A stretch of DNA of 64,000 nt, taken from contig CAZOUY010000003.1 of NCBI GenBank assembly GCA_964583155.1, positions 22,150-86,149 of the forward strand, in the 5' to 3' direction. The first letter of the stretch is position 1. The number at the start of each line of letters is the position of its first letter. Of this stretch, positions 1 through 64,000 are shown in pieces. Made by a program: the position numbers and the translations under genes. This DNA comes from an uncultured Coprobacillus sp. (GTDB taxonomy: Bacteria; Bacillota_I; Bacilli_A; RFN20; CAG-826). The notes under the pieces were generated by a model that had not been told where the DNA came from, did not search any database, and saw nothing but the letters and a program-made list of their open reading frames with translations.

Positions 1-393
1 AACAAATTCGACAATAGCCATTGGGGCATTATCACCGCGGCGATTCGTAAGCTTTAAAATACGAGTATATCCGCCATTGCGATCGGCATAACGTGGCCCA
101 ATTTCAGTAAATAGTTTATCAAGAGCGGTTTGATCCTTATTAGCAAGAATATCACGAACCACACTTGCGGCCAAACGGCGATGATGCAAATCTCCCTTTT
201 TAGCATAGGTGACTAAGCGATCCGCCATTTTGACGACATCTTTGGCAATTCCAAGTGTCACAGTCACGCGTTCATGAACGATTAATTCACTAACGACATT
301 ACGAAGCATGTTATTATATTTGCTCGATGTATAAGCGGCTTTAAAGCGAACGCCGGTTTTACCATGAACATTTTTACGACCTTGTGCTGGCAT
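1..393 (-). CDS. rplQ: 50S ribosomal protein L17 (5' part; C-terminus beyond window edge)
   Basis: Reverse-strand translation from ATG at 393 gives MPAQGRKNVHGKTGVRFKAAYTSSKYNNMLRN..., a classic L17 N-terminus. SD 'aggagga' lies upstream. Last gene of the alpha operon after rpoA. Confidence 0.85.
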   Translation of the reverse strand, partial: MPAQGRKNVHGKTGVRFKAAYTSSKYNNMLRNVVSELIVHERVTVTLGIAKDVVKMADRLVTYAKKGDLHHRRLAASVVRDILANKDQTALDKLFTEIGPRYADRNGGYTRILKLTNRRGDNAPMAIVEFV

Positions 394-405
394 TAATTTT
401 TCCTC

Positions 406-1359
406 CTATTCGTAGTCATGGAAAGATAAACCAATCGCCATCAATTTTTCTTTGACTTCTTTTAACGATTTCTTTCCAAGATTACGTACTTTCATCATGT
501 CTTCTTCTGTCCGTTGTGTTAATTCAAGGACAGTTTGAATTCCTGCTCTCTTCAAGCAGTTATATGAACGAACTGACAAATCAAGTTCTTCAATTGTCAT
601 ATCCTCATACTTATTAGGTTCTTCTTCAACCTTCTCGGTAATTACATCGATATTCTTGGCGATATCACTCACTTCTTCAAAAAGCTTGAAGTGTTCAACC
701 AAGATTTTTGATGCAAGCGCGAGAGCGTCCTGAGGAAGCATCGAACCATTCGTTTCAATTTCTAAAATCAAACGATCGTAGCGGGAATCATGTCCCACCC
801 GTGTCGGTTCAATGAAATAGCTTACTTTAGTAATTGGCGAATAATTGGAATCGGTCGGAATCGTTCCAATATGTTGGGAAGCGGATTTGTTACCTTCAGC
901 AGTAACATATCCACGGCCATTGCGTGCATAGATGGTCATTTGCAATGTTCCGCCTTCAGCAACATGGGCTATTTCTAATTCCGGATTAATTACCTCCATA
1001 CCATAAGGAAGATCAAGATCGCCCGCCTTTAAAGTGCAAGGTCCTTGGACATCGATAGTAACTTTTTTCGCACTATCCTCTTCATCTTCATCAATCTTTA
1101 ATACTAAATCTTTTAAGTTAAGGATAATAGTGGTCACATCTTCGACGACACCATCTAAAGCACTGAATTCATGACGTGCTCCTTCAACTTTGACTGCATA
1201 AACAGATGCTCCCGGTAAAGAAGATAATAATACTCTCCGTAAAGCATTACCTAAAGTAATACCAAATCCTCTTTCAAGAGGTTCCATAACAAACCTACCC
1301 GAATTGTTTTTTAAATCATAGGTTGCGACTTTAAAAAACGGTTTTTCAAATTTTCTCAT
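406..1359 (-). CDS. rpoA: DNA-directed RNA polymerase subunit alpha
   Basis: 317 aa ORF MRKFEKP...LGNALRRVLLSS, an RpoA N-terminal domain motif. Synteny rpsK-rpoA-rplQ. Confidence 0.95.
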   Translation of the reverse strand: MRKFEKPFFKVATYDLKNNSGRFVMEPLERGFGITLGNALRRVLLSSLPGASVYAVKVEGARHEFSALDGVVEDVTTIILNLKDLVLKIDEDEEDSAKKVTIDVQGPCTLKAGDLDLPYGMEVINPELEIAHVAEGGTLQMTIYARNGRGYVTAEGNKSASQHIGTIPTDSNYSPITKVSYFIEPTRVGHDSRYDRLILEIETNGSMLPQDALALASKILVEHFKLFEEVSDIAKNIDVITEKVEEEPNKYEDMTIEELDLSVRSYNCLKRAGIQTVLELTQRTEEDMMKVRNLGKKSLKEVKEKLMAIGLSFHDYE

Positions 1360-1401
1360 TGCGTTTCCTCCTTTGCAATCAACTTAGTTATTGAACAACA
1401 A

Positions 1402-1803
1402 TTAACCACGTGGACGCTTTGGTGGACGGCAACCATTATGGGGAATCGGTGTGGTATCAGTAATCATCACGATATTTAATCCCGCTGCTTGTAAACTACG
1501 AACTGCCGATTCACGACCTGGTCCTGGGCCTTTAACGTTGACATCAACGGTTTTAATTCCTTGATCCAAAGCCTTTTTGGCACACGCCTCTGCAGCAGCT
1601 TGTGCCGCAAAAGGAGTTGACTTTTTGGCGCCTTTGAATCCTAATGCACCAGCGCTTGACCAAGCAATAGCGTTTCCTGCTTCGTCGGTAATGGTGACAA
1701 TAGTATTATTGAAAGTTGAGTGAACGTGGGCAATACCTTTTGTATAGCTTCTTTTAATCTTTTTCTTCCGTGTTGTCGAAGATTTCTTTGCAACTTTAGC
1801 CAT
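1402..1803 (-). CDS. rpsK: 30S ribosomal protein S11
   Basis: 133 aa, ...[18 protein letters not shown]..., S11 signature. Position between rpsM and rpoA. Confidence 0.95.
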
Positions 1804-1824
1804 AATTCTTTCTCCTCACTTTCC

Positions 1825-2199
1825 TTATTGAGTAGCTTTCTTCTTATTCGCAATGGTCTTTTTCGGTCCTTTGCGAGTCCGAGCGTTCGTTCTCGTTCTT
1901 TGACCACGAACTGGTAGACCTTTACGATGGCGAAGTCCGCGATAGCATCCGATTTCTTGAAGACGCTTAATGCTTAAGGAATTTTCCCGACGGAGATCTC
2001 CTTCTACACGATAATGCGCCACTTCACTACGGATAGCGGTTAGTTGATCTTCAGTAAGATTCTTCACGCGAATATCTTCACTGATATTTAATTTGCTTAA
2101 AATTTTCTTTGCAGTGGTGGGTCCAATTCCGTAAATATAAGTAAGGGAAATGACCACACGCTTTTCATTTGGAATATCTACTCCAGCAATACGTGCCAT
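1825..2199 (-). CDS. rpsM: 30S ribosomal protein S13
   Basis: 124 aa, [26 protein letters not shown], typical S13. Confidence 0.95.
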
Positions 2200-2214
2200 A
2201 ATTTTAAATTCCTC

Positions 2215-2331
2215 CTAATTTCCTTGTCTCTGCTTATGTTTTGGATTCGAGCAAATGACCATGATACGGCCATGACGACGAATCACTTTGCATTTATCGC
2301 AGATAGGTTTGACTGAGGGTCTGACTTTCAT
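2215..2331 (-). CDS. rpmJ: 50S ribosomal protein L36 (not in supplied ORF track; 38 aa)
   Basis: Manual reverse translation gives [38 protein letters not shown]. Canonical L36 with a CxxC...C zinc ribbon. SD 'aggagga' upstream. Located between infA and rpsM as in other Bacillota. Confidence 0.85.
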
Positions 2332-2351
2332 AAAAATTTTCCTCCTCGTTT

Positions 2352-2570
2352 TTATTTAAATCTAAATGTGATTCTACCCCGTGTTAAATCGTAGGGCGAT
2401 ATTTCCACCGTAACTCTATCACCTGGTAAAATGCGAATGTAGTTCATGCGGATTTTACCAGAAACGGTTGCGAGAATTACGACGCCGTTTTGTAGCTTCA
2501 CGCGAAACATCGCGTTAGGAAGCGTTTCTACGACTATCGCCTCGACTTCAATGACATCTTCTTTTGCCAT
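2352..2570 (-). CDS. infA: translation initiation factor IF-1
   Basis: 72 aa, [29 protein letters not shown]..., S1-like IF-1. Confidence 0.95.
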
Positions 2571-2582
2571 TTTTATCCTCCA

Positions 2583-3341
2583 TCATTTCTTAGTTTGATT
2601 TAATGTGAGAACTTCATAGCCCTCTAAGGTAACAACAATTGTATTTTCATAATGGCTCGCTAATTTACCATCCACCGTTTTCACCGTCCAGCCATCCGGC
2701 ATGGTTTTTGTCTCTCTTCGTCCCTGATGCAGCATCGGCTCAATAGCCAAGCACATCCCAACGCGAAGCTTGGGACCATGTCCGGGAAGACCATAATTTG
2801 GAATAATCGGGTCCTCGTGAAGCTCAGTTCCAATTCCATGTCCCGTATAATCACGGGGAATGGAAAATCCGTTAGCCTCGGCATGCGATTGAATAATGTG
2901 GGAAATATCCGATAAATAAACGCCCGGCTTAATTATCTTTAAAGCCTCAAAGAAACATTCTTCAGTAACACGAATCAATTTTTGAGCTTCTTCACTGACC
3001 TTGCCGATAGCATAGGTTCGAGCAGCGTCACCATTATATCCTTTATAAACAGCTCCAACATCGATCGAAACGATATCGCCTTCTTTTAAGCGATAGTGAC
3101 TGGGAAATCCATGAACGAGCGTATCATTGACTGAGATACAGCATGTATAGGGAAATCCACCATATCCCTTAAATCCAGGCACCGCTTGTTGATCACGAAT
3201 AGTTTTTTCCGCTACTCGATCAAGCTCTAATGTGGTGATACCGGGCTTTAACAACGGTTCCAGTGCCGTAAAGACACTGGCCGTTATCTTGCCGGCTTCG
3301 CGCATCAACTCGATTTCTCGAGGAGATTTAACGATAATCAT
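2583..3341 (-). CDS. map: methionine aminopeptidase type I
   Basis: 252 aa with the metal-ligand context of M24A. Sits between adk and infA. Confidence 0.9.
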   Translation of the reverse strand: MIIVKSPREIELMREAGKITASVFTALEPLLKPGITTLELDRVAEKTIRDQQAVPGFKGYGGFPYTCCISVNDTLVHGFPSHYRLKEGDIVSIDVGAVYKGYNGDAARTYAIGKVSEEAQKLIRVTEECFFEALKIIKPGVYLSDISHIIQSHAEANGFSIPRDYTGHGIGTELHEDPIIPNYGLPGHGPKLRVGMCLAIEPMLHQGRRETKTMPDGWTVKTVDGKLASHYENTIVVTLEGYEVLTLNQTKK

Positions 3342-3347
3342 AGCCGT

Positions 3348-3995
3348 TTATTCTCCTTTTAATAAATGGGAGATGTCTTGGAAGACGTCTTCTATGTCTT
3401 GAAGCCCATCGACCGAACGAAGTAAATTGCGTTCTCTATAAAAAGCAATTAAAGGTTTGGTTTGGGTTTCATAGGCATCTAATCTTTCGTTCAATACCTC
3501 AACGGTATCATCCTTACGCTGAATGAGTTCACCACCGCAAAGATCGCAAACACCATCGACCTTACTCGGTAAGAAATCAACATGATATGGTGCAGCACAG
3601 GTTTTGCAAACCCTGCGACCGCTAATCCGCTGAATTAAGGCGTCTTTATCAGCCGTAATATTAATAACCATAGTTATTGGACGATCAATTTCTTTTGTTA
3701 GAGCTTCAAGAGCTTCCGCTTGTGGAATAGTCCTTGGAAAGCCATCAAGAAGATAACCATGAGCGCAATCGGGTTCGGCCAATCTTTCTTTGACTAAACC
3801 GATTGTCACTTCATCAGGAACCAAAAATCCCTGATTAATATAACTTGCCGCAAGAACTCCTAAGGGTGTTCCTGCTTTAATTGCGGCGCGAAACATATCG
3901 CCAGTGGAAATATGCGGAATTTTAAAATCGGCAATAATTCTTTTGGCTTGTGTTCCTTTGCCGGCACCTGGTGGGCCCATCAATATAATATTCAT
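3348..3995 (-). CDS. adk: adenylate kinase
   Basis: 215 aa, GPPGAGKGTQA P-loop. Zinc-lid cysteines CKTCAAPYH...CDLCGG. Confidence 0.95.
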   Translation of the reverse strand: MNIILMGPPGAGKGTQAKRIIADFKIPHISTGDMFRAAIKAGTPLGVLAASYINQGFLVPDEVTIGLVKERLAEPDCAHGYLLDGFPRTIPQAEALEALTKEIDRPITMVINITADKDALIQRISGRRVCKTCAAPYHVDFLPSKVDGVCDLCGGELIQRKDDTVEVLNERLDAYETQTKPLIAFYRERNLLRSVDGLQDIEDVFQDISHLLKGE

Positions 3996-3997
3996 GA

Positions 3998-5368
3998 TTA
4001 ATACCCCCTCTTAGCACTGCTAGCGGTAACCTCTTCAAAGCTCTTACCCGCTAAAAGACCATCGATCTGCGAGTTGATTTCCAAAGCAACACCAACAACA
4101 ATGATAAGTCCGGTTCCACCTAACGCCAGCTGTTGCGGTAAAACGCCGGTCAAGGTTAAGACAACCGGTAAGGCCGCAATAAACGCTAACGCAGTCGCGC
4201 CGATAAAGGTCACGCGATTCAAAACTTTGCGAACATAGCGCTCCGTTTCGTTTCCGGGAAGATTACCTGGGCGAATACCAGGAATATACGATCCATTATT
4301 GTAGAAATTGATGGATAACTGTTCCGGATTGATCTGTAAGTTTGAATAGAAGAATGAGAAGACAAAGATGAGTACTAAATAGATAATTAATCCCCATGGC
4401 ATATACCAAGACCCGCCATTGAACCATGGCATTTTAGTCATGGCTGTGGTCGAGAAGATATTTAGCCATTCAGCACTTGTGTCAGCTCCTGTAATAAAAC
4501 TTACAATAACCGTTGGCGCCATCATGATAGAGGACGCAAAGATAACCGGAATAACTCCTGCAGAGTTGATTTTAATCGGTAAGAAGCTAGCTTGTGACAT
4601 TTTTTGTGATCCGCTTTTCCCCGAATGCTGAACCGGTATTTTCCGTTTAGACAATTCGACAAAGACCACGAAACAAATAATCAATAGATAAGCCACAACG
4701 TAGAGAGCAAACCGAATTGCTCCTTCTAGAATCCGTGATGAGACAGCACTCATCATCGGATAATATAACCATTGCTGGAACGCCGTGGTCATTTGACTTG
4801 GTAAGGAACTGATGATACCGGCAAAGATAATCACCGAAATACCGTTACCTAATCCTTTAGTTGTAATTTGGTCACCGAGCCACATTACAAGCATACCGCC
4901 CGCAATGAGGACCGTAACAATATAAGCATAATCCCAGAATCCTGTTCCCATCGTCAAAGTGATATAATCACTATTTTCCATTGTTTTAATTATACCATAG
5001 GCTTGAACCGCTCCTAAAAGAAGCGTTAAGTATCTGGTCGTCATTTCCATTTTCTTTCGTCCGGTTTGTCCTTCTTTGCTCAATTGCGCCAAAGCGGGCA
5101 AAACATCCATGGAAAGTAATTGGACAATAATGGAAGACGTAATATATGGGGAGACTCCTAAAGCGAAAATTGAAAAGCTTGATAATGCTCCTCCACCTAA
5201 CAAATTCATTAATCCAAAAACGCTATTTTCCGAGAAATCGATATTTTGGACTTTCACACCGGGAATCGTAATAGCCGATCCGATACGGAAAATGAGTAAG
5301 ATTGCTAGAGTGAAGACAATTCGCCCCATAATTTCTTTGTTTTTAAAAATTGAAATGATTTTCTTCAT
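3998..5368 (-). CDS. secY: preprotein translocase subunit SecY
   Basis: 456 aa polytopic membrane protein. Conserved spc-operon position between rplO and adk. Confidence 0.95.
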   Translation of the reverse strand: MKKIISIFKNKEIMGRIVFTLAILLIFRIGSAITIPGVKVQNIDFSENSVFGLMNLLGGGALSSFSIFALGVSPYITSSIIVQLLSMDVLPALAQLSKEGQTGRKKMEMTTRYLTLLLGAVQAYGIIKTMENSDYITLTMGTGFWDYAYIVTVLIAGGMLVMWLGDQITTKGLGNGISVIIFAGIISSLPSQMTTAFQQWLYYPMMSAVSSRILEGAIRFALYVVAYLLIICFVVFVELSKRKIPVQHSGKSGSQKMSQASFLPIKINSAGVIPVIFASSIMMAPTVIVSFITGADTSAEWLNIFSTTAMTKMPWFNGGSWYMPWGLIIYLVLIFVFSFFYSNLQINPEQLSINFYNNGSYIPGIRPGNLPGNETERYVRKVLNRVTFIGATALAFIAALPVVLTLTGVLPQQLALGGTGLIIVVGVALEINSQIDGLLAGKSFEEVTASSAKRGY

Positions 5369-5370
5369 AA

Positions 5371-5820
5371 TCAGATCACCTCAATTGTACCGCCAGCATC
5401 TTTGATTGCAGCTTCTGCAGCCTTGGAGAATTTATTGGCTTTCACTGTTAATTTTTTAGTCAATTTACCATTGCCTAAAATTTTAACACCATCATATTCC
5501 TTACGGACCACGCCTGCTTCTTTTAACAAAGTTGGAGTGACTTCAACGCCATCTTCAAACATTTCTAAATCGCCGACATTGACAATTGCGTAATCAATAC
5601 GAGTAACATTATGGAATCCTCTTTTTGGTAAACGACGGTATAGAGGGTTTTGGCCACCTTCAAAGCCGAGACGAGTTCCGCCACCACTTCGAGAATTTTG
5701 ACCCTTTTGGCCCTTACCGGAAGTTTTACCATTTCCTGTTCCAATACCACGTCCGACGCGGAATGAATTTTTACGGGATCCTTCTGTGTATTCGAGTTCA
5801 TGCAGTTTCATATTGTGCAC
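5371..5820 (-). CDS. rplO: 50S ribosomal protein L15
   Basis: 149 aa, G/R-rich N-terminus typical of L15. Confidence 0.95.
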
Positions 5821-5853
5821 CTCCCTATTTTTAGAATAATTGTTGCGCTTTTT

Positions 5854-6453
5854 TTATTTACGGAGCGCTTTGACTTCGCCAATGGTCTTTAAAGATTGAA
5901 GACCGGCTGTGGTCGCACGTAGAATATTGATTGGTCTACGAGCACCGTAAACTTTTGAATAAATATTCTTGACACCAGCTAATTCCAAGATGGCCCGGAC
6001 TGGACCACCAGCGACGATTCCGGTACCTTCGGGAGCAGGTTTTAAGAAAACCTTGGTGGCTCCAAAGAGACCTTCCACTTCGTGAGGGATGGTATCACCT
6101 TTCACCATTGGAACACGGAACATATTCTTCTTCGCAGCTTCCAATGCTTTTTTAATGGCATCGGGTACTTCGGTTGCTTTGCCTGTTCCATATCCAAATT
6201 TTCCTTTGCCATCACCGATGACAACAACCGCCGAGAAGCGCATATGACGTCCACCTTTAACGGTCTTGCTAACACGATTAATGGATACGACGCGTTCTTC
6301 ATATTGCTTTTCAGGGCGTTCGGGACGTTTGGCCCCACGACGTTCTCCACGATGATCACCGCGAGGACGACGTTCTCCACGAGGAGCGCGTTTTTCTGGA
6401 GTTGCGCTGGTTTCAGTTTCTTCGACAGCGACTACTTTTTCTTCTTCAGTCAT
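5854..6453 (-). CDS. rpsE: 30S ribosomal protein S5 (with ~35-aa R/E-rich N-terminal extension)
   Basis: 199 aa. The S5 core ...[30 protein letters not shown]... follows a charged N-terminal extension. It directly follows rplR with no intervening L30 gene. Confidence 0.9.
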
Positions 6454-6465
6454 TTTTCGTTCCTC

Positions 6466-6822
6466 CTAGAATTTTAAGCCAGCTTCACGAGCGGCTTCTG
6501 CAACAGCTTTGACACGTCCATGATAAATATAACCTGAACGATCGAATACGACGGTTTCAATTCCCGCTGCCAAAGCCTTTTGAGCGAGATCGGCTCCAAC
6601 CTTAGAGGCGGCTTCAATATTACTTCCGTTAGCTAATTTTAAAGCTACCGATGAAGAGCTAACTAAGGTTACACCATTCACATCATCGATAAGTTGGGCG
6701 TGAATATGTGCATTTGAACGATATACGCTTAATCGTGGGCATGCGCTTGTTCCACTGATCTTTGTGCGAACACGAGCATGGCGACGTTGACGAACAACAT
6801 TTCTTGTTTCTTTTGTAATCAT
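6466..6822 (-). CDS. rplR: 50S ribosomal protein L18
   Basis: 118 aa. Synteny rplF-rplR-rpsE. Confidence 0.95.
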
Positions 6823-6841
6823 ACTCTTTCCTCCTTACCGA

Positions 6842-7384
6842 TTATTTCTTACCAGCGCGTTTTCCTTCTTTGCGGATAATACGCTCATTCTTATACATAA
6901 TACCTTTACCCTTATATGGCTCTGGTTCACGAACCGCACGGATTCGGGCGGCCGTTTGTCCGACTGCTTGACGATTAGTTCCTTCAACCGTCACTTCAGT
7001 AGCGGATTGACAACTAATTTTAACACCATCTTCCGGGTGAATAAAGACATCATGTGAGTAACCGATAAACAATTGTAAATCGTTACCCTTCATTTGAGCT
7101 CGATAACCGATACCAACGATTACGAGTTCTTTTTTGAATCCTTCGGTGACGCCGACGATCATGTTGTGAATCAAAGCACGGGTTGTTCCGTGAAGTGCTT
7201 TGGTCTGTTTTTCATCGTTCGGACGAACAACCTTCAATTCTTGACCATTGATTTCATATGTAAAACGGCTATCAAAAGTCGCGGTTTCCGTTCCTTTCGG
7301 TCCTTTCACCGTCACAACATTGCCATTTACTTCAACGGTTGTGCCTGCAGGTATTTCAATTGCCTTATGACCAATACGTGACAT
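6842..7384 (-). CDS. rplF: 50S ribosomal protein L6
   Basis: ORF 6842..7402; the start is more likely the internal Met (MSRIGHKAIEIP..., typical L6 N-terminus) at 7384. That leaves a 12-nt gap to rpsH. Confidence 0.9.
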   Translation of the reverse strand: MSRIGHKAIEIPAGTTVEVNGNVVTVKGPKGTETATFDSRFTYEINGQELKVVRPNDEKQTKALHGTTRALIHNMIVGVTEGFKKELVIVGIGYRAQMKGNDLQLFIGYSHDVFIHPEDGVKISCQSATEVTVEGTNRQAVGQTAARIRAVREPEPYKGKGIMYKNERIIRKEGKRAGKK

Positions 7385-7395
7385 TTTATTTCCTC

Positions 7396-7791
7396 CTACC
7401 AAATGTAAGCGATGACTTCGCCGCCAACGCCTAAGGCACGGGCTTGTTTATCGCTCATAACTCCCTTGGAAGTTGAGATAATCGCAATTCCTAATCCTTT
7501 TAAAACATGAGGGAGCTTGTCAGCCGGGGCATTAACACGAAGACCGGGTTTGGAAATTTTCTTTAACCCAGAGATAACGCGTACGCCACCTTCTGCATAT
7601 TTTAATGTAATTGTGAGTTCTTTTTTGACATCGCCGGTAACAGCGTAGTCAACGATGAAGCCTTCTTCTTTTAAGATATCAGCAATCCGCACTTTCATCT
7701 TTGAACTCGGCATTGTAACTGTTTCGTGACGCATAACATTGGCGTTACGAATTCTTGTAAGCATATCTGCAATTGGATCTGTCATTACCAT
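7396..7791 (-). CDS. rpsH: 30S ribosomal protein S8
   Basis: 131 aa, [19 protein letters not shown]8 signature. Confidence 0.95.
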
Positions 7792-7811
7792 AGTTATTTC
7801 CTCCTTCTAGA

Positions 7812-7997
7812 TTACCAGCTGGACTTCTTCATGCCGGGAATTTCGCCCTTATAAGCTAATTCACGCAAGCAGATTCGGCACAACTTAAATTTGCGAATGA
7901 CTGAGTGAGGACGTCCACAACGTTCACAACGTGTGTATTCTCTGACTTTGAATTTTTGTGGCCGATGATTTTTAGCCACCATTGATTTCTTTGCCAT
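7812..7997 (-). CDS. rpsZ: 30S ribosomal protein S14 type Z (zinc-binding)
   Basis: 61 aa with a CxxC...CxxC zinc ribbon (CERCGRP...CRICLRE). Confidence 0.9.
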
Positions 7998-8012
7998 CTT
8001 TCAATCCTCCTT

Positions 8013-8570
8013 TTATTTATGAAATGGCATACCGAGCATTTCTAACAAGCTATAGGCTTCTTCGTCGGTATGAGCCGTTGTAACAATCACGATATCCATT
8101 CCACGGATTTTGCTCACCTTATCATAATCAATTTCCGGGAAAATCAATTGCTCCTTGATGCCTAATGTATAATCGCCACGGCCATCAAAAGCATTTTTGC
8201 TAACCCCACGGAAATCACGAACGCGTGGAAGAGCGATTGTAAATAATTTATCGAGGAATTCATACATCCGAACTCCGCGAAGAGTAACTTTGCAGCCAAT
8301 GGGTTGTCCAGCACGAAGTTTGAAACTGGCGATGGATTTCTTAGCTTTCGTAATGACCGGTCTTTGGCCGGTAATAATCGCTAATTCATTAGCGGCATCT
8401 TCCAACATTTTGGAATTGGAGGTTGCATCACCAACACCGATATTGATAACCACTTTTTCCAAAGCGGGAACCTGCATCACTGAGGAATAACCATACTTTT
8501 TAAATAAAGCAGGGGCAATTTCTTCAGCATATTTTTGTTGGAGACGATTTGCATATGTTTTATTTGACAT
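8013..8570 (-). CDS. rplE: 50S ribosomal protein L5
   Basis: 185 aa. Synteny rplX-rplE-rpsZ. Confidence 0.95.
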
Positions 8571-8584
8571 TAATTGCTACCTCC

Positions 8585-8899
8585 TTAGTCCAATTTGGCA
8601 TTGCTGGATTTAGTTCTAGCAACACGAACTTTTTTGCCCTTGACCACATCATAGCCGACACGAGTGGCTTTTTTGGTTTTCGGATCAATGAGAGCAACAT
8701 TGCTTACATCAATCGGGGCATAAACATCAACGATCGATCCTTCCGGATTTTGTTGAGTTGGTTTTTTATGTTTCTTTCGAATATTAATTCCTTCGACAAC
8801 CACTTTATTCAGACTTGGATAGGCTCTTTGAACGATACCTGTCTTACCTTTATAAAATCCGGAAATGACGATTACTTTATCACCTTTTTTGATTTTCAT
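8585..8899 (-). CDS. rplX: 50S ribosomal protein L24
   Basis: 104 aa, [14 protein letters not shown] (KOW motif). Confidence 0.95.
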
Positions 8900-8911
8900 A
8901 GTTATTTCCTC

Positions 8912-9286
8912 CTATAAAACTTCCGGTGCTAAGGAAATAATTTTCATGAATTTATCTCCCTTTTCCCGAAGTTCACGAGCCACCGGTCCAAATACCCGGG
9001 TGCCTCTTGGTGTGCCATCATCGTTAATGATGACCACAGCATTATCATCGAAACGAATTGTTGATCCGTCTGGACGATTAACCGCTTTAGCCACACGAAC
9101 GATCACGCATTTTACCACATCACCTTTTTTGACTTTGGCGTTAGGAATAGCATCCTTAACAGCACATAAGACAACATCACCAAGAGATGAAGATTTACGA
9201 TGTGAACCGCCATATAAACGGAAGACTCTAACAGAACGAGCGCCAGAGTTATCTGCTACTACAAGATTTGTTTCAGTTTGAATCAT
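8912..9286 (-). CDS. rplN: 50S ribosomal protein L14
   Basis: 124 aa, [17 protein letters not shown]. Confidence 0.95.
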
Positions 9287-9303
9287 AACTTCGCTCCTCC
9301 CTC

Positions 9304-9567
9304 TTAGTCTTCAACAGCCTTGCTTACTACCGAAACAAGACGGAAACGTTTGGTTGCGGACAAAGGACGTGTTTCCATAATGGTTACAACATCGCCTTTT
9401 TTGGCAACATTATTTTCATCATGAGCCTTATATTTTTTAGCATATTTTACACGTTTGCCATATTTCGCATGCATTTTATGTGTTTCGACCAAAACCGTAA
9501 TGGTTTTGTCCATTTTATCAGAGATTACGACTCCTTTAAGTGTTCGACGAGTTTTTCTTTCTTCCAT
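9304..9567 (-). CDS. rpsQ: 30S ribosomal protein S17
   Basis: 87 aa. Synteny. Confidence 0.95.
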
Positions 9568-9580
9568 GAATCATTACCTC

Positions 9581-9778
9581 CTATTTAATTCCGAGTTCAC
9601 GTTCACGAATCACCGTATAAATACGAGCGATATCTTTACGTGCAGCGGTCATCGTTTTTCCGTTTTCAAGTTGTCCGACAGCTTGTTTACGGCGGGCTTC
9701 AAATAATTGTTCTTTAAGCTCATAGACCTTCGCATGAAGCTCTTCAGTGCTCATTTCTCTAATTTCTTTGAGTTTCAT
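9581..9778 (-). CDS. rpmC: 50S ribosomal protein L29
   Basis: 65 aa, MKLKEIREMSTEELHAKVYELKEQLF. Confidence 0.9.
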   Translation of the reverse strand: MKLKEIREMSTEELHAKVYELKEQLFEARRKQAVGQLENGKTMTAARKDIARIYTVIRERELGIK

Positions 9779-9780
9779 AA

Positions 9781-10197
9781 CTATTCCGCCTTTCCTTTCG
9801 CGATCACCTTACATTTGATTGGAAGCTTGTAAGAGGCTAACCGCAACGCTTCACGAGCATCAGCCTCAGGTACGCCTCCGATTTCAAACATAACGCGTCC
9901 TGTTTTGACAACTGCTACCCAGGATTCTGGGGAACCTTTACCGGAACCCATACGAACTTCGGCAGGTTTCTTGGTTTTTGCTAAATGTGGATAAATACGA
10001 ATCCAAATTTGTCCACTTCTTTTGGTGTAACGGGATAAGACGATACGTGCCGCCTCAATTTGACGGTTAGTAATCCAATTCCCTGACACCGCTTGGAGAC
10101 CGAATTCACCGAATTCTACTTCGTTTCCGGCCTTAGAATGACCTTCATATTTAATGCTATGTGGTCTTCTATACTTGACTCTTTTTGGTTGTAACAT
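9781..10197 (-). CDS. rplP: 50S ribosomal protein L16
   Basis: 138 aa, [11 protein letters not shown]. Confidence 0.95.
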
Positions 10198-10203
10198 CGT
10201 GAA

Positions 10204-10872
10204 TTATTCTCCTTTCTTTTCTTTGGTGGTTGGGAGAACTTCACCACGGCAAATCCAGACCTTGCAGCCTAAACGGCCATATGTGGTGTGTGCTTCCGCA
10301 AGCGCATAATCAATGTCGCTGCGAAGAGTATGAAGAGGAATAATACCTTCATGATAACCTTCGCTACGAGCGATATCAGCACCGGCAAGACGACCGGAAA
10401 TGAGTGTCTTACAGCCCTTGGCTCCGGCTTTTCTTACTCTTTGAATAGCCTTCTTTTGGACGGTACGGAAAGAAGCACGTTCTTCTAATTGTTTAGCGAT
10501 GCTTTGCGCAACTAGAGTTGCATCAAGATCGGGTTGTTTAACATCAGCAACGCTGACTTTAAGCTCCGATCCTTTAACAATCTTCGCTAAATCCTTTTTA
10601 ATAGCATTGATATTAGCCCCATCTTGGCCAATAACCACGCCCGGACGAGCGACAAAGACAGTAATACTGACCGCATGTCCTTTGTCCGTTTTAATTCTTT
10701 CAATCTCCACATGAGAAAGAAGAGCATCCTTTAACTTTTTCGTTAAATATTTGCGGATCTTAAGATCTTCGTGTAAGAAGGTTGAAAAATCTTGTTTAGA
10801 AGCGTACCAACGAGAATTCCAATCACGATTGATTCCGATACGCATTCCTACTGGATTAACTTTTTGTCCCAT
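10204..10872 (-). CDS. rpsC: 30S ribosomal protein S3
   Basis: ORF runs to 10956. The conserved S3 start [13 protein letters not shown] is the internal Met at 10872; the longer form would overlap rplV. Confidence 0.9.
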
Positions 10873-10885
10873 CGATTTTTCCTCC

Positions 10886-11218
10886 TTATCTTTCTTTAAT
10901 AACACACGTAATGTGTGAAGTTCTTTTGACGATACTAGATGCCGAACCCTTAGCACGAGGCATATAGCGTTTTAAACGTGGTCCATCATTGGCATAAATT
11001 TCGGCAATGTAAAGTCTTGTTTCATCCATGCTGTGATTGTTAATCGCATTAGCAGCACAGGATTTAATCAATTTAACAACGATTGGAGTCGCTGATTTGT
11101 TGACATTGGCAAGAATGCCTAACGCCTCGCTAACATCTTTACCGCGAACAAGGTCGATAACTAAGCGGGCTTTTCGTGGAGTCACTCTGACTCCGGTAAC
11201 AATTGCTTTTGCTTCCAT
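10886..11218 (-). CDS. rplV: 50S ribosomal protein L22
   Basis: 110 aa. Synteny rpsS-rplV-rpsC. Confidence 0.9.
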
Positions 11219-11229
11219 AGTTTTTCTCC

Positions 11230-11523
11230 TTATTTATTCGCGTGTGCCGCTTTATCTTCAGCGGTATGTCCGGTGTGACCGGTATAGGTGCGGGTTGGAG
11301 CGAATTCTCCGAGCTTATGTCCGACCATATCTTCAACTACATAAACGGTAATATGTTCATGACCGTTATAAACGGCAAAGGTATGTTCGATGAATTGCGG
11401 CAAAATAACACTTCTCCGCGACCAGGTTTTAATAATTTCTTTTTTACCCGATGCATTGAGGGCTTCAACTTTCTTTAAAAGATGAGCGTCAACAAAAGGT
11501 CCTTTTTTTCTGCTACGAGCCAT
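11230..11523 (-). CDS. rpsS: 30S ribosomal protein S19
   Basis: 97 aa, ...[16 protein letters not shown]... Confidence 0.95.
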
Positions 11524-11545
11524 GTTTCATTTTCCTCCTTTACCT

Positions 11546-12376
11546 TTATTTACTACGACGTCTGACAATCAAACGTGTAGATGCTTTCTTATTGCGTCTG
11601 GTCTTAACGCCTAATGCACGTTTACCCCATGGAGTACGAGGCGCATCACGGCCGACCGGACATTTTCCTTCACCACCACCATGAGGGTGATCGTTAGGAT
11701 TCATGACGGATCCACGAACGGTAGGACGAGTGCCTAACCAACGGGTTTTACCGGCTTTTCCTAAATTAATAAGGTTGTAATCTTCATTGCCAACCACACC
11801 AACTGTGGCGCGACAAGTCGCTAAGACTTTTCTTACTTCGCTGCTGGCGAGTCGAAGAATAACATACTTTCCTTCTTTACCAAGAATTTGAGCGCTTGTA
11901 CCGGCAGCACGGCATAATTGACCGCCTTTCCCAGGATAGAGCTCAACGTTATGGACAAATGTACCGACAGGAATGTTAGCAAGCGTCATGGCATTACCAA
12001 CTTTGATATCAACGCTTTCGCCAGAAACGATTTTGTCGCCCACTTTCAAATCCTTAGGAGCGATAATATAGCGTTTTTCACCATCGGCATAATTGATTAA
12101 ACAAATATTGGCATTTCGATTTGGATCATATTCCACAGTGGCAACAGTACCAACAATTCCATCTTTGTTTCTCTTGAAATCAATCACACGATAGCGACGT
12201 TTATGTCCTCCACCAATATGACGAGTGGTAATAGCGCCTGTGTTATTACGTCCGCCTGTTTTTGAAAGATTAACTAATAAACTTTTCTCAGGAGTGTGTG
12301 TTGTGATTTCTTCGAATGTCGTATTTGTCATGTGACGACGACTTGGAGTCGTCGGTTTATAAGTTCTAATTGACAT
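11546..12376 (-). CDS. rplB: 50S ribosomal protein L2
   Basis: 276 aa, ...[15 protein letters not shown]..., highly conserved L2. Confidence 0.95.
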
Positions 12377-12413
12377 TTTTTCTATCTCCTATATTGAGGT
12401 CTCTTTCTTGACC

Positions 12414-12755
12414 TTATTCTTTAAATAAATCTAACGCTTGTCCTTCTTCTAAAGTAACAATCGCCTTTTTATAAGCCGGAACCGTTCCTTCATATCGGCC
12501 GGCACGCTTTGCCTTGGAAAGCACATGGATGATTGCGACATCCTTGACTTTAACTTGGAAAATACTTTCAAAAGCAAGTTTGATTTCTGTACGATTCGCT
12601 TTCGGAGCAACCTCGACAGTTACTTTGTTAAAGTTTTGCATGAGCATCATCGTTTTTTCCGTAATTACCGGACGGATGATGGTATCAAAACTTTTAACAG
12701 TAGGTTTGGTAAAACGGCTTTCAGGAGTGGCCGCTTTTTTCTTTGCTCTTGCCAT
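12414..12755 (-). CDS. rplW: 50S ribosomal protein L23 (N-terminally extended)
   Basis: 113 aa, ...IIRPVITEKTM... Only this Met is available, so it has a ~18-aa K/A-rich extension. Confidence 0.85.
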   Translation of the reverse strand: MARAKKKAATPESRFTKPTVKSFDTIIRPVITEKTMMLMQNFNKVTVEVAPKANRTEIKLAFESIFQVKVKDVAIIHVLSKAKRAGRYEGTVPAYKKAIVTLEEGQALDLFKE

Positions 12756-13399
12756 TATTTAAGTCCCTCCTCTACTGCCTTGATTGCGCTCTTCGTAAAG
12801 ATAACGTGATCAGCATTTAATAAATCATAAACGCTGACATTATCAACGCCGACAATCAAGATGCTTGGAATATTGCGTGCGCTTTTGAATAAATTCTCAT
12901 CAGCTTCATCTAAAACCAATAAAGCTTTGCCTTCGGCATTTAATTTAGTTAAAATCTCACTCATAACTTTGGTTTTAGGAGTATCGATTTTGAAGGAATC
13001 GACAACGATGGTTGCTTCCTCTTTAACCTTCAATGATAAGGCTGAGCGTAACGCTAAGCGATGAGCTTCTTTATTCATCGCCAATTTATAATTTTGGGTT
13101 CCGGTTGGACCAAATACATTTCCGCCGCCCCGCCATAATGGTGAGCGAGATGATCCGGCACGAGCACGACCGGTGCCCTTTTGACGCCATGGCTTTTTGC
13201 CACCGCCGCTTACTTCATCGCGTCGAAGAGTTTTAGCGGTTGCTTGGCGCATGTTCGCTTGATAAACCTGAACGGCATCGAACATGACTTGTTTATTAGG
13301 TTCGATTCCAAAGACATCAGCGCTGACGGAAACTTTGGAAGTTTTTTCACCATCTTGCGTTAAGACTGGTAAAGAAACTGTTTTTGCTTTTTCTGCCAT
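12755..13399 (-). CDS. rplD: 50S ribosomal protein L4
   Basis: 214 aa. Synteny rplC-rplD-rplW. Confidence 0.9.
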   Translation of the reverse strand: MAEKAKTVSLPVLTQDGEKTSKVSVSADVFGIEPNKQVMFDAVQVYQANMRQATAKTLRRDEVSGGGKKPWRQKGTGRARAGSSRSPLWRGGGNVFGPTGTQNYKLAMNKEAHRLALRSALSLKVKEEATIVVDSFKIDTPKTKVMSEILTKLNAEGKALLVLDEADENLFKSARNIPSILIVGVDNVSVYDLLNADHVIFTKSAIKAVEEGLK

Positions 13400-13419
13400 A
13401 ATAGTTCTCCTTTCCGTTC

Positions 13420-14097
13420 TTACTGAGCGTCACGGTTGACTAATGTTTTAACAACCGGTTTTCTCTTTTGAGCTTTAATAGCGCTGCGAATCGTAACGAT
13501 TGATTTTGTAGCACCGGGAACAGCACCCTTTACTAAAATTGCATTGCGAGCCACATCAACGCCCACAATCACCAAATTCAACACGGTAGCTTGCTTGTCA
13601 CCATGATGACCAGCTGATTTTTTACCTGGATGAATGCGGTTATTAGTACGGCCTGTCGTCGCAAATGAGCCTGCATGACGATGGTAACCAGAACCATGTC
13701 CTTTTGGCCCGATGATGAAGTGCCAACGTTTAATTGCACCGCTGAAGCCTTTTCCTTTGCTGGTTCCAATAACATCGACCGCTTCTCCGACTTGGAATAA
13801 ATCAGCGGTGATGGTATCGCCAACATTGAACTTCATCATTTCATCACCTTTAAGTTCTTTTAATTCGTACTTAGGGGTGGTGTTGGCTTTAGCGAAGATT
13901 CCTTTCTCCGCTTTATTTGCACGATGTTCTTTCTTTTCTTCATATCCTACTTGGATAGCTTCGTATCCATCAGTATCTAAAGTTTTTACTTGTGTGACAA
14001 CATTTGGTAAGACTTCAATAACAGTCACCGGATATAAAGTGCCATCTTCAGCAAAAACTTGGGTCATTCCCATTTTTCTTCCTACTATTGCTTTCAT
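13420..14097 (-). CDS. rplC: 50S ribosomal protein L3
   Basis: 225 aa, MKAIVGRKMGMTQVF. Confidence 0.9.
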   Translation of the reverse strand: MKAIVGRKMGMTQVFAEDGTLYPVTVIEVLPNVVTQVKTLDTDGYEAIQVGYEEKKEHRANKAEKGIFAKANTTPKYELKELKGDEMMKFNVGDTITADLFQVGEAVDVIGTSKGKGFSGAIKRWHFIIGPKGHGSGYHRHAGSFATTGRTNNRIHPGKKSAGHHGDKQATVLNLVIVGVDVARNAILVKGAVPGATKSIVTIRSAIKAQKRKPVVKTLVNRDAQ

Positions 14098-14111
14098 GAC
14101 ATCTTACCTCC

Positions 14112-14423
14112 TTAAAGCTTGATATCGATATCAACACCACTTGGAAGATCAAGACGCTTTAAGACATCGATCGTTTCCTTAGTAGGGTTATAAATATCAA
14201 GTAACCGCTTATGTGTCCTTATTTCAAATTGTTCACGAGCATCTTTATATTTGTGAACTGCTCTTAAGATTGTATAAACTTGTTTTTCCGTTGGAAGCGG
14301 AATTGGGCCTACAACCTTAGCCCCCGACTTAACAGCAGCGTTCACAATCTTTTCGACCGATAAATCAAGAATCTTGTGATCATATGCTTTTAAGCGGATT
14401 CTAATTTTCTTTGTTTTAGCCAT
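14112..14423 (-). CDS. rpsJ: 30S ribosomal protein S10
   Basis: 103 aa, [20 protein letters not shown]. First gene of the S10 operon. Confidence 0.95.
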
Positions 14424-14737
14424 GAATATTTCCTCCTTTGTCTAAATCAGGCTTAGACGTCGCTCCATCCGAATTCCCTGAACGCCTATTCATGACAACT
14501 CTCTATGGCGTATCAGCAACCTCGCATTTCACCGCGGACATCAACATTTAAAAGGATATCAAATCCATATGTCGAATGCAATACCTTTTTTTAAAAATTT
14601 TTTAAATTATTTATAAGTAAACTTAATATAATATTTATAATATGCGTCGCTTATTTGTTTGAATTTGAAACATCAAAATTTCGCTCTTAGGAAATATCGA
14701 TTTCCCAAAAAGAAAACCGATTTTCTAAGTATCAAAG
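14424..14737 (-). promoter_or_regulatory. S10-operon promoter/5'-leader region. A relatively GC-rich, probably structured ~110-nt leader (about 14440-14545) sits upstream of the rpsJ SD; AT-rich promoter DNA lies further upstream.
   Basis: SD ggagga is 8 nt before the rpsJ ATG. The 14440-14545 segment is much more GC-rich than the surrounding intergenic DNA. Several TTxAxx-17-TAxxxT candidates lie around 14600-14670. The exact TSS cannot be fixed by eye. Confidence 0.3.
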
Positions 14738-15391
14738 CTATTTGGATTCTTTAGAAGCCATGCGCTTTTGATAATCGGCATACGAAAAACGACATCCGCA
14801 ATATGGCTGTTGATACAATTGATACTTCTTTCGCAATTCACGCCCGTAATCAGCGCCCTTTTTCTTTTTAAAATCCGAGAAGAAATAGCGACAATGCGCA
14901 TGCTGTTTATCCAGCTCTTGTCCGATTTCATTAATCTTAACCGCATTCTTTTGGCTCGAGATCGTCATGACCGTTGTAAAATAATCAAAGCCATTTTGTT
15001 CCGCATAATCATACGCTTCTTGCATACGTAATCGGTAGCATAAAAAGCATCTTTCACCGCCTTCTGAAAGATGAGACATTGGGAAAAGATTTTTTACATA
15101 CTCTTCTTCGGTATAGGAAGTCACAATGCATGGGACATCGTAATGATAGTCACGCTTGATGCATTGCAAATATTTTTTTAATTCTTGTAAACGATGGTCG
15201 TATTCCTCTTTGGGAAAAATATTGGAATTATTGAAGAAAATAGTGACCTCAAAATATCTGCAAAGAAAAAGTATTGGAAAAGTAGCACATGGGCCACAGC
15301 ACGCGTGTAACAATAAACGTGGACGAGATTCCAATTGTTGCACCTTTTCTATTTCCGCAAGCGAAAGGTTATAGTAATGGAGCTTTTCCAT
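14738..15391 (-). CDS. queH: epoxyqueuosine reductase QueH (DUF208)
   Basis: Contains ...[14 protein letters not shown]..., the QueH Cys motif. ORF extends to 15445, but the plausible start MEKLHYYNL is at 15391. It overlaps the queA 3' end by ~23 nt in either case. Confidence 0.8.
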
Positions 15392-16412
15392 AAATAAACA
15401 TCGCATCACCAAAAGAGAAAAACCGATAGCGATTTTCCACCGCATGATGATACGCCTCCAAAATTAATTCACGCCCCGCAAATGCCGAAACAAGCATAAT
15501 TAAGGTCGATTTAGGTAAATGAAAATTGGTAATCAGGCCATCAATGGCTTTAAACTGATAGCCGGGATATATAAAAATGTTGGTTTCGCCTTGACACGCA
15601 CAGAAGGAAGAATACTTTTGCATCACTGACTCCAAAACACGAGTTGAGGTTGTACCAATGGCAATAATCCTTTGATGGTTAAGTTTGGCTTTGTTTAAAA
15701 TATCCGCTGTTTCTTGAGACATCCAATATGCTTCTGTATGCATTTGATGCTCGCTAATTTCCTCAACTTTGACCGGTCTAAACGTACCTAATCCAATATG
15801 AAGAGTTACTTCTGTAATGATGACACCCTTCGCTTTGATTCTTTCCAGCAATTCCGGCGTAAAATGGAAGCCGGCAGTCGGAGCGGCTGCGCTACCTTCA
15901 ATCTTTGCATAAACCGTCTGATAACGGCTATTATCACCGCATTGCTTTTTTATATAGGGAGGAAGTGGCATTTGTCCTAATTCTTCTAAAACCTCATAAA
16001 AAATGCCTTGATAGTGCATATGAAAATGGCGGAGGCCTTCATCAAGAACCTGCACGCATTCCGCCACCAATTTTCCATTTCCAAAGCTAACACGTGTCCC
16101 TAATTTCACCGTTTTCGCATTGCCCACTAGACACTCCCACTGATCGTTTTCAATCTGTTTTAATAGCAATACTTCAACATGGGCATTTGTCTGCTCTTTT
16201 GTTCCCAAAAGTCGAGCGGGAATAACCTTCGTGTTATTGCACACCAAAACGTCACCTTCGTGCAAAAAGTCAATAATTTCATAAAAATGGTGATCGGAAA
16301 ATTTTTGAGTCGATAAATCGATAGTTAAAAGACGCGAGCCATCTCTTTTTTGACTGGGCTCCTGCGCTATTAAATCTTCCGGTAATTCAAAATCAAAATC
16401 ATGTATATTCAT
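15369..16412 (-). CDS. queA: S-adenosylmethionine:tRNA ribosyltransferase-isomerase
   Basis: 347 aa, [19 protein letters not shown]...[12 protein letters not shown]..., a QueA hallmark. Confidence 0.9.
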
Positions 16413-16413
16413 T

Positions 16414-17574
<1,161 letters not shown>

Positions 17575-17594
17575 TTACAATTAAATTAATCTTG

Positions 17595-18299
17595 CTACTT
17601 AATTTGCTTCTTTAAGATTCGTACTTCCTTTTTCATCTTCTTCTGCTGTTGTTTGGCTTCCTTTTTCGCCACTCTTTTTACTGCCTTAGTCGGTTTGCTC
17701 GTACCGAAAGAATTTGTGTCAAGAACATCATCATTCATTCCATCAAGTGTGATGATCTTATGGGCCACTAGTTTAAAAACTTCAGCTTGAATAGCCATTT
17801 TGAAGGCCAATTGCGACATTTCATATTGAACATCATTTTGAGAGATATTACCCTCCTCTACTTTTTCCTTTAAGTCCGTCAGTGCGTTTTGCACCTGTTT
17901 GATGACATACTGAAGGGCCTGCTCATGAATTTCTTTAAAGCAGTTATAAATGGTATCATTCGTATCGTTGGTGCGTTCATCAATTTTTAAAAGACAATCA
18001 ATATCTCGTAACGAAACGATTTGCTTCAGCAAGCAAATGACTAAAAGATAAGCCAAATGCTCACGATTATATTTTTTATTTTGAGGCGGGTTAATAAGGC
18101 CTGATTTAACATAATTGTTAATCATATACGCTGTTAAAAACGAGTCATCGCTATCGGCGTATGGTTGTAATTTTTGCTCTAAAAAAGATAATACCTGATC
18201 GCTATATAAATCAATATCAGGGAGCTGATCCCACGACGGAATATCAAAAGCGGATATTTTTTCTAGCCATAATTCTAAATCTTTAAATATACTCATCAT
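17595..18299 (-). CDS. DUF1836-like protein with K-rich coiled-coil C-terminus (function unknown)
   Basis: 234 aa. The N-terminus ...LPDIDLYSDQVLSFLEQ... resembles DUF1836-family proteins as recalled from memory. Its ATG overlaps the stop of the upstream membrane-protein gene (ATGA coupling). Confidence 0.4.
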   Translation of the reverse strand: MMSIFKDLELWLEKISAFDIPSWDQLPDIDLYSDQVLSFLEQKLQPYADSDDSFLTAYMINNYVKSGLINPPQNKKYNREHLAYLLVICLLKQIVSLRDIDCLLKIDERTNDTNDTIYNCFKEIHEQALQYVIKQVQNALTDLKEKVEEGNISQNDVQYEMSQLAFKMAIQAEVFKLVAHKIITLDGMNDDVLDTNSFGTSKPTKAVKRVAKKEAKQQQKKMKKEVRILKKQIK

Positions 18300-19519
18300 A
18301 TTTTTTCTCCTTCCATCATTGGATGCTCATCACCAATCTCTTTTTGAGGATTTTTACCCTTCATATAGCCATATATAATCATTACTATTAAAAGCATTGG
18401 GTCCATAAAGCATGGCATTAAATCATCATAATTTAAAAAGATTTTTTGCTCGTAATTTAGATTAACATAAACGAAATAACAAATAATCAGTGACAATAAG
18501 CATTCCTTAACAAGCTTCGAATCATCCGCGTATCGATAGTAGCGATATAATTGATGAAACATTATTACCCACAAAATAATTAGGAATAGGAAAGGAATGA
18601 TGCCTCCTTGATAAGCCGCATCTAAAAAGATATTTTTGGAATTTGTTGTTAACGATTGCCCTAAGGGATACTTAAAAATATTTTTTAAAATATCTAATGC
18701 CATCTGAACACGCGGTATATTTTGACTTTTTACAATAATGAAAAGAAAGCCTCCGATAAGCACTACTGAAATGGCGCTTAAATATATGATGCGATGCTTG
18801 GTCTTTTTAGGATAAAAATGAATCAACAAAATGGCACCTAGGGCGATAAAGAACGCTAGTGCCCCTTGCCAGTATGGTAAGCTTATAAGACCGCAAACGC
18901 CTAAGACACCGCTTATTAAAGCAATATAGAACAATCGATCCTTCTTTGGGCTTTTATAGCACCATAATGCGCCTAATCCTGAAGATAAAAGAACCAAGAG
19001 ATATCCTAAAACAGATACATCGATATTTTCAAAGGAAAGCCCAACCAATAGCTTAGCGAGATTAGTAACCGTTCCTCCTCTTGTGGCAACATAGAAAAAG
19101 CCAAATTGAAATAGAGTATAGAATAAATTAATGATCCCAAAAACGATCATCGATAAATATAAGCTGATGATCGGATAATTTTTGAAATCTTCATTGGCGC
19201 TAAAAAGATAGCCGATGATGACGCTGCCTAGCGCGCTAAAGATAAGTGCTAAAATATTAGGGATATTGAGACCTGCTTCTTTATAAAATATACTGATAGT
19301 CAATAAATAGCCGATCGTTGCCAAAATCCATACTATAGAAGCAATATCAAGCTTTGGAAAAAGCTTATGATACAATACGATTCCTAAAATGGCAATTAAA
19401 CATACCAGTATGCGGATAAAAAGACTGAAAGGAAAAAAAGTCAATGATAACGAAAAGAACAATTCTAAGGCTAATATGCCATATAAATATCGTCCGAAAT
19501 TAATCTTTTTATTTTCCAT
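18296..19519 (-). CDS. large polytopic membrane protein, O-antigen ligase/Wzy_C-like (putative glycan polymerase or ligase)
   Basis: ORF 18296..19603. Likely start is MENKKINF at 19519, leaving a 20-nt gap to the GT-D gene. At least 10 predicted hydrophobic helices with one large loop. Family assignment is from architecture only. Confidence 0.4.
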   Translation of the reverse strand: MENKKINFGRYLYGILALELFFSLSLTFFPFSLFIRILVCLIAILGIVLYHKLFPKLDIASIVWILATIGYLLTISIFYKEAGLNIPNILALIFSALGSVIIGYLFSANEDFKNYPIISLYLSMIVFGIINLFYTLFQFGFFYVATRGGTVTNLAKLLVGLSFENIDVSVLGYLLVLLSSGLGALWCYKSPKKDRLFYIALISGVLGVCGLISLPYWQGALAFFIALGAILLIHFYPKKTKHRIIYLSAISVVLIGGFLFIIVKSQNIPRVQMALDILKNIFKYPLGQSLTTNSKNIFLDAAYQGGIIPFLFLIILWVIMFHQLYRYYRYADDSKLVKECLLSLIICYFVYVNLNYEQKIFLNYDDLMPCFMDPMLLIVMIIYGYMKGKNPQKEIGDEHPMMEGEKI

Positions 19520-19539
19520 ATCTTCTCTGCTCCTTTCTT

Positions 19540-20469
19540 TTACCAATAACAGCCGTTTTCCACTGATCTGTATCCATCTGGTTTGGAAGATGGATGAATC
19601 CAATACTCATTTTGATACTTGCATACATGTTCACGATTTTCCCATCTTCTGGCCATGATGCCAAACATCGTCGGAGTGGCCCCGCCGGTTTGAATAGCTT
19701 GTTTGCCTAACGCGCTTATAAATGTACATAACGGAGAGCCATATGCTCCCGCTCCTACCAAAGCAATATCAAAGTCCTTTTGCATAATTTCATTTTCCAT
19801 GAAATGCAAGGCCTCCTCCCAATCGGAAAAGCGATCATCAAGAGCTTCTCCGAGAGTTTGAACTGCTTTAATAGTCACCAAATTGAAGCTTGGAACAATG
19901 CCAGGAGGAAAAAGTAAATTTATTCTTTGATACTGTTTCTGGATATCTTCCGCAAAAGGGGAAATCACTAATACTTTTTTATGGGCTAAAGACTGAATCC
20001 AATCACCTCTTAATGGTTCAAAGGCTTCATATTGGATAACGTGGGCATGAGGACAATATTTACAATAAAAATAATCCTCCATATGGATTCCTGAAATTCC
20101 TAAAATAGTAGCTTTCTGAAACGATTTAATAGCGATTTGCGCATATCGGTTAAGCATCTTATCATTGTTTGGAAAAACGCCCGCGTTATTTTTGATACTA
20201 TACTTCACTTTCGATTTGAAATGCTTTTTAAACAGTAACTGTATTTTTTCATAATTGTTAACACAGGAAAGCTCTACCGCACCAAATCTGATAGCGGCAA
20301 AGGGCTCACCACTTTCAATCATCCTTTTTAGAAGATCATTACTGAAGCTAAGGGTAATATTCCTTTGATTCAGAAAGCGCTCTAAATTTTTTTTCTTATG
20401 AAAAAGATGGTATCGTAAAACATGATAGCTGTTTTTTAAAAAGAAACGAATATAATGCTTTCTCTCCAT
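19540..20469 (-). CDS. GT-D type glycosyltransferase (DUF1792 family)
   Basis: 309 aa soluble protein. ...AAIRFGAVEL... resembles the DUF1792 'RFGDGE' region. The size matches the GT-D enzymes that glycosylate Ser-rich adhesins. From memory; needs an HMM search. Confidence 0.5.
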   Translation of the reverse strand: MERKHYIRFFLKNSYHVLRYHLFHKKKNLERFLNQRNITLSFSNDLLKRMIESGEPFAAIRFGAVELSCVNNYEKIQLLFKKHFKSKVKYSIKNNAGVFPNNDKMLNRYAQIAIKSFQKATILGISGIHMEDYFYCKYCPHAHVIQYEAFEPLRGDWIQSLAHKKVLVISPFAEDIQKQYQRINLLFPPGIVPSFNLVTIKAVQTLGEALDDRFSDWEEALHFMENEIMQKDFDIALVGAGAYGSPLCTFISALGKQAIQTGGATPTMFGIMARRWENREHVCKYQNEYWIHPSSKPDGYRSVENGCYW

Positions 20470-20497
20470 ATCCTTAACTTAGCTCCCTAATGACTTT

Positions 20498-20526
20498 ATT
20501 ATACGCATAAACCTTTTAATTGGCAA
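20498..20526 (-). promoter_or_regulatory. sigma-A type promoter TTGCCA-17-TATAAT for the GT-D gene
   Basis: Minus-strand reading: ttgcca(20526-20521)-17 nt-tataat(20503-20498). SD gggag ~17 nt before the ATG at 20469. Confidence 0.45.
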
Positions 20527-20550
20527 AGTTAACAAAAAGATTTATATGAA

Positions 20551-21702
20551 TTACGAACCTACTTTGTGTGTCATAAAGTCGCGAAGGACATTTAAGAGCG
20601 CATAATTGACACGAAAGGGAGCGCTCAATTGATTTATTATATTGGACTTAAGAATACGAATCTTCTTATCAAAGAATGAAGGCAAGATACGATGATCGAC
20701 CATTTGCTCCTCATTTTTGAAAACAATATGAATATTGTCGTTGCGATGAAATAGATCCAAAAGACGTGCGTCATAGGTAGAAAAATATAGTAACGCTCCA
20801 TAATGATTCACGTGCTTATCTAAGAATAAGCGGATAATATACACAACCGTTTCATGCTGAAGATATTCTTCAATACCATCGATCATTAAAAGACCACCCG
20901 ATTGCAGAATGATATGCGTGGATAAATAAACCAAAATACCTCTAATAGTGCCTAAAGACAAAAAAGACGCCACATCACTCAGCGACATTTTTATTCTTTT
21001 GTGACTGGAATCATCAATCCATATCATTTGATCGTCTTCACTTTTCTCAATATATGAAATATTTAAACCAAAGACATGGCAAATAGTTTTGATCACATCT
21101 TGATTAACATATTTAATATAATTCAAAATGAGATTTAACATACTTAATTTATTATTCGGCTTAATATGAATTATATTAGGTAAATCCAAATCAAGAAACG
21201 AAGCAATGGAACGTGTCTTAGATAGAATCTTAATATGTGAAATTAAAGACACAAATCGCCCGGTCCATAGATTTTCCATATGCCGCGCTCTGACTCTTTT
21301 CATCGATAAGCTTTGCTTTTTGATTTGAACATAATTCTCATTGTTAGTTGTTCTAATAATATTCGGTGGCCAAATTTCGCAATTATATTTATAAATATTT
21401 TCTCTATCAGTAAAGTAAATTTCTAAATCGATTTTCTCTTTGCGGAAGTCCCATGCACGATAAAGAATTCTTCCTTCTTTAATGCACGCTAAACTAAAAT
21501 CCAGTAAAGCCAAAATTGTCGATTTTCCACCACCATTTTGTCCCATAAATACTTGACATGTTGGCATATATAATTTCCTGCATGCTTCAAGTAACTCTGG
21601 ATTATTACTTGGTTTTTTACTCGATTGACTAGCGATAAAATCTATCGTAAATCCATCCTTCAATTTCCTAAAACCAGTAACACTGATTTTTAAAATAAAC
21701 AT
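20551..21702 (-). CDS. stand-alone AAA_21/ABC-type ATPase (OLD/Abi-like N-terminal ATPase architecture, no fused nuclease)
   Basis: 383 aa. N-terminus MFILKISVTGFRKLKD (typical hhhKhxhxNFR start of SMC/RecF-like ATPases). Walker A GQNGGGKST. Walker B-like LLMIDGIEEYLQ. No recognisable SD before the ATG. Confidence 0.6.
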   Translation of the reverse strand: MFILKISVTGFRKLKDGFTIDFIASQSSKKPSNNPELLEACRKLYMPTCQVFMGQNGGGKSTILALLDFSLACIKEGRILYRAWDFRKEKIDLEIYFTDRENIYKYNCEIWPPNIIRTTNNENYVQIKKQSLSMKRVRARHMENLWTGRFVSLISHIKILSKTRSIASFLDLDLPNIIHIKPNNKLSMLNLILNYIKYVNQDVIKTICHVFGLNISYIEKSEDDQMIWIDDSSHKRIKMSLSDVASFLSLGTIRGILVYLSTHIILQSGGLLMIDGIEEYLQHETVVYIIRLFLDKHVNHYGALLYFSTYDARLLDLFHRNDNIHIVFKNEEQMVDHRILPSFFDKKIRILKSNIINQLSAPFRVNYALLNVLRDFMTHKVGS

Positions 21703-21764
21703 AAAATATTAAGGCCAAATGACAAACGTTCATTCTCAACACAAGAGTTAATATAAATTATTTA

Positions 21765-21792
21765 TGAAAAAAAGAGCCTTTTTGGCTCTTTA
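21765..21792 (-). terminator. rho-independent terminator after pepT
   Basis: Minus-strand RNA aagagcc-aaaaa-ggctctt followed by UUUUUUCAU. Confidence 0.55.
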
Positions 21793-21800
21793 ACTCATAT

Positions 21801-23015
21801 CTATTCTTCATGGACAACTGCATTCAGCATTTCAATAATTATCTTTATCATCATGCGAAAATCATCAATATCTAAGTATTCTAAAGGACCATGGAAGTTT
21901 TCTCCACCCGTTCCTAAATTAGGACAAGGTATCCCTTCAAACGAAAGACGAGCCCCATCAGTTCCTCCTCTGATTGGTTTTTCGATAGGTGTAATGTTAA
22001 ATTGGGCCATCGCATTCTTAACCAAAGAAACCAAAGCCGGTTTTTTCATAATTTCCGAACGCATATTATAATAGCTATCTACTATGGTACATTCGGCGAC
22101 ATCACCATACCTCCGATTAATTTCCTCAACCGCTTTTTGAAGTATTATTTTTCTATTTTCAAATAACTGGCGATCGTGATCACGGATAATGAATGATAAA
22201 GAGGCCTCACTGACATCACCAGTCATATTGGTTAAATGAAAGAAGCCCTCATAATTATCGGTATGCTCTGGTCTTTCTAAAGGCGGAAGCATATTGAAAA
22301 GCTCCATAGCGACAATTTGAGCGTTAATCATGCGATTCTTAGCCGATCCGGGATGGATGCTCTTACCATGGATGAGAACTTTTGCGCTTGCGGCATTGAA
22401 GGTCTCATAATTTATTTCTTCAATAGCGCCACCATCGACAGTGTAGGTATAAGCATCCGGCGCCATCCTCTTATACCATTCATAATCAAAATGATCGGTA
22501 CCTCTTCCAACCTCTTCATCAGGAGTAAAGCAAACCACGATATTAGGATAATTTTGATCGGCGTGATTTAAAACATGCTCAACCACGGACATAATGATCG
22601 CGATACCCGATTTATCATCCGCGCCAAGAAGAGTTGTCCCATCGGTAACGATTAATCGGTGACCAATTTTATTTTTCAATTCCTCTTTGGATAATTTCAA
22701 GTGATTACCAATGGCAATATCTTCATTATTAACTGTTACAATCCGTGGATGGATATCATGTCCGGGAGCGTCTGGCGAAGTATCCATATGCGAAATCAGA
22801 CCAATGGTTTTAGAGGATGCATGAGAACCGGCTATATAAGCATACACGTAACCATATTCATCCATATGGGCTTCCTTAACACCCAAGCCTTTCAATTCCG
22901 CTAATAAATATTCTCCTAATTTCTTTTGCTTTAAAGTGCTTGGAAAAGTCGAAGAATCTTCTTGCGATTGCGTATCAAACGCGACATATTTTAAAAATCT
23001 TTCCACTGCATCCAT
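21801..23015 (-). CDS. pepT: peptidase T (tripeptide aminopeptidase, M20B)
   Basis: 404 aa, MDAVERFLKYVAFDTQS...SHMDT...DDKSGIAIIM..., M20 metal ligands. Confidence 0.9.
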   Translation of the reverse strand: MDAVERFLKYVAFDTQSQEDSSTFPSTLKQKKLGEYLLAELKGLGVKEAHMDEYGYVYAYIAGSHASSKTIGLISHMDTSPDAPGHDIHPRIVTVNNEDIAIGNHLKLSKEELKNKIGHRLIVTDGTTLLGADDKSGIAIIMSVVEHVLNHADQNYPNIVVCFTPDEEVGRGTDHFDYEWYKRMAPDAYTYTVDGGAIEEINYETFNAASAKVLIHGKSIHPGSAKNRMINAQIVAMELFNMLPPLERPEHTDNYEGFFHLTNMTGDVSEASLSFIIRDHDRQLFENRKIILQKAVEEINRRYGDVAECTIVDSYYNMRSEIMKKPALVSLVKNAMAQFNITPIEKPIRGGTDGARLSFEGIPCPNLGTGGENFHGPLEYLDIDDFRMMIKIIIEMLNAVVHEE

Positions 23016-23201
23016 GCTCTTTTACCTCCTCATCCTTACAAACATCAATTTAATTACATTGCTAATTGTAAACCTATATATATTTCTTTTCAAAGTTAAT
23101 GATTAAAAATTTCATTAGATCGATCGTTATCATTTATCATTCATACTTCCCTCTTAGTAGGCGAAAATCGACGAATTTTTTATAAAAAAATCCTAAAAAT
23201 A

Positions 23202-23230
23202 TTCACCAAGCAATAGAAAAATGATATACT
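23202..23230 (+). promoter_or_regulatory. sigma-A promoter TTCACC-17-TATACT with extended -10 (TGaTATACT) for yebC
   Basis: ttcacc 23202-23207, tatact 23225-23230, TG at 23222-23223. SD aaggag 8 nt before the ATG at 23263. Confidence 0.45.
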
Positions 23231-23262
23231 TTGTACGATAGATTTATTAAAGGAGAATATTT

Positions 23263-23979
23263 ATGGGTAGAGCACATGAAGTGCGGGCCGCGAGTATGGC
23301 CGCAACAAACGCAAAAAAAACCGCCCTTTATATGAGAGCGTCTAAAGAAATTTATATGGCCGCAAGATCGGGAGAACCGGATCCTAATGCAAATCTTGCT
23401 TTGCGAGCGGCAATTGAAAAATTCCGTGGTCAAAATATTCCTAAAGATGTAATTCAAAGAGCCATCGAAAAAGCTAAAGGCGGATCCACTGAATCCTATA
23501 TTGCCGGACGATATGAGGGCTATGGTCCTGGAAATGTCGCTTTTATTATCGATACCTTAACCGATAACGCAAACCGGGCCTATGTCGAAGTGCGCACTGT
23601 CGTCAATAAAAGAGGGGGCCATTTAGGAGCCCCGGGTAGCGTTTCTTTCAACTTCGAAGAAAGCGGTGTTTTAGTTTTCAAATCCGATAAGGACCATTCC
23701 GAAATCGAAGAACTATTAATAATGAGTGATGTTGATGTCACCGATGTCAGCAAAGATGATGATGGATATGTTGAAGTTCATGTGACACCTACCGCTCTTA
23801 ACAGTGCCAAAACTTGTTTAGAAGAAGATGGTGTCAAAGAATTCGAGACCTGTGAGATTCAAATGCTTCCTAATGACTATGTTGAATTAGCCGGTGAAGA
23901 AAAAGATAAAATGCAATCAATGCTCGATATGTTGGATGAATTGGAAGATGTTCAATCCATTTGGCACAATATGAAATAA
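23263..23979 (+). CDS. yebC: YebC/PmpR family DNA-binding transcriptional regulator
   Basis: 238 aa, MGRAHEVRAASMAATNAKK...NLALRAAIEKFRGQNIPKDVIQRAIEKA..., a strongly conserved family. Confidence 0.9.
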   Translation: MGRAHEVRAASMAATNAKKTALYMRASKEIYMAARSGEPDPNANLALRAAIEKFRGQNIPKDVIQRAIEKAKGGSTESYIAGRYEGYGPGNVAFIIDTLTDNANRAYVEVRTVVNKRGGHLGAPGSVSFNFEESGVLVFKSDKDHSEIEELLIMSDVDVTDVSKDDDGYVEVHVTPTALNSAKTCLEEDGVKEFETCEIQMLPNDYVELAGEEKDKMQSMLDMLDELEDVQSIWHNMK

Positions 23980-24003
23980 AATCTGGTCTAAGCCAGATTT
24001 TTT
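23977..24003. terminator. bidirectional rho-independent terminator between yebC (+) and esterase gene (-)
   Basis: aaaatctgg-tctaag-ccagatttt, a 9-bp stem flanked by T-runs on both strands. Confidence 0.5.
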
Positions 24004-24889
24004 ATTTCTCTAAAATTTCTTTCATAAAAGCCCCTACTCTTTGGAAAGCTATCTTTGAAATGGGATTCTGATCGAAAGTAATAAAACGATGATTGGCCAT
24101 TTTAACTTTCTCATCAAAAAACAAGCTGAAAACCTTAATATTGTGTTCGCTTAATAAATTAAAATAAGCCAATGATTGCTTTTCATGCAAAGAATCAATT
24201 TCTCCACTGCATAATAAAATAGGTGGCAGGTTGTTATTTACATAATTTGTTGGTGAATATTCTTTTAAAATTTCTAAATAATCACTTTGATTCTCTGAAA
24301 TAATACCTTTTAGATAGGTTTTGGAATTTTTAAAATCGGTTGATGTAAGCGCCACTAAATCAAAAGCGCCATAAAAAATAACGCTTCCCTTAATGAATTG
24401 AAAATAATCACAATTTTCATAGTAATTATTGGATAATTTATTGATAACTAACGAAACTAAATGACCACCCGAGCTATCTCCCATAAGAATAATTTGATCG
24501 GGATTACCATTATAAAGCCTAGCGTTTTTTCTTACATAGACAATCGCGCTTAATACATCATCTTCCATTTCCGGAATAGAATATTTCGGAGAAAGTCGAT
24601 GATTACAATTGAACACTACCGCTCCTTGATCAGCGATTCTTTTGCAGGTTGAGCGAAAAATACTTTTATCAAAAGTCATCCATCCGCCACCATGAAAATA
24701 TATAACACATGGGTATGTATGCTGATTTTTATGATACATAACATCCAATTTATGACCTGATTGTTTATCATCAATATAGGAAATATTGAATTTCGTTTTA
24801 ATGCCCTTAATATGACGATTAAAAGAAGGCAAAAAATGAGCAACAATTGTTTGACATTTAGCTTTACATTTTAAGGCAAAAATATTCAT
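24002..24889 (-). CDS. alpha/beta-hydrolase fold esterase/lipase (HSL-like)
   Basis: 295 aa. HGGGW oxyanion motif and GDSSGG nucleophile elbow. Confidence 0.75.
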   Translation of the reverse strand: MNIFALKCKAKCQTIVAHFLPSFNRHIKGIKTKFNISYIDDKQSGHKLDVMYHKNQHTYPCVIYFHGGGWMTFDKSIFRSTCKRIADQGAVVFNCNHRLSPKYSIPEMEDDVLSAIVYVRKNARLYNGNPDQIILMGDSSGGHLVSLVINKLSNNYYENCDYFQFIKGSVIFYGAFDLVALTSTDFKNSKTYLKGIISENQSDYLEILKEYSPTNYVNNNLPPILLCSGEIDSLHEKQSLAYFNLLSEHNIKVFSLFFDEKVKMANHRFITFDQNPISKIAFQRVGAFMKEILEK

Positions 24890-24966
24890 AATACATAGCC
24901 TCCTTTTAACATCATGTTAAAACTATAGTGCCATTGTATCATGAATTTACATAAAAAAGATGCAGC

Positions 24967-25854
24967 TTATGGTAAAAAATGGCCGCTTCTTCGATAGATT
25001 TGGTACCAGTCTTCTTTGCTGAGAGCAATATTTTCGCCATCGAGACATTCCTGGATATGATGCAAAGATGTTGATCCCGTCACCACCATGATGGTCTTAT
25101 TTAAGGATAATAAAAAGGCCGTCGCAATCGCGCACTTTGAAGTATCATATTTTTGAGCATATTCCTCTAAAACTGCATTTAAATTAGGATACTTTTGGAT
25201 ATCGAAGATGTGACCTTCAAAAAAGCCCATTTGGAAAGGACTCCAACATTGTATTGTTATATTTTCTTTCTTCAAATAAAAATATAAGGAGTCATGCTCT
25301 TTGGAAATATTTTGCGATAATGGAACATTAACATACATTGTTTGATCTAGCATGGTAGTGTTTCCAAGGCCTAATTGAATCTGATTGTATTTAATCGGTG
25401 ATTTTAAAGCCATTTTGAGGTATTCTATTTCACTTTCGGAAAAATTAGAAACACCAAAGTCTTTAATCAGGCCTAATTCCAATAATTCATTAATAGCTTT
25501 GGCGACTTCTTGATTATCCATAAAGATGTCAGGACGATGTAGCAAAAGGCAATCTAAATACTGGCATTGTAATCTTTTAAGACTGACTTTGACTCCATCA
25601 ATGATATGTTGATAGCTTAAATCATAGCCCTTATTTAAAACAATCCCCACTTTTGTTTGGAGATATATTTTGGATCTTAATTGTGGATTTCTTTTTAAGA
25701 CACTCCCCAGTAATTCCTCACATTTCCCATTACCATAGATATCCGCTAAATCGAAGAAAGTTATGCCTTTAGTCACTGATTTTAAAATCAATTCTTCAAC
25801 CTCTTCAACTTTCATGTGTTCAATACGCATCAAACCCAATATAATTCTTGACAT
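24967..25854 (-). CDS. aldo/keto reductase family oxidoreductase
   Basis: 295 aa, ...FFDLADIYGNG..., AKR TIM-barrel signature. Confidence 0.8.
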   Translation of the reverse strand: MSRIILGLMRIEHMKVEEVEELILKSVTKGITFFDLADIYGNGKCEELLGSVLKRNPQLRSKIYLQTKVGIVLNKGYDLSYQHIIDGVKVSLKRLQCQYLDCLLLHRPDIFMDNQEVAKAINELLELGLIKDFGVSNFSESEIEYLKMALKSPIKYNQIQLGLGNTTMLDQTMYVNVPLSQNISKEHDSLYFYLKKENITIQCWSPFQMGFFEGHIFDIQKYPNLNAVLEEYAQKYDTSKCAIATAFLLSLNKTIMVVTGSTSLHHIQECLDGENIALSKEDWYQIYRRSGHFLP

Positions 25855-25992
25855 AGTTCATTATCACATCCTTTTTTATTCATAAGACGTTTATAATCAT
25901 TTTATTGCAAACATATTATGTGTAGCAAATTTATTCTCATCTGCTATCCTGATCTTTAAATATTTAGAGTAAAACTAAGTAATAATTAAAAC

Positions 25993-26394
25993 TTATCTTT
26001 CAAAAGGCTTATTAAACGACCCTATTTCAATAAGATTTCCTTCTGGATCCGCAATGTAGCACGTCCGTTGTCCCCAAGGCTCAGTGGTTGGTTCTAAAAC
26101 CGAAGTCGCTCCTTTTGAAACAGCTTTTGTATATTCTTTATCAACTTCTTCAAAGGTATCAACATATAATGCGATTTCAAAATGTCCATTTAAACCTTTG
26201 ATATATTCATATTTTCGATTTGTCATTTTTTCAAAATTGTTTCTTCCATACAACATGAACAACGTATTATCTTTCACCAGCATAACATTAACTGCATCTT
26301 CATCTTCTTTAATATCAAATCCTAAAACATCCCTATAGAACTTAATCATTTTAGGCATATCATCAACAAATAATCCTACTCCATCAAACCGCAT
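25993..26394 (-). CDS. VOC/glyoxalase-bleomycin resistance family protein
   Basis: 133 aa. Pattern typical of paired beta-alpha-beta-beta-beta modules. Confidence 0.65.
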   Translation of the reverse strand: MRFDGVGLFVDDMPKMIKFYRDVLGFDIKEDEDAVNVMLVKDNTLFMLYGRNNFEKMTNRKYEYIKGLNGHFEIALYVDTFEEVDKEYTKAVSKGATSVLEPTTEPWGQRTCYIADPEGNLIEIGSFNKPFER

Positions 26395-26887
26395 ATATTT
26401 TTCTCCTTTTAAAATTGATTATCTATATTTAATTTATCATTAAATATTTTACTAACACTGTTATTTATATTACAGCATAAAACATTTAAAAAGCGAGCAT
26501 GGAAAATAAAAAAGTCATAAATTGTTCATAGCTTTGATACACTTAGACATAACCATTCCCTAAAAACTCACTAGTGATTCCGGATACCTGGTATTGCTGC
26601 CGTAATTTCCTTATCAGTTTTCTTCTTTTATTATGCTAATTGTAATAATTTTTAAGATTGGTAGTCGCATTTTAATATTTGATAAAATCAAGGGGATTGA
26701 TCTATACAGAATTTATTAATTTCAAAAGAAAGAAGGAGTAGTACTTAAAATAATTTTTATTTGTCGAAAATCATTAAACAATAGAACAATTGTAAATACT
26801 AACTTTTTTGTCTATTAAAGGACTTGAAACTACAATACTTATTTTGATGACAAAGGAATTCCCGGAGCCCCTATGGCAATATAAAAT

Positions 26888-26896
26888 GCTATAATA
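26888..26896 (+). promoter_or_regulatory. extended -10 element TGcTATAAT upstream of NUDIX gene
   Basis: tgctataat 26888-26896. SD aggagg 26921-26926. ATG 26934. No convincing -35. Confidence 0.35.
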
Positions 26897-26933
26897 TAAT
26901 CTCTATAAACTGAAATTCAAAGGAGGATAATGA

Positions 26934-27362
26934 ATGGTCGAAGTAAATTTTTATGACGAAATTGATGATAGCTTATTGAAATTCGCCGTAATAATTGCCA
27001 AAACAGACAATAAATGGGTGTTTTGTAAACATAGAGAGCGTGAAACATACGAGATTCCGGGCGGTCGCAGAGAAAATGGTGAGTATATCTTAGATACTGC
27101 GAAACGAGAGTTGTATGAAGAAACAGGTGCCTTGGAATACAGCATAAAACCTATTTGTGTATATTCCGTCACCACCCCAGATAAGTTTGATGGTAAAGAA
27201 AGTTATGGTATGCTTTACTTTGCAAATATTCTATCCTTTGAAAATGAATTGCATAATGAAATTGAAAGAATTCTCATTACGGAACAACTTGTAAAAGACT
27301 GGACATACCCGTTGATTCAACCAAAGCTGATCGAAGAAGCAAGGCGTAGAGGGCATCTATAA
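26934..27362 (+). CDS. NUDIX hydrolase
   Basis: 142 aa. Nudix box GGRRENGEYILDTAKRELYEETG (GX5EX7REUXEEXGU). Confidence 0.8.
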   Translation: MVEVNFYDEIDDSLLKFAVIIAKTDNKWVFCKHRERETYEIPGGRRENGEYILDTAKRELYEETGALEYSIKPICVYSVTTPDKFDGKESYGMLYFANILSFENELHNEIERILITEQLVKDWTYPLIQPKLIEEARRRGHL

Positions 27363-27453
27363 CCTTCAATTCGAATAATGGTTTGAGATATTCCTAACAA
27401 GCTAAAATCTCTCTTATTGTTGCTAACAGAAACGAGTGATTTTTACGGAAAGG

Positions 27454-27488
27454 GTTTCTCTTTCCTATGCTTGCTGAGAAACTTTTTA
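27454..27488 (+). terminator. candidate rho-independent terminator after NUDIX gene
   Basis: gtttctc-(15 nt loop)-gagaaac followed by TTTTTA. Long loop, moderate quality. Confidence 0.35.
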
Positions 27489-27680
27489 CAAAGACTTATT
27501 AGACGTTTTAAAACCATTAAACCAATTAAAAATAATGAAAATGTGCAATATAAGGTGCACCAATACAAGCAAAGTAATGTTAAACGCCGGATGTAATCTA
27601 CTCTTTTTACACAAGAAATTGGATGCGTACTTATGATAAATAAAAAGGCTCGACAACAAATCGAACCTGACTTTTAAATA

Positions 27681-28059
27681 TGGTGGATCTGACGGGAATT
27701 GAACCCGTGTCCAAAGATGGCCCCACTTTAGTATCTACAGTTTAGTTGATGCTTTAATTTAATCTAGGGCGGAGGATCAACGCTCCTTAGCTAGACGTGA
27801 ATATCATTTTTTCATCATCCATTTATATTCATCATAGATGCCTATTCTTTCGTTATGACACTCACCCTAAGCGTAAAAGAATAAGACCTTAGGAAGCGCG
27901 CTGCCCATTATTGAAAATAATGGAAGACTAATAACGTCTGCTAATTAAGCAGCAGCGAAAGATAAATTTCTGTTGCCAGATATTTTTTTGTTGGTGATAA
28001 CGTCACCGCTCGACTGCAACTAAAGCCAAACACATCCCTGTCGAACCCAAGACAGACCC
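27681..28059 (-). ncRNA. ssrA: tmRNA (transfer-messenger RNA, SsrA), ~379 nt
   Basis: Minus strand. The 3' tRNA-like end GGACACGGGTTCAATTCCCGTCAGATCCACCA (27712..27681) carries a T-arm and CCA. The 5' end GGGTCTGTCTTGGGTTCGACAGGG (from 28059) pairs with the 3' strand as a 7-bp acceptor stem containing G3.U70 (Ala identity). The internal tag ORF ends ...GGC AAC AGA AAT TTA TCT TTC GCT GCT GCT TAA, giving a tag of about GNRNLSFAAA (stop at 27945-27947). Confidence 0.75.
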
Positions 28060-28124
28060 AGATGCTTTAAGCATTACTATATTATCATACCATTTAATAG
28101 AAAATCAATACAAAACTAGGCTAT

Positions 28125-29333
28125 TTAGCAATTATGACGATAAGTTTTGGCTAAACCGCCTTGTGAGGTCTCTTTATATCTCTTATTTAAATCCGATCCT
28201 GTTTCAAACATTGTTGTAATCACAGTATCGAGGGTGATCTTCTGATGTTGAAAATCCAATAAATCATTCAATGTCGCTACCTCGAGAGCGCGTAGAGCGG
28301 CAATAGCGTTTCTTTCAATGCACGGAATTTGAACATACCCTGAAATAGGATCACAAGTTAAACCTAAGTGATGCTCTAATGCTATTTCAGCAGCCTGCTC
28401 TATTTGATAGATATTATTGCCTAATAAATAGCTAACGAGAACAGAGCCCATAGCACAGGCGGTACCAATTTCCGCTTGACATCCGCATTCTGCACCACTT
28501 ATCGAGGCATTTTGTTTAACAAGATTACCAATGAGACCCGAAATTAGCATTCCTTTAAGCACCTCTTGATGATCATATCCGATATCTTCCATATAGTGAA
28601 TCACCGCTGGTAAAACTCCGCTTGATCCACAAGTAGGAGCGGTCACAACTTCCGCTCCGCTCGCATTTTCTTCGCTAGCGGCAAAAGCATAGGCGCTTAA
28701 AAGCCTTTTTTCTTTTCGATCAATCGTTTCATCGGCGTCTTGATTAATGTAAATGCTATATGCTTTTCTCTTGACACGTAATGTTCCCGGCAAAACACCT
28801 TGCTTCTGTAGGCCATTTTGGATAGTTGCCATCATGACCTGATAGCATTTTTCCATATATTCCAGGATACTGGGATCTTCATGTGCCAAAATATAATCGA
28901 GTAAAGACCAATTATTTTGCTTACATGTTTCCTTTATTTCTTCATAATTCTTTTCTAAATACAATTCTTGCTCATCGACAACGTCTTCTCCCTTTATGGC
29001 AATCGAACCCCCACCAATGGAATATATTTCTTCTTCTCCGATTAGAAGATGGTTCCGAAAAGCGCGGAAAATCATCGCATTAGGATGTTTTTTCTCGTTT
29101 TCGTCAGAATAAATTGCAAAATTGATATTTTTAAATGTTTTTTCTAATATCAATTGCGTTAAATGGCCTTCGCCTGTTGCGGCTAGAGAGCCATACAAAA
29201 CCACTTCAACCATATCGGTCTCAGGGTATTTATTCAAAATATATAAAGCGGCCTTTTTAGGCCCCATTGTATGACTGCTAGAAGGACCATTACCAATCTT
29301 ATATAAAGCTTTAATTGATTTCATTACAACCAC
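28125..29333 (-). CDS. sdaA: L-serine dehydratase, iron-sulfur dependent (single-chain form)
   Basis: 402 aa. ...YKIGNGPSSSHTMGP... matches the IGIGPSSSHTVGP motif of Fe-S L-serine ammonia-lyases. The start may be the Met at 29324. Confidence 0.8.
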   Translation of the reverse strand: MVVMKSIKALYKIGNGPSSSHTMGPKKAALYILNKYPETDMVEVVLYGSLAATGEGHLTQLILEKTFKNINFAIYSDENEKKHPNAMIFRAFRNHLLIGEEEIYSIGGGSIAIKGEDVVDEQELYLEKNYEEIKETCKQNNWSLLDYILAHEDPSILEYMEKCYQVMMATIQNGLQKQGVLPGTLRVKRKAYSIYINQDADETIDRKEKRLLSAYAFAASEENASGAEVVTAPTCGSSGVLPAVIHYMEDIGYDHQEVLKGMLISGLIGNLVKQNASISGAECGCQAEIGTACAMGSVLVSYLLGNNIYQIEQAAEIALEHHLGLTCDPISGYVQIPCIERNAIAALRALEVATLNDLLDFQHQKITLDTVITTMFETGSDLNKRYKETSQGGLAKTYRHNC

Positions 29334-29403
29334 CTTACTTTCTTTTTTATTATATCATCACTCTCTCTTTTCGCTGCTTTTTTTCTTCTAAAAAGAAGAA
29401 ATC

Positions 29404-29432
29404 TTGAAAGTGTTCTTATTTTCTCTTATAAT
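29404..29432 (+). promoter_or_regulatory. consensus-like sigma-A promoter TTGAAA-17-TATAAT for membrane-protein gene at 29506
   Basis: ttgaaa 29404-29409, 17-nt spacer, tataat 29427-29432. SD aaaggaa before ATG 29506. Confidence 0.5.
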
Positions 29433-29505
29433 ATTTAAAGATTACTTATATTAATATAAGCATGACTCTCAAGATTTTGATATCTAAAATGAAAGGAACT
29501 GAACT

Positions 29506-30681
29506 ATGAAAGTAAGTGTTGATACAACAAAAAAGAAACAAACCGAAGAAAAGCGTACCGCAAAATCGACCTTTAAATTATTATTTCGTTCATTATTTAA
29601 AAATGATGCTTGCGTAGAGGCCAAAAAATTACCATGGTATCTTGCCGTTATTAGCTTTTTTCTTTCGGTCTTAATTTCCATCATCCCTCCCGTGGTTTCT
29701 AGCGGAACGGAAAAAGGAAGTTATGTCTTAACCAACGAGACCTATTCTATGGATGTTGGATTTACGGCGTTCAATAATTTTTTATACAAAAACAAAATTG
29801 ATATTATCGTCAAATCGCAAACCAATGATGCTGGCAAAATAATTGACACTACACTTTCGATGGATGTTGATAACTATGCCAAATGGAAAAATGCTAGTGA
29901 GACTATCGAAACCAATGGTTATACCTATTATGAATTCAAAACAAATGATGCTTCCGGAAATCCCGGACCGGCACGTTTTAGAGTTTTCTATATCAATGGC
30001 GATAAAAATGTTGCATCCGGTGTCACTCCAGCGTCCGATTTCTTCTATAACAATGAGCGTTTTGGAGTTCGTTCAACCTCCAATGAGCCTGAAAGCGATG
30101 GCTACATTGCTCCGGCTTCCTTTATGGTTTTAGGAACCCACGAAATATTCATCGCCGTCTATAAAAATGCATCTACCAAAAATTCAGAATATTCCGGATC
30201 TCCTTTCCGCGGTGATTATTTAAGACTTACGAGCGCTGATGGAATCCATCTACACACCCTTTTATTAGGTAAACAATCAACCGAAGAGGATGTTGAAGCT
30301 GTTAAAAACTTTTCGATGATGAACCCAAAGTGGGAAAGTCCTGAAGAATCAGGATGGATTAATTTCCTGAATGCGGCTTACTCTTTCACTCGAATGAACA
30401 ATACTCTCATGATGTTTTCTATGCTAACCGGTATTAATGCATTAATTATATTGGTTTATGGATTTACCCTATGGATTCTAACGCGCGGTAAGAAAAATCC
30501 TAATCGTGGTATTAAAGTCAATGAAACGATGAAAATTTCCTGTTTCTCGGCTCTCTCGCCTGCGATATTATCACTCATCATCGGGTTTATTTTACCGAGA
30601 TTTGGAACATTCAGCTTTATATTACTATCCAGCTTCCGTCTCATGTGGCTCTCGATGAAAACCATGCGACCAATGGAATAA
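29506..30681 (+). CDS. hypothetical membrane protein (N-terminal TM anchor, ~270-aa extracytoplasmic domain, C-terminal 3-4 TM bundle)
   Basis: 391 aa. Hydrophobic segments at ~aa 44-64 and ~300-385. No family recognised. Confidence 0.5.
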   Translation: MKVSVDTTKKKQTEEKRTAKSTFKLLFRSLFKNDACVEAKKLPWYLAVISFFLSVLISIIPPVVSSGTEKGSYVLTNETYSMDVGFTAFNNFLYKNKIDIIVKSQTNDAGKIIDTTLSMDVDNYAKWKNASETIETNGYTYYEFKTNDASGNPGPARFRVFYINGDKNVASGVTPASDFFYNNERFGVRSTSNEPESDGYIAPASFMVLGTHEIFIAVYKNASTKNSEYSGSPFRGDYLRLTSADGIHLHTLLLGKQSTEEDVEAVKNFSMMNPKWESPEESGWINFLNAAYSFTRMNNTLMMFSMLTGINALIILVYGFTLWILTRGKKNPNRGIKVNETMKISCFSALSPAILSLIIGFILPRFGTFSFILLSSFRLMWLSMKTMRPME

Positions 30682-30840
30682 TTTTATTGCCCTTTAAGCC
30701 CTCATACTTTTCTATAGGATAAGATTTACCTCTTGTCACTAGATGATTTTAAAGGTATTGGGGCTTTTTTAATTAATTTATATAAAATAATTGTCGACCT
30801 ATGATAAAATATTTTTGAAAATGACACGGAGGAATGATCG

Positions 30841-40388: not shown

Positions 40389-41804
40389 TTACTCTACTTC
40401 GCCTTCTTCGTCAGAACGTGCCGGATCATCAAAACGTCCGATATTCTTTGTAAACATTAATTCCACTTCGCCAATTTGCCCATTACGATTTTTCGCTACC
40501 ATAACATTAACCACGGTGGCATTGTTATCTTCTGAGGTGGAGTCACTACTAGATTTCTCGTCTTTTTTATCGTTCTCTTTGTTTTCATATGGTTTATAGT
40601 AGTCTTCGCGATATAACAAAAGCACTTGATCAGCATCCTGCTCGATGGAGCCGGATTCACGGAGATCGCTTAGCATCGGTTTTTTCACCGTTCGACTATC
40701 GACCGCACGGGAAAGCTGACAAATCACAATGATAGGTACCTCTAATTCTCGAGCTAATTCTTTTAACGAACGAGAAATCTCAGAGACCTCCAATTGCCGA
40801 CTTTCCACCTTCTTATTTCCGGTGGTGATCAGTCCAATATAATCAATCATAATTAACTGAAGATCGGGTTGCTCCATTTTGAGCTTGCGGGATTTCGCCA
40901 TGATATCCATCAGCTTGATGCCGGGTGTATCATCGATAAACATTTTTAAATTAGATATTTCCGTCATAGCTCGATCTAACGCCGAATCGTCTTTTTTCGT
41001 TAAATGTCCTGTCTGGATCTTGCCAAGATCAACACCGGACCGATTCGCTAATAGACGTAAAATAAGCTGCTCCGATGGCATCTCCAAGGAAAAAATAGCC
41101 ACTGTCTTTTGGGTCTTATAAGCGGCATTAAAGGCGAGATTCAATCCCAAAGCTGTTTTTCCTACGGAAGGTCGGGCGGCAATGATAATAATGTCCGACT
41201 TTTGGAAGCCATGCGTCAATAAATTGAGCTTCCGATATCCGGTTGGAACGCCTGTCACACCGTCTTCACTCGCGGTTCGTTGGGTCTTCAATCCTTGGCG
41301 GACCTTCTTGGTCACTTCTTCTGCGGTTAAAAATGAACTGATTCTTCTTTTTTCCGCAGCCTTCATAACATCGCGACCGGCATCGCCAATAAAGGTTCCG
41401 ATATCATCGATTTCGTTATTCGTATAATCCTCGATAATGCGATCCATGACTTGAAGGATGTTCCGAAGATTCGCTTGATCGCGGACGATATTGATATAGT
41501 GCTCAATGCTAGAAATGCTGACAATCGAATCACATAATTCAAGAAGATAGGCGACACCGCCGATCTTCTCAAGCTCCTTCCAGTTAATTAAGATCTCGGT
41601 GACCGTTTTAATATCAACAGGAATTGCACGCGCTTGAACCTCTAAAATCGCGCGAAAGATGACCTGATGATTGCGTTCGAAAAAATCAGATTCCACTAAT
41701 AAAGAGGAGCCATCGATCAAAGCGTCCCTTGATGTGAGCATCGCTCCTAAAACTGTTTTTTCCATTTCCACATTAGCGGGTAACTTCTTGAGCATACTTT
41801 TCAC
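40389..41804 (-). CDS. dnaB: replicative DNA helicase
   Basis: 471 aa. Walker A ARPSVGKT. ...LLYREDYY...NRNGQIGEVEL... Contains a ~25-aa acidic/Ser-rich insertion near the C-terminus. Confidence 0.9.
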   Translation of the reverse strand: MKSMLKKLPANVEMEKTVLGAMLTSRDALIDGSSLLVESDFFERNHQVIFRAILEVQARAIPVDIKTVTEILINWKELEKIGGVAYLLELCDSIVSISSIEHYINIVRDQANLRNILQVMDRIIEDYTNNEIDDIGTFIGDAGRDVMKAAEKRRISSFLTAEEVTKKVRQGLKTQRTASEDGVTGVPTGYRKLNLLTHGFQKSDIIIIAARPSVGKTALGLNLAFNAAYKTQKTVAIFSLEMPSEQLILRLLANRSGVDLGKIQTGHLTKKDDSALDRAMTEISNLKMFIDDTPGIKLMDIMAKSRKLKMEQPDLQLIMIDYIGLITTGNKKVESRQLEVSEISRSLKELARELEVPIIVICQLSRAVDSRTVKKPMLSDLRESGSIEQDADQVLLLYREDYYKPYENKENDKKDEKSSSDSTSEDNNATVVNVMVAKNRNGQIGEVELMFTKNIGRFDDPARSDEEGEVE

Positions 41805-42253
41805 CGTTCTTTTTCGACAACATGAACCTTAAAGGTTCCGATGATGCCTTTATATAATTCTACTTTGACAATTGTTGTGCCAAAAACGTTGACCGTATCT
41901 CGATCAACAAATTTTCGCTTGTCGATAATAATCCCATGCTTGGACTTTAATACTTCACATATTTGTTTCCCGGAAATAGAACCGAACATGCGCCCATCTT
42001 TTCCGGCAACCGCTTGAAATTCAACGATAATGCTCTCGAGTTGAGTCTTTAAACGCTCCGCTTCCGCACGTTTATCTTCTTCCGCTTGACGTTTTGCTTC
42101 AATTTGATTATCCAAAATCTCTTGGCTTCTTTTGGTTAAGATGACCGCCAATCTCCGTGGGACTAAATAATTATTGGCATATCCATCGCTCACATCAACC
42201 GTTTGTCCTTTTTTGCCTACACCTTTTACATCTTGTAATAAAATAACCTGCAT
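41801..42253 (-). CDS. rplI: 50S ribosomal protein L9
   Basis: 150 aa, MQVILLQDVKGVGKKGQ. Confidence 0.9.
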   Translation of the reverse strand: MQVILLQDVKGVGKKGQTVDVSDGYANNYLVPRRLAVILTKRSQEILDNQIEAKRQAEEDKRAEAERLKTQLESIIVEFQAVAGKDGRMFGSISGKQICEVLKSKHGIIIDKRKFVDRDTVNVFGTTIVKVELYKGIIGTFKVHVVEKER

Positions 42254-42270
42254 TGCGTTTAACCTCCTTT

Positions 42271-44460
42271 TTAAGATTCTAATTCATCGAGCTCTTTGAT
42301 TTTATCTCTAATACGATCACGGACATCCTCAACCGTCAAGCCGGAAACGTTGAATATAACCGCCGCACGATCAAATTCACCGCCGCCATAGCCATCTTTA
42401 AAGCTCTCCGCGATTCGTTGAACGTTATATTTTCCATTACCGCGCGCACTCACCTTGATGCCATGATCGCTGACTCTTCCAATCACAAAGCAAGCATCGA
42501 CATCCCTCGTCGCCACGTGTTCATCAGCGACTTTCGCTAAAATATCTTCATCGAGCAAGGAATTGGGCTTCTTCGGATCGGTCGCACAGATGATAAAAAT
42601 ATGAATATCACCACTGATAAAGAAGTTCAATGAATCGAAGCTTGAAGAGACTCCCGCGCCAATGCTGCATTTCAATTGATAGGTTTCATAAGCCTCTTTG
42701 AGCATATTGCTAGCATTTTCCGATTTAGCGCCTCTTTGAACCAATAAATTACATGCCTGATAGGTTGTGGTATCAACTCTATTTTTAAAGAATCCGGTAT
42801 CAAGCATGATTCCCGATAAAAGCGTATCCGCAATTAAGGGATCCATCTTTATATCTTCTTCCGTATATTGTAATAAGTGAGCCACCATCTCCGAGCACGA
42901 GGAAATCGAAGGATCGACGCACTCTAAAATAGGAGTAATTTCCATCTCTTTGGTATTCTTCATATGGTGATCGAAAACAACAACCTTATTCGGCGTATTA
43001 AAACGACTTTCTCTGTCGAACAGTTTGCTTAAAAGCGAGCCGAAAGGATTATAAACATCGGTTAAAATAACTAGCGAGCGATCATCAATCATTTCCGCGA
43101 CATCATTGGGACTGACAAAAATAGCTTTCAATCCGGAGCCCCTTAATGATTGGTAAGTCGCTAGCGTGTTCGATTGCGAGGATTCGGGATCAAAAACGAC
43201 ATATGTAGGAATATTATCGCCATTATTGCGACGGACGGTTCTAGCAAAAGTATAGAATCCTAAAGAGCTTCCTAAACTGTCCATATCGGAAATTTTATGA
43301 CCCGAAATAATAACCTTCGAGGCTTCACGAATGCTCGATGATAAGGATTGAGCATAGGTCCGATATTTCACCATATTCTGCTGTCTTTGGACTTTATTCT
43401 TACCGCCAAACACCGTTTGTCCTTCCGTGTTGACAACAATAATCTGATCACCACCACGACGTAAGGCCGTCGAACAAGCGCGCGTTGCTTTATTTTCTAG
43501 AGAAATAATGCTTTCATTAAAGCCATGGGCAAAGCCGATGGAAATGGTCATTACTAAAGCATTGTCACCACGTGAGTTTTCCTGAATGGTCTCAAGAAGA
43601 CTAAAGCGTTCATCCATCATTTTATTGAAATTTTCAAAATTGCTGATGATTAAGTATTCATCATCTTTGTTCATAATTGCCAAAGCTCCATGCTCGGAAA
43701 AATATTTATCGATCATATGATGCGTTTGGAAGACCATATCATTAAACTTTTTGGTTTCTAATATCTTTGATAATTCATCATAGGTGTCAATAACCAATTT
43801 GCCAATAACCACCGCTTCCTTTAAAGCCATGGCGTGCTCTTCAGCATAATCGGATACATCATGAAAAAGAAAAAGGTGCGAATCATGCAAATATTCGACA
43901 TCGTATGTCATATTGTTTATTTTCAAGCGAATGACATTTTTATCTTGTTCATTGATTCCTTTTAATTCTTTGAAAACCGAATAAATATTCATGTCCAATA
44001 TGGCGATTTGCCGTTCAGAAAGAAATTCGTTCATCCAAATAACGATATCGTTTTTATCAACGACAACCAAGCCTAATTTAGAAAAATCATAGGCCTCCTT
44101 GACATCTTGTCCAATAATAGATGCGACATCGAGATCGGTTCTATGAGAAACTTTAATCATTTTGGAAATTTTACAAATTATAAAAATCGAATCAATCACA
44201 ATCAAAGTCGCAAAAATAACGGTAATGATCAAAGGATCCATCAGATTCAACATAAAAGGAAACTTTTCAGTGTTTCTCGATCCAATGACAAATAAAATAA
44301 CAAAAACTATTTGCACGACCGCCAATAACGATCCTTGGATGGTGGTCCTATGCAAAGTTTTCTTTAGCGAAGAATGTGATTTTTTTTCTTTCTTCTTTTT
44401 TTTGATTACATCAACAGCTTTAGTAGAATAAGAAGTTGAATGTCTGGCCACAATGATCAC
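42271..44460 (-). CDS. gdpP: cyclic-di-AMP phosphodiesterase GdpP (DHH/DHHA1, 2 TM + PAS + degenerate GGDEF)
   Basis: 729 aa. N-terminal two TM helices. ...FDHHM... DHH motif. C-terminal DHHA1 with GGGH-like GYGGGEF. Conserved position between yybS and rplI. Confidence 0.85.
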   Translation of the reverse strand: MIIVARHSTSYSTKAVDVIKKKKKEKKSHSSLKKTLHRTTIQGSLLAVVQIVFVILFVIGSRNTEKFPFMLNLMDPLIITVIFATLIVIDSIFIICKISKMIKVSHRTDLDVASIIGQDVKEAYDFSKLGLVVVDKNDIVIWMNEFLSERQIAILDMNIYSVFKELKGINEQDKNVIRLKINNMTYDVEYLHDSHLFLFHDVSDYAEEHAMALKEAVVIGKLVIDTYDELSKILETKKFNDMVFQTHHMIDKYFSEHGALAIMNKDDEYLIISNFENFNKMMDERFSLLETIQENSRGDNALVMTISIGFAHGFNESIISLENKATRACSTALRRGGDQIIVVNTEGQTVFGGKNKVQRQQNMVKYRTYAQSLSSSIREASKVIISGHKISDMDSLGSSLGFYTFARTVRRNNGDNIPTYVVFDPESSQSNTLATYQSLRGSGLKAIFVSPNDVAEMIDDRSLVILTDVYNPFGSLLSKLFDRESRFNTPNKVVVFDHHMKNTKEMEITPILECVDPSISSCSEMVAHLLQYTEEDIKMDPLIADTLLSGIMLDTGFFKNRVDTTTYQACNLLVQRGAKSENASNMLKEAYETYQLKCSIGAGVSSSFDSLNFFISGDIHIFIICATDPKKPNSLLDEDILAKVADEHVATRDVDACFVIGRVSDHGIKVSARGNGKYNVQRIAESFKDGYGGGEFDRAAVIFNVSGLTVEDVRDRIRDKIKELDELES

Positions 44461-44543
44461 CTCATTATCAAAGTAATTATATTATACAACGTAAGATAAG
44501 AATAAAATAGTAGTTTTCTTTTGGATAATTTTAAATAATTAAA

Positions 44544-45455
44544 TCACGGATGAAGTTTCGCGTCGAGTTTAAATAGGGATACAATGACCCCATTTACCAC
44601 ATGAAGAGGAAAAAGTAAAAGCCCCAAACATGCCAAATAATAAATGATAGCCTTATGCTTTACACGAGCTAAGGAAGCAAAATACATGAGGGAAAGAACA
44701 ATAAACATCAATCCGCCGATAGCGGTGAGATTAACAACCACCGTCCATAAAATCTTAATAAAGCCCGTAATGGAATCAAAAAAGACAAGACTGACAATAT
44801 TTAGAGCTATTAAGCACAGGTAGCCGATGCTTATTCCTATCGGAATCCGAAAGGATGGAATCTTTATAATATCCGTGGAATGCTTAAACATTCGGTTAGC
44901 TAAAAGTGATGTCAGAAAATGAAACAGATATCCCTCTAAAACACTCATAATAATGATAATACTCGGGATTAATCCTACCGCAATCGCCTCAATCATAGCT
45001 TTGATTTTTACGTTATCGGTGGGAAATTTCATGAAAAAGGACTGTACTTTTTCTTGGATATCTTCGAGAATCGTGTATCCATAAAGAAGACGCGAAAAAA
45101 CTAGTAGTGTCAAAATATTGATTATCAAAGAGCCGATCAATGCAATACCAACACTCCATTTATTTTGTGGGAATTTTTTAAGATAAGATCCATAAATCAA
45201 ACCAATGGTGTTGCCGCTTGTTATATATAGTAGCCCATGAATTGGATTATGCAAAAGCGATAAGGCCGAGATGGCGACAAACGGAATTAATCCTTTCCGA
45301 AATCCATATTTCATCGAATAGAGCGCTACCGGAATAGGGATTAAAAACGGGAATAGCTCTTCAATTTCCGCACCAGTAAAATGAGAAAAAAGTAAAACAG
45401 CTATCATAATAGTGGTCGTCATTGCCGCATCTGTTAAATATCGTAATTTATTCAC
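44544..45455 (-). CDS. yybS: YybS-family (DUF2232) polytopic membrane protein
   Basis: 303 aa with multiple TM helices. Position rpsR-yybS-gdpP is conserved with B. subtilis. Confidence 0.7.
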   Translation of the reverse strand: MNKLRYLTDAAMTTTIMIAVLLFSHFTGAEIEELFPFLIPIPVALYSMKYGFRKGLIPFVAISALSLLHNPIHGLLYITSGNTIGLIYGSYLKKFPQNKWSVGIALIGSLIINILTLLVFSRLLYGYTILEDIQEKVQSFFMKFPTDNVKIKAMIEAIAVGLIPSIIIIMSVLEGYLFHFLTSLLANRMFKHSTDIIKIPSFRIPIGISIGYLCLIALNIVSLVFFDSITGFIKILWTVVVNLTAIGGLMFIVLSLMYFASLARVKHKAIIYYLACLGLLLFPLHVVNGVIVSLFKLDAKLHP

Positions 45456-45515
45456 TTTTTTCTCCTTTCTTGATAAAAAGCCTCCTTTTTACGGAGGCTT
45501 TACTTCATTTTATGA

Positions 45516-45743
45516 TTAGTCAATGACATATGGTAATAAAGCCATATATCGAGCATTTTTAATTGCTTTCGCCAATTCACGTTGATATTTAGCGCATGTT
45601 CCTGTCACACGACGAGGAGTAATTTTACCATTAGGTGAAATAAAACGCTTTAATAATTCCACATCTTTATAATCGATGTATGCAACTTTATTTTTGGTGA
45701 AATAGCAAACCTTTTTACGAGGTCTAATTTTTTTGAAACCCAT
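45516..45743 (-). CDS. rpsR: 30S ribosomal protein S18
   Basis: 75 aa, ...[32 protein letters not shown]... Confidence 0.95.
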
Positions 45744-45775
45744 ATTGTTTCAACCACCTTTCTTTTAGTTAATCT

Positions 45776-46210
45776 TTAAAACGGTAAATCGTCATCAGCA
45801 ATGTCAATTGCCGATAAATTTCTATCGCTATTTTCTTCAGTGATATCATCAAATGCTGGAGTATCATTGCGAGGAGCGTTTTCGCTCATCGAGCTTTTCG
45901 GCTCTAAGAACTGTACTGAATCGCAAACGACTTCCAAAACATTTACACGACGTCCATCTTTAGAATCATAGGTTCTTTGATTCAAGCGTCCTTCAACGCC
46001 CACCAATGATCCTTTTCTAGTAAATTTCGCCATATTATCCGCAGCTTGATTCCACACCGTGCATGGAATGAAACTAGCACTTTTCTCTGCGCCGCTTTTT
46101 ACACGATTATCAACCGCAATAGTGAAGGAAGCGACAGCAATACCCGAACTAGTTCTACGAAGTTCTGGATCTCTTGTTAAACGACCGACTAACACGACAC
46201 GATTAATCAT
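45776..46210 (-). CDS. ssb: single-stranded DNA-binding protein
   Basis: 144 aa. OB fold MINRVVLVGRLTRDPELR. Acidic tail DDDLPF. Confidence 0.9.
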   Translation of the reverse strand: MINRVVLVGRLTRDPELRRTSSGIAVASFTIAVDNRVKSGAEKSASFIPCTVWNQAADNMAKFTRKGSLVGVEGRLNQRTYDSKDGRRVNVLEVVCDSVQFLEPKSSMSENAPRNDTPAFDDITEENSDRNLSAIDIADDDLPF

Positions 46211-46227
46211 TTTGAAATCCTCCTTTT

Positions 46228-46554
46228 TTATTCAGCATGATCAACAACGATTAAATGACGAAGAATATTGTTGTTAATTTTGGCAAGACGATCAAACTCA
46301 TTGGTAGCCGTAGATTCAGCGGTAACCTTCACGACGACATAATAACCTTTTGTTTCATCATCGATTGCATAAGCTAAATCGCGTAATCCCCACTCATTGA
46401 CGTTATCGACACTACCGCCATTATCAGTAATAACCGCATTCATTTTAGCGATAACTTCATTGCGAGCATTTTCATCAAGATTAGCTTTAACAATATACAT
46501 AATCTCGTACTTTTTCATAATATAAGTACACCTCCCTTTGGACAATCTGGTCAA
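46228..46554 (-). CDS. rpsF: 30S ribosomal protein S6
   Basis: 108 aa, MKKYEIMYIV... First gene of rpsF-ssb-rpsR. Confidence 0.9.
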   Translation of the reverse strand: MTRLSKGRCTYIMKKYEIMYIVKANLDENARNEVIAKMNAVITDNGGSVDNVNEWGLRDLAYAIDDETKGYYVVVKVTAESTATNEFDRLAKINNNILRHLIVVDHAE

Positions 46555-46611
46555 CTTAATGAAATAGTTGACAGAGAGTAATAACTATAGCCTTCACTCC
46601 ATAGCAGAATT

Positions 46612-46640
46612 ATTATATAATAATTCATATTAATTGTAAA
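46612..46640 (-). promoter_or_regulatory. sigma-A promoter TTTACA-17-TATAAT driving rpsF-ssb-rpsR; ~55-nt leader (46555-46605) may carry an S6:S18 autoregulatory structure
   Basis: Minus-strand tttaca (46640-46635), 17-nt spacer, tataat (46617-46612). SD aaagggagg before ATG 46554. Confidence 0.5.
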
Positions 46641-46694
46641 TAAAAAGCGTGAAGTATTGGGATACGTATGCCCCAATATCATCTACGCTTTTCT
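46631..46694 (-). terminator. rho-independent terminator of the Clp-ATPase gene
   Basis: Outer stem aaaagcgt/acgctttt (46643-46650 / 46685-46692) encloses the inner stem tattggg/cccaata. The minus-strand RNA ends ACGCUUUUUAUUUACA. Confidence 0.5.
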
Positions 46695-46711
46695 TTTTAT
46701 TTTTCCTAAAA

Positions 46712-48799
46712 TTACTTTATTTTTTCTTTTTCTTCATCTTCTAATATATCGGAAACAGCCATAACCACCGCCCTTTTAATGGAGCGGGCACCAAAACGTG
46801 CCAAATCTGTCTTATTTATTTCTATTTCAAGAGGATCAAGTATTTTGGCCAATTCCATATTTTGCGTCGCATTTAATAAGCTCTTGTATTTTTTGACTAA
46901 TTGCTGTTCTGTTTGAAGATTTAAATAGGCAAAAGGAATAATCTCATCGATTCGATTTAAAAATTCCAAGCGAAATCTTTGCGATAGCTTTTGATAGATA
47001 TCAACGACCATTTCTTTTTGCTCTCCGCCATGCAATCGCTTTGAAAAGCTATCACTTTTATCAAAGCCAAAGTTCGAAGTCATGATAAAAATCATATTAG
47101 AACAATCGATCTTTTCTTGGCGGGAATCATAAAAATACCCTTCATCAAAAATGCTTAAGAAAAAATCACAAATATCAACATGTGCCTTATCCATTTCATC
47201 TAATAAAACGACAGCGTTAGGATAAGTAGTCATCTTCTTAATAAACGACGTTTTTTCATCGGCTCCCATATATCCAGGGGGCGATCCGATGAGCTTATTA
47301 ATGGAAATAGCTTCTTGATAGGCGGTCATATCAATTCTAATGAAGGCATCCGGATTGCGCAAAAAGGTTTTGGCGATAATCTTAGCCGATTCGCTCTTTC
47401 CCACTCCGGAAGGCCCGGCAAAAAAGAGTACAGAAAGAGGCTTATTTGGTAAATGTATACCTTTTTCAAGCATGTTAAGCCATTTATATATTTTATTTAT
47501 TGCTTCCTCTTGTCCATATATATTAGCGGATAATTCATCTCTCGTTGTTTTGGCCTTCTTTTGAATATCGATGCTTATACCATAAAATGATTCAACTGTT
47601 TTGATAATATCATCTTTAGTTAGACTTTGATGGGCGATAACACAGCTATTATCCAATATATCAATCGCTTTATCGGGAAAGGTTCTGGATGGTAAATAGT
47701 TATCGGCAATTTCTACAATATAATCCGCTAAATTGCGCGGTATTTTGATATGGTAATATGATTCATAAAGCGGCAATAAGGACCGCATGATTTTTTTCGT
47801 TTCCCCAAAAGTTGATTGACTGATTTTAATTATCTGAAAGCGTCGACTTAACGCTTTATCTTTGGCAATAGTGGCATGAAATTCATCTACAGTGGTGGCC
47901 CCAATTAATTGTATTTCGCCTCTACTTAAGTATGGCTTTAAAATATTGCTAGCATCAATGGCCCCTTCGGCGCCTCCGGCTTTAATAATATTATGAATCT
48001 CATCGATAAATAAAATCGTATTTCCGTCTTCTTTAACCTTACGTATGATTTTCTTTAATTTTTCTTCAAACTCTCCTCGATATTTAGTTCCGCCAACCAC
48101 AGAAGAAAGATCCAATTCATAAATACGCTTATTCTCCAAGCCTTTAATTTTGTTCTGTGAAATGAGTAAAGCCAATTCTTCCACAATAGCGGTCTTACCG
48201 ATACCCGGTTCACCGACGAGCAAAGCATTGGGCTTATTTCTGCGTAATAATGCTCGAATCAATTGATCTAACTCGCGCTCTCTACCGATCAAAGGGTCTT
48301 TTTTTGTTTTGCTTAATTCGTGTAAATCGACGATATTATCCAATTCACTATGCTTTTTAGTTGCCTTGCTTATTCTTGCCATAATTTCCTTTTTTTCCAC
48401 CTTGTTTTTTGTTAAGAAATCAGCAACTAATCCCGTATTGTCTTCTAAAAGAACATAGGATAAAACCTCCGATGAAATCTTTTCTTCTTTGTATTCTTTG
48501 CTTTTAACTAAAGCAGAATCAAGCAATGTTTTTAAAGAAGAAGTGTATTCCATAAAATAAAGATCATCTTTATTCTTTTGGATGGCCTTCATCTCTTTTA
48601 AAAACAATTCATATGTCACTCCGTATTTTTTTAATTCTTGCGATAAAAGAGTGTCCTTGATTTTCAAAAAGGCCAAAAACAAATGCTCTTTTCCGATAAA
48701 AGAACTGGATAAATCGAAAGCTAAAGATTCCGCTACCGCAATAACTTTTTGCGCTTCTAAAGAAAATTTTTCCAACATGAGTCTGCATTCTCCTAACAA
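46712..48799 (-). CDS. Clp/Hsp100 family AAA+ ATPase with two nucleotide-binding domains (ClpC/ClpA-like, no M-domain/UVR linker)
   Basis: 695 aa. Clp_N repeats. D1 Walker A GEPGIGKT. D2 Walker A GPSGVGKS. Only a short linker separates D1 and D2. Start may be the Met at 48778. Confidence 0.8.
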   Translation of the reverse strand: MLGECRLMLEKFSLEAQKVIAVAESLAFDLSSSFIGKEHLFLAFLKIKDTLLSQELKKYGVTYELFLKEMKAIQKNKDDLYFMEYTSSLKTLLDSALVKSKEYKEEKISSEVLSYVLLEDNTGLVADFLTKNKVEKKEIMARISKATKKHSELDNIVDLHELSKTKKDPLIGRERELDQLIRALLRRNKPNALLVGEPGIGKTAIVEELALLISQNKIKGLENKRIYELDLSSVVGGTKYRGEFEEKLKKIIRKVKEDGNTILFIDEIHNIIKAGGAEGAIDASNILKPYLSRGEIQLIGATTVDEFHATIAKDKALSRRFQIIKISQSTFGETKKIMRSLLPLYESYYHIKIPRNLADYIVEIADNYLPSRTFPDKAIDILDNSCVIAHQSLTKDDIIKTVESFYGISIDIQKKAKTTRDELSANIYGQEEAINKIYKWLNMLEKGIHLPNKPLSVLFFAGPSGVGKSESAKIIAKTFLRNPDAFIRIDMTAYQEAISINKLIGSPPGYMGADEKTSFIKKMTTYPNAVVLLDEMDKAHVDICDFFLSIFDEGYFYDSRQEKIDCSNMIFIMTSNFGFDKSDSFSKRLHGGEQKEMVVDIYQKLSQRFRLEFLNRIDEIIPFAYLNLQTEQQLVKKYKSLLNATQNMELAKILDPLEIEINKTDLARFGARSIKRAVVMAVSDILEDEEKEKIK

Positions 48800-48876
48800 A
48801 TATTTATGTTTTACATAGGAAATTGTTGACCGCTTTTAGGAAATTAAACTTTCTTTATTTCGACAAAAAGAAAATA

Positions 48877-49596
48877 TTAGGACCGAAGCAAATCATTAAT
48901 GACTTCGGTAGCTATCATTAAGCCCGCAACCGCCGGAACCATCATAACACTCCCCGGATATTGTTTTATGGTCCCGTTTCCTAATGTCATTTCATGCTGG
49001 CCTTTAGGAACGATAGGTGTTTCCGTCGAATAGACAACCTTCAATTTTTTTACACCCCGTTTTTTTAATTCATGGCGCATAACTTTAGCTAAAGGACAGA
49101 TGGAAGTTTTAAATAAATCATCAACTTTAAGAAGACTGGGGTCGCATTTATTTCCCGTTCCCATGCAACTTATGATGGGAATATTTAAGCGCTCCGCTTC
49201 TAAAACCAAGGCTATTTTAGTGGAAATAGTGTCAATAGCGTCAACAATATAATCATATTCATTAAGAGAAATAGCGGAAATATTATCAGGCAAAATAAAG
49301 CCATCGAAAGTATTAATGATAGCGTGATTATTAATAGAAAGCATTCTTTCTTTCATAACCTCCACCTTTTTTCTTCCGATCGTGTCATAGGTAGCAATAA
49401 TTTGACGATTGAGATTGGAAACGCTCACTATGTCCGCATCGAAGATATCAAAATAAAAAATCCCACTGCGAATCAGAGCCTCAACCACATAGCCTCCCAC
49501 ACCACCAAGACCAAAAATTGCGACACGCTTATGCGATAATTTCGCAACATTTTCTTCACCATAAATTAATGCGGTTCGATCAAACTGCTTATCCAT
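48877..49596 (-). CDS. tcdA: tRNA threonylcarbamoyladenosine dehydratase (ThiF/MoeB E1-like)
   Basis: 239 aa. ...RVAIFGLGGVGGYVVEAL... nucleotide-binding fold. ...SNLNRQI... Confidence 0.8.
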   Translation of the reverse strand: MDKQFDRTALIYGEENVAKLSHKRVAIFGLGGVGGYVVEALIRSGIFYFDIFDADIVSVSNLNRQIIATYDTIGRKKVEVMKERMLSINNHAIINTFDGFILPDNISAISLNEYDYIVDAIDTISTKIALVLEAERLNIPIISCMGTGNKCDPSLLKVDDLFKTSICPLAKVMRHELKKRGVKKLKVVYSTETPIVPKGQHEMTLGNGTIKQYPGSVMMVPAVAGLMIATEVINDLLRS

Positions 49597-49603
49597 ATTA
49601 CCA

Positions 49604-50767
49604 CTACTCCTTTAAAGCCCTTTTTAAACGCGTTAAACCATCCAAAACAAGAGCTCGGGTCGTAGCAATGTTTAAACGAATGAAGGACCGTCCATTTTCA
49701 CCGTATTCCGCACCATCACATACATATAATCCTGTCTTTTCTCTAATCATTTTGGCTAAGATAACGCTATCGGAATGATAGGCACTGATATCGATCCAAA
49801 GTAAATAAGTAGCCTCACTCGGCACAATATGCAGCAATGGTAATTCCTTTTGAAGAAAATCCTGCACAACACGCTTATTATAATAGAGGTATTCGTTTAA
49901 GGCTATTAGCCATTCTTCCCCTTCATTAAAAGCGGTAATATTGGCAATCATCGAAAAAGCATTCGGTTCAGCTACCTCATCCGTATTTAATCCTCGAATT
50001 ACGACTTTTCTGATGCATTCATTCGGTATAATAACACAGGCTGATTGTAGCCCGGCTAAATTAAAAGCCTTGGAGGCGGCCACACAAGCAATACCTATCG
50101 AACGACATTGCTCATCAATCGCTAAAAAAGGAACATATTCTAATCCCGGATTAACAATATCACAATGAATTTCATCCGAAATGATTTTAACATTATGCTT
50201 ATAGCATAAATGGCCAATGCGTTTTAATTCGTCCTTTGTCCAAATCTTACCGATGGGATTATGAGGATTACATAAAATCATCAAAGTCGTCTTAGGATTC
50301 GCCAGCTTGCTTTCCAAATCGAGATAATCAATACAATATACCCCGTTTTCATAGATTAAATCGCTCGATAAAACGCGCCGCTTATTATTGATAATTGAAT
50401 TATAAAAAATGTTATAAACCGGAGATTGAATCAAGACATTATCCCCTTCTTTTGTCAATCGTCTTACCATCGAAGAAATGGCCGCAACAACTCCACTTGA
50501 GTAAACCATCCATTCGGACAAATAATCGACATGGTGTCTTCTTTTCCACCACCCTTTGATGCTATCAAAAAACGCTTCGGGAATGATCGAATATCCAAAA
50601 ACACCATGCTCCGCTCTTTTAATTAGGGCTTCCTTAATGCATGGTGCCGTTTCAAAATCCATATCGGCAACCCACATCGGTAATTCGTTCGATGCGACAT
50701 CCCATTTTAAAGAAAAAGTATGGCGACGATCGATTACTTTATCAAAATCAAACTTCTTATCCATCAT
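49604..50767 (-). CDS. MalY/PatB-type PLP-dependent C-S lyase (aminotransferase class I/II)
   Basis: 387 aa, MMDKKFDFDKVIDRRHTFSLKWD, the characteristic PatB/MalY N-terminus. PLP-lysine context ASKAFNLAG. Confidence 0.8.
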   Translation of the reverse strand: MMDKKFDFDKVIDRRHTFSLKWDVASNELPMWVADMDFETAPCIKEALIKRAEHGVFGYSIIPEAFFDSIKGWWKRRHHVDYLSEWMVYSSGVVAAISSMVRRLTKEGDNVLIQSPVYNIFYNSIINNKRRVLSSDLIYENGVYCIDYLDLESKLANPKTTLMILCNPHNPIGKIWTKDELKRIGHLCYKHNVKIISDEIHCDIVNPGLEYVPFLAIDEQCRSIGIACVAASKAFNLAGLQSACVIIPNECIRKVVIRGLNTDEVAEPNAFSMIANITAFNEGEEWLIALNEYLYYNKRVVQDFLQKELPLLHIVPSEATYLLWIDISAYHSDSVILAKMIREKTGLYVCDGAEYGENGRSFIRLNIATTRALVLDGLTRLKRALKE

Positions 50768-51609
50768 TATTCTTGATCCTCACTAATCTCGGTGGCCTTT
50801 GGATCGATTAAATGATCATCCAAAATTATTTCATGAATTCTTTTCGCTTTAATACGACCGGATATCGGATTTTTAATAGAATCAACCTCCGATATAATAT
50901 CAGCATCAACGGTGCAAAATTCAAAAGCCAAATTAGTATTATTCAAGATACAATCCACTAATTTGACATTGTCCATATAGCACATTCCCTGCGTGGAATC
51001 GATGGTGCAACGAACAAAAGTAACATTTTGCGAATTCCATCCTAGGTATTCACCAACAATTATTGAGTCATATATTGTCACATTATCACAATTCCAAAAA
51101 GCATCTTTAGAAAGAAGGGTGGCATTATGTATTTCGATATTTTGACCGCCATCAAAGGCATAGTTCCCGGTTAGATGAAAATCATGAATGTTTACGTTTA
51201 CACAATTCATACCAAAATAATCACCGCTAGCGGTCACATTTTTCATTTGGATATTGTGGCAGCTCCATAATGTTTCCTGCGCATTCGGCATCGAAACATG
51301 ATCTAATAGAATATTCTTACATCTTCGGAACATTTTCGGTGATTCAATAAGACTGTCTTTGATGATAATATCGGAAGTATACCATATTCCCGAACGAGCG
51401 GTTTCTAAAAATGATGTTCTCTTCACTTCGACATGATGACAATACCATAATGGGTATTTCCATTTAAAAACACAATTTTCTAACTGGAGATGAGAGCTTT
51501 CTTTTAAAGGCGATTCACCATCATCAAAAGTAGCGTTATGTATTTCCATATTTTCAGAGTGATATAACGCTCTTTCGCCCACAAATAATCCTTTATCAAT
51601 TCTTTGCAT
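50767..51609 (-). CDS. DUF3737-like right-handed beta-helix protein
   Basis: 280 aa with repetitive N..V.. rungs. N-terminus ...GERALYHSENMEIHNATFDDGESPLKES... as recalled for DUF3737. Its stop overlaps the malY start by 1 nt (TAATG). Confidence 0.5.
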   Translation of the reverse strand: MQRIDKGLFVGERALYHSENMEIHNATFDDGESPLKESSHLQLENCVFKWKYPLWYCHHVEVKRTSFLETARSGIWYTSDIIIKDSLIESPKMFRRCKNILLDHVSMPNAQETLWSCHNIQMKNVTASGDYFGMNCVNVNIHDFHLTGNYAFDGGQNIEIHNATLLSKDAFWNCDNVTIYDSIIVGEYLGWNSQNVTFVRCTIDSTQGMCYMDNVKLVDCILNNTNLAFEFCTVDADIISEVDSIKNPISGRIKAKRIHEIILDDHLIDPKATEISEDQE

Positions 51610-51702
51610 TAAGCAAGCACCCCCAAGTCTTTAAATACATTATAATATTAAATTCTAAAAAAGACTAACACTACACTATAGTGTATGTTAGCCTTCATTA
51701 CT

Positions 51703-53220
51703 TTATATTCCGCGATCCCGCATAAACGGGAATAAAAGAACCTCACGAATCGATGTTTGTTCGGTTAAGAACATCACCAAACGATCAATGCCTAATCCGA
51801 CTCCTCCACATGGTGGCATACCGTATTCCAAGGCTTCAATAAAATCAACATCCATTTCATTAGCCTCATCATTACCGGCATCTCTTTCCTTCAACTGCTC
51901 TATGAAGCGGTTTCTTTGATCGATTGGATCATTGAGCTCCGTATAAGCATTGGCAAATTCATGACCGCCGATGTAGAGCTCAAAGCGTTGGACAAAGCGA
52001 GGATCATCAGGATCCTTTTTAGTCAATGGCGAGATTTCTACGGGATGACCGCATAAAAAGGTCGGTTGAATGAGCTTATCCTCACAATACATTTCAAAGA
52101 AAGCATTAATGATATGTCCCACCGTGAAATGCTTTTCAAGAGGAACATTATGTTTTCGTGCCAGATCCTGTGCTTCTTCTAATGTATAATTTTGATTTTT
52201 AAAATCGACACCTGTCACTTCTTTGATCATTTCGCACATCGTGATAATGCGAAATGGCTGATCAAGATCGATTAATTCTCCTTCGGGATTAAAGATATTC
52301 TTGAATTGATGCTTGTGAGCAACCTTATCCGCCGCAAAACGAATCATCCCTTCGGTTATTCGCATCATCGAAGATAAATCGCCATATGCCTCATAGAGCT
52401 CAATGGTTGTGAATTCCGGGTTATGCGTTAAATCCATACCTTCATTCCGAAACAGTCTCCCAATTTCGTAAACCTTTTCTAATCCGCCGACAATAAGTCT
52501 TTTTAAAGGTAATTCTGTCGCTATCCTCAAATAAAACTCCTTATCAAGAGCGTTATGATGTGTTTTAAAGGGACGCGCGGTCGCTCCTCCTTGAATCGGT
52601 TGTAAAACGGGAGTTTCGACCTCCATAAAGCCTAAGCTATCGCAATATTCCTGTAAAGCCCGAATGATTCGAGGACGCATAATCGCAATCCTTTTGGCTT
52701 CTTCATTCATAATCAAATCAACATAACGGCGACGATAACGCTCTTCTTTATCCGTAAGTCCATGGAATTTTTCCGGTAAAGGACGTAATGCTTTGCTCAA
52801 GTGCTGGTAGGTCAAGCATTTCACCGTCGGTTCACCTGTTCGAGTAAGCATTACCACACCTTGAACTCCCACGATATCTCCGACATCGGCCATTTTGAAT
52901 AAAGAATATTGCTCTTCACCCACATCGTTGATGCTAATATAAACTTGGATCTTGCCCTTTAAATCTTGAATGGACAAAAAGCTTGCCTTTCCCATATTGC
53001 GAATGAACATAATCCGTCCCGCAATGGAAACCTTGATATCGGCCGCTATAACTTCATCATGGCTCATTCCTTGAATTTGATCCTTGATGTCCTGTGAATA
53101 ATGAGTTCTATGATAGGCTTGTCCAAAGGGATCGACCCCTTTTTCCATATATTTTTCTAATTTTTTACGGCGATTGGCTTCCTGCTCCGTAAGGTTTTTT
53201 TCTTCGTACATTTTAATCAC
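51703..53220 (-). CDS. lysS: lysine--tRNA ligase (class II)
   Basis: 505 aa. Class II motifs ...FRNEGMDLTHNPEFT... and ...GGVGLGIDRLVMFLT... Confidence 0.95.
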   Translation of the reverse strand: MIKMYEEKNLTEQEANRRKKLEKYMEKGVDPFGQAYHRTHYSQDIKDQIQGMSHDEVIAADIKVSIAGRIMFIRNMGKASFLSIQDLKGKIQVYISINDVGEEQYSLFKMADVGDIVGVQGVVMLTRTGEPTVKCLTYQHLSKALRPLPEKFHGLTDKEERYRRRYVDLIMNEEAKRIAIMRPRIIRALQEYCDSLGFMEVETPVLQPIQGGATARPFKTHHNALDKEFYLRIATELPLKRLIVGGLEKVYEIGRLFRNEGMDLTHNPEFTTIELYEAYGDLSSMMRITEGMIRFAADKVAHKHQFKNIFNPEGELIDLDQPFRIITMCEMIKEVTGVDFKNQNYTLEEAQDLARKHNVPLEKHFTVGHIINAFFEMYCEDKLIQPTFLCGHPVEISPLTKKDPDDPRFVQRFELYIGGHEFANAYTELNDPIDQRNRFIEQLKERDAGNDEANEMDVDFIEALEYGMPPCGGVGLGIDRLVMFLTEQTSIREVLLFPFMRDRGI

Positions 53221-53264
53221 CTCAGTCTTATTAAGTTTACTATATTTTTTTTCTTTTGGAAAGA

Positions 53265-54242
53265 TTAGCCGAATTGTTCTTCCATCTCATCGATAATTTT
53301 ATAAAAATCATCTTCGGTTACTATCATACTCGCTAATTGAATGCGCCACTTTTTGGTTCCGTCATAACCTTTAAGATAATGAGGCGCCAGGCCACGCATT
53401 TCTTTCACCGCCGTCAATTCGCCTTTAAGCGCTTTTAATTTTAGATAATGCTGCTTTAAAAATTGCAAATTGCTTTTTAAAGAAATGTTCGGCAATTTTT
53501 CATGAGTGCGGAAATAATGATCGATCTGCGTGACAAGATACGGATTTCCTAATGCTCCGCGTGCCACCATGATGGCATCCGCCTCAGTGATCTTTTGAAT
53601 ATTTATTGCATCTTCTAAAGTAAAAACGTCTCCGCTTACGACTAAGGGAATGTTCATTTTCGCTCTCAGTCCTTTTAAAAGCTCATGCTGTGCTTTTCCC
53701 GAATAGAGTGCTTTACGGGTTCGTGAATGAATCGTAATCATTTTGACGCCCGCTTTTTCTAAAAGATCGACAATCTCGGGGAAATTAATGCTTTGATCAT
53801 CCCATCCCAGTCGAATCTTGGCGGTAATCGGCGTCTTTGAAAATTGCACTAATGCCTGCATCATTTCAAATAGCTCATGTGGCCGTTGAAGCCAGGCTGA
53901 GCCAGCTCCTGTTTTCGTTACTTTTGGTACCGGGCAGCCTAAATTAATGTCGACAAAATCATATTCGTATGGCCCTTTTTGCAATATATCAAGGGCTTTT
54001 AGAAGTGTTTCTTTCGTTCCTCCGAATAATTGAACACCAATCGGGCGATCAGAAGGAGCCATCTCTAAATAGCGATACGTTTCTTTATTATTATAAATAA
54101 GGCCACAATCGGAAACCATCTCAGTGAAGGATACAGCCACGTGAAAGCCTTTCATAAAATCGCGATACGCGACATTCGTAATACCCGCCATCGGTGCTAA
54201 AACAACTTGACCATCAATCTCAATATCTTCGATTTTCCACAT
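53265..54242 (-). CDS. dusB: tRNA-dihydrouridine synthase
   Basis: 325 aa. ...LAPMAGITN...NLGCP... TIM-barrel FMN enzyme. Confidence 0.85.
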   Translation of the reverse strand: MWKIEDIEIDGQVVLAPMAGITNVAYRDFMKGFHVAVSFTEMVSDCGLIYNNKETYRYLEMAPSDRPIGVQLFGGTKETLLKALDILQKGPYEYDFVDINLGCPVPKVTKTGAGSAWLQRPHELFEMMQALVQFSKTPITAKIRLGWDDQSINFPEIVDLLEKAGVKMITIHSRTRKALYSGKAQHELLKGLRAKMNIPLVVSGDVFTLEDAINIQKITEADAIMVARGALGNPYLVTQIDHYFRTHEKLPNISLKSNLQFLKQHYLKLKALKGELTAVKEMRGLAPHYLKGYDGTKKWRIQLASMIVTEDDFYKIIDEMEEQFG

Positions 54243-54264
54243 AATACGATAAAAAAGGAAAGGA

Positions 54265-56265
54265 TTACTCCTCTCCTTTATCCCCTTTGTTTTCTGATTC
54301 GGGCTCCGTGGTTTCTTCTTTAGGAGGAAGATGACGATGCTCTAATAAATAGGAAATCTCTTCCGAGGTTATTGTTTCCTGTGCTAACAAGGTTTCAGCA
54401 ATTAAGATGACATCATCACGATGCTCCTTCAAAACCTCAACCGCCTTTTGATGAGCGGTTTCAATTATGTTGCGTACTTCTTTATCAATTTCATAAGCAA
54501 TTTGAGTTGAGAAGCTCTTCTGTGTCGAAGTATAATCGCGGCCTAAGAAAACCGAGCTTGAATCGGATTCATATTGAATCGGTCCTAAGGAAGACATACC
54601 ATATTCCGTCACCATCATTCGCGCGATGCGAGTAGCCACTTGAATATCATTATGAGCTCCCGTGGAAATATCATCAAAGAAGATTTCTTCAGATGAGCGT
54701 CCGCCTAAATATCCGACAATTCTGGCAATTAATTCATTTTTGGTAGCTAAGAAACGATCCTCTTCCGGTCCCATCAAAACATGACCACCCGTTCTACCAC
54801 GAGGTACAATGGTGATTTTTTGCACTTTATCTGAGTAAGGCATGAATAAACCTATGACAGCATGTCCAGCCTCATGGTACGCAACTTGTTTGCGTTCCTT
54901 TTCGGTCATTCCTCTTGATGATTTCGCAGGACCGCCGATGCGACGATCGATAGCTTCATCGATTTCCACCATCGTCACTTGATCTTTATTGGTTCGAACC
55001 GCCAAAATGGCAGCTTCATTTAAAACGTTTTCCAAATCAGCTCCGGAAAAACCGGTAGTTCTTTTGGCTAGTTGATCAAAATCAACACTCGGATCGATCT
55101 TTTTGTTTCGTGCATGAACTCTTAAAATGGCCGCCCGACCTTTGCTATCGGGGAGATCAACCGTAATTTGGCGATCAAATCGTCCGGCTCGCAAAAGAGC
55201 GGGATCGAGAACATCATCACGGTTGGTAGCTGCCATTACAATGATACCGGCATTATCAGAGAAACCATCCATTTCCACTAGTAATTGGTTGAGCGTTTGC
55301 TCACGTTCATCATTGCCGCCCCCCATACCGGTGCCTCTTTGACGACCAACAGCATCAATTTCATCGATAAAGATTAAACATGGCGCCGTTTGTTTTGCTT
55401 TTTTAAACATGTCACGCACACGACCAGCACCGACACCAACAAACATTTCAACAAAGTCAGAGCCGGAAATAGAATAAAACGGCACGCCCGCTTCGCCTGC
55501 GACAGCTTTGGCTAAAAGCGTTTTTCCTGTTCCTGGTGGCCCAACAAGTAAGACACCTTTCGGTAGCTTGGCACCGAATTGTGAATATTTCTTAGGATTC
55601 TTTAAATAATCCACCATTTCGATCAATTCCGCTTTTTCTTCATCGGCTCCCGCCACGTCATCAAAACGAACCTTAGATGCATCTTCACGGCGAGCGCGCG
55701 AATGATTAAATTCCATTGCCTTATTGTTGGAATTATTAACAGAGGCGCTTAACCTCGAGAAAACAAAATATGTGAGGATTACGCCGCCAACAACAATCAA
55801 AATCGTTGGTAGCCATTCCATAAACCAATTGGTTTGATAAGCATCGACTATCGTGCATTTGCTTTCGTAATAGCTTTTTCCATCCTTATCCAATCGGTTT
55901 TCGATGATTTCCATAATCGTCCATTCATCGGAAGTTCCTTCTTCTGGATCTTCAAATTTAAAAGTAGCGGTATCAAAGTAAGTGGAAGGGACTTGACAAG
56001 CAAAGCCTGTTTTTATTTTTTTATCGTTTTCTTGATTATTAACAACATAGATACCATTAATAACCGTTATTTTTTCTTTTGGAGTAATAGTAACTTCCAG
56101 CACCTCTTCATCATGAAGAATCTCAGCAATGCGTGTTAACATTGGCTCTTCTATCTTAGTGTTTGAACGTCCGAATGTTATCCAAACAAAGCTGCCAACT
56201 AAAAGCATCATTAAGATATAAGGCCAAATAAAATTAAATATGCTCTTAGATTTTTTCTCTTTCAT
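54265..56265 (-). CDS. ftsH: ATP-dependent zinc metalloprotease FtsH
   Basis: 666 aa. Walker [17 protein letters not shown] zinc motif. Confidence 0.95.
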
Positions 56266-56493
56266 TTAATCAATCCCTCCTACGCTTAGTATTCTCATAT
56301 ATACTATTCTTTTCGAACAAAAGCCACGTTTCTTACTAGTATTAATAATTATTATCCTAGTATTAAGTATTATACAATACTTTGAATAATATTCATAACA
56401 TTATTTTTTGCATTTTTCGCAATACTAGATTATCGATAACAAAAGAAAACCGATTTTATTTTACGCTATTTTAGCGTAAACATTCTCAGGAAA

Positions 56494-57753
56494 CTAAATT
56501 CCCAATTTGCTTTTGACCACAAAATTGTCGTTGCTTTGATTCATGTAATTGGCGCGATAGCGTGGCACATAAATAATTTTATTCTGATTGTTGACAATAA
56601 CCGGCCACTTCGATCGCAATTCCAATGGCATCTTCCAATCTAAAAAGAGCCGCCTAATAGTCTTACGCGCCCGTCCGATAATGATGACATCGCCCGGCTC
56701 AAAGCTTCTAATAGTCAATGGGTAATCATAATCAAAGACATTTCTGTTCGAAGTATCGCCACGGAAATCCAAGAAAAAGTAAGGCGTATCTAAAACATCA
56801 GGTGCTTCTAAAATATAGCTGTAACCCTTTATTTCCGATTCTCTTTGCACATAAAAGGTATCGTAGGCTTTAACTAAATAATATGGCGGAACTAACACTA
56901 TTTTCCAATTCGGCTTGTTGGCTTTTGCTGCCTGAATCATCAGCTGTGCCTTATATTTACTTAAAGAATAATCAACTATTCTTTGCGTAATGAATTCATG
57001 TAAACACAAAATTTGTTCCTCTTCACCAAAGGTTAAGAAGGTGCGAATAATCAGCTTGTTGTCAAGCAAAGCCTCTTGAATCTGCTTAAACTGCTGTTCT
57101 CTTTTTTGATTCAAGGTATCTTTTTCCTGTAAAAGAGATTGAATTTTAGAGTCATCGGCTTTTTCAATAATATGATGGCGAATACGATTGCGTTCGTAAT
57201 CATCTTTTAGATTGGAGGAATCGGTGGCAAATGGTATACCATGATCCTCACAATATTTCTGCAAATCCTTTTTGCGCCATTTTAATAAAGGCCGGATGAC
57301 CATCATATCATATAATTTTCTTTGCGGCATGATTCCGTAATACTTCAATATCTTCTTTCTTTGCATCAAAAAGGTTTCAAGATCATCATCCAAATGATGC
57401 GCCACCAAAAGTCCATCGGCCGAAAATTTACGATATATTTGCGCAAAAAAACGATAGCGAATATCGCGTGCCCACGCTTGGAAATTGACATGCGCGGGTG
57501 CTTCATCAGCCTGCAAGACATATAAAGGTATCCGCCGCTCTTGGCAATATTGCGTGAGGCGATATTCTTCATTGTTGCTTTCGGGTCTTTTATGGTAATT
57601 AACGTGACAGACAATAATTCGATACTTATTTTGATGTAGCATATCCAATAGAGCCATAGAATCAGGCCCAAAAGATACAGCAACGATATATAAGGATTGA
57701 GGATTAAGATTTTCCATAATACGCATCACCATTATTATTTTATCATAAAACAT
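56494..57753 (-). CDS. tilS: tRNA(Ile)-lysidine synthetase
   Basis: 419 aa. PP-loop variant VAVSFGPDSMALL. Position immediately upstream of ftsH as in B. subtilis, but without hprT. Confidence 0.85.
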   Translation of the reverse strand: MFYDKIIMVMRIMENLNPQSLYIVAVSFGPDSMALLDMLHQNKYRIIVCHVNYHKRPESNNEEYRLTQYCQERRIPLYVLQADEAPAHVNFQAWARDIRYRFFAQIYRKFSADGLLVAHHLDDDLETFLMQRKKILKYYGIMPQRKLYDMMVIRPLLKWRKKDLQKYCEDHGIPFATDSSNLKDDYERNRIRHHIIEKADDSKIQSLLQEKDTLNQKREQQFKQIQEALLDNKLIIRTFLTFGEEEQILCLHEFITQRIVDYSLSKYKAQLMIQAAKANKPNWKIVLVPPYYLVKAYDTFYVQRESEIKGYSYILEAPDVLDTPYFFLDFRGDTSNRNVFDYDYPLTIRSFEPGDVIIIGRARKTIRRLFLDWKMPLELRSKWPVIVNNQNKIIYVPRYRANYMNQSNDNFVVKSKLGI

Positions 57754-59923
57754 GACAAATAATCATTGTCGCATCATCAATATGTTTCATATTTTCTACA
57801 GCAATTTGAAACAAATGTCGAAAAAAACTATTTGGATCATTAATATTCTTAAAAATATGTGGGTCTTGAGCTTCTATATAATCACTAATGCCATCGCTGA
57901 CCATTATCAATAAATCATTTTTTTGAAGCTTAATGCTTTTCGTTTCCACATCGATTTCATCGAGCAATCCAATAGGCAATCCCCCAACAGGAATAGTTAT
58001 GATCTCATTGTCGCGAATGATAAATGATGGAGCGGATCCGCCTTTAAAAAAACGGCATTCCAAAGTCTGAAGCTGGATTTCACAAAAATCCAGAGTTGAG
58101 TAATTATCATCATTCGAGCTGACACGGAACAAAGCATTTATATCTTCTAAGCATGATATAATATTCCGCTCTTGCTGGTATAAAGTCATAAAAGAATGGG
58201 CTAACGATTGACTAGTATGCTCAGCTTTTTTATCATGTCCCATTCCATCACATAGTAAAATCGACATTTTAGACTTCTTTTGATCGATAATATAATAATC
58301 ACCAGAAGCATCTTTTTGAGCCGCTTGGCTATGAACGGTATAGGTAATAAGATGCTCAGCTATAGGAGTAAAAACCATTTCAACATTTTGATGTAGCCAT
58401 GACCTTTGTTGCTTTTCTAAGAAGAAATTGGTATCTAAGCATTGATTAAGAATCGGAAGCAATTTTTCTTCATTATCTTCGGACGATGGTAAGGTCACAA
58501 TTATTTGCGAACCATGGCATCGTATATTTTGAATATCGATCTCACATTGGCCGGCCTTATTAATAATTTGTTCCTTCACACTATATGAATGCTGATAATC
58601 ATCCTGCATATCGATTAATGGCTTTCGGATCTTATCCATCAAATTTGATAATATGTTCTTTCTTTTTAACGCTTCGATATAGTATCCGTCTTCAGTCATA
58701 TAAATTGCATGAGATTGTTGCAAAGAAAGCGTTAATTTGTATGGCTTAATACATTCCTTTGTGATTCTTCTTTTTTGCTCCGTTTTTAATTTATAAGCCA
58801 CTAATGATTGTAGATCACTCGGTAAAGGACAATATGATAAATGTTCACATTGGGCACAGGCTTCGCGATAAACTCTTTGTCCTGCTTTTTGACGCGGACT
58901 CATATTTTCTTGTCCTAATTCAAAATCCAAAGCGTTGATATAATCGATCATTCCCTGGATCTTTTCTTTATGATTCTTTTCATACTCTGAAAATAAAATC
59001 TGATTTTGAAATTCCTCTCTATTAATTAAATTATCCCATGCTTGAAAATTCATTTTTTTAAAAAGAATGGAAATGATAAGCGCTACTATTCCCTGATAAA
59101 ACACACCATTTGTGTAGAATAAAGGATCAAGCGCCCATGATATAATCAAAAGCGACACTCCATAAGCCAAATATGATTTTTTAAAGCAAAGAGAAACTAG
59201 GCATGGCAAAACCACCATCAAGGCTACAATTAATGAGTAATGATAAAAATGCACCAGCGAAATAAAGGTGCTCGTTAAAAAAATAACGCCAACGCCTTTT
59301 TTTGAAGATGGTAATGATAAAGCGATTAGGCGAATCATAATAAATCCTAATATCGGCCAAAACATCGAAGAAAAATGCAAGGCTAAAAGAAAGAGGCTCA
59401 ATGTTAATGGCGAGATGCTCAGACTTTCATCCTCATAACATTCAAATAATTTCCCTAGCTGCGTTGCAAACAATAAAGAGATAAATGTGCTGGTCAAGCA
59501 ATAAAAAGCGCTATTGATAGTCGGTGTTCTGACGATCATCGCTATCATTAAGAGAATATTAATGGTAAGCAAAGAATAATATCTTTGATAGGAGCTATGA
59601 AAAGCGATTTTTTGAAAACAGATTGAAATAAAAAAATAAACGACTGATATTAATATAATTTCTAATCCGTAGGCAATATTCACCAAGGAGGCAGTACAAA
59701 GCATCGAAACAAAAGTAATAAAATACGCTCTTCCTGAGCGCTGATATGATAAAAACAGCATTAATAGAATAAACGGATTAAATAAAAACGCTTTTTCCAT
59801 GAGGACAAAGCCACACGCTAATAAAGGTAATAAAAGCATATCGATTTTGTTCCATGTAAAAGAAAAGATTTGCCCTCGCGTTTTCTTGCTCACTAATTCC
59901 ATTTTTATCACCTCATTTTCCAT
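57743..59923 (-). CDS. spoIIE: SpoIIE-like PP2C serine phosphatase with ~10-TM N-terminal domain
   Basis: 726 aa. N-terminal polytopic region. C-terminal PP2C motifs ...LLCDGMGHD...DDATMIICHV. Its position relative to tilS-ftsH matches B. subtilis spoIIE. Confidence 0.75.
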   Translation of the reverse strand: MENEVIKMELVSKKTRGQIFSFTWNKIDMLLLPLLACGFVLMEKAFLFNPFILLMLFLSYQRSGRAYFITFVSMLCTASLVNIAYGLEIILISVVYFFISICFQKIAFHSSYQRYYSLLTINILLMIAMIVRTPTINSAFYCLTSTFISLLFATQLGKLFECYEDESLSISPLTLSLFLLALHFSSMFWPILGFIMIRLIALSLPSSKKGVGVIFLTSTFISLVHFYHYSLIVALMVVLPCLVSLCFKKSYLAYGVSLLIISWALDPLFYTNGVFYQGIVALIISILFKKMNFQAWDNLINREEFQNQILFSEYEKNHKEKIQGMIDYINALDFELGQENMSPRQKAGQRVYREACAQCEHLSYCPLPSDLQSLVAYKLKTEQKRRITKECIKPYKLTLSLQQSHAIYMTEDGYYIEALKRKNILSNLMDKIRKPLIDMQDDYQHSYSVKEQIINKAGQCEIDIQNIRCHGSQIIVTLPSSEDNEEKLLPILNQCLDTNFFLEKQQRSWLHQNVEMVFTPIAEHLITYTVHSQAAQKDASGDYYIIDQKKSKMSILLCDGMGHDKKAEHTSQSLAHSFMTLYQQERNIISCLEDINALFRVSSNDDNYSTLDFCEIQLQTLECRFFKGGSAPSFIIRDNEIITIPVGGLPIGLLDEIDVETKSIKLQKNDLLIMVSDGISDYIEAQDPHIFKNINDPNSFFRHLFQIAVENMKHIDDATMIICHVL

Positions 59924-59973
59924 GATAATAAAAAAAAGAAGCGAACCCTGTCGCTTCTTGTCAGATTATCCAG

Positions 59974-60243
59974 TTACTTAGTATTGGGGAATGAAACGAT
60001 GACCTTTCCATCATGAATATCAAGATCTTCATCAGAATCAAAATTTAAATAATAGCCATTTTGATCTTTATCACTCTCATCATAATCTTTGATGATGCGA
60101 TTCATTAATTCATTTAAAGCACGATTTTCATTATAAATATTAACTAATTTAAAAGAAAGTAACGCAAAAGAAACTAAAGAGCATAGAAAAAGAACACCAA
60201 GAGCATAACTAATGAGACGTTTGTTTTTTGCTTCGCTTTCCAT
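59974..60243 (-). CDS. divIC: small bitopic coiled-coil protein, DivIC/FtsB-like septum formation initiator
   Basis: 89 aa. One TM helix followed by a heptad-like stretch LVNIYNENRALNELMNRII. Syntenic with B. subtilis divIC. Confidence 0.45.
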   Translation of the reverse strand: MESEAKNKRLISYALGVLFLCSLVSFALLSFKLVNIYNENRALNELMNRIIKDYDESDKDQNGYYLNFDSDEDLDIHDGKVIVSFPNTK

Positions 60244-60634
60244 CTTTTTTTCTCCTTCTTTTCTTTCTTTTATTGATTATATCATAAATATGATGCAAAT
60301 GTTTATTAAGCGGATGTAAAATCCTTTTATTTATTTGGCATGCAATTCTTTCGTACCAAAGATTAAGATAAAACGCATAAAATTTTTGATATAAGAAAAG
60401 ACCAAGAAGAATCGCTAATAAAATGTGGATATTCAATTGACATTGGCAAACGCGAACCAAAAACAAAAAATAAGTATAGGCATACATCATGAAAAGTGGA
60501 ATCTCAAAGAGCATTCTTTGCCATTTTCCGTGCCAACGATAAAACAATCGGTTAAAAGCACCATAAATAGCCATGTCCACCATCGTAATAGCGATCGTGC
60601 CTAAAAAGACTTGAATCTGCGTTAAAAGCGTCAT
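60209..60634 (-). CDS. yabQ: small membrane protein, YabQ-like (spore cortex biosynthesis) with K/R-rich tail
   Basis: 141 aa. Three or four TM helices. Follows yabP as in B. subtilis. Overlaps the divIC-like ORF by 35 nt. Confidence 0.4.
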   Translation of the reverse strand: MTLLTQIQVFLGTIAITMVDMAIYGAFNRLFYRWHGKWQRMLFEIPLFMMYAYTYFLFLVRVCQCQLNIHILLAILLGLFLYQKFYAFYLNLWYERIACQINKRILHPLNKHLHHIYDIINKRKKRRRKKDGKRSKKQTSH

Positions 60635-60904
60635 TTATTTAAAGAGCTTCTTGAAAAAGTTTTCTTTCGGTGCTTCTTTGACCTTATTAATATAGGCTAC
60701 GCTATCGATGGTTCCTTGAATCGTCAATGTGCCTTTATCCATATCCATCAAGCCCAAGCTTAAATTGCTGCCTTTGACATTTAAATAGCCTAATTCTGTT
60801 TGCACTAAAAATTCATTTTGATTAAAGCTTTCTAATTTTAAAACACCATTTAAATCGACATTCTCACGGTTACCGATAATGATATGATACTTTTTGTCTT
60901 CCAT
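60635..60904 (-). CDS. yabP: YabP family sporulation protein
   Basis: 89 aa. ...IIIGNRENVDLNGVLKLESFNQNEFLVQTELGYLNVKGSNL...GTLTIQGTIDSVAYIN, the YabP family pattern. Confidence 0.7.
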   Translation of the reverse strand: MEDKKYHIIIGNRENVDLNGVLKLESFNQNEFLVQTELGYLNVKGSNLSLGLMDMDKGTLTIQGTIDSVAYINKVKEAPKENFFKKLFK

Positions 60905-60925
60905 AAAAAAACCTCCCTTTTCAAC

Positions 60926-61198
60926 CTATGAAGGAAGGTGAGGTTTTAGCACTTGCATGGAAATGATTTCATACATATCACCAGTATTTTGCTTTAATGA
61001 TGTTTCCGGTAAAGAAAGCACCCGAACAATTATTTCTTTATTTCCTAATTGAATTCTGATAATATCACCGATTTTAATTTCTTTTGATGGCTTAGCTAAT
61101 TGGTCATTAACATATACCTTGTCGCGGTCAATTACTTCTTTGGCAATACTTCTTCTTTTAATCAAGCGCGAAATTTTCAGAAACTTATCTAAACGCAT
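60926..61198 (-). CDS. yabO: S4-domain RNA-binding protein YabO (Hsp15-like)
   Basis: 90 aa, MRLDKFLKISRLIKRRSIAKEVIDRDKVYVNDQLAKPSKEIKIGDII, an S4 fold. Confidence 0.8.
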   Translation of the reverse strand: MRLDKFLKISRLIKRRSIAKEVIDRDKVYVNDQLAKPSKEIKIGDIIRIQLGNKEIIVRVLSLPETSLKQNTGDMYEIISMQVLKPHLPS

Positions 61199-61226
61199 CG
61201 CTGTTTTCTCCCTTTGCCTTATTTTA

Positions 61227-61748
61227 TCATACTTTTAGAATAGTCGTTAATAAATTCCGAAAAGCGTGGATGATTCGTACATTTTCTTCTGATAAATTAC
61301 CCTCATGAAGCACGATCAATCCACCCAATATTTCACTGTTATATGCCAAAGGAAACATTGTGAATTGATATTTGCTTCCTTGAGACACAATCATTTCATT
61401 ATTAGCGGTATAATTCTTCCGTTCAAATAGACGATTAAATAGGCCTTGATCGATTTCGATTCCTTCTTGTAGCTCTGAATTCGCATCATCGCTTTTAGTC
61501 AAAATCGTCCCATCGCGGACAACGATCACGGGATGATGGATCTCTTTCGCTAAGGTTAAAACGATATTGGTAACCGAATCATAATTATTCATAAAAGCAT
61601 TGTATTTTTGAATTTCGATGATCCCATTAGGATTAATACCTATCTCCAATCGATCACCTTCATTAATGCGAAGACGTGATCTAATACCCTTTGGAATCAC
61701 AATTCTTCCCAATTCATCAATTCTTCTAATTGCGCCAATTTGATTCAT
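61227..61748 (-). CDS. spoVT: stage V sporulation protein T (AbrB-type swapped-hairpin DNA-binding + GAF)
   Basis: 173 aa. ...IGAIRRIDELGRIVIPKGIRSRLRINEGDRLEI... AbrB/MazE N-domain plus a C-terminal GAF-sized domain. Follows mfd as in B. subtilis. Confidence 0.8.
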   Translation of the reverse strand: MNQIGAIRRIDELGRIVIPKGIRSRLRINEGDRLEIGINPNGIIEIQKYNAFMNNYDSVTNIVLTLAKEIHHPVIVVRDGTILTKSDDANSELQEGIEIDQGLFNRLFERKNYTANNEMIVSQGSKYQFTMFPLAYNSEILGGLIVLHEGNLSEENVRIIHAFRNLLTTILKV

Positions 61749-61783
61749 CTTTTAACACCTCATCTTTTAGTATGAGGCATTTT

Positions 61784-64000
61784 TTAATTCTCATTATAAG
61801 GTTTTAAAACTTCAATGATTTTTTCTAAAAATTGTACAAATCGCTCAAGCCATTCGCCCTTTTTATAAAATACCATCCTTAATTCGAAATTATTGAAAGT
61901 AACTTTAATCGTCGATAAGAATGAACTCAAGCCACGGAAAAGCTGCATGCCAATGCCATCAATTCGCGAATATAAGGGACTGATTTTTAAAGTAATCGCG
62001 TCTTTATTTTCTTTCATATCGCTAAAATAGTTTTCCTGCAAATAAAAATCAATTTTCCTTTTAAGGAAAAGTCGTACTACCTCTTGTGGAATGCGACCAT
62101 AGATGTCACGTGTTTTATGACGAAGCTGTTCTAAACTTGCAAGATCGGCTGTACTTTCTATTTCTTGATATAGTTCGATTTTATCACTATCGGAAGCATA
62201 TTCACTGGGAATATATGCATCGATGGTAAGTGTTTTTGGCGGCTGAGGCTCCGCAAGGACATCCTCTTTTTTCTGCTTATTTTGCACTACTTCATTCAAT
62301 AATTGCAAATACATATCAATACCAACTGTATCGATAAAGCCCGCCTGTTCCGCGCCTAAAATATCGCCTGCTCCACGAATCATAAGGTCGCGCTGCGCAA
62401 TACGATAACCGCTTCCTAATTCTGTAAATTCTTGAATCGCCCTTAATCTTTTTTGAGCAATCTCGGTTAATTCTTTATTTTGTCTATACATGAGATAAGC
62501 ATAAGCAATACGATTTCCACGTCCAACTCGGCCCTTAATTTGATAGAGCTGCGATAATCCGAAATGGTCGGCGTTTTCAATAATCATCATGTTTGCATTA
62601 GCGATATCAATACCGATTTCAATGATGGAGGTGCATATTAAAACATCGATTTCAGCATGATAAAACTGGAGCATTGTGTCCTCAATAATATCTCTATCCA
62701 TCTGTCCATGAACGACACCTATGCGGGCTTTGGGCACCATCGCCTGTATTTTTCGAGCGGTTTGATAGATTGTTGACACTTGATTATGCAAATAAAAGAC
62801 TTGCCCTTGCCTCGCTAATTCTCTTTCAATAAGCTCCTTCACCACAGTGTCCTTTTGAGGAATCACATAGGTTTGAATCGGCATGCGGTTGATAGGAGGT
62901 GTATTAAGCTGCGAAAATTGCCTGATGCCGACTAAAGACATTTGCAAAGTGCGTGGAATGGGGGTTGCGGTCAACGTCAAAACATCGATATTCTTTTTTA
63001 TTTTCTTGATCTCCTCTTTTTGTTTCACTCCAAATCTTTGTTCTTCATCGATTATTAAAAAGCCAAGATCAAAGAATTCTACTTCTTTAGAAAGAATCCG
63101 ATGAGTGCCGATAACTAAATGTATCTCTCCGGTTTTGATCTTCTCTATATAGTTCTTTTGGGTTTTATCAGGCACTAATCGCGATAAAATCGCTATTTTA
63201 ACGCCAAAAGGCCCAAATCTCTCCAAGGCTCTTTCATAATGCTGACGAGCAAGCAATGTCGTTGGGCAAAGAAGCGCCACCTGCTTACCGCTTAAAATAG
63301 CCTTAAAGGCCGCTCGGAAAGCAATTTCGGTCTTGCCAAAACCGACATCTCCGCATAGTAAACGATCCATAGGAAACGGCTTTTCCATATCCTCTTTGAT
63401 CTCAATTAGCGATTGAGCCTGATCCTTGGTTAATTCAAAAGGAAACTGCGCCTCGAAGGTTCGTTGAAAATCATCATCTTGATTAAAAGCAAAGCCTTTA
63501 ATCGCACTTCTTTCCGCATAAAGCTTGATGAGGCCTTCCGCAATATCATTCACACGATCCCGGATTTTGCGTTTGGTCTTTTCCCATTCGGTCGATCCTA
63601 GGTGATTAAGTTTAGGACAGATTCCTTCCTTACCCACAAATTTTCGCACCAATTTAAATTGATCAAGCGGTACATATAAAACATCGGTTCCGGCATATTT
63701 TATATGCAAGTAGTCACGATGAACGCCATCTACTTCTAAGGTAATGATTCCGATAAATTGACCAATGCCGTTTTGCTCATGAACCACATAATCGCCGGGC
63801 GTTAAATCTTCAAATGATTTCAAAATAACCGCTTCTTTATAACGATTCAAAAACCGCGACATCCGATTGCGATAACCGAATAATTCATGGCTTGTTAAAA
63901 CGACTATGCTCTCATCGACCAATTCAAATCCGGCTTCGATAGGATAGACCATGAGACCTATTTTGACTTTGGGAAGACTATTCGTAATTATTTCATATGG
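61784..64000 (-). CDS. mfd: transcription-repair coupling factor Mfd (3' ~740 codons; N-terminus beyond window)
   Basis: Helicase motif I LLCGDVGFGKTEIA. DEEQRFG. C-terminal TRCF domain. The frame is open to the window edge. Confidence 0.9.
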   Translation of the reverse strand, partial: PYEIITNSLPKVKIGLMVYPIEAGFELVDESIVVLTSHELFGYRNRMSRFLNRYKEAVILKSFEDLTPGDYVVHEQNGIGQFIGIITLEVDGVHRDYLHIKYAGTDVLYVPLDQFKLVRKFVGKEGICPKLNHLGSTEWEKTKRKIRDRVNDIAEGLIKLYAERSAIKGFAFNQDDDFQRTFEAQFPFELTKDQAQSLIEIKEDMEKPFPMDRLLCGDVGFGKTEIAFRAAFKAILSGKQVALLCPTTLLARQHYERALERFGPFGVKIAILSRLVPDKTQKNYIEKIKTGEIHLVIGTHRILSKEVEFFDLGFLIIDEEQRFGVKQKEEIKKIKKNIDVLTLTATPIPRTLQMSLVGIRQFSQLNTPPINRMPIQTYVIPQKDTVVKELIERELARQGQVFYLHNQVSTIYQTARKIQAMVPKARIGVVHGQMDRDIIEDTMLQFYHAEIDVLICTSIIEIGIDIANANMMIIENADHFGLSQLYQIKGRVGRGNRIAYAYLMYRQNKELTEIAQKRLRAIQEFTELGSGYRIAQRDLMIRGAGDILGAEQAGFIDTVGIDMYLQLLNEVVQNKQKKEDVLAEPQPPKTLTIDAYIPSEYASDSDKIELYQEIESTADLASLEQLRHKTRDIYGRIPQEVVRLFLKRKIDFYLQENYFSDMKENKDAITLKISPLYSRIDGIGMQLFRGLSSFLSTIKVTFNNFELRMVFYKKGEWLERFVQFLEKIIEVLKPYNEN

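What the first reader, a model, noticed from the sequence alone, without database searches (positions are those of the whole stretch)
17595..20526. GT-D glycosyltransferase + Wzy_C/O-antigen-ligase-like polytopic protein + DUF1836: a small putative glycosylation module with its own consensus promoter
Three minus-strand genes appear to form one operon. A TTGCCA-17-TATAAT promoter is at 20498-20526. A DUF1792/GT-D-like soluble glycosyltransferase (309 aa) is followed after 20 nt by a ~408-aa protein with at least 10 TM helices and one large loop. That architecture fits the Wzy_C family, which includes O-antigen ligases and protein O-oligosaccharyltransferases. A DUF1836-like protein is coupled by an ATGA overlap. 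GT-D enzymes are known (established) for modifying serine-rich adhesin glycans in streptococci. A GT-D next to a ligase-like membrane protein and no other polysaccharide genes (no Wzx flippase, no priming transferase nearby) is unusual. It may be a minimal protein or teichoic-acid glycosylation module.
Basis: partly seen in the sequence, partly recalled or inferred. Interest (0 to 1): 0.5.

Follow-up and report, generated by a model that had tools for sequence, protein, structure and literature searches.

The report
Sugar-polymer enzyme pair plus regulator
Three co-transcribed genes encode a soluble sugar-transferase-like enzyme, a 12-helix membrane enzyme shaped like the O-antigen ligase/polymerase class, and a small DNA-binding regulator; the first two form a fixed pair in a large group of uncultured gut and environmental Bacilli and probably build a cell-surface sugar polymer, so this is a new family of a known kind rather than a new mechanism.

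Summary
Three minus-strand genes lie at 19540-20469, 18296-19519 and 17595-18299, behind a TTGCCA-17-TATAAT promoter (20498-20526).

- **Gene 1:** it matches Pfam GT-D-like (PF22882), not DUF1792 itself, and the family has no conserved DxE motif.
- **Gene 3:** it is DUF1836, a predicted helix-turn-helix regulator.

In 79 of 80 species-level genomes of uncultured Bacilli, the gene-2 homolog directly follows the gene-1 homolog. In 53 of 54 long-form loci the pair is followed by an unknown lipoprotein gene, and in 52 of 54 by a TupA-like ATP-grasp gene. About 30 of 79 loci also carry a Wzx flippase and GT4 transferases. This is a Wzx/Wzy-type glycopolymer cluster.

The window's sublineage keeps only the pair, with trimmed outer loops. 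Only the window and its nearest relative carry DUF1836.

The "self-contained minimal module" reading is therefore unlikely. This is a conserved core of a larger pathway: a new member of a known kind, of modest interest.

The parts
20498..20526 (-). Sigma-70-type promoter: -35 TTGCCA (20526-20521), 17-nt spacer, -10 TATAAT (20503-20498).
   Evidence: It matches 11 of 12 consensus positions and is the best match in the 10 kb scanned. It is one of 3 matches with at most 1 mismatch in 64 kb, against 1.03 expected. The -10 and -35 are conserved in position in relative L012, and other relatives have a TATAAT box 25-35 nt upstream of the ATG.
19540..20469 (-). GT-D-like soluble protein, 309 aa, a putative cytoplasmic glycan-building enzyme. 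Motifs: RFGAVE (61-66), GISGIHMEDY (124-133), DFDIALVGAGAYG (232-244), IQTGGAT (259-265), C-terminal GCYW.
   Evidence: Pfam PF22882 E=3.4e-10, above the gathering score. NCBIfam GT-D_rel scores 29.9 bits, below its cut-off of 75. More than 323 homologs at 50-66% identity and 258 species-level genomes carry a relative. Cross-phylum invariant residues are listed. Distant homologs sit in O-antigen or capsule clusters.
19520..19539 (-). 20-nt intergenic spacer with an AAAGGAG ribosome-binding site between genes 1 and 2.
   Evidence: Read from the sequence.
18296..19519 (-). 12-TM WaaL/Wzy-fold (GT-C_B-type) membrane enzyme, 407 aa, a putative polymerase or ligase acting on undecaprenyl-PP-linked glycan. 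Candidate outer-face residues: R271, D300, Y143, G287, G306.
17595..18299 (-). DUF1836 protein, 234 aa: an N-terminal HTH-clan domain plus a Lys-rich C-terminal tail, a putative transcription regulator. It is joined to gene 2 by an ATGA overlap.
   Evidence: PF08876 E=9.7e-29 and weak MerR_1 E=0.038. The overlap is read from the sequence. It is present only in the window and in L004/L012 among 87 loci. DUF1836 belongs to the Pfam HTH clan and is a predicted regulator (PMC3146951).

Best explanation
The conserved unit is a two-gene cassette. DUF1836 is a recent add-on.

**Gene 1 (inferred).** It encodes a cytoplasmic GT-D-like enzyme that adds or modifies a sugar on a lipid-carrier-linked (undecaprenyl-PP) glycan at the inner face of the membrane.

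**Gene 2 (fold shown, activity inferred).** It encodes a 12-TM enzyme of the WaaL/Wzy/SEDS fold class. After the glycan is flipped, this enzyme uses the undecaprenyl-PP-glycan at the outer face. It most likely polymerises repeat units, as a Wzy-type polymerase does. Less likely, it ligates the glycan to an acceptor. A conserved outer-loop Arg/Lys (R271 here) would bind the diphosphate, and the conserved Asp300 would activate the acceptor. This is the pattern described for CAZy clan GT-C1.

**Context (shown).** In most genomes of this uncultured Bacilli clade the cassette heads a Wzx/Wzy-type surface-glycopolymer cluster with an unknown lipoprotein, a TupA-like ATP-grasp enzyme, a Wzx flippase and GT4 transferases. 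In the window's sublineage only the pair remains at this locus. It sits between an AbiLi-like ATPase gene and tgt, and the membrane enzyme's outer loops are trimmed.

**Inferred consequences.** The priming transferase, flippase and other steps must be encoded elsewhere in the genome.

**Gene 3 (inferred).** The DUF1836 HTH protein is translationally coupled to gene 2 and probably autoregulates the operon from the consensus-like promoter.
For: - **Domains:** Pfam GT-D-like on gene 1 and DUF1836 on gene 3.
- **Pairing:** the gene-2 homolog is the next gene on the same strand in 79 of 80 species-level loci. The one exception is cut off by a contig end.
- **Wider cluster:** of 54 long-form loci with at least 3 kb of downstream sequence, 53 have the lipoprotein c2 and 52 have ATPgrasp_TupA. 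About 30 loci have a Polysacc_synt/MurJ-type flippase and GT4 genes.
- **Only polymerase candidate:** in 25 of the 30 flippase-containing loci the WaaL-like protein is the only other polytopic protein. The extras in the remaining 5 look like MATE or MFS transporters from their N-terminal sequences; they were not run through a family search.
- **Weak family hits:** 3 of 88 members hit TIGR04370, oligosaccharide repeat unit polymerase (best E 2e-5). 2 of 88 hit Wzy_C (best E 4e-4).
- **Outer-face residues:** K/R is 80% conserved in the motif NxxLN[KR]LFN, position 300 is acidic in 91% of members, and no His is conserved. This fits the GT-C1 pattern of Arg plus Asp or Glu (PMC10920833).
- **Distant gene-1 homologs (28-33% identity):** they lie inside O-antigen or capsule clusters in Spirosoma, Azospirillum and Phocaeicola. 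In Phocaeicola the gene is again followed directly by an unannotated polytopic protein, in a locus with WecA-like, Wzc and Wzx genes.
- **Purifying selection:** gene 1 is 64-66% identical across the sublineage and gene 2 is 35-54%, where pepT is 65-72% and queH is 54-67%.
- **Regulator:** DUF1836 belongs to the HTH clan and is linked to membrane-protein genes (PMC3146951).
Against: - No enzymatic activity, donor or acceptor is known for any PF22882 protein.
- The gene-1 family shows no detectable sequence relation to the only characterised GT-D, DUF1792/4PFX. It also has no conserved DxE motif.
- The window protein has no HMM hit to any Wzy or ligase family.
- Profile comparisons of the family with single Wzy_C or Phocaeicola sequences were not significant.
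- The window holds no flippase, priming transferase or other GT, so the pathway is incomplete at this locus. I could not search the rest of the genome.
- Fold alone does not separate polymerase from ligase.
- The window protein's outer loop EL5 is half the family's median length. MAFFT did not align R271 with the family's K/R column, so that equivalence is my inference.
Confidence: 0.6

Rival explanations
1. Ligase reading, closest to the first reader's. The membrane protein is a WaaL, TacL or PglL-type ligase that transfers a finished undecaprenyl-PP-glycan to a glycolipid, teichoic-acid or protein acceptor. The GT-D-like enzyme finishes that glycan.
For: The best structural match is a bona fide O-antigen ligase. 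2 of 88 family members weakly hit Wzy_C. The window locus has no polymer-type genes nearby. From my own knowledge, not tested here, WaaL-like ligases exist in Gram-positives (TacL) and in S-layer or protein O-glycosylation systems.
Against: No His is conserved in the family, whereas O-antigen ligases are defined by a conserved His plus two Arg (PMC10920833). Few Wzy polymerase structures are solved and none was among the significant matches, so "closest = WaaL" does not discriminate. In relatives the protein is the only polymerase candidate in flippase-containing clusters. 3 of 88 members hit the repeat-unit-polymerase model.
Confidence: 0.25
2. The GT-D-like protein is not a glycosyltransferase. 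It could be another nucleotide-binding enzyme, for example a modifying enzyme, or an accessory or regulatory subunit of the membrane enzyme.
For: There is no conserved DxE. There is no sequence link to DUF1792 structures. The only weak PDB matches are to the GxGxxG dinucleotide-binding loops of thioredoxin reductases, at FDIALVGAGAYG. The strict adjacency and frequent overlap with the membrane gene would suit a physical partner. No PF22882 member has been characterised; a full-text search found no paper.
Against: The Pfam GT-D-like hit is above the gathering score. NCBIfam GT-D_rel gives E 3.8e-7. Homologs in other phyla sit among GT2 and GT4 genes in glycan clusters, including an ABC-transporter-type cluster with no Wzy-like protein, so the function does not require the membrane partner.
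Confidence: 0.15
3. Relic. In the window's sublineage the pair is a decaying remnant of the ancestral cluster and no longer functions.
For: The c2, TupA, flippase and GT4 neighbours are lost in all 5 sublineage loci. The membrane protein's outer loops are trimmed: EL5 is 33 residues against a median of 65, and EL3 is 28 against 39.
Against: Both ORFs are intact in 6 species. Gene 1 is conserved at 64-66% identity, like housekeeping neighbours. The promoter and ribosome-binding site are retained. Invariant family residues, including G287, D300 and G306, are kept.
Confidence: 0.05
4. The genes belong to an anti-phage defence island together with the upstream AAA ATPase.
For: The upstream gene (20551-21702) matches PADLOC AbiLi with E 2.4e-25. 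It is syntenic across the sublineage.
Against: None of the three module proteins hits PADLOC. The pair occurs in about 70 other genomes without that ATPase. A promoter separates the ATPase gene from the module.
Confidence: 0.03

Closest known systems
WaaL O-antigen ligase (PDB 7TPG/7TPJ; Pfam Wzy_C; CAZy GT121, structural class GT-C_B)
   Different: Sequence identity is 12-13%. There is no Wzy_C HMM hit. The catalytic His is not conserved, only one basic outer-loop residue is conserved rather than two Arg, and the outer loop is much shorter in the window protein.
Wzy-type bacterial polysaccharide polymerases (CAZy GT122-GT135; clan GT-C1 includes GT125-129)
   Same: Relatives sit in Wzx-flippase plus GT4 clusters, where this protein is the only polymerase candidate. 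The outer face has a conserved Arg/Lys plus Asp/Glu, as described for GT-C1. The family shows very high sequence divergence. 3 of 88 members give weak TIGR04370 hits.
   Different: There is no significant HMM assignment to any Wzy family. The pairing with a GT-D-like gene is obligate. I could not test membership of any CAZy family.
SEDS peptidoglycan polymerases RodA and FtsW (CAZy GT119)
   Different: The similarity is clearly weaker than to WaaL. There is no FtsW/RodA family HMM hit. The genomic context is glycopolymer genes, not division or elongation genes.
DUF1792 GT-D glycosyltransferase of streptococcal dGT1 (PDB 4PFX)
   Same: Pfam names the gene-1 domain "GT-D fold-like". Both are soluble enzymes in glycan pathways.
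   Different: No PF08759 hit was returned and there is no detectable sequence relation to the solved structure. The defining DXE Mn2+ motif (PMC9804384) is absent as a conserved feature. The family has G-[AGS]-x-E and [DE]-F-D instead. The context is lipid-linked polysaccharide assembly, not serine-rich adhesin glycosylation.
DUF1836 regulators (B. subtilis YkrK, repressor of htpX; DUF1836 genes next to hemolysin III genes)
   Same: It has the PF08876 domain of the HTH clan, is about 234 aa long, and lies next to a polytopic membrane-protein gene.
   Different: That YkrK carries DUF1836 is my recollection and was not checked here. No operator was identified, and the gene is present only in the window and one relative.

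Membership tests
Pfam GT-D-like (PF22882) | HMM score above the gathering threshold | tested here: met
   40.1 bits against 27, E 3.4e-10, covering residues 47-264.
GT-D proper (DUF1792, PF08759) | HMM match to PF08759, or sequence relation to 4PFX | tested here: not met
   Only PF22882 was returned at E up to 0.1. Profile searches of PDB sequences with A3 and A6 found no GT-D chain at E up to 10.
GT-D proper (DUF1792, PF08759) | Conserved DXE motif that binds the catalytic Mn2+ (PMC9804384) | tested here: not met
   No D-x-E pair of columns is conserved in 40 family members. The only acidic-x-acidic pair is [DE]232-F-D234, and E66 sits in G-[AGS]-x-E. I could not make a residue-level alignment to 4PFX.
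GT-D proper (DUF1792, PF08759) | GT-D three-dimensional fold | not tested
NCBIfam GT-D_rel (NF040628) | Score above the curated cut-off | tested here: not met
   29.9 bits against a cut-off of 75, E 3.8e-7.
O-antigen ligase / Wzy_C (PF04932; CAZy GT121) | HMM match to Wzy_C | tested here: not met
   No hit for the window protein. Only 2 of 88 family members hit weakly, best E 4e-4.
O-antigen ligase / Wzy_C (PF04932; CAZy GT121) | 12-TM WaaL fold | tested here: met
O-antigen ligase / Wzy_C (PF04932; CAZy GT121) | Two conserved Arg plus a catalytic His on the outer face (PMC10920833) | tested here: not met
   In A2 no column reaches 60% basic residues (K/R/H) except one outer-loop K/R column at 80% with no His among its commonest residues, and no column has His as a majority residue; the other basic columns lie on the cytoplasmic side. 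There is no structure-based residue mapping.
Wzy-type polymerase, clan GT-C1/GT-C_B | Conserved outer-face Arg/Lys plus Asp/Glu | tested here: met
   K/R is 80% conserved in NxxLN[KR]LFN, with R271 the likely equivalent in the window. Position 300 is D or E in 91% of members.
Wzy-type polymerase, clan GT-C1/GT-C_B | Encoded with a Wzx flippase and repeat-unit GTs | tested here: inconclusive
   Met in about 30 of 79 relatives within 6 kb. Not met in the window's 64 kb.
Wzy-type polymerase, clan GT-C1/GT-C_B | Polymerises undecaprenyl-PP-linked repeat units | not testable with these tools
   Needs biochemistry or genetics.
SEDS (RodA/FtsW) | Closest fold and family HMM | tested here: not met
DUF1836 (PF08876) | HMM match above the gathering threshold | tested here: met
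   100 bits against 27, E 9.7e-29, residues 21-116.
DUF1836 (PF08876) | HTH DNA binding or transcription regulation | tested here: inconclusive
   There is only a weak MerR_1 hit, E 0.038. The HTH-clan assignment comes from the literature.

The most novel reading that the evidence does not exclude
The GT-D-like and WaaL-fold pair is a previously undescribed two-component glycan synthase in which the two proteins form a physical complex. It would be near-universal in a large uncultured Bacilli clade (RFN20-like, by my recollection of the GTDB names). In the window's sublineage it would work as a stand-alone minimal system under a DUF1836 regulator. The cytoplasmic enzyme would load a lipid carrier, and the trimmed membrane enzyme would transfer the glycan to a wall, lipid or protein acceptor without a dedicated flippase or the c2/TupA partners. 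That would define a new GT-C_B family and give the first function for PF22882.
Probability: 0.12. Interest if true: 0.6.

Novelty: new member of a known kind. Interest (0 to 1): 0.33.

Why it matters
It assigns a fold and a likely role to a membrane-protein family that no Pfam or NCBIfam model recognises. That family has 111 clusters at 50% identity. It also gives the uncharacterised GT-D-like family (PF22882) a concrete, testable context.

The strictly conserved pair, present in 258 species-level genomes, marks the likely synthesis locus of a major surface glycopolymer in an abundant but uncultured group of gut and environmental Bacilli.

The reduced version in this window, with trimmed loops and lost partners, is a natural experiment on which parts of the system are essential.

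It does not point to a new mechanism.

Tried and rejected
- **First structure model:** an alignment of 4 sequences gave pLDDT 41 and was unusable. It was replaced by a model from an 88-sequence alignment.
- **AFDB50 fold search:** the library was unavailable.
- **Profile searches of PDB sequences:** the membrane family (A2) and the GT-D-like family (A3, A6) gave nothing meaningful.
- **hhalign:** the membrane family against the Azospirillum Wzy_C protein and the Phocaeicola polytopic neighbour was not significant, with probability below 1%. The aligned stretch was the same NIFLD..GG motif, so I treat it as a hint only.
- **Transporter reading:** rejected by the fold.
- **Defence-system reading:** rejected by PADLOC.
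- **Other features in 17400-20700:** no structured RNA was found, and the only Rfam hit in the window is a tmRNA elsewhere. The repeats found are short and look like chance.
- **Lipoprotein c2:** there is no Pfam hit, and the only PDB match is via the lipoprotein signal peptide.
- **Literature:** no paper mentions PF22882 or GT-D-like. The original DUF1792 structure paper and the YkrK paper are not held in the library.
- **Source organism:** it could not be named. Only Logan contigs were returned, and the taxonomy look-ups failed.
Full report
**1. What is in the sequence**

Three minus-strand ORFs are present as described (sequence).
- The first lies at 19540-20469 and encodes 309 aa.
- The second lies at 18296-19519 and encodes 407 aa, counted from the ATG at 19519. 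That ATG is preceded by AAAGGAG in a 20-nt spacer.
- The third lies at 17595-18299 and encodes 234 aa. Its start overlaps the stop of the second gene in ATGA.

The site TTGCCA-17-TATAAT at 20526-20498 matches 11 of 12 consensus positions. It is the best promoter-like site in the 10 kb scanned. It is one of three matches with at most one mismatch in the whole window, against about one expected by chance. Its position, 29 nt upstream of the first ATG in an 81-nt gap, makes a real promoter likely. So does its conservation in the nearest relative, which has -35 TTGCTT, a 17-nt spacer and -10 GTATAATAAAG.

No terminator-like site lies between the third gene and tgt, which starts 56 nt downstream. 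The relatives carry a TATAAT-like box upstream of tgt, and one has a hairpin-like inverted repeat there by eye. Read-through into tgt is therefore possible but not required.

**2. Family assignments**

Gene 1 matches Pfam GT-D-like (PF22882) with E 3.4e-10, above the gathering score. No DUF1792/GT-D hit was returned. It scores below the NCBIfam GT-D_rel cut-off.

Gene 3 matches DUF1836 with E 1e-28, plus a faint MerR-type HTH signal. DUF1836 belongs to the Pfam HTH clan and has been proposed as a regulator of adjacent membrane-protein genes (PMC3146951). B. subtilis YkrK is a "novel type" repressor of htpX (PMC8767453). That YkrK is a DUF1836 protein is my recollection and was not verified.

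Gene 2 has no Pfam or NCBIfam hit at all.

**3. The membrane protein**

A word-indexed search of 5.8 billion proteins found only four relatives. An exhaustive profile search found 111 cluster representatives.

An alignment of 88 of these gave a confident AlphaFold model, with pLDDT 91.9 and pTM 0.90. The model has 12 TM helices and, by the positive-inside rule, both termini in the cytoplasm.

The protein is therefore a WaaL/Wzy/SEDS-class (GT-C_B) enzyme and not a transporter. [quoted passage not shown]

At the sequence level the link is faint.
- 2 of 88 members touch Wzy_C.
- 3 of 88 touch TIGR04370, the oligosaccharide repeat unit polymerase model.
- The window protein touches neither.

Conserved outer-face features are as follows.
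- F142-Y143.
- A K/R that is 80% conserved within NxxLN[KR]LFN. I infer that the window's equivalent is R271 in QNIPRV.
- G287.
- D300, which is acidic in 91% of members.
- G306.
- No His is conserved.

For CAZy clan GT-C1, 1-2 Arg bind the diphosphate. An Asp or Glu in polymerases and SEDS enzymes, or a His in ligases, activates the acceptor. The pattern seen here fits the polymerase or SEDS variant better than the ligase variant.

**4. Comparative genomics**

Gene 1 has more than 323 close homologs at 50-66% identity, all unnamed. A scan of one genome per species found relatives in 258 genomes. Nearly all are uncultured Bacilli, Erysipelotrichales or "Mollicutes" MAGs.

In the 80 best loci, the membrane-family gene is the very next ORF on the same strand in 79. 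It usually overlaps or abuts gene 1. The one exception ends at a contig edge.

Gene 1 evolves like a housekeeping enzyme and its partner evolves much faster. Across the window's sublineage the identities are 64-66% for gene 1 and 35-54% for gene 2. For comparison, tgt is 91%, pepT is 65-72% and queH is 54-67%.

I clustered the flanking genes and identified them with Pfam. The typical locus reads GT-D-like, then WaaL-like, then the unknown lipoprotein c2 (usually on the same strand), with a TupA-like ATP-grasp gene and a Wzx flippase on the opposite strand, then a GT4 gene.
- Of 54 long-form loci with enough flanking sequence, c2 is present in 53 and TupA in 52.
- The flippase and GT4 genes are present within 6 kb in about 30 loci.
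- In 25 of the 30 flippase-containing loci, no other polytopic protein is present. The WaaL-like protein is then the only polymerase or ligase candidate.

The lipoprotein c2 has an invariant lipobox Cys but no known domain.

**5. The window's sublineage**

The window and five species-level relatives (L008-L012) share this gene order: pepT, AbiLi-like ATPase, GT-D-like, WaaL-like, [DUF1836], tgt, queA, queH, rpsJ.

All of them lack c2, TupA, the flippase and the GT4 genes at this locus. Their membrane proteins are short, with EL5 at 33 residues against a median of 65 and EL3 at 28 against 39. DUF1836 is present only in the window and in L004/L012.

The window's 64 kb holds no homolog of a flippase, priming transferase, GT2, GT4 or Wzy_C protein. 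The only sugar-nucleotide enzyme is a UDP-glucose/GDP-mannose-dehydrogenase-family gene 14 kb away.

The locus is therefore a reduced derivative of a larger system, not an ancestral minimal module. Intact ORFs, the retained promoter and the conservation levels argue that it still functions.

**6. The GT-D-like protein beyond Bacilli**

Homologs at 28-33% identity occur in three other places.
- In a Spirosoma ABC-transporter-type polysaccharide cluster.
- In an Azospirillum cluster with WbaP and two "O-antigen ligase family" genes, one of them confirmed as Wzy_C.
- In a Phocaeicola capsule locus with WecA-like, Wzc and Wzx genes. There the gene is again followed directly by an unannotated polytopic protein.

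This places the family in lipid-linked glycan assembly. It also shows that the family does not strictly need a Wzy-like partner.

Residues invariant across phyla include G63, E66, E131, E151, D234, GG-T (262-265), R275, E304 and the C-terminal YW.

The GT-D hallmark is a DXE motif that binds Mn2+ (PMC9804384). It is not conserved in this family, which instead has G-[AGS]-x-E and [DE]-F-D. No sequence relation to the solved DUF1792 structure is detectable. Only one GT-D enzyme has ever been characterised (PMC8784642). Calling gene 1 a glycosyltransferase is therefore an inference from the Pfam assignment and the genomic context.

**7. Verdict**

The specific family labels (DUF1792, Wzy_C) fail their HMM and motif tests.

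The "unusual minimal module" reading is better replaced by this one: the conserved core pair of a Wzx/Wzy-type surface-glycopolymer pathway, stripped of its neighbours in this sublineage and joined to a DUF1836 regulator.

I favour polymerase over ligase for the membrane enzyme at roughly 60:40 among the readings in which it is active. The defence-island, transporter and pseudogene readings are unlikely.

This is a new sequence family of a known kind of system and is of modest interest. Its main value is as an entry point to the uncharacterised GT-D-like family and to the envelope of an uncultured Bacilli clade.

Noticed in passing
window 20551-21702 (-): The gene just upstream of the module encodes a 383-aa P-loop ATPase that matches PADLOC AbiLi (E 2.4e-25) and weakly matches AAA_15 and AAA_21. 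No AbiLii-like partner is evident. It is syntenic but fast-evolving (32-50% identity) across the sublineage. In L004/L012 an AAA_14/DUF4143 gene is inserted between it and the GT-D-like gene.
   Followed up: partly
L017:8415-9359 and 66 other loci (cluster c2): A lipoprotein family of about 250-315 aa with an invariant lipobox Cys. It has no Pfam or PDB relative. It follows the pair in 53 of 54 long-form loci and is absent exactly where the membrane enzyme's outer loops are trimmed, so it may be an extracellular partner of those loops.
   Followed up: partly
L091:9886-11067 (Phocaeicola massiliensis OY726003.1): An unannotated 393-aa polytopic protein abuts the GT-D-like homolog in a capsule locus with WecA-like, Wzc and Wzx genes. 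It is presumably that locus's Wzy, with no Pfam hit and no significant profile match to the Bacilli family.
   Followed up: partly
window 27681-28059 (-): A tmRNA gene (Rfam RF00023, 135 bits). It is the only Rfam match at gathering threshold in the window.
   Followed up: no
window 34149-35743 (-): A UDP-glucose/GDP-mannose dehydrogenase-family gene (417 aa; only the N-terminal NAD-binding domain hits Pfam), preceded by an abutting 113-aa ORF with no hit. It is the only sugar-nucleotide enzyme seen in the window, 14 kb from the module.
   Followed up: no
window 57743-61748 (-): A sporulation-type gene set. SpoIIE (726 aa) has a Pfam hit. Small ORFs that look like yabQ, yabP and SpoVT/AbrB by sequence were not tested. 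This suggests that the small-genome, uncultured Bacilli lineage is, or descends from, a spore former with a cell wall.
   Followed up: no
window 29506-33417 (+): Three co-directional genes: a 391-aa protein with no hit, a 615-aa protein with weak membrane-protein hits (8xMP, DUF2207_C), and a LemA-family protein. Function unknown.
   Followed up: no
window 14738-15445 / 15369-16412 (-): The longest queH ORF (235 aa) overlaps the end of queA by 77 nt. Gene callers on the same sequence use a later start (217 aa), so the extension is probably not translated.
   Followed up: no
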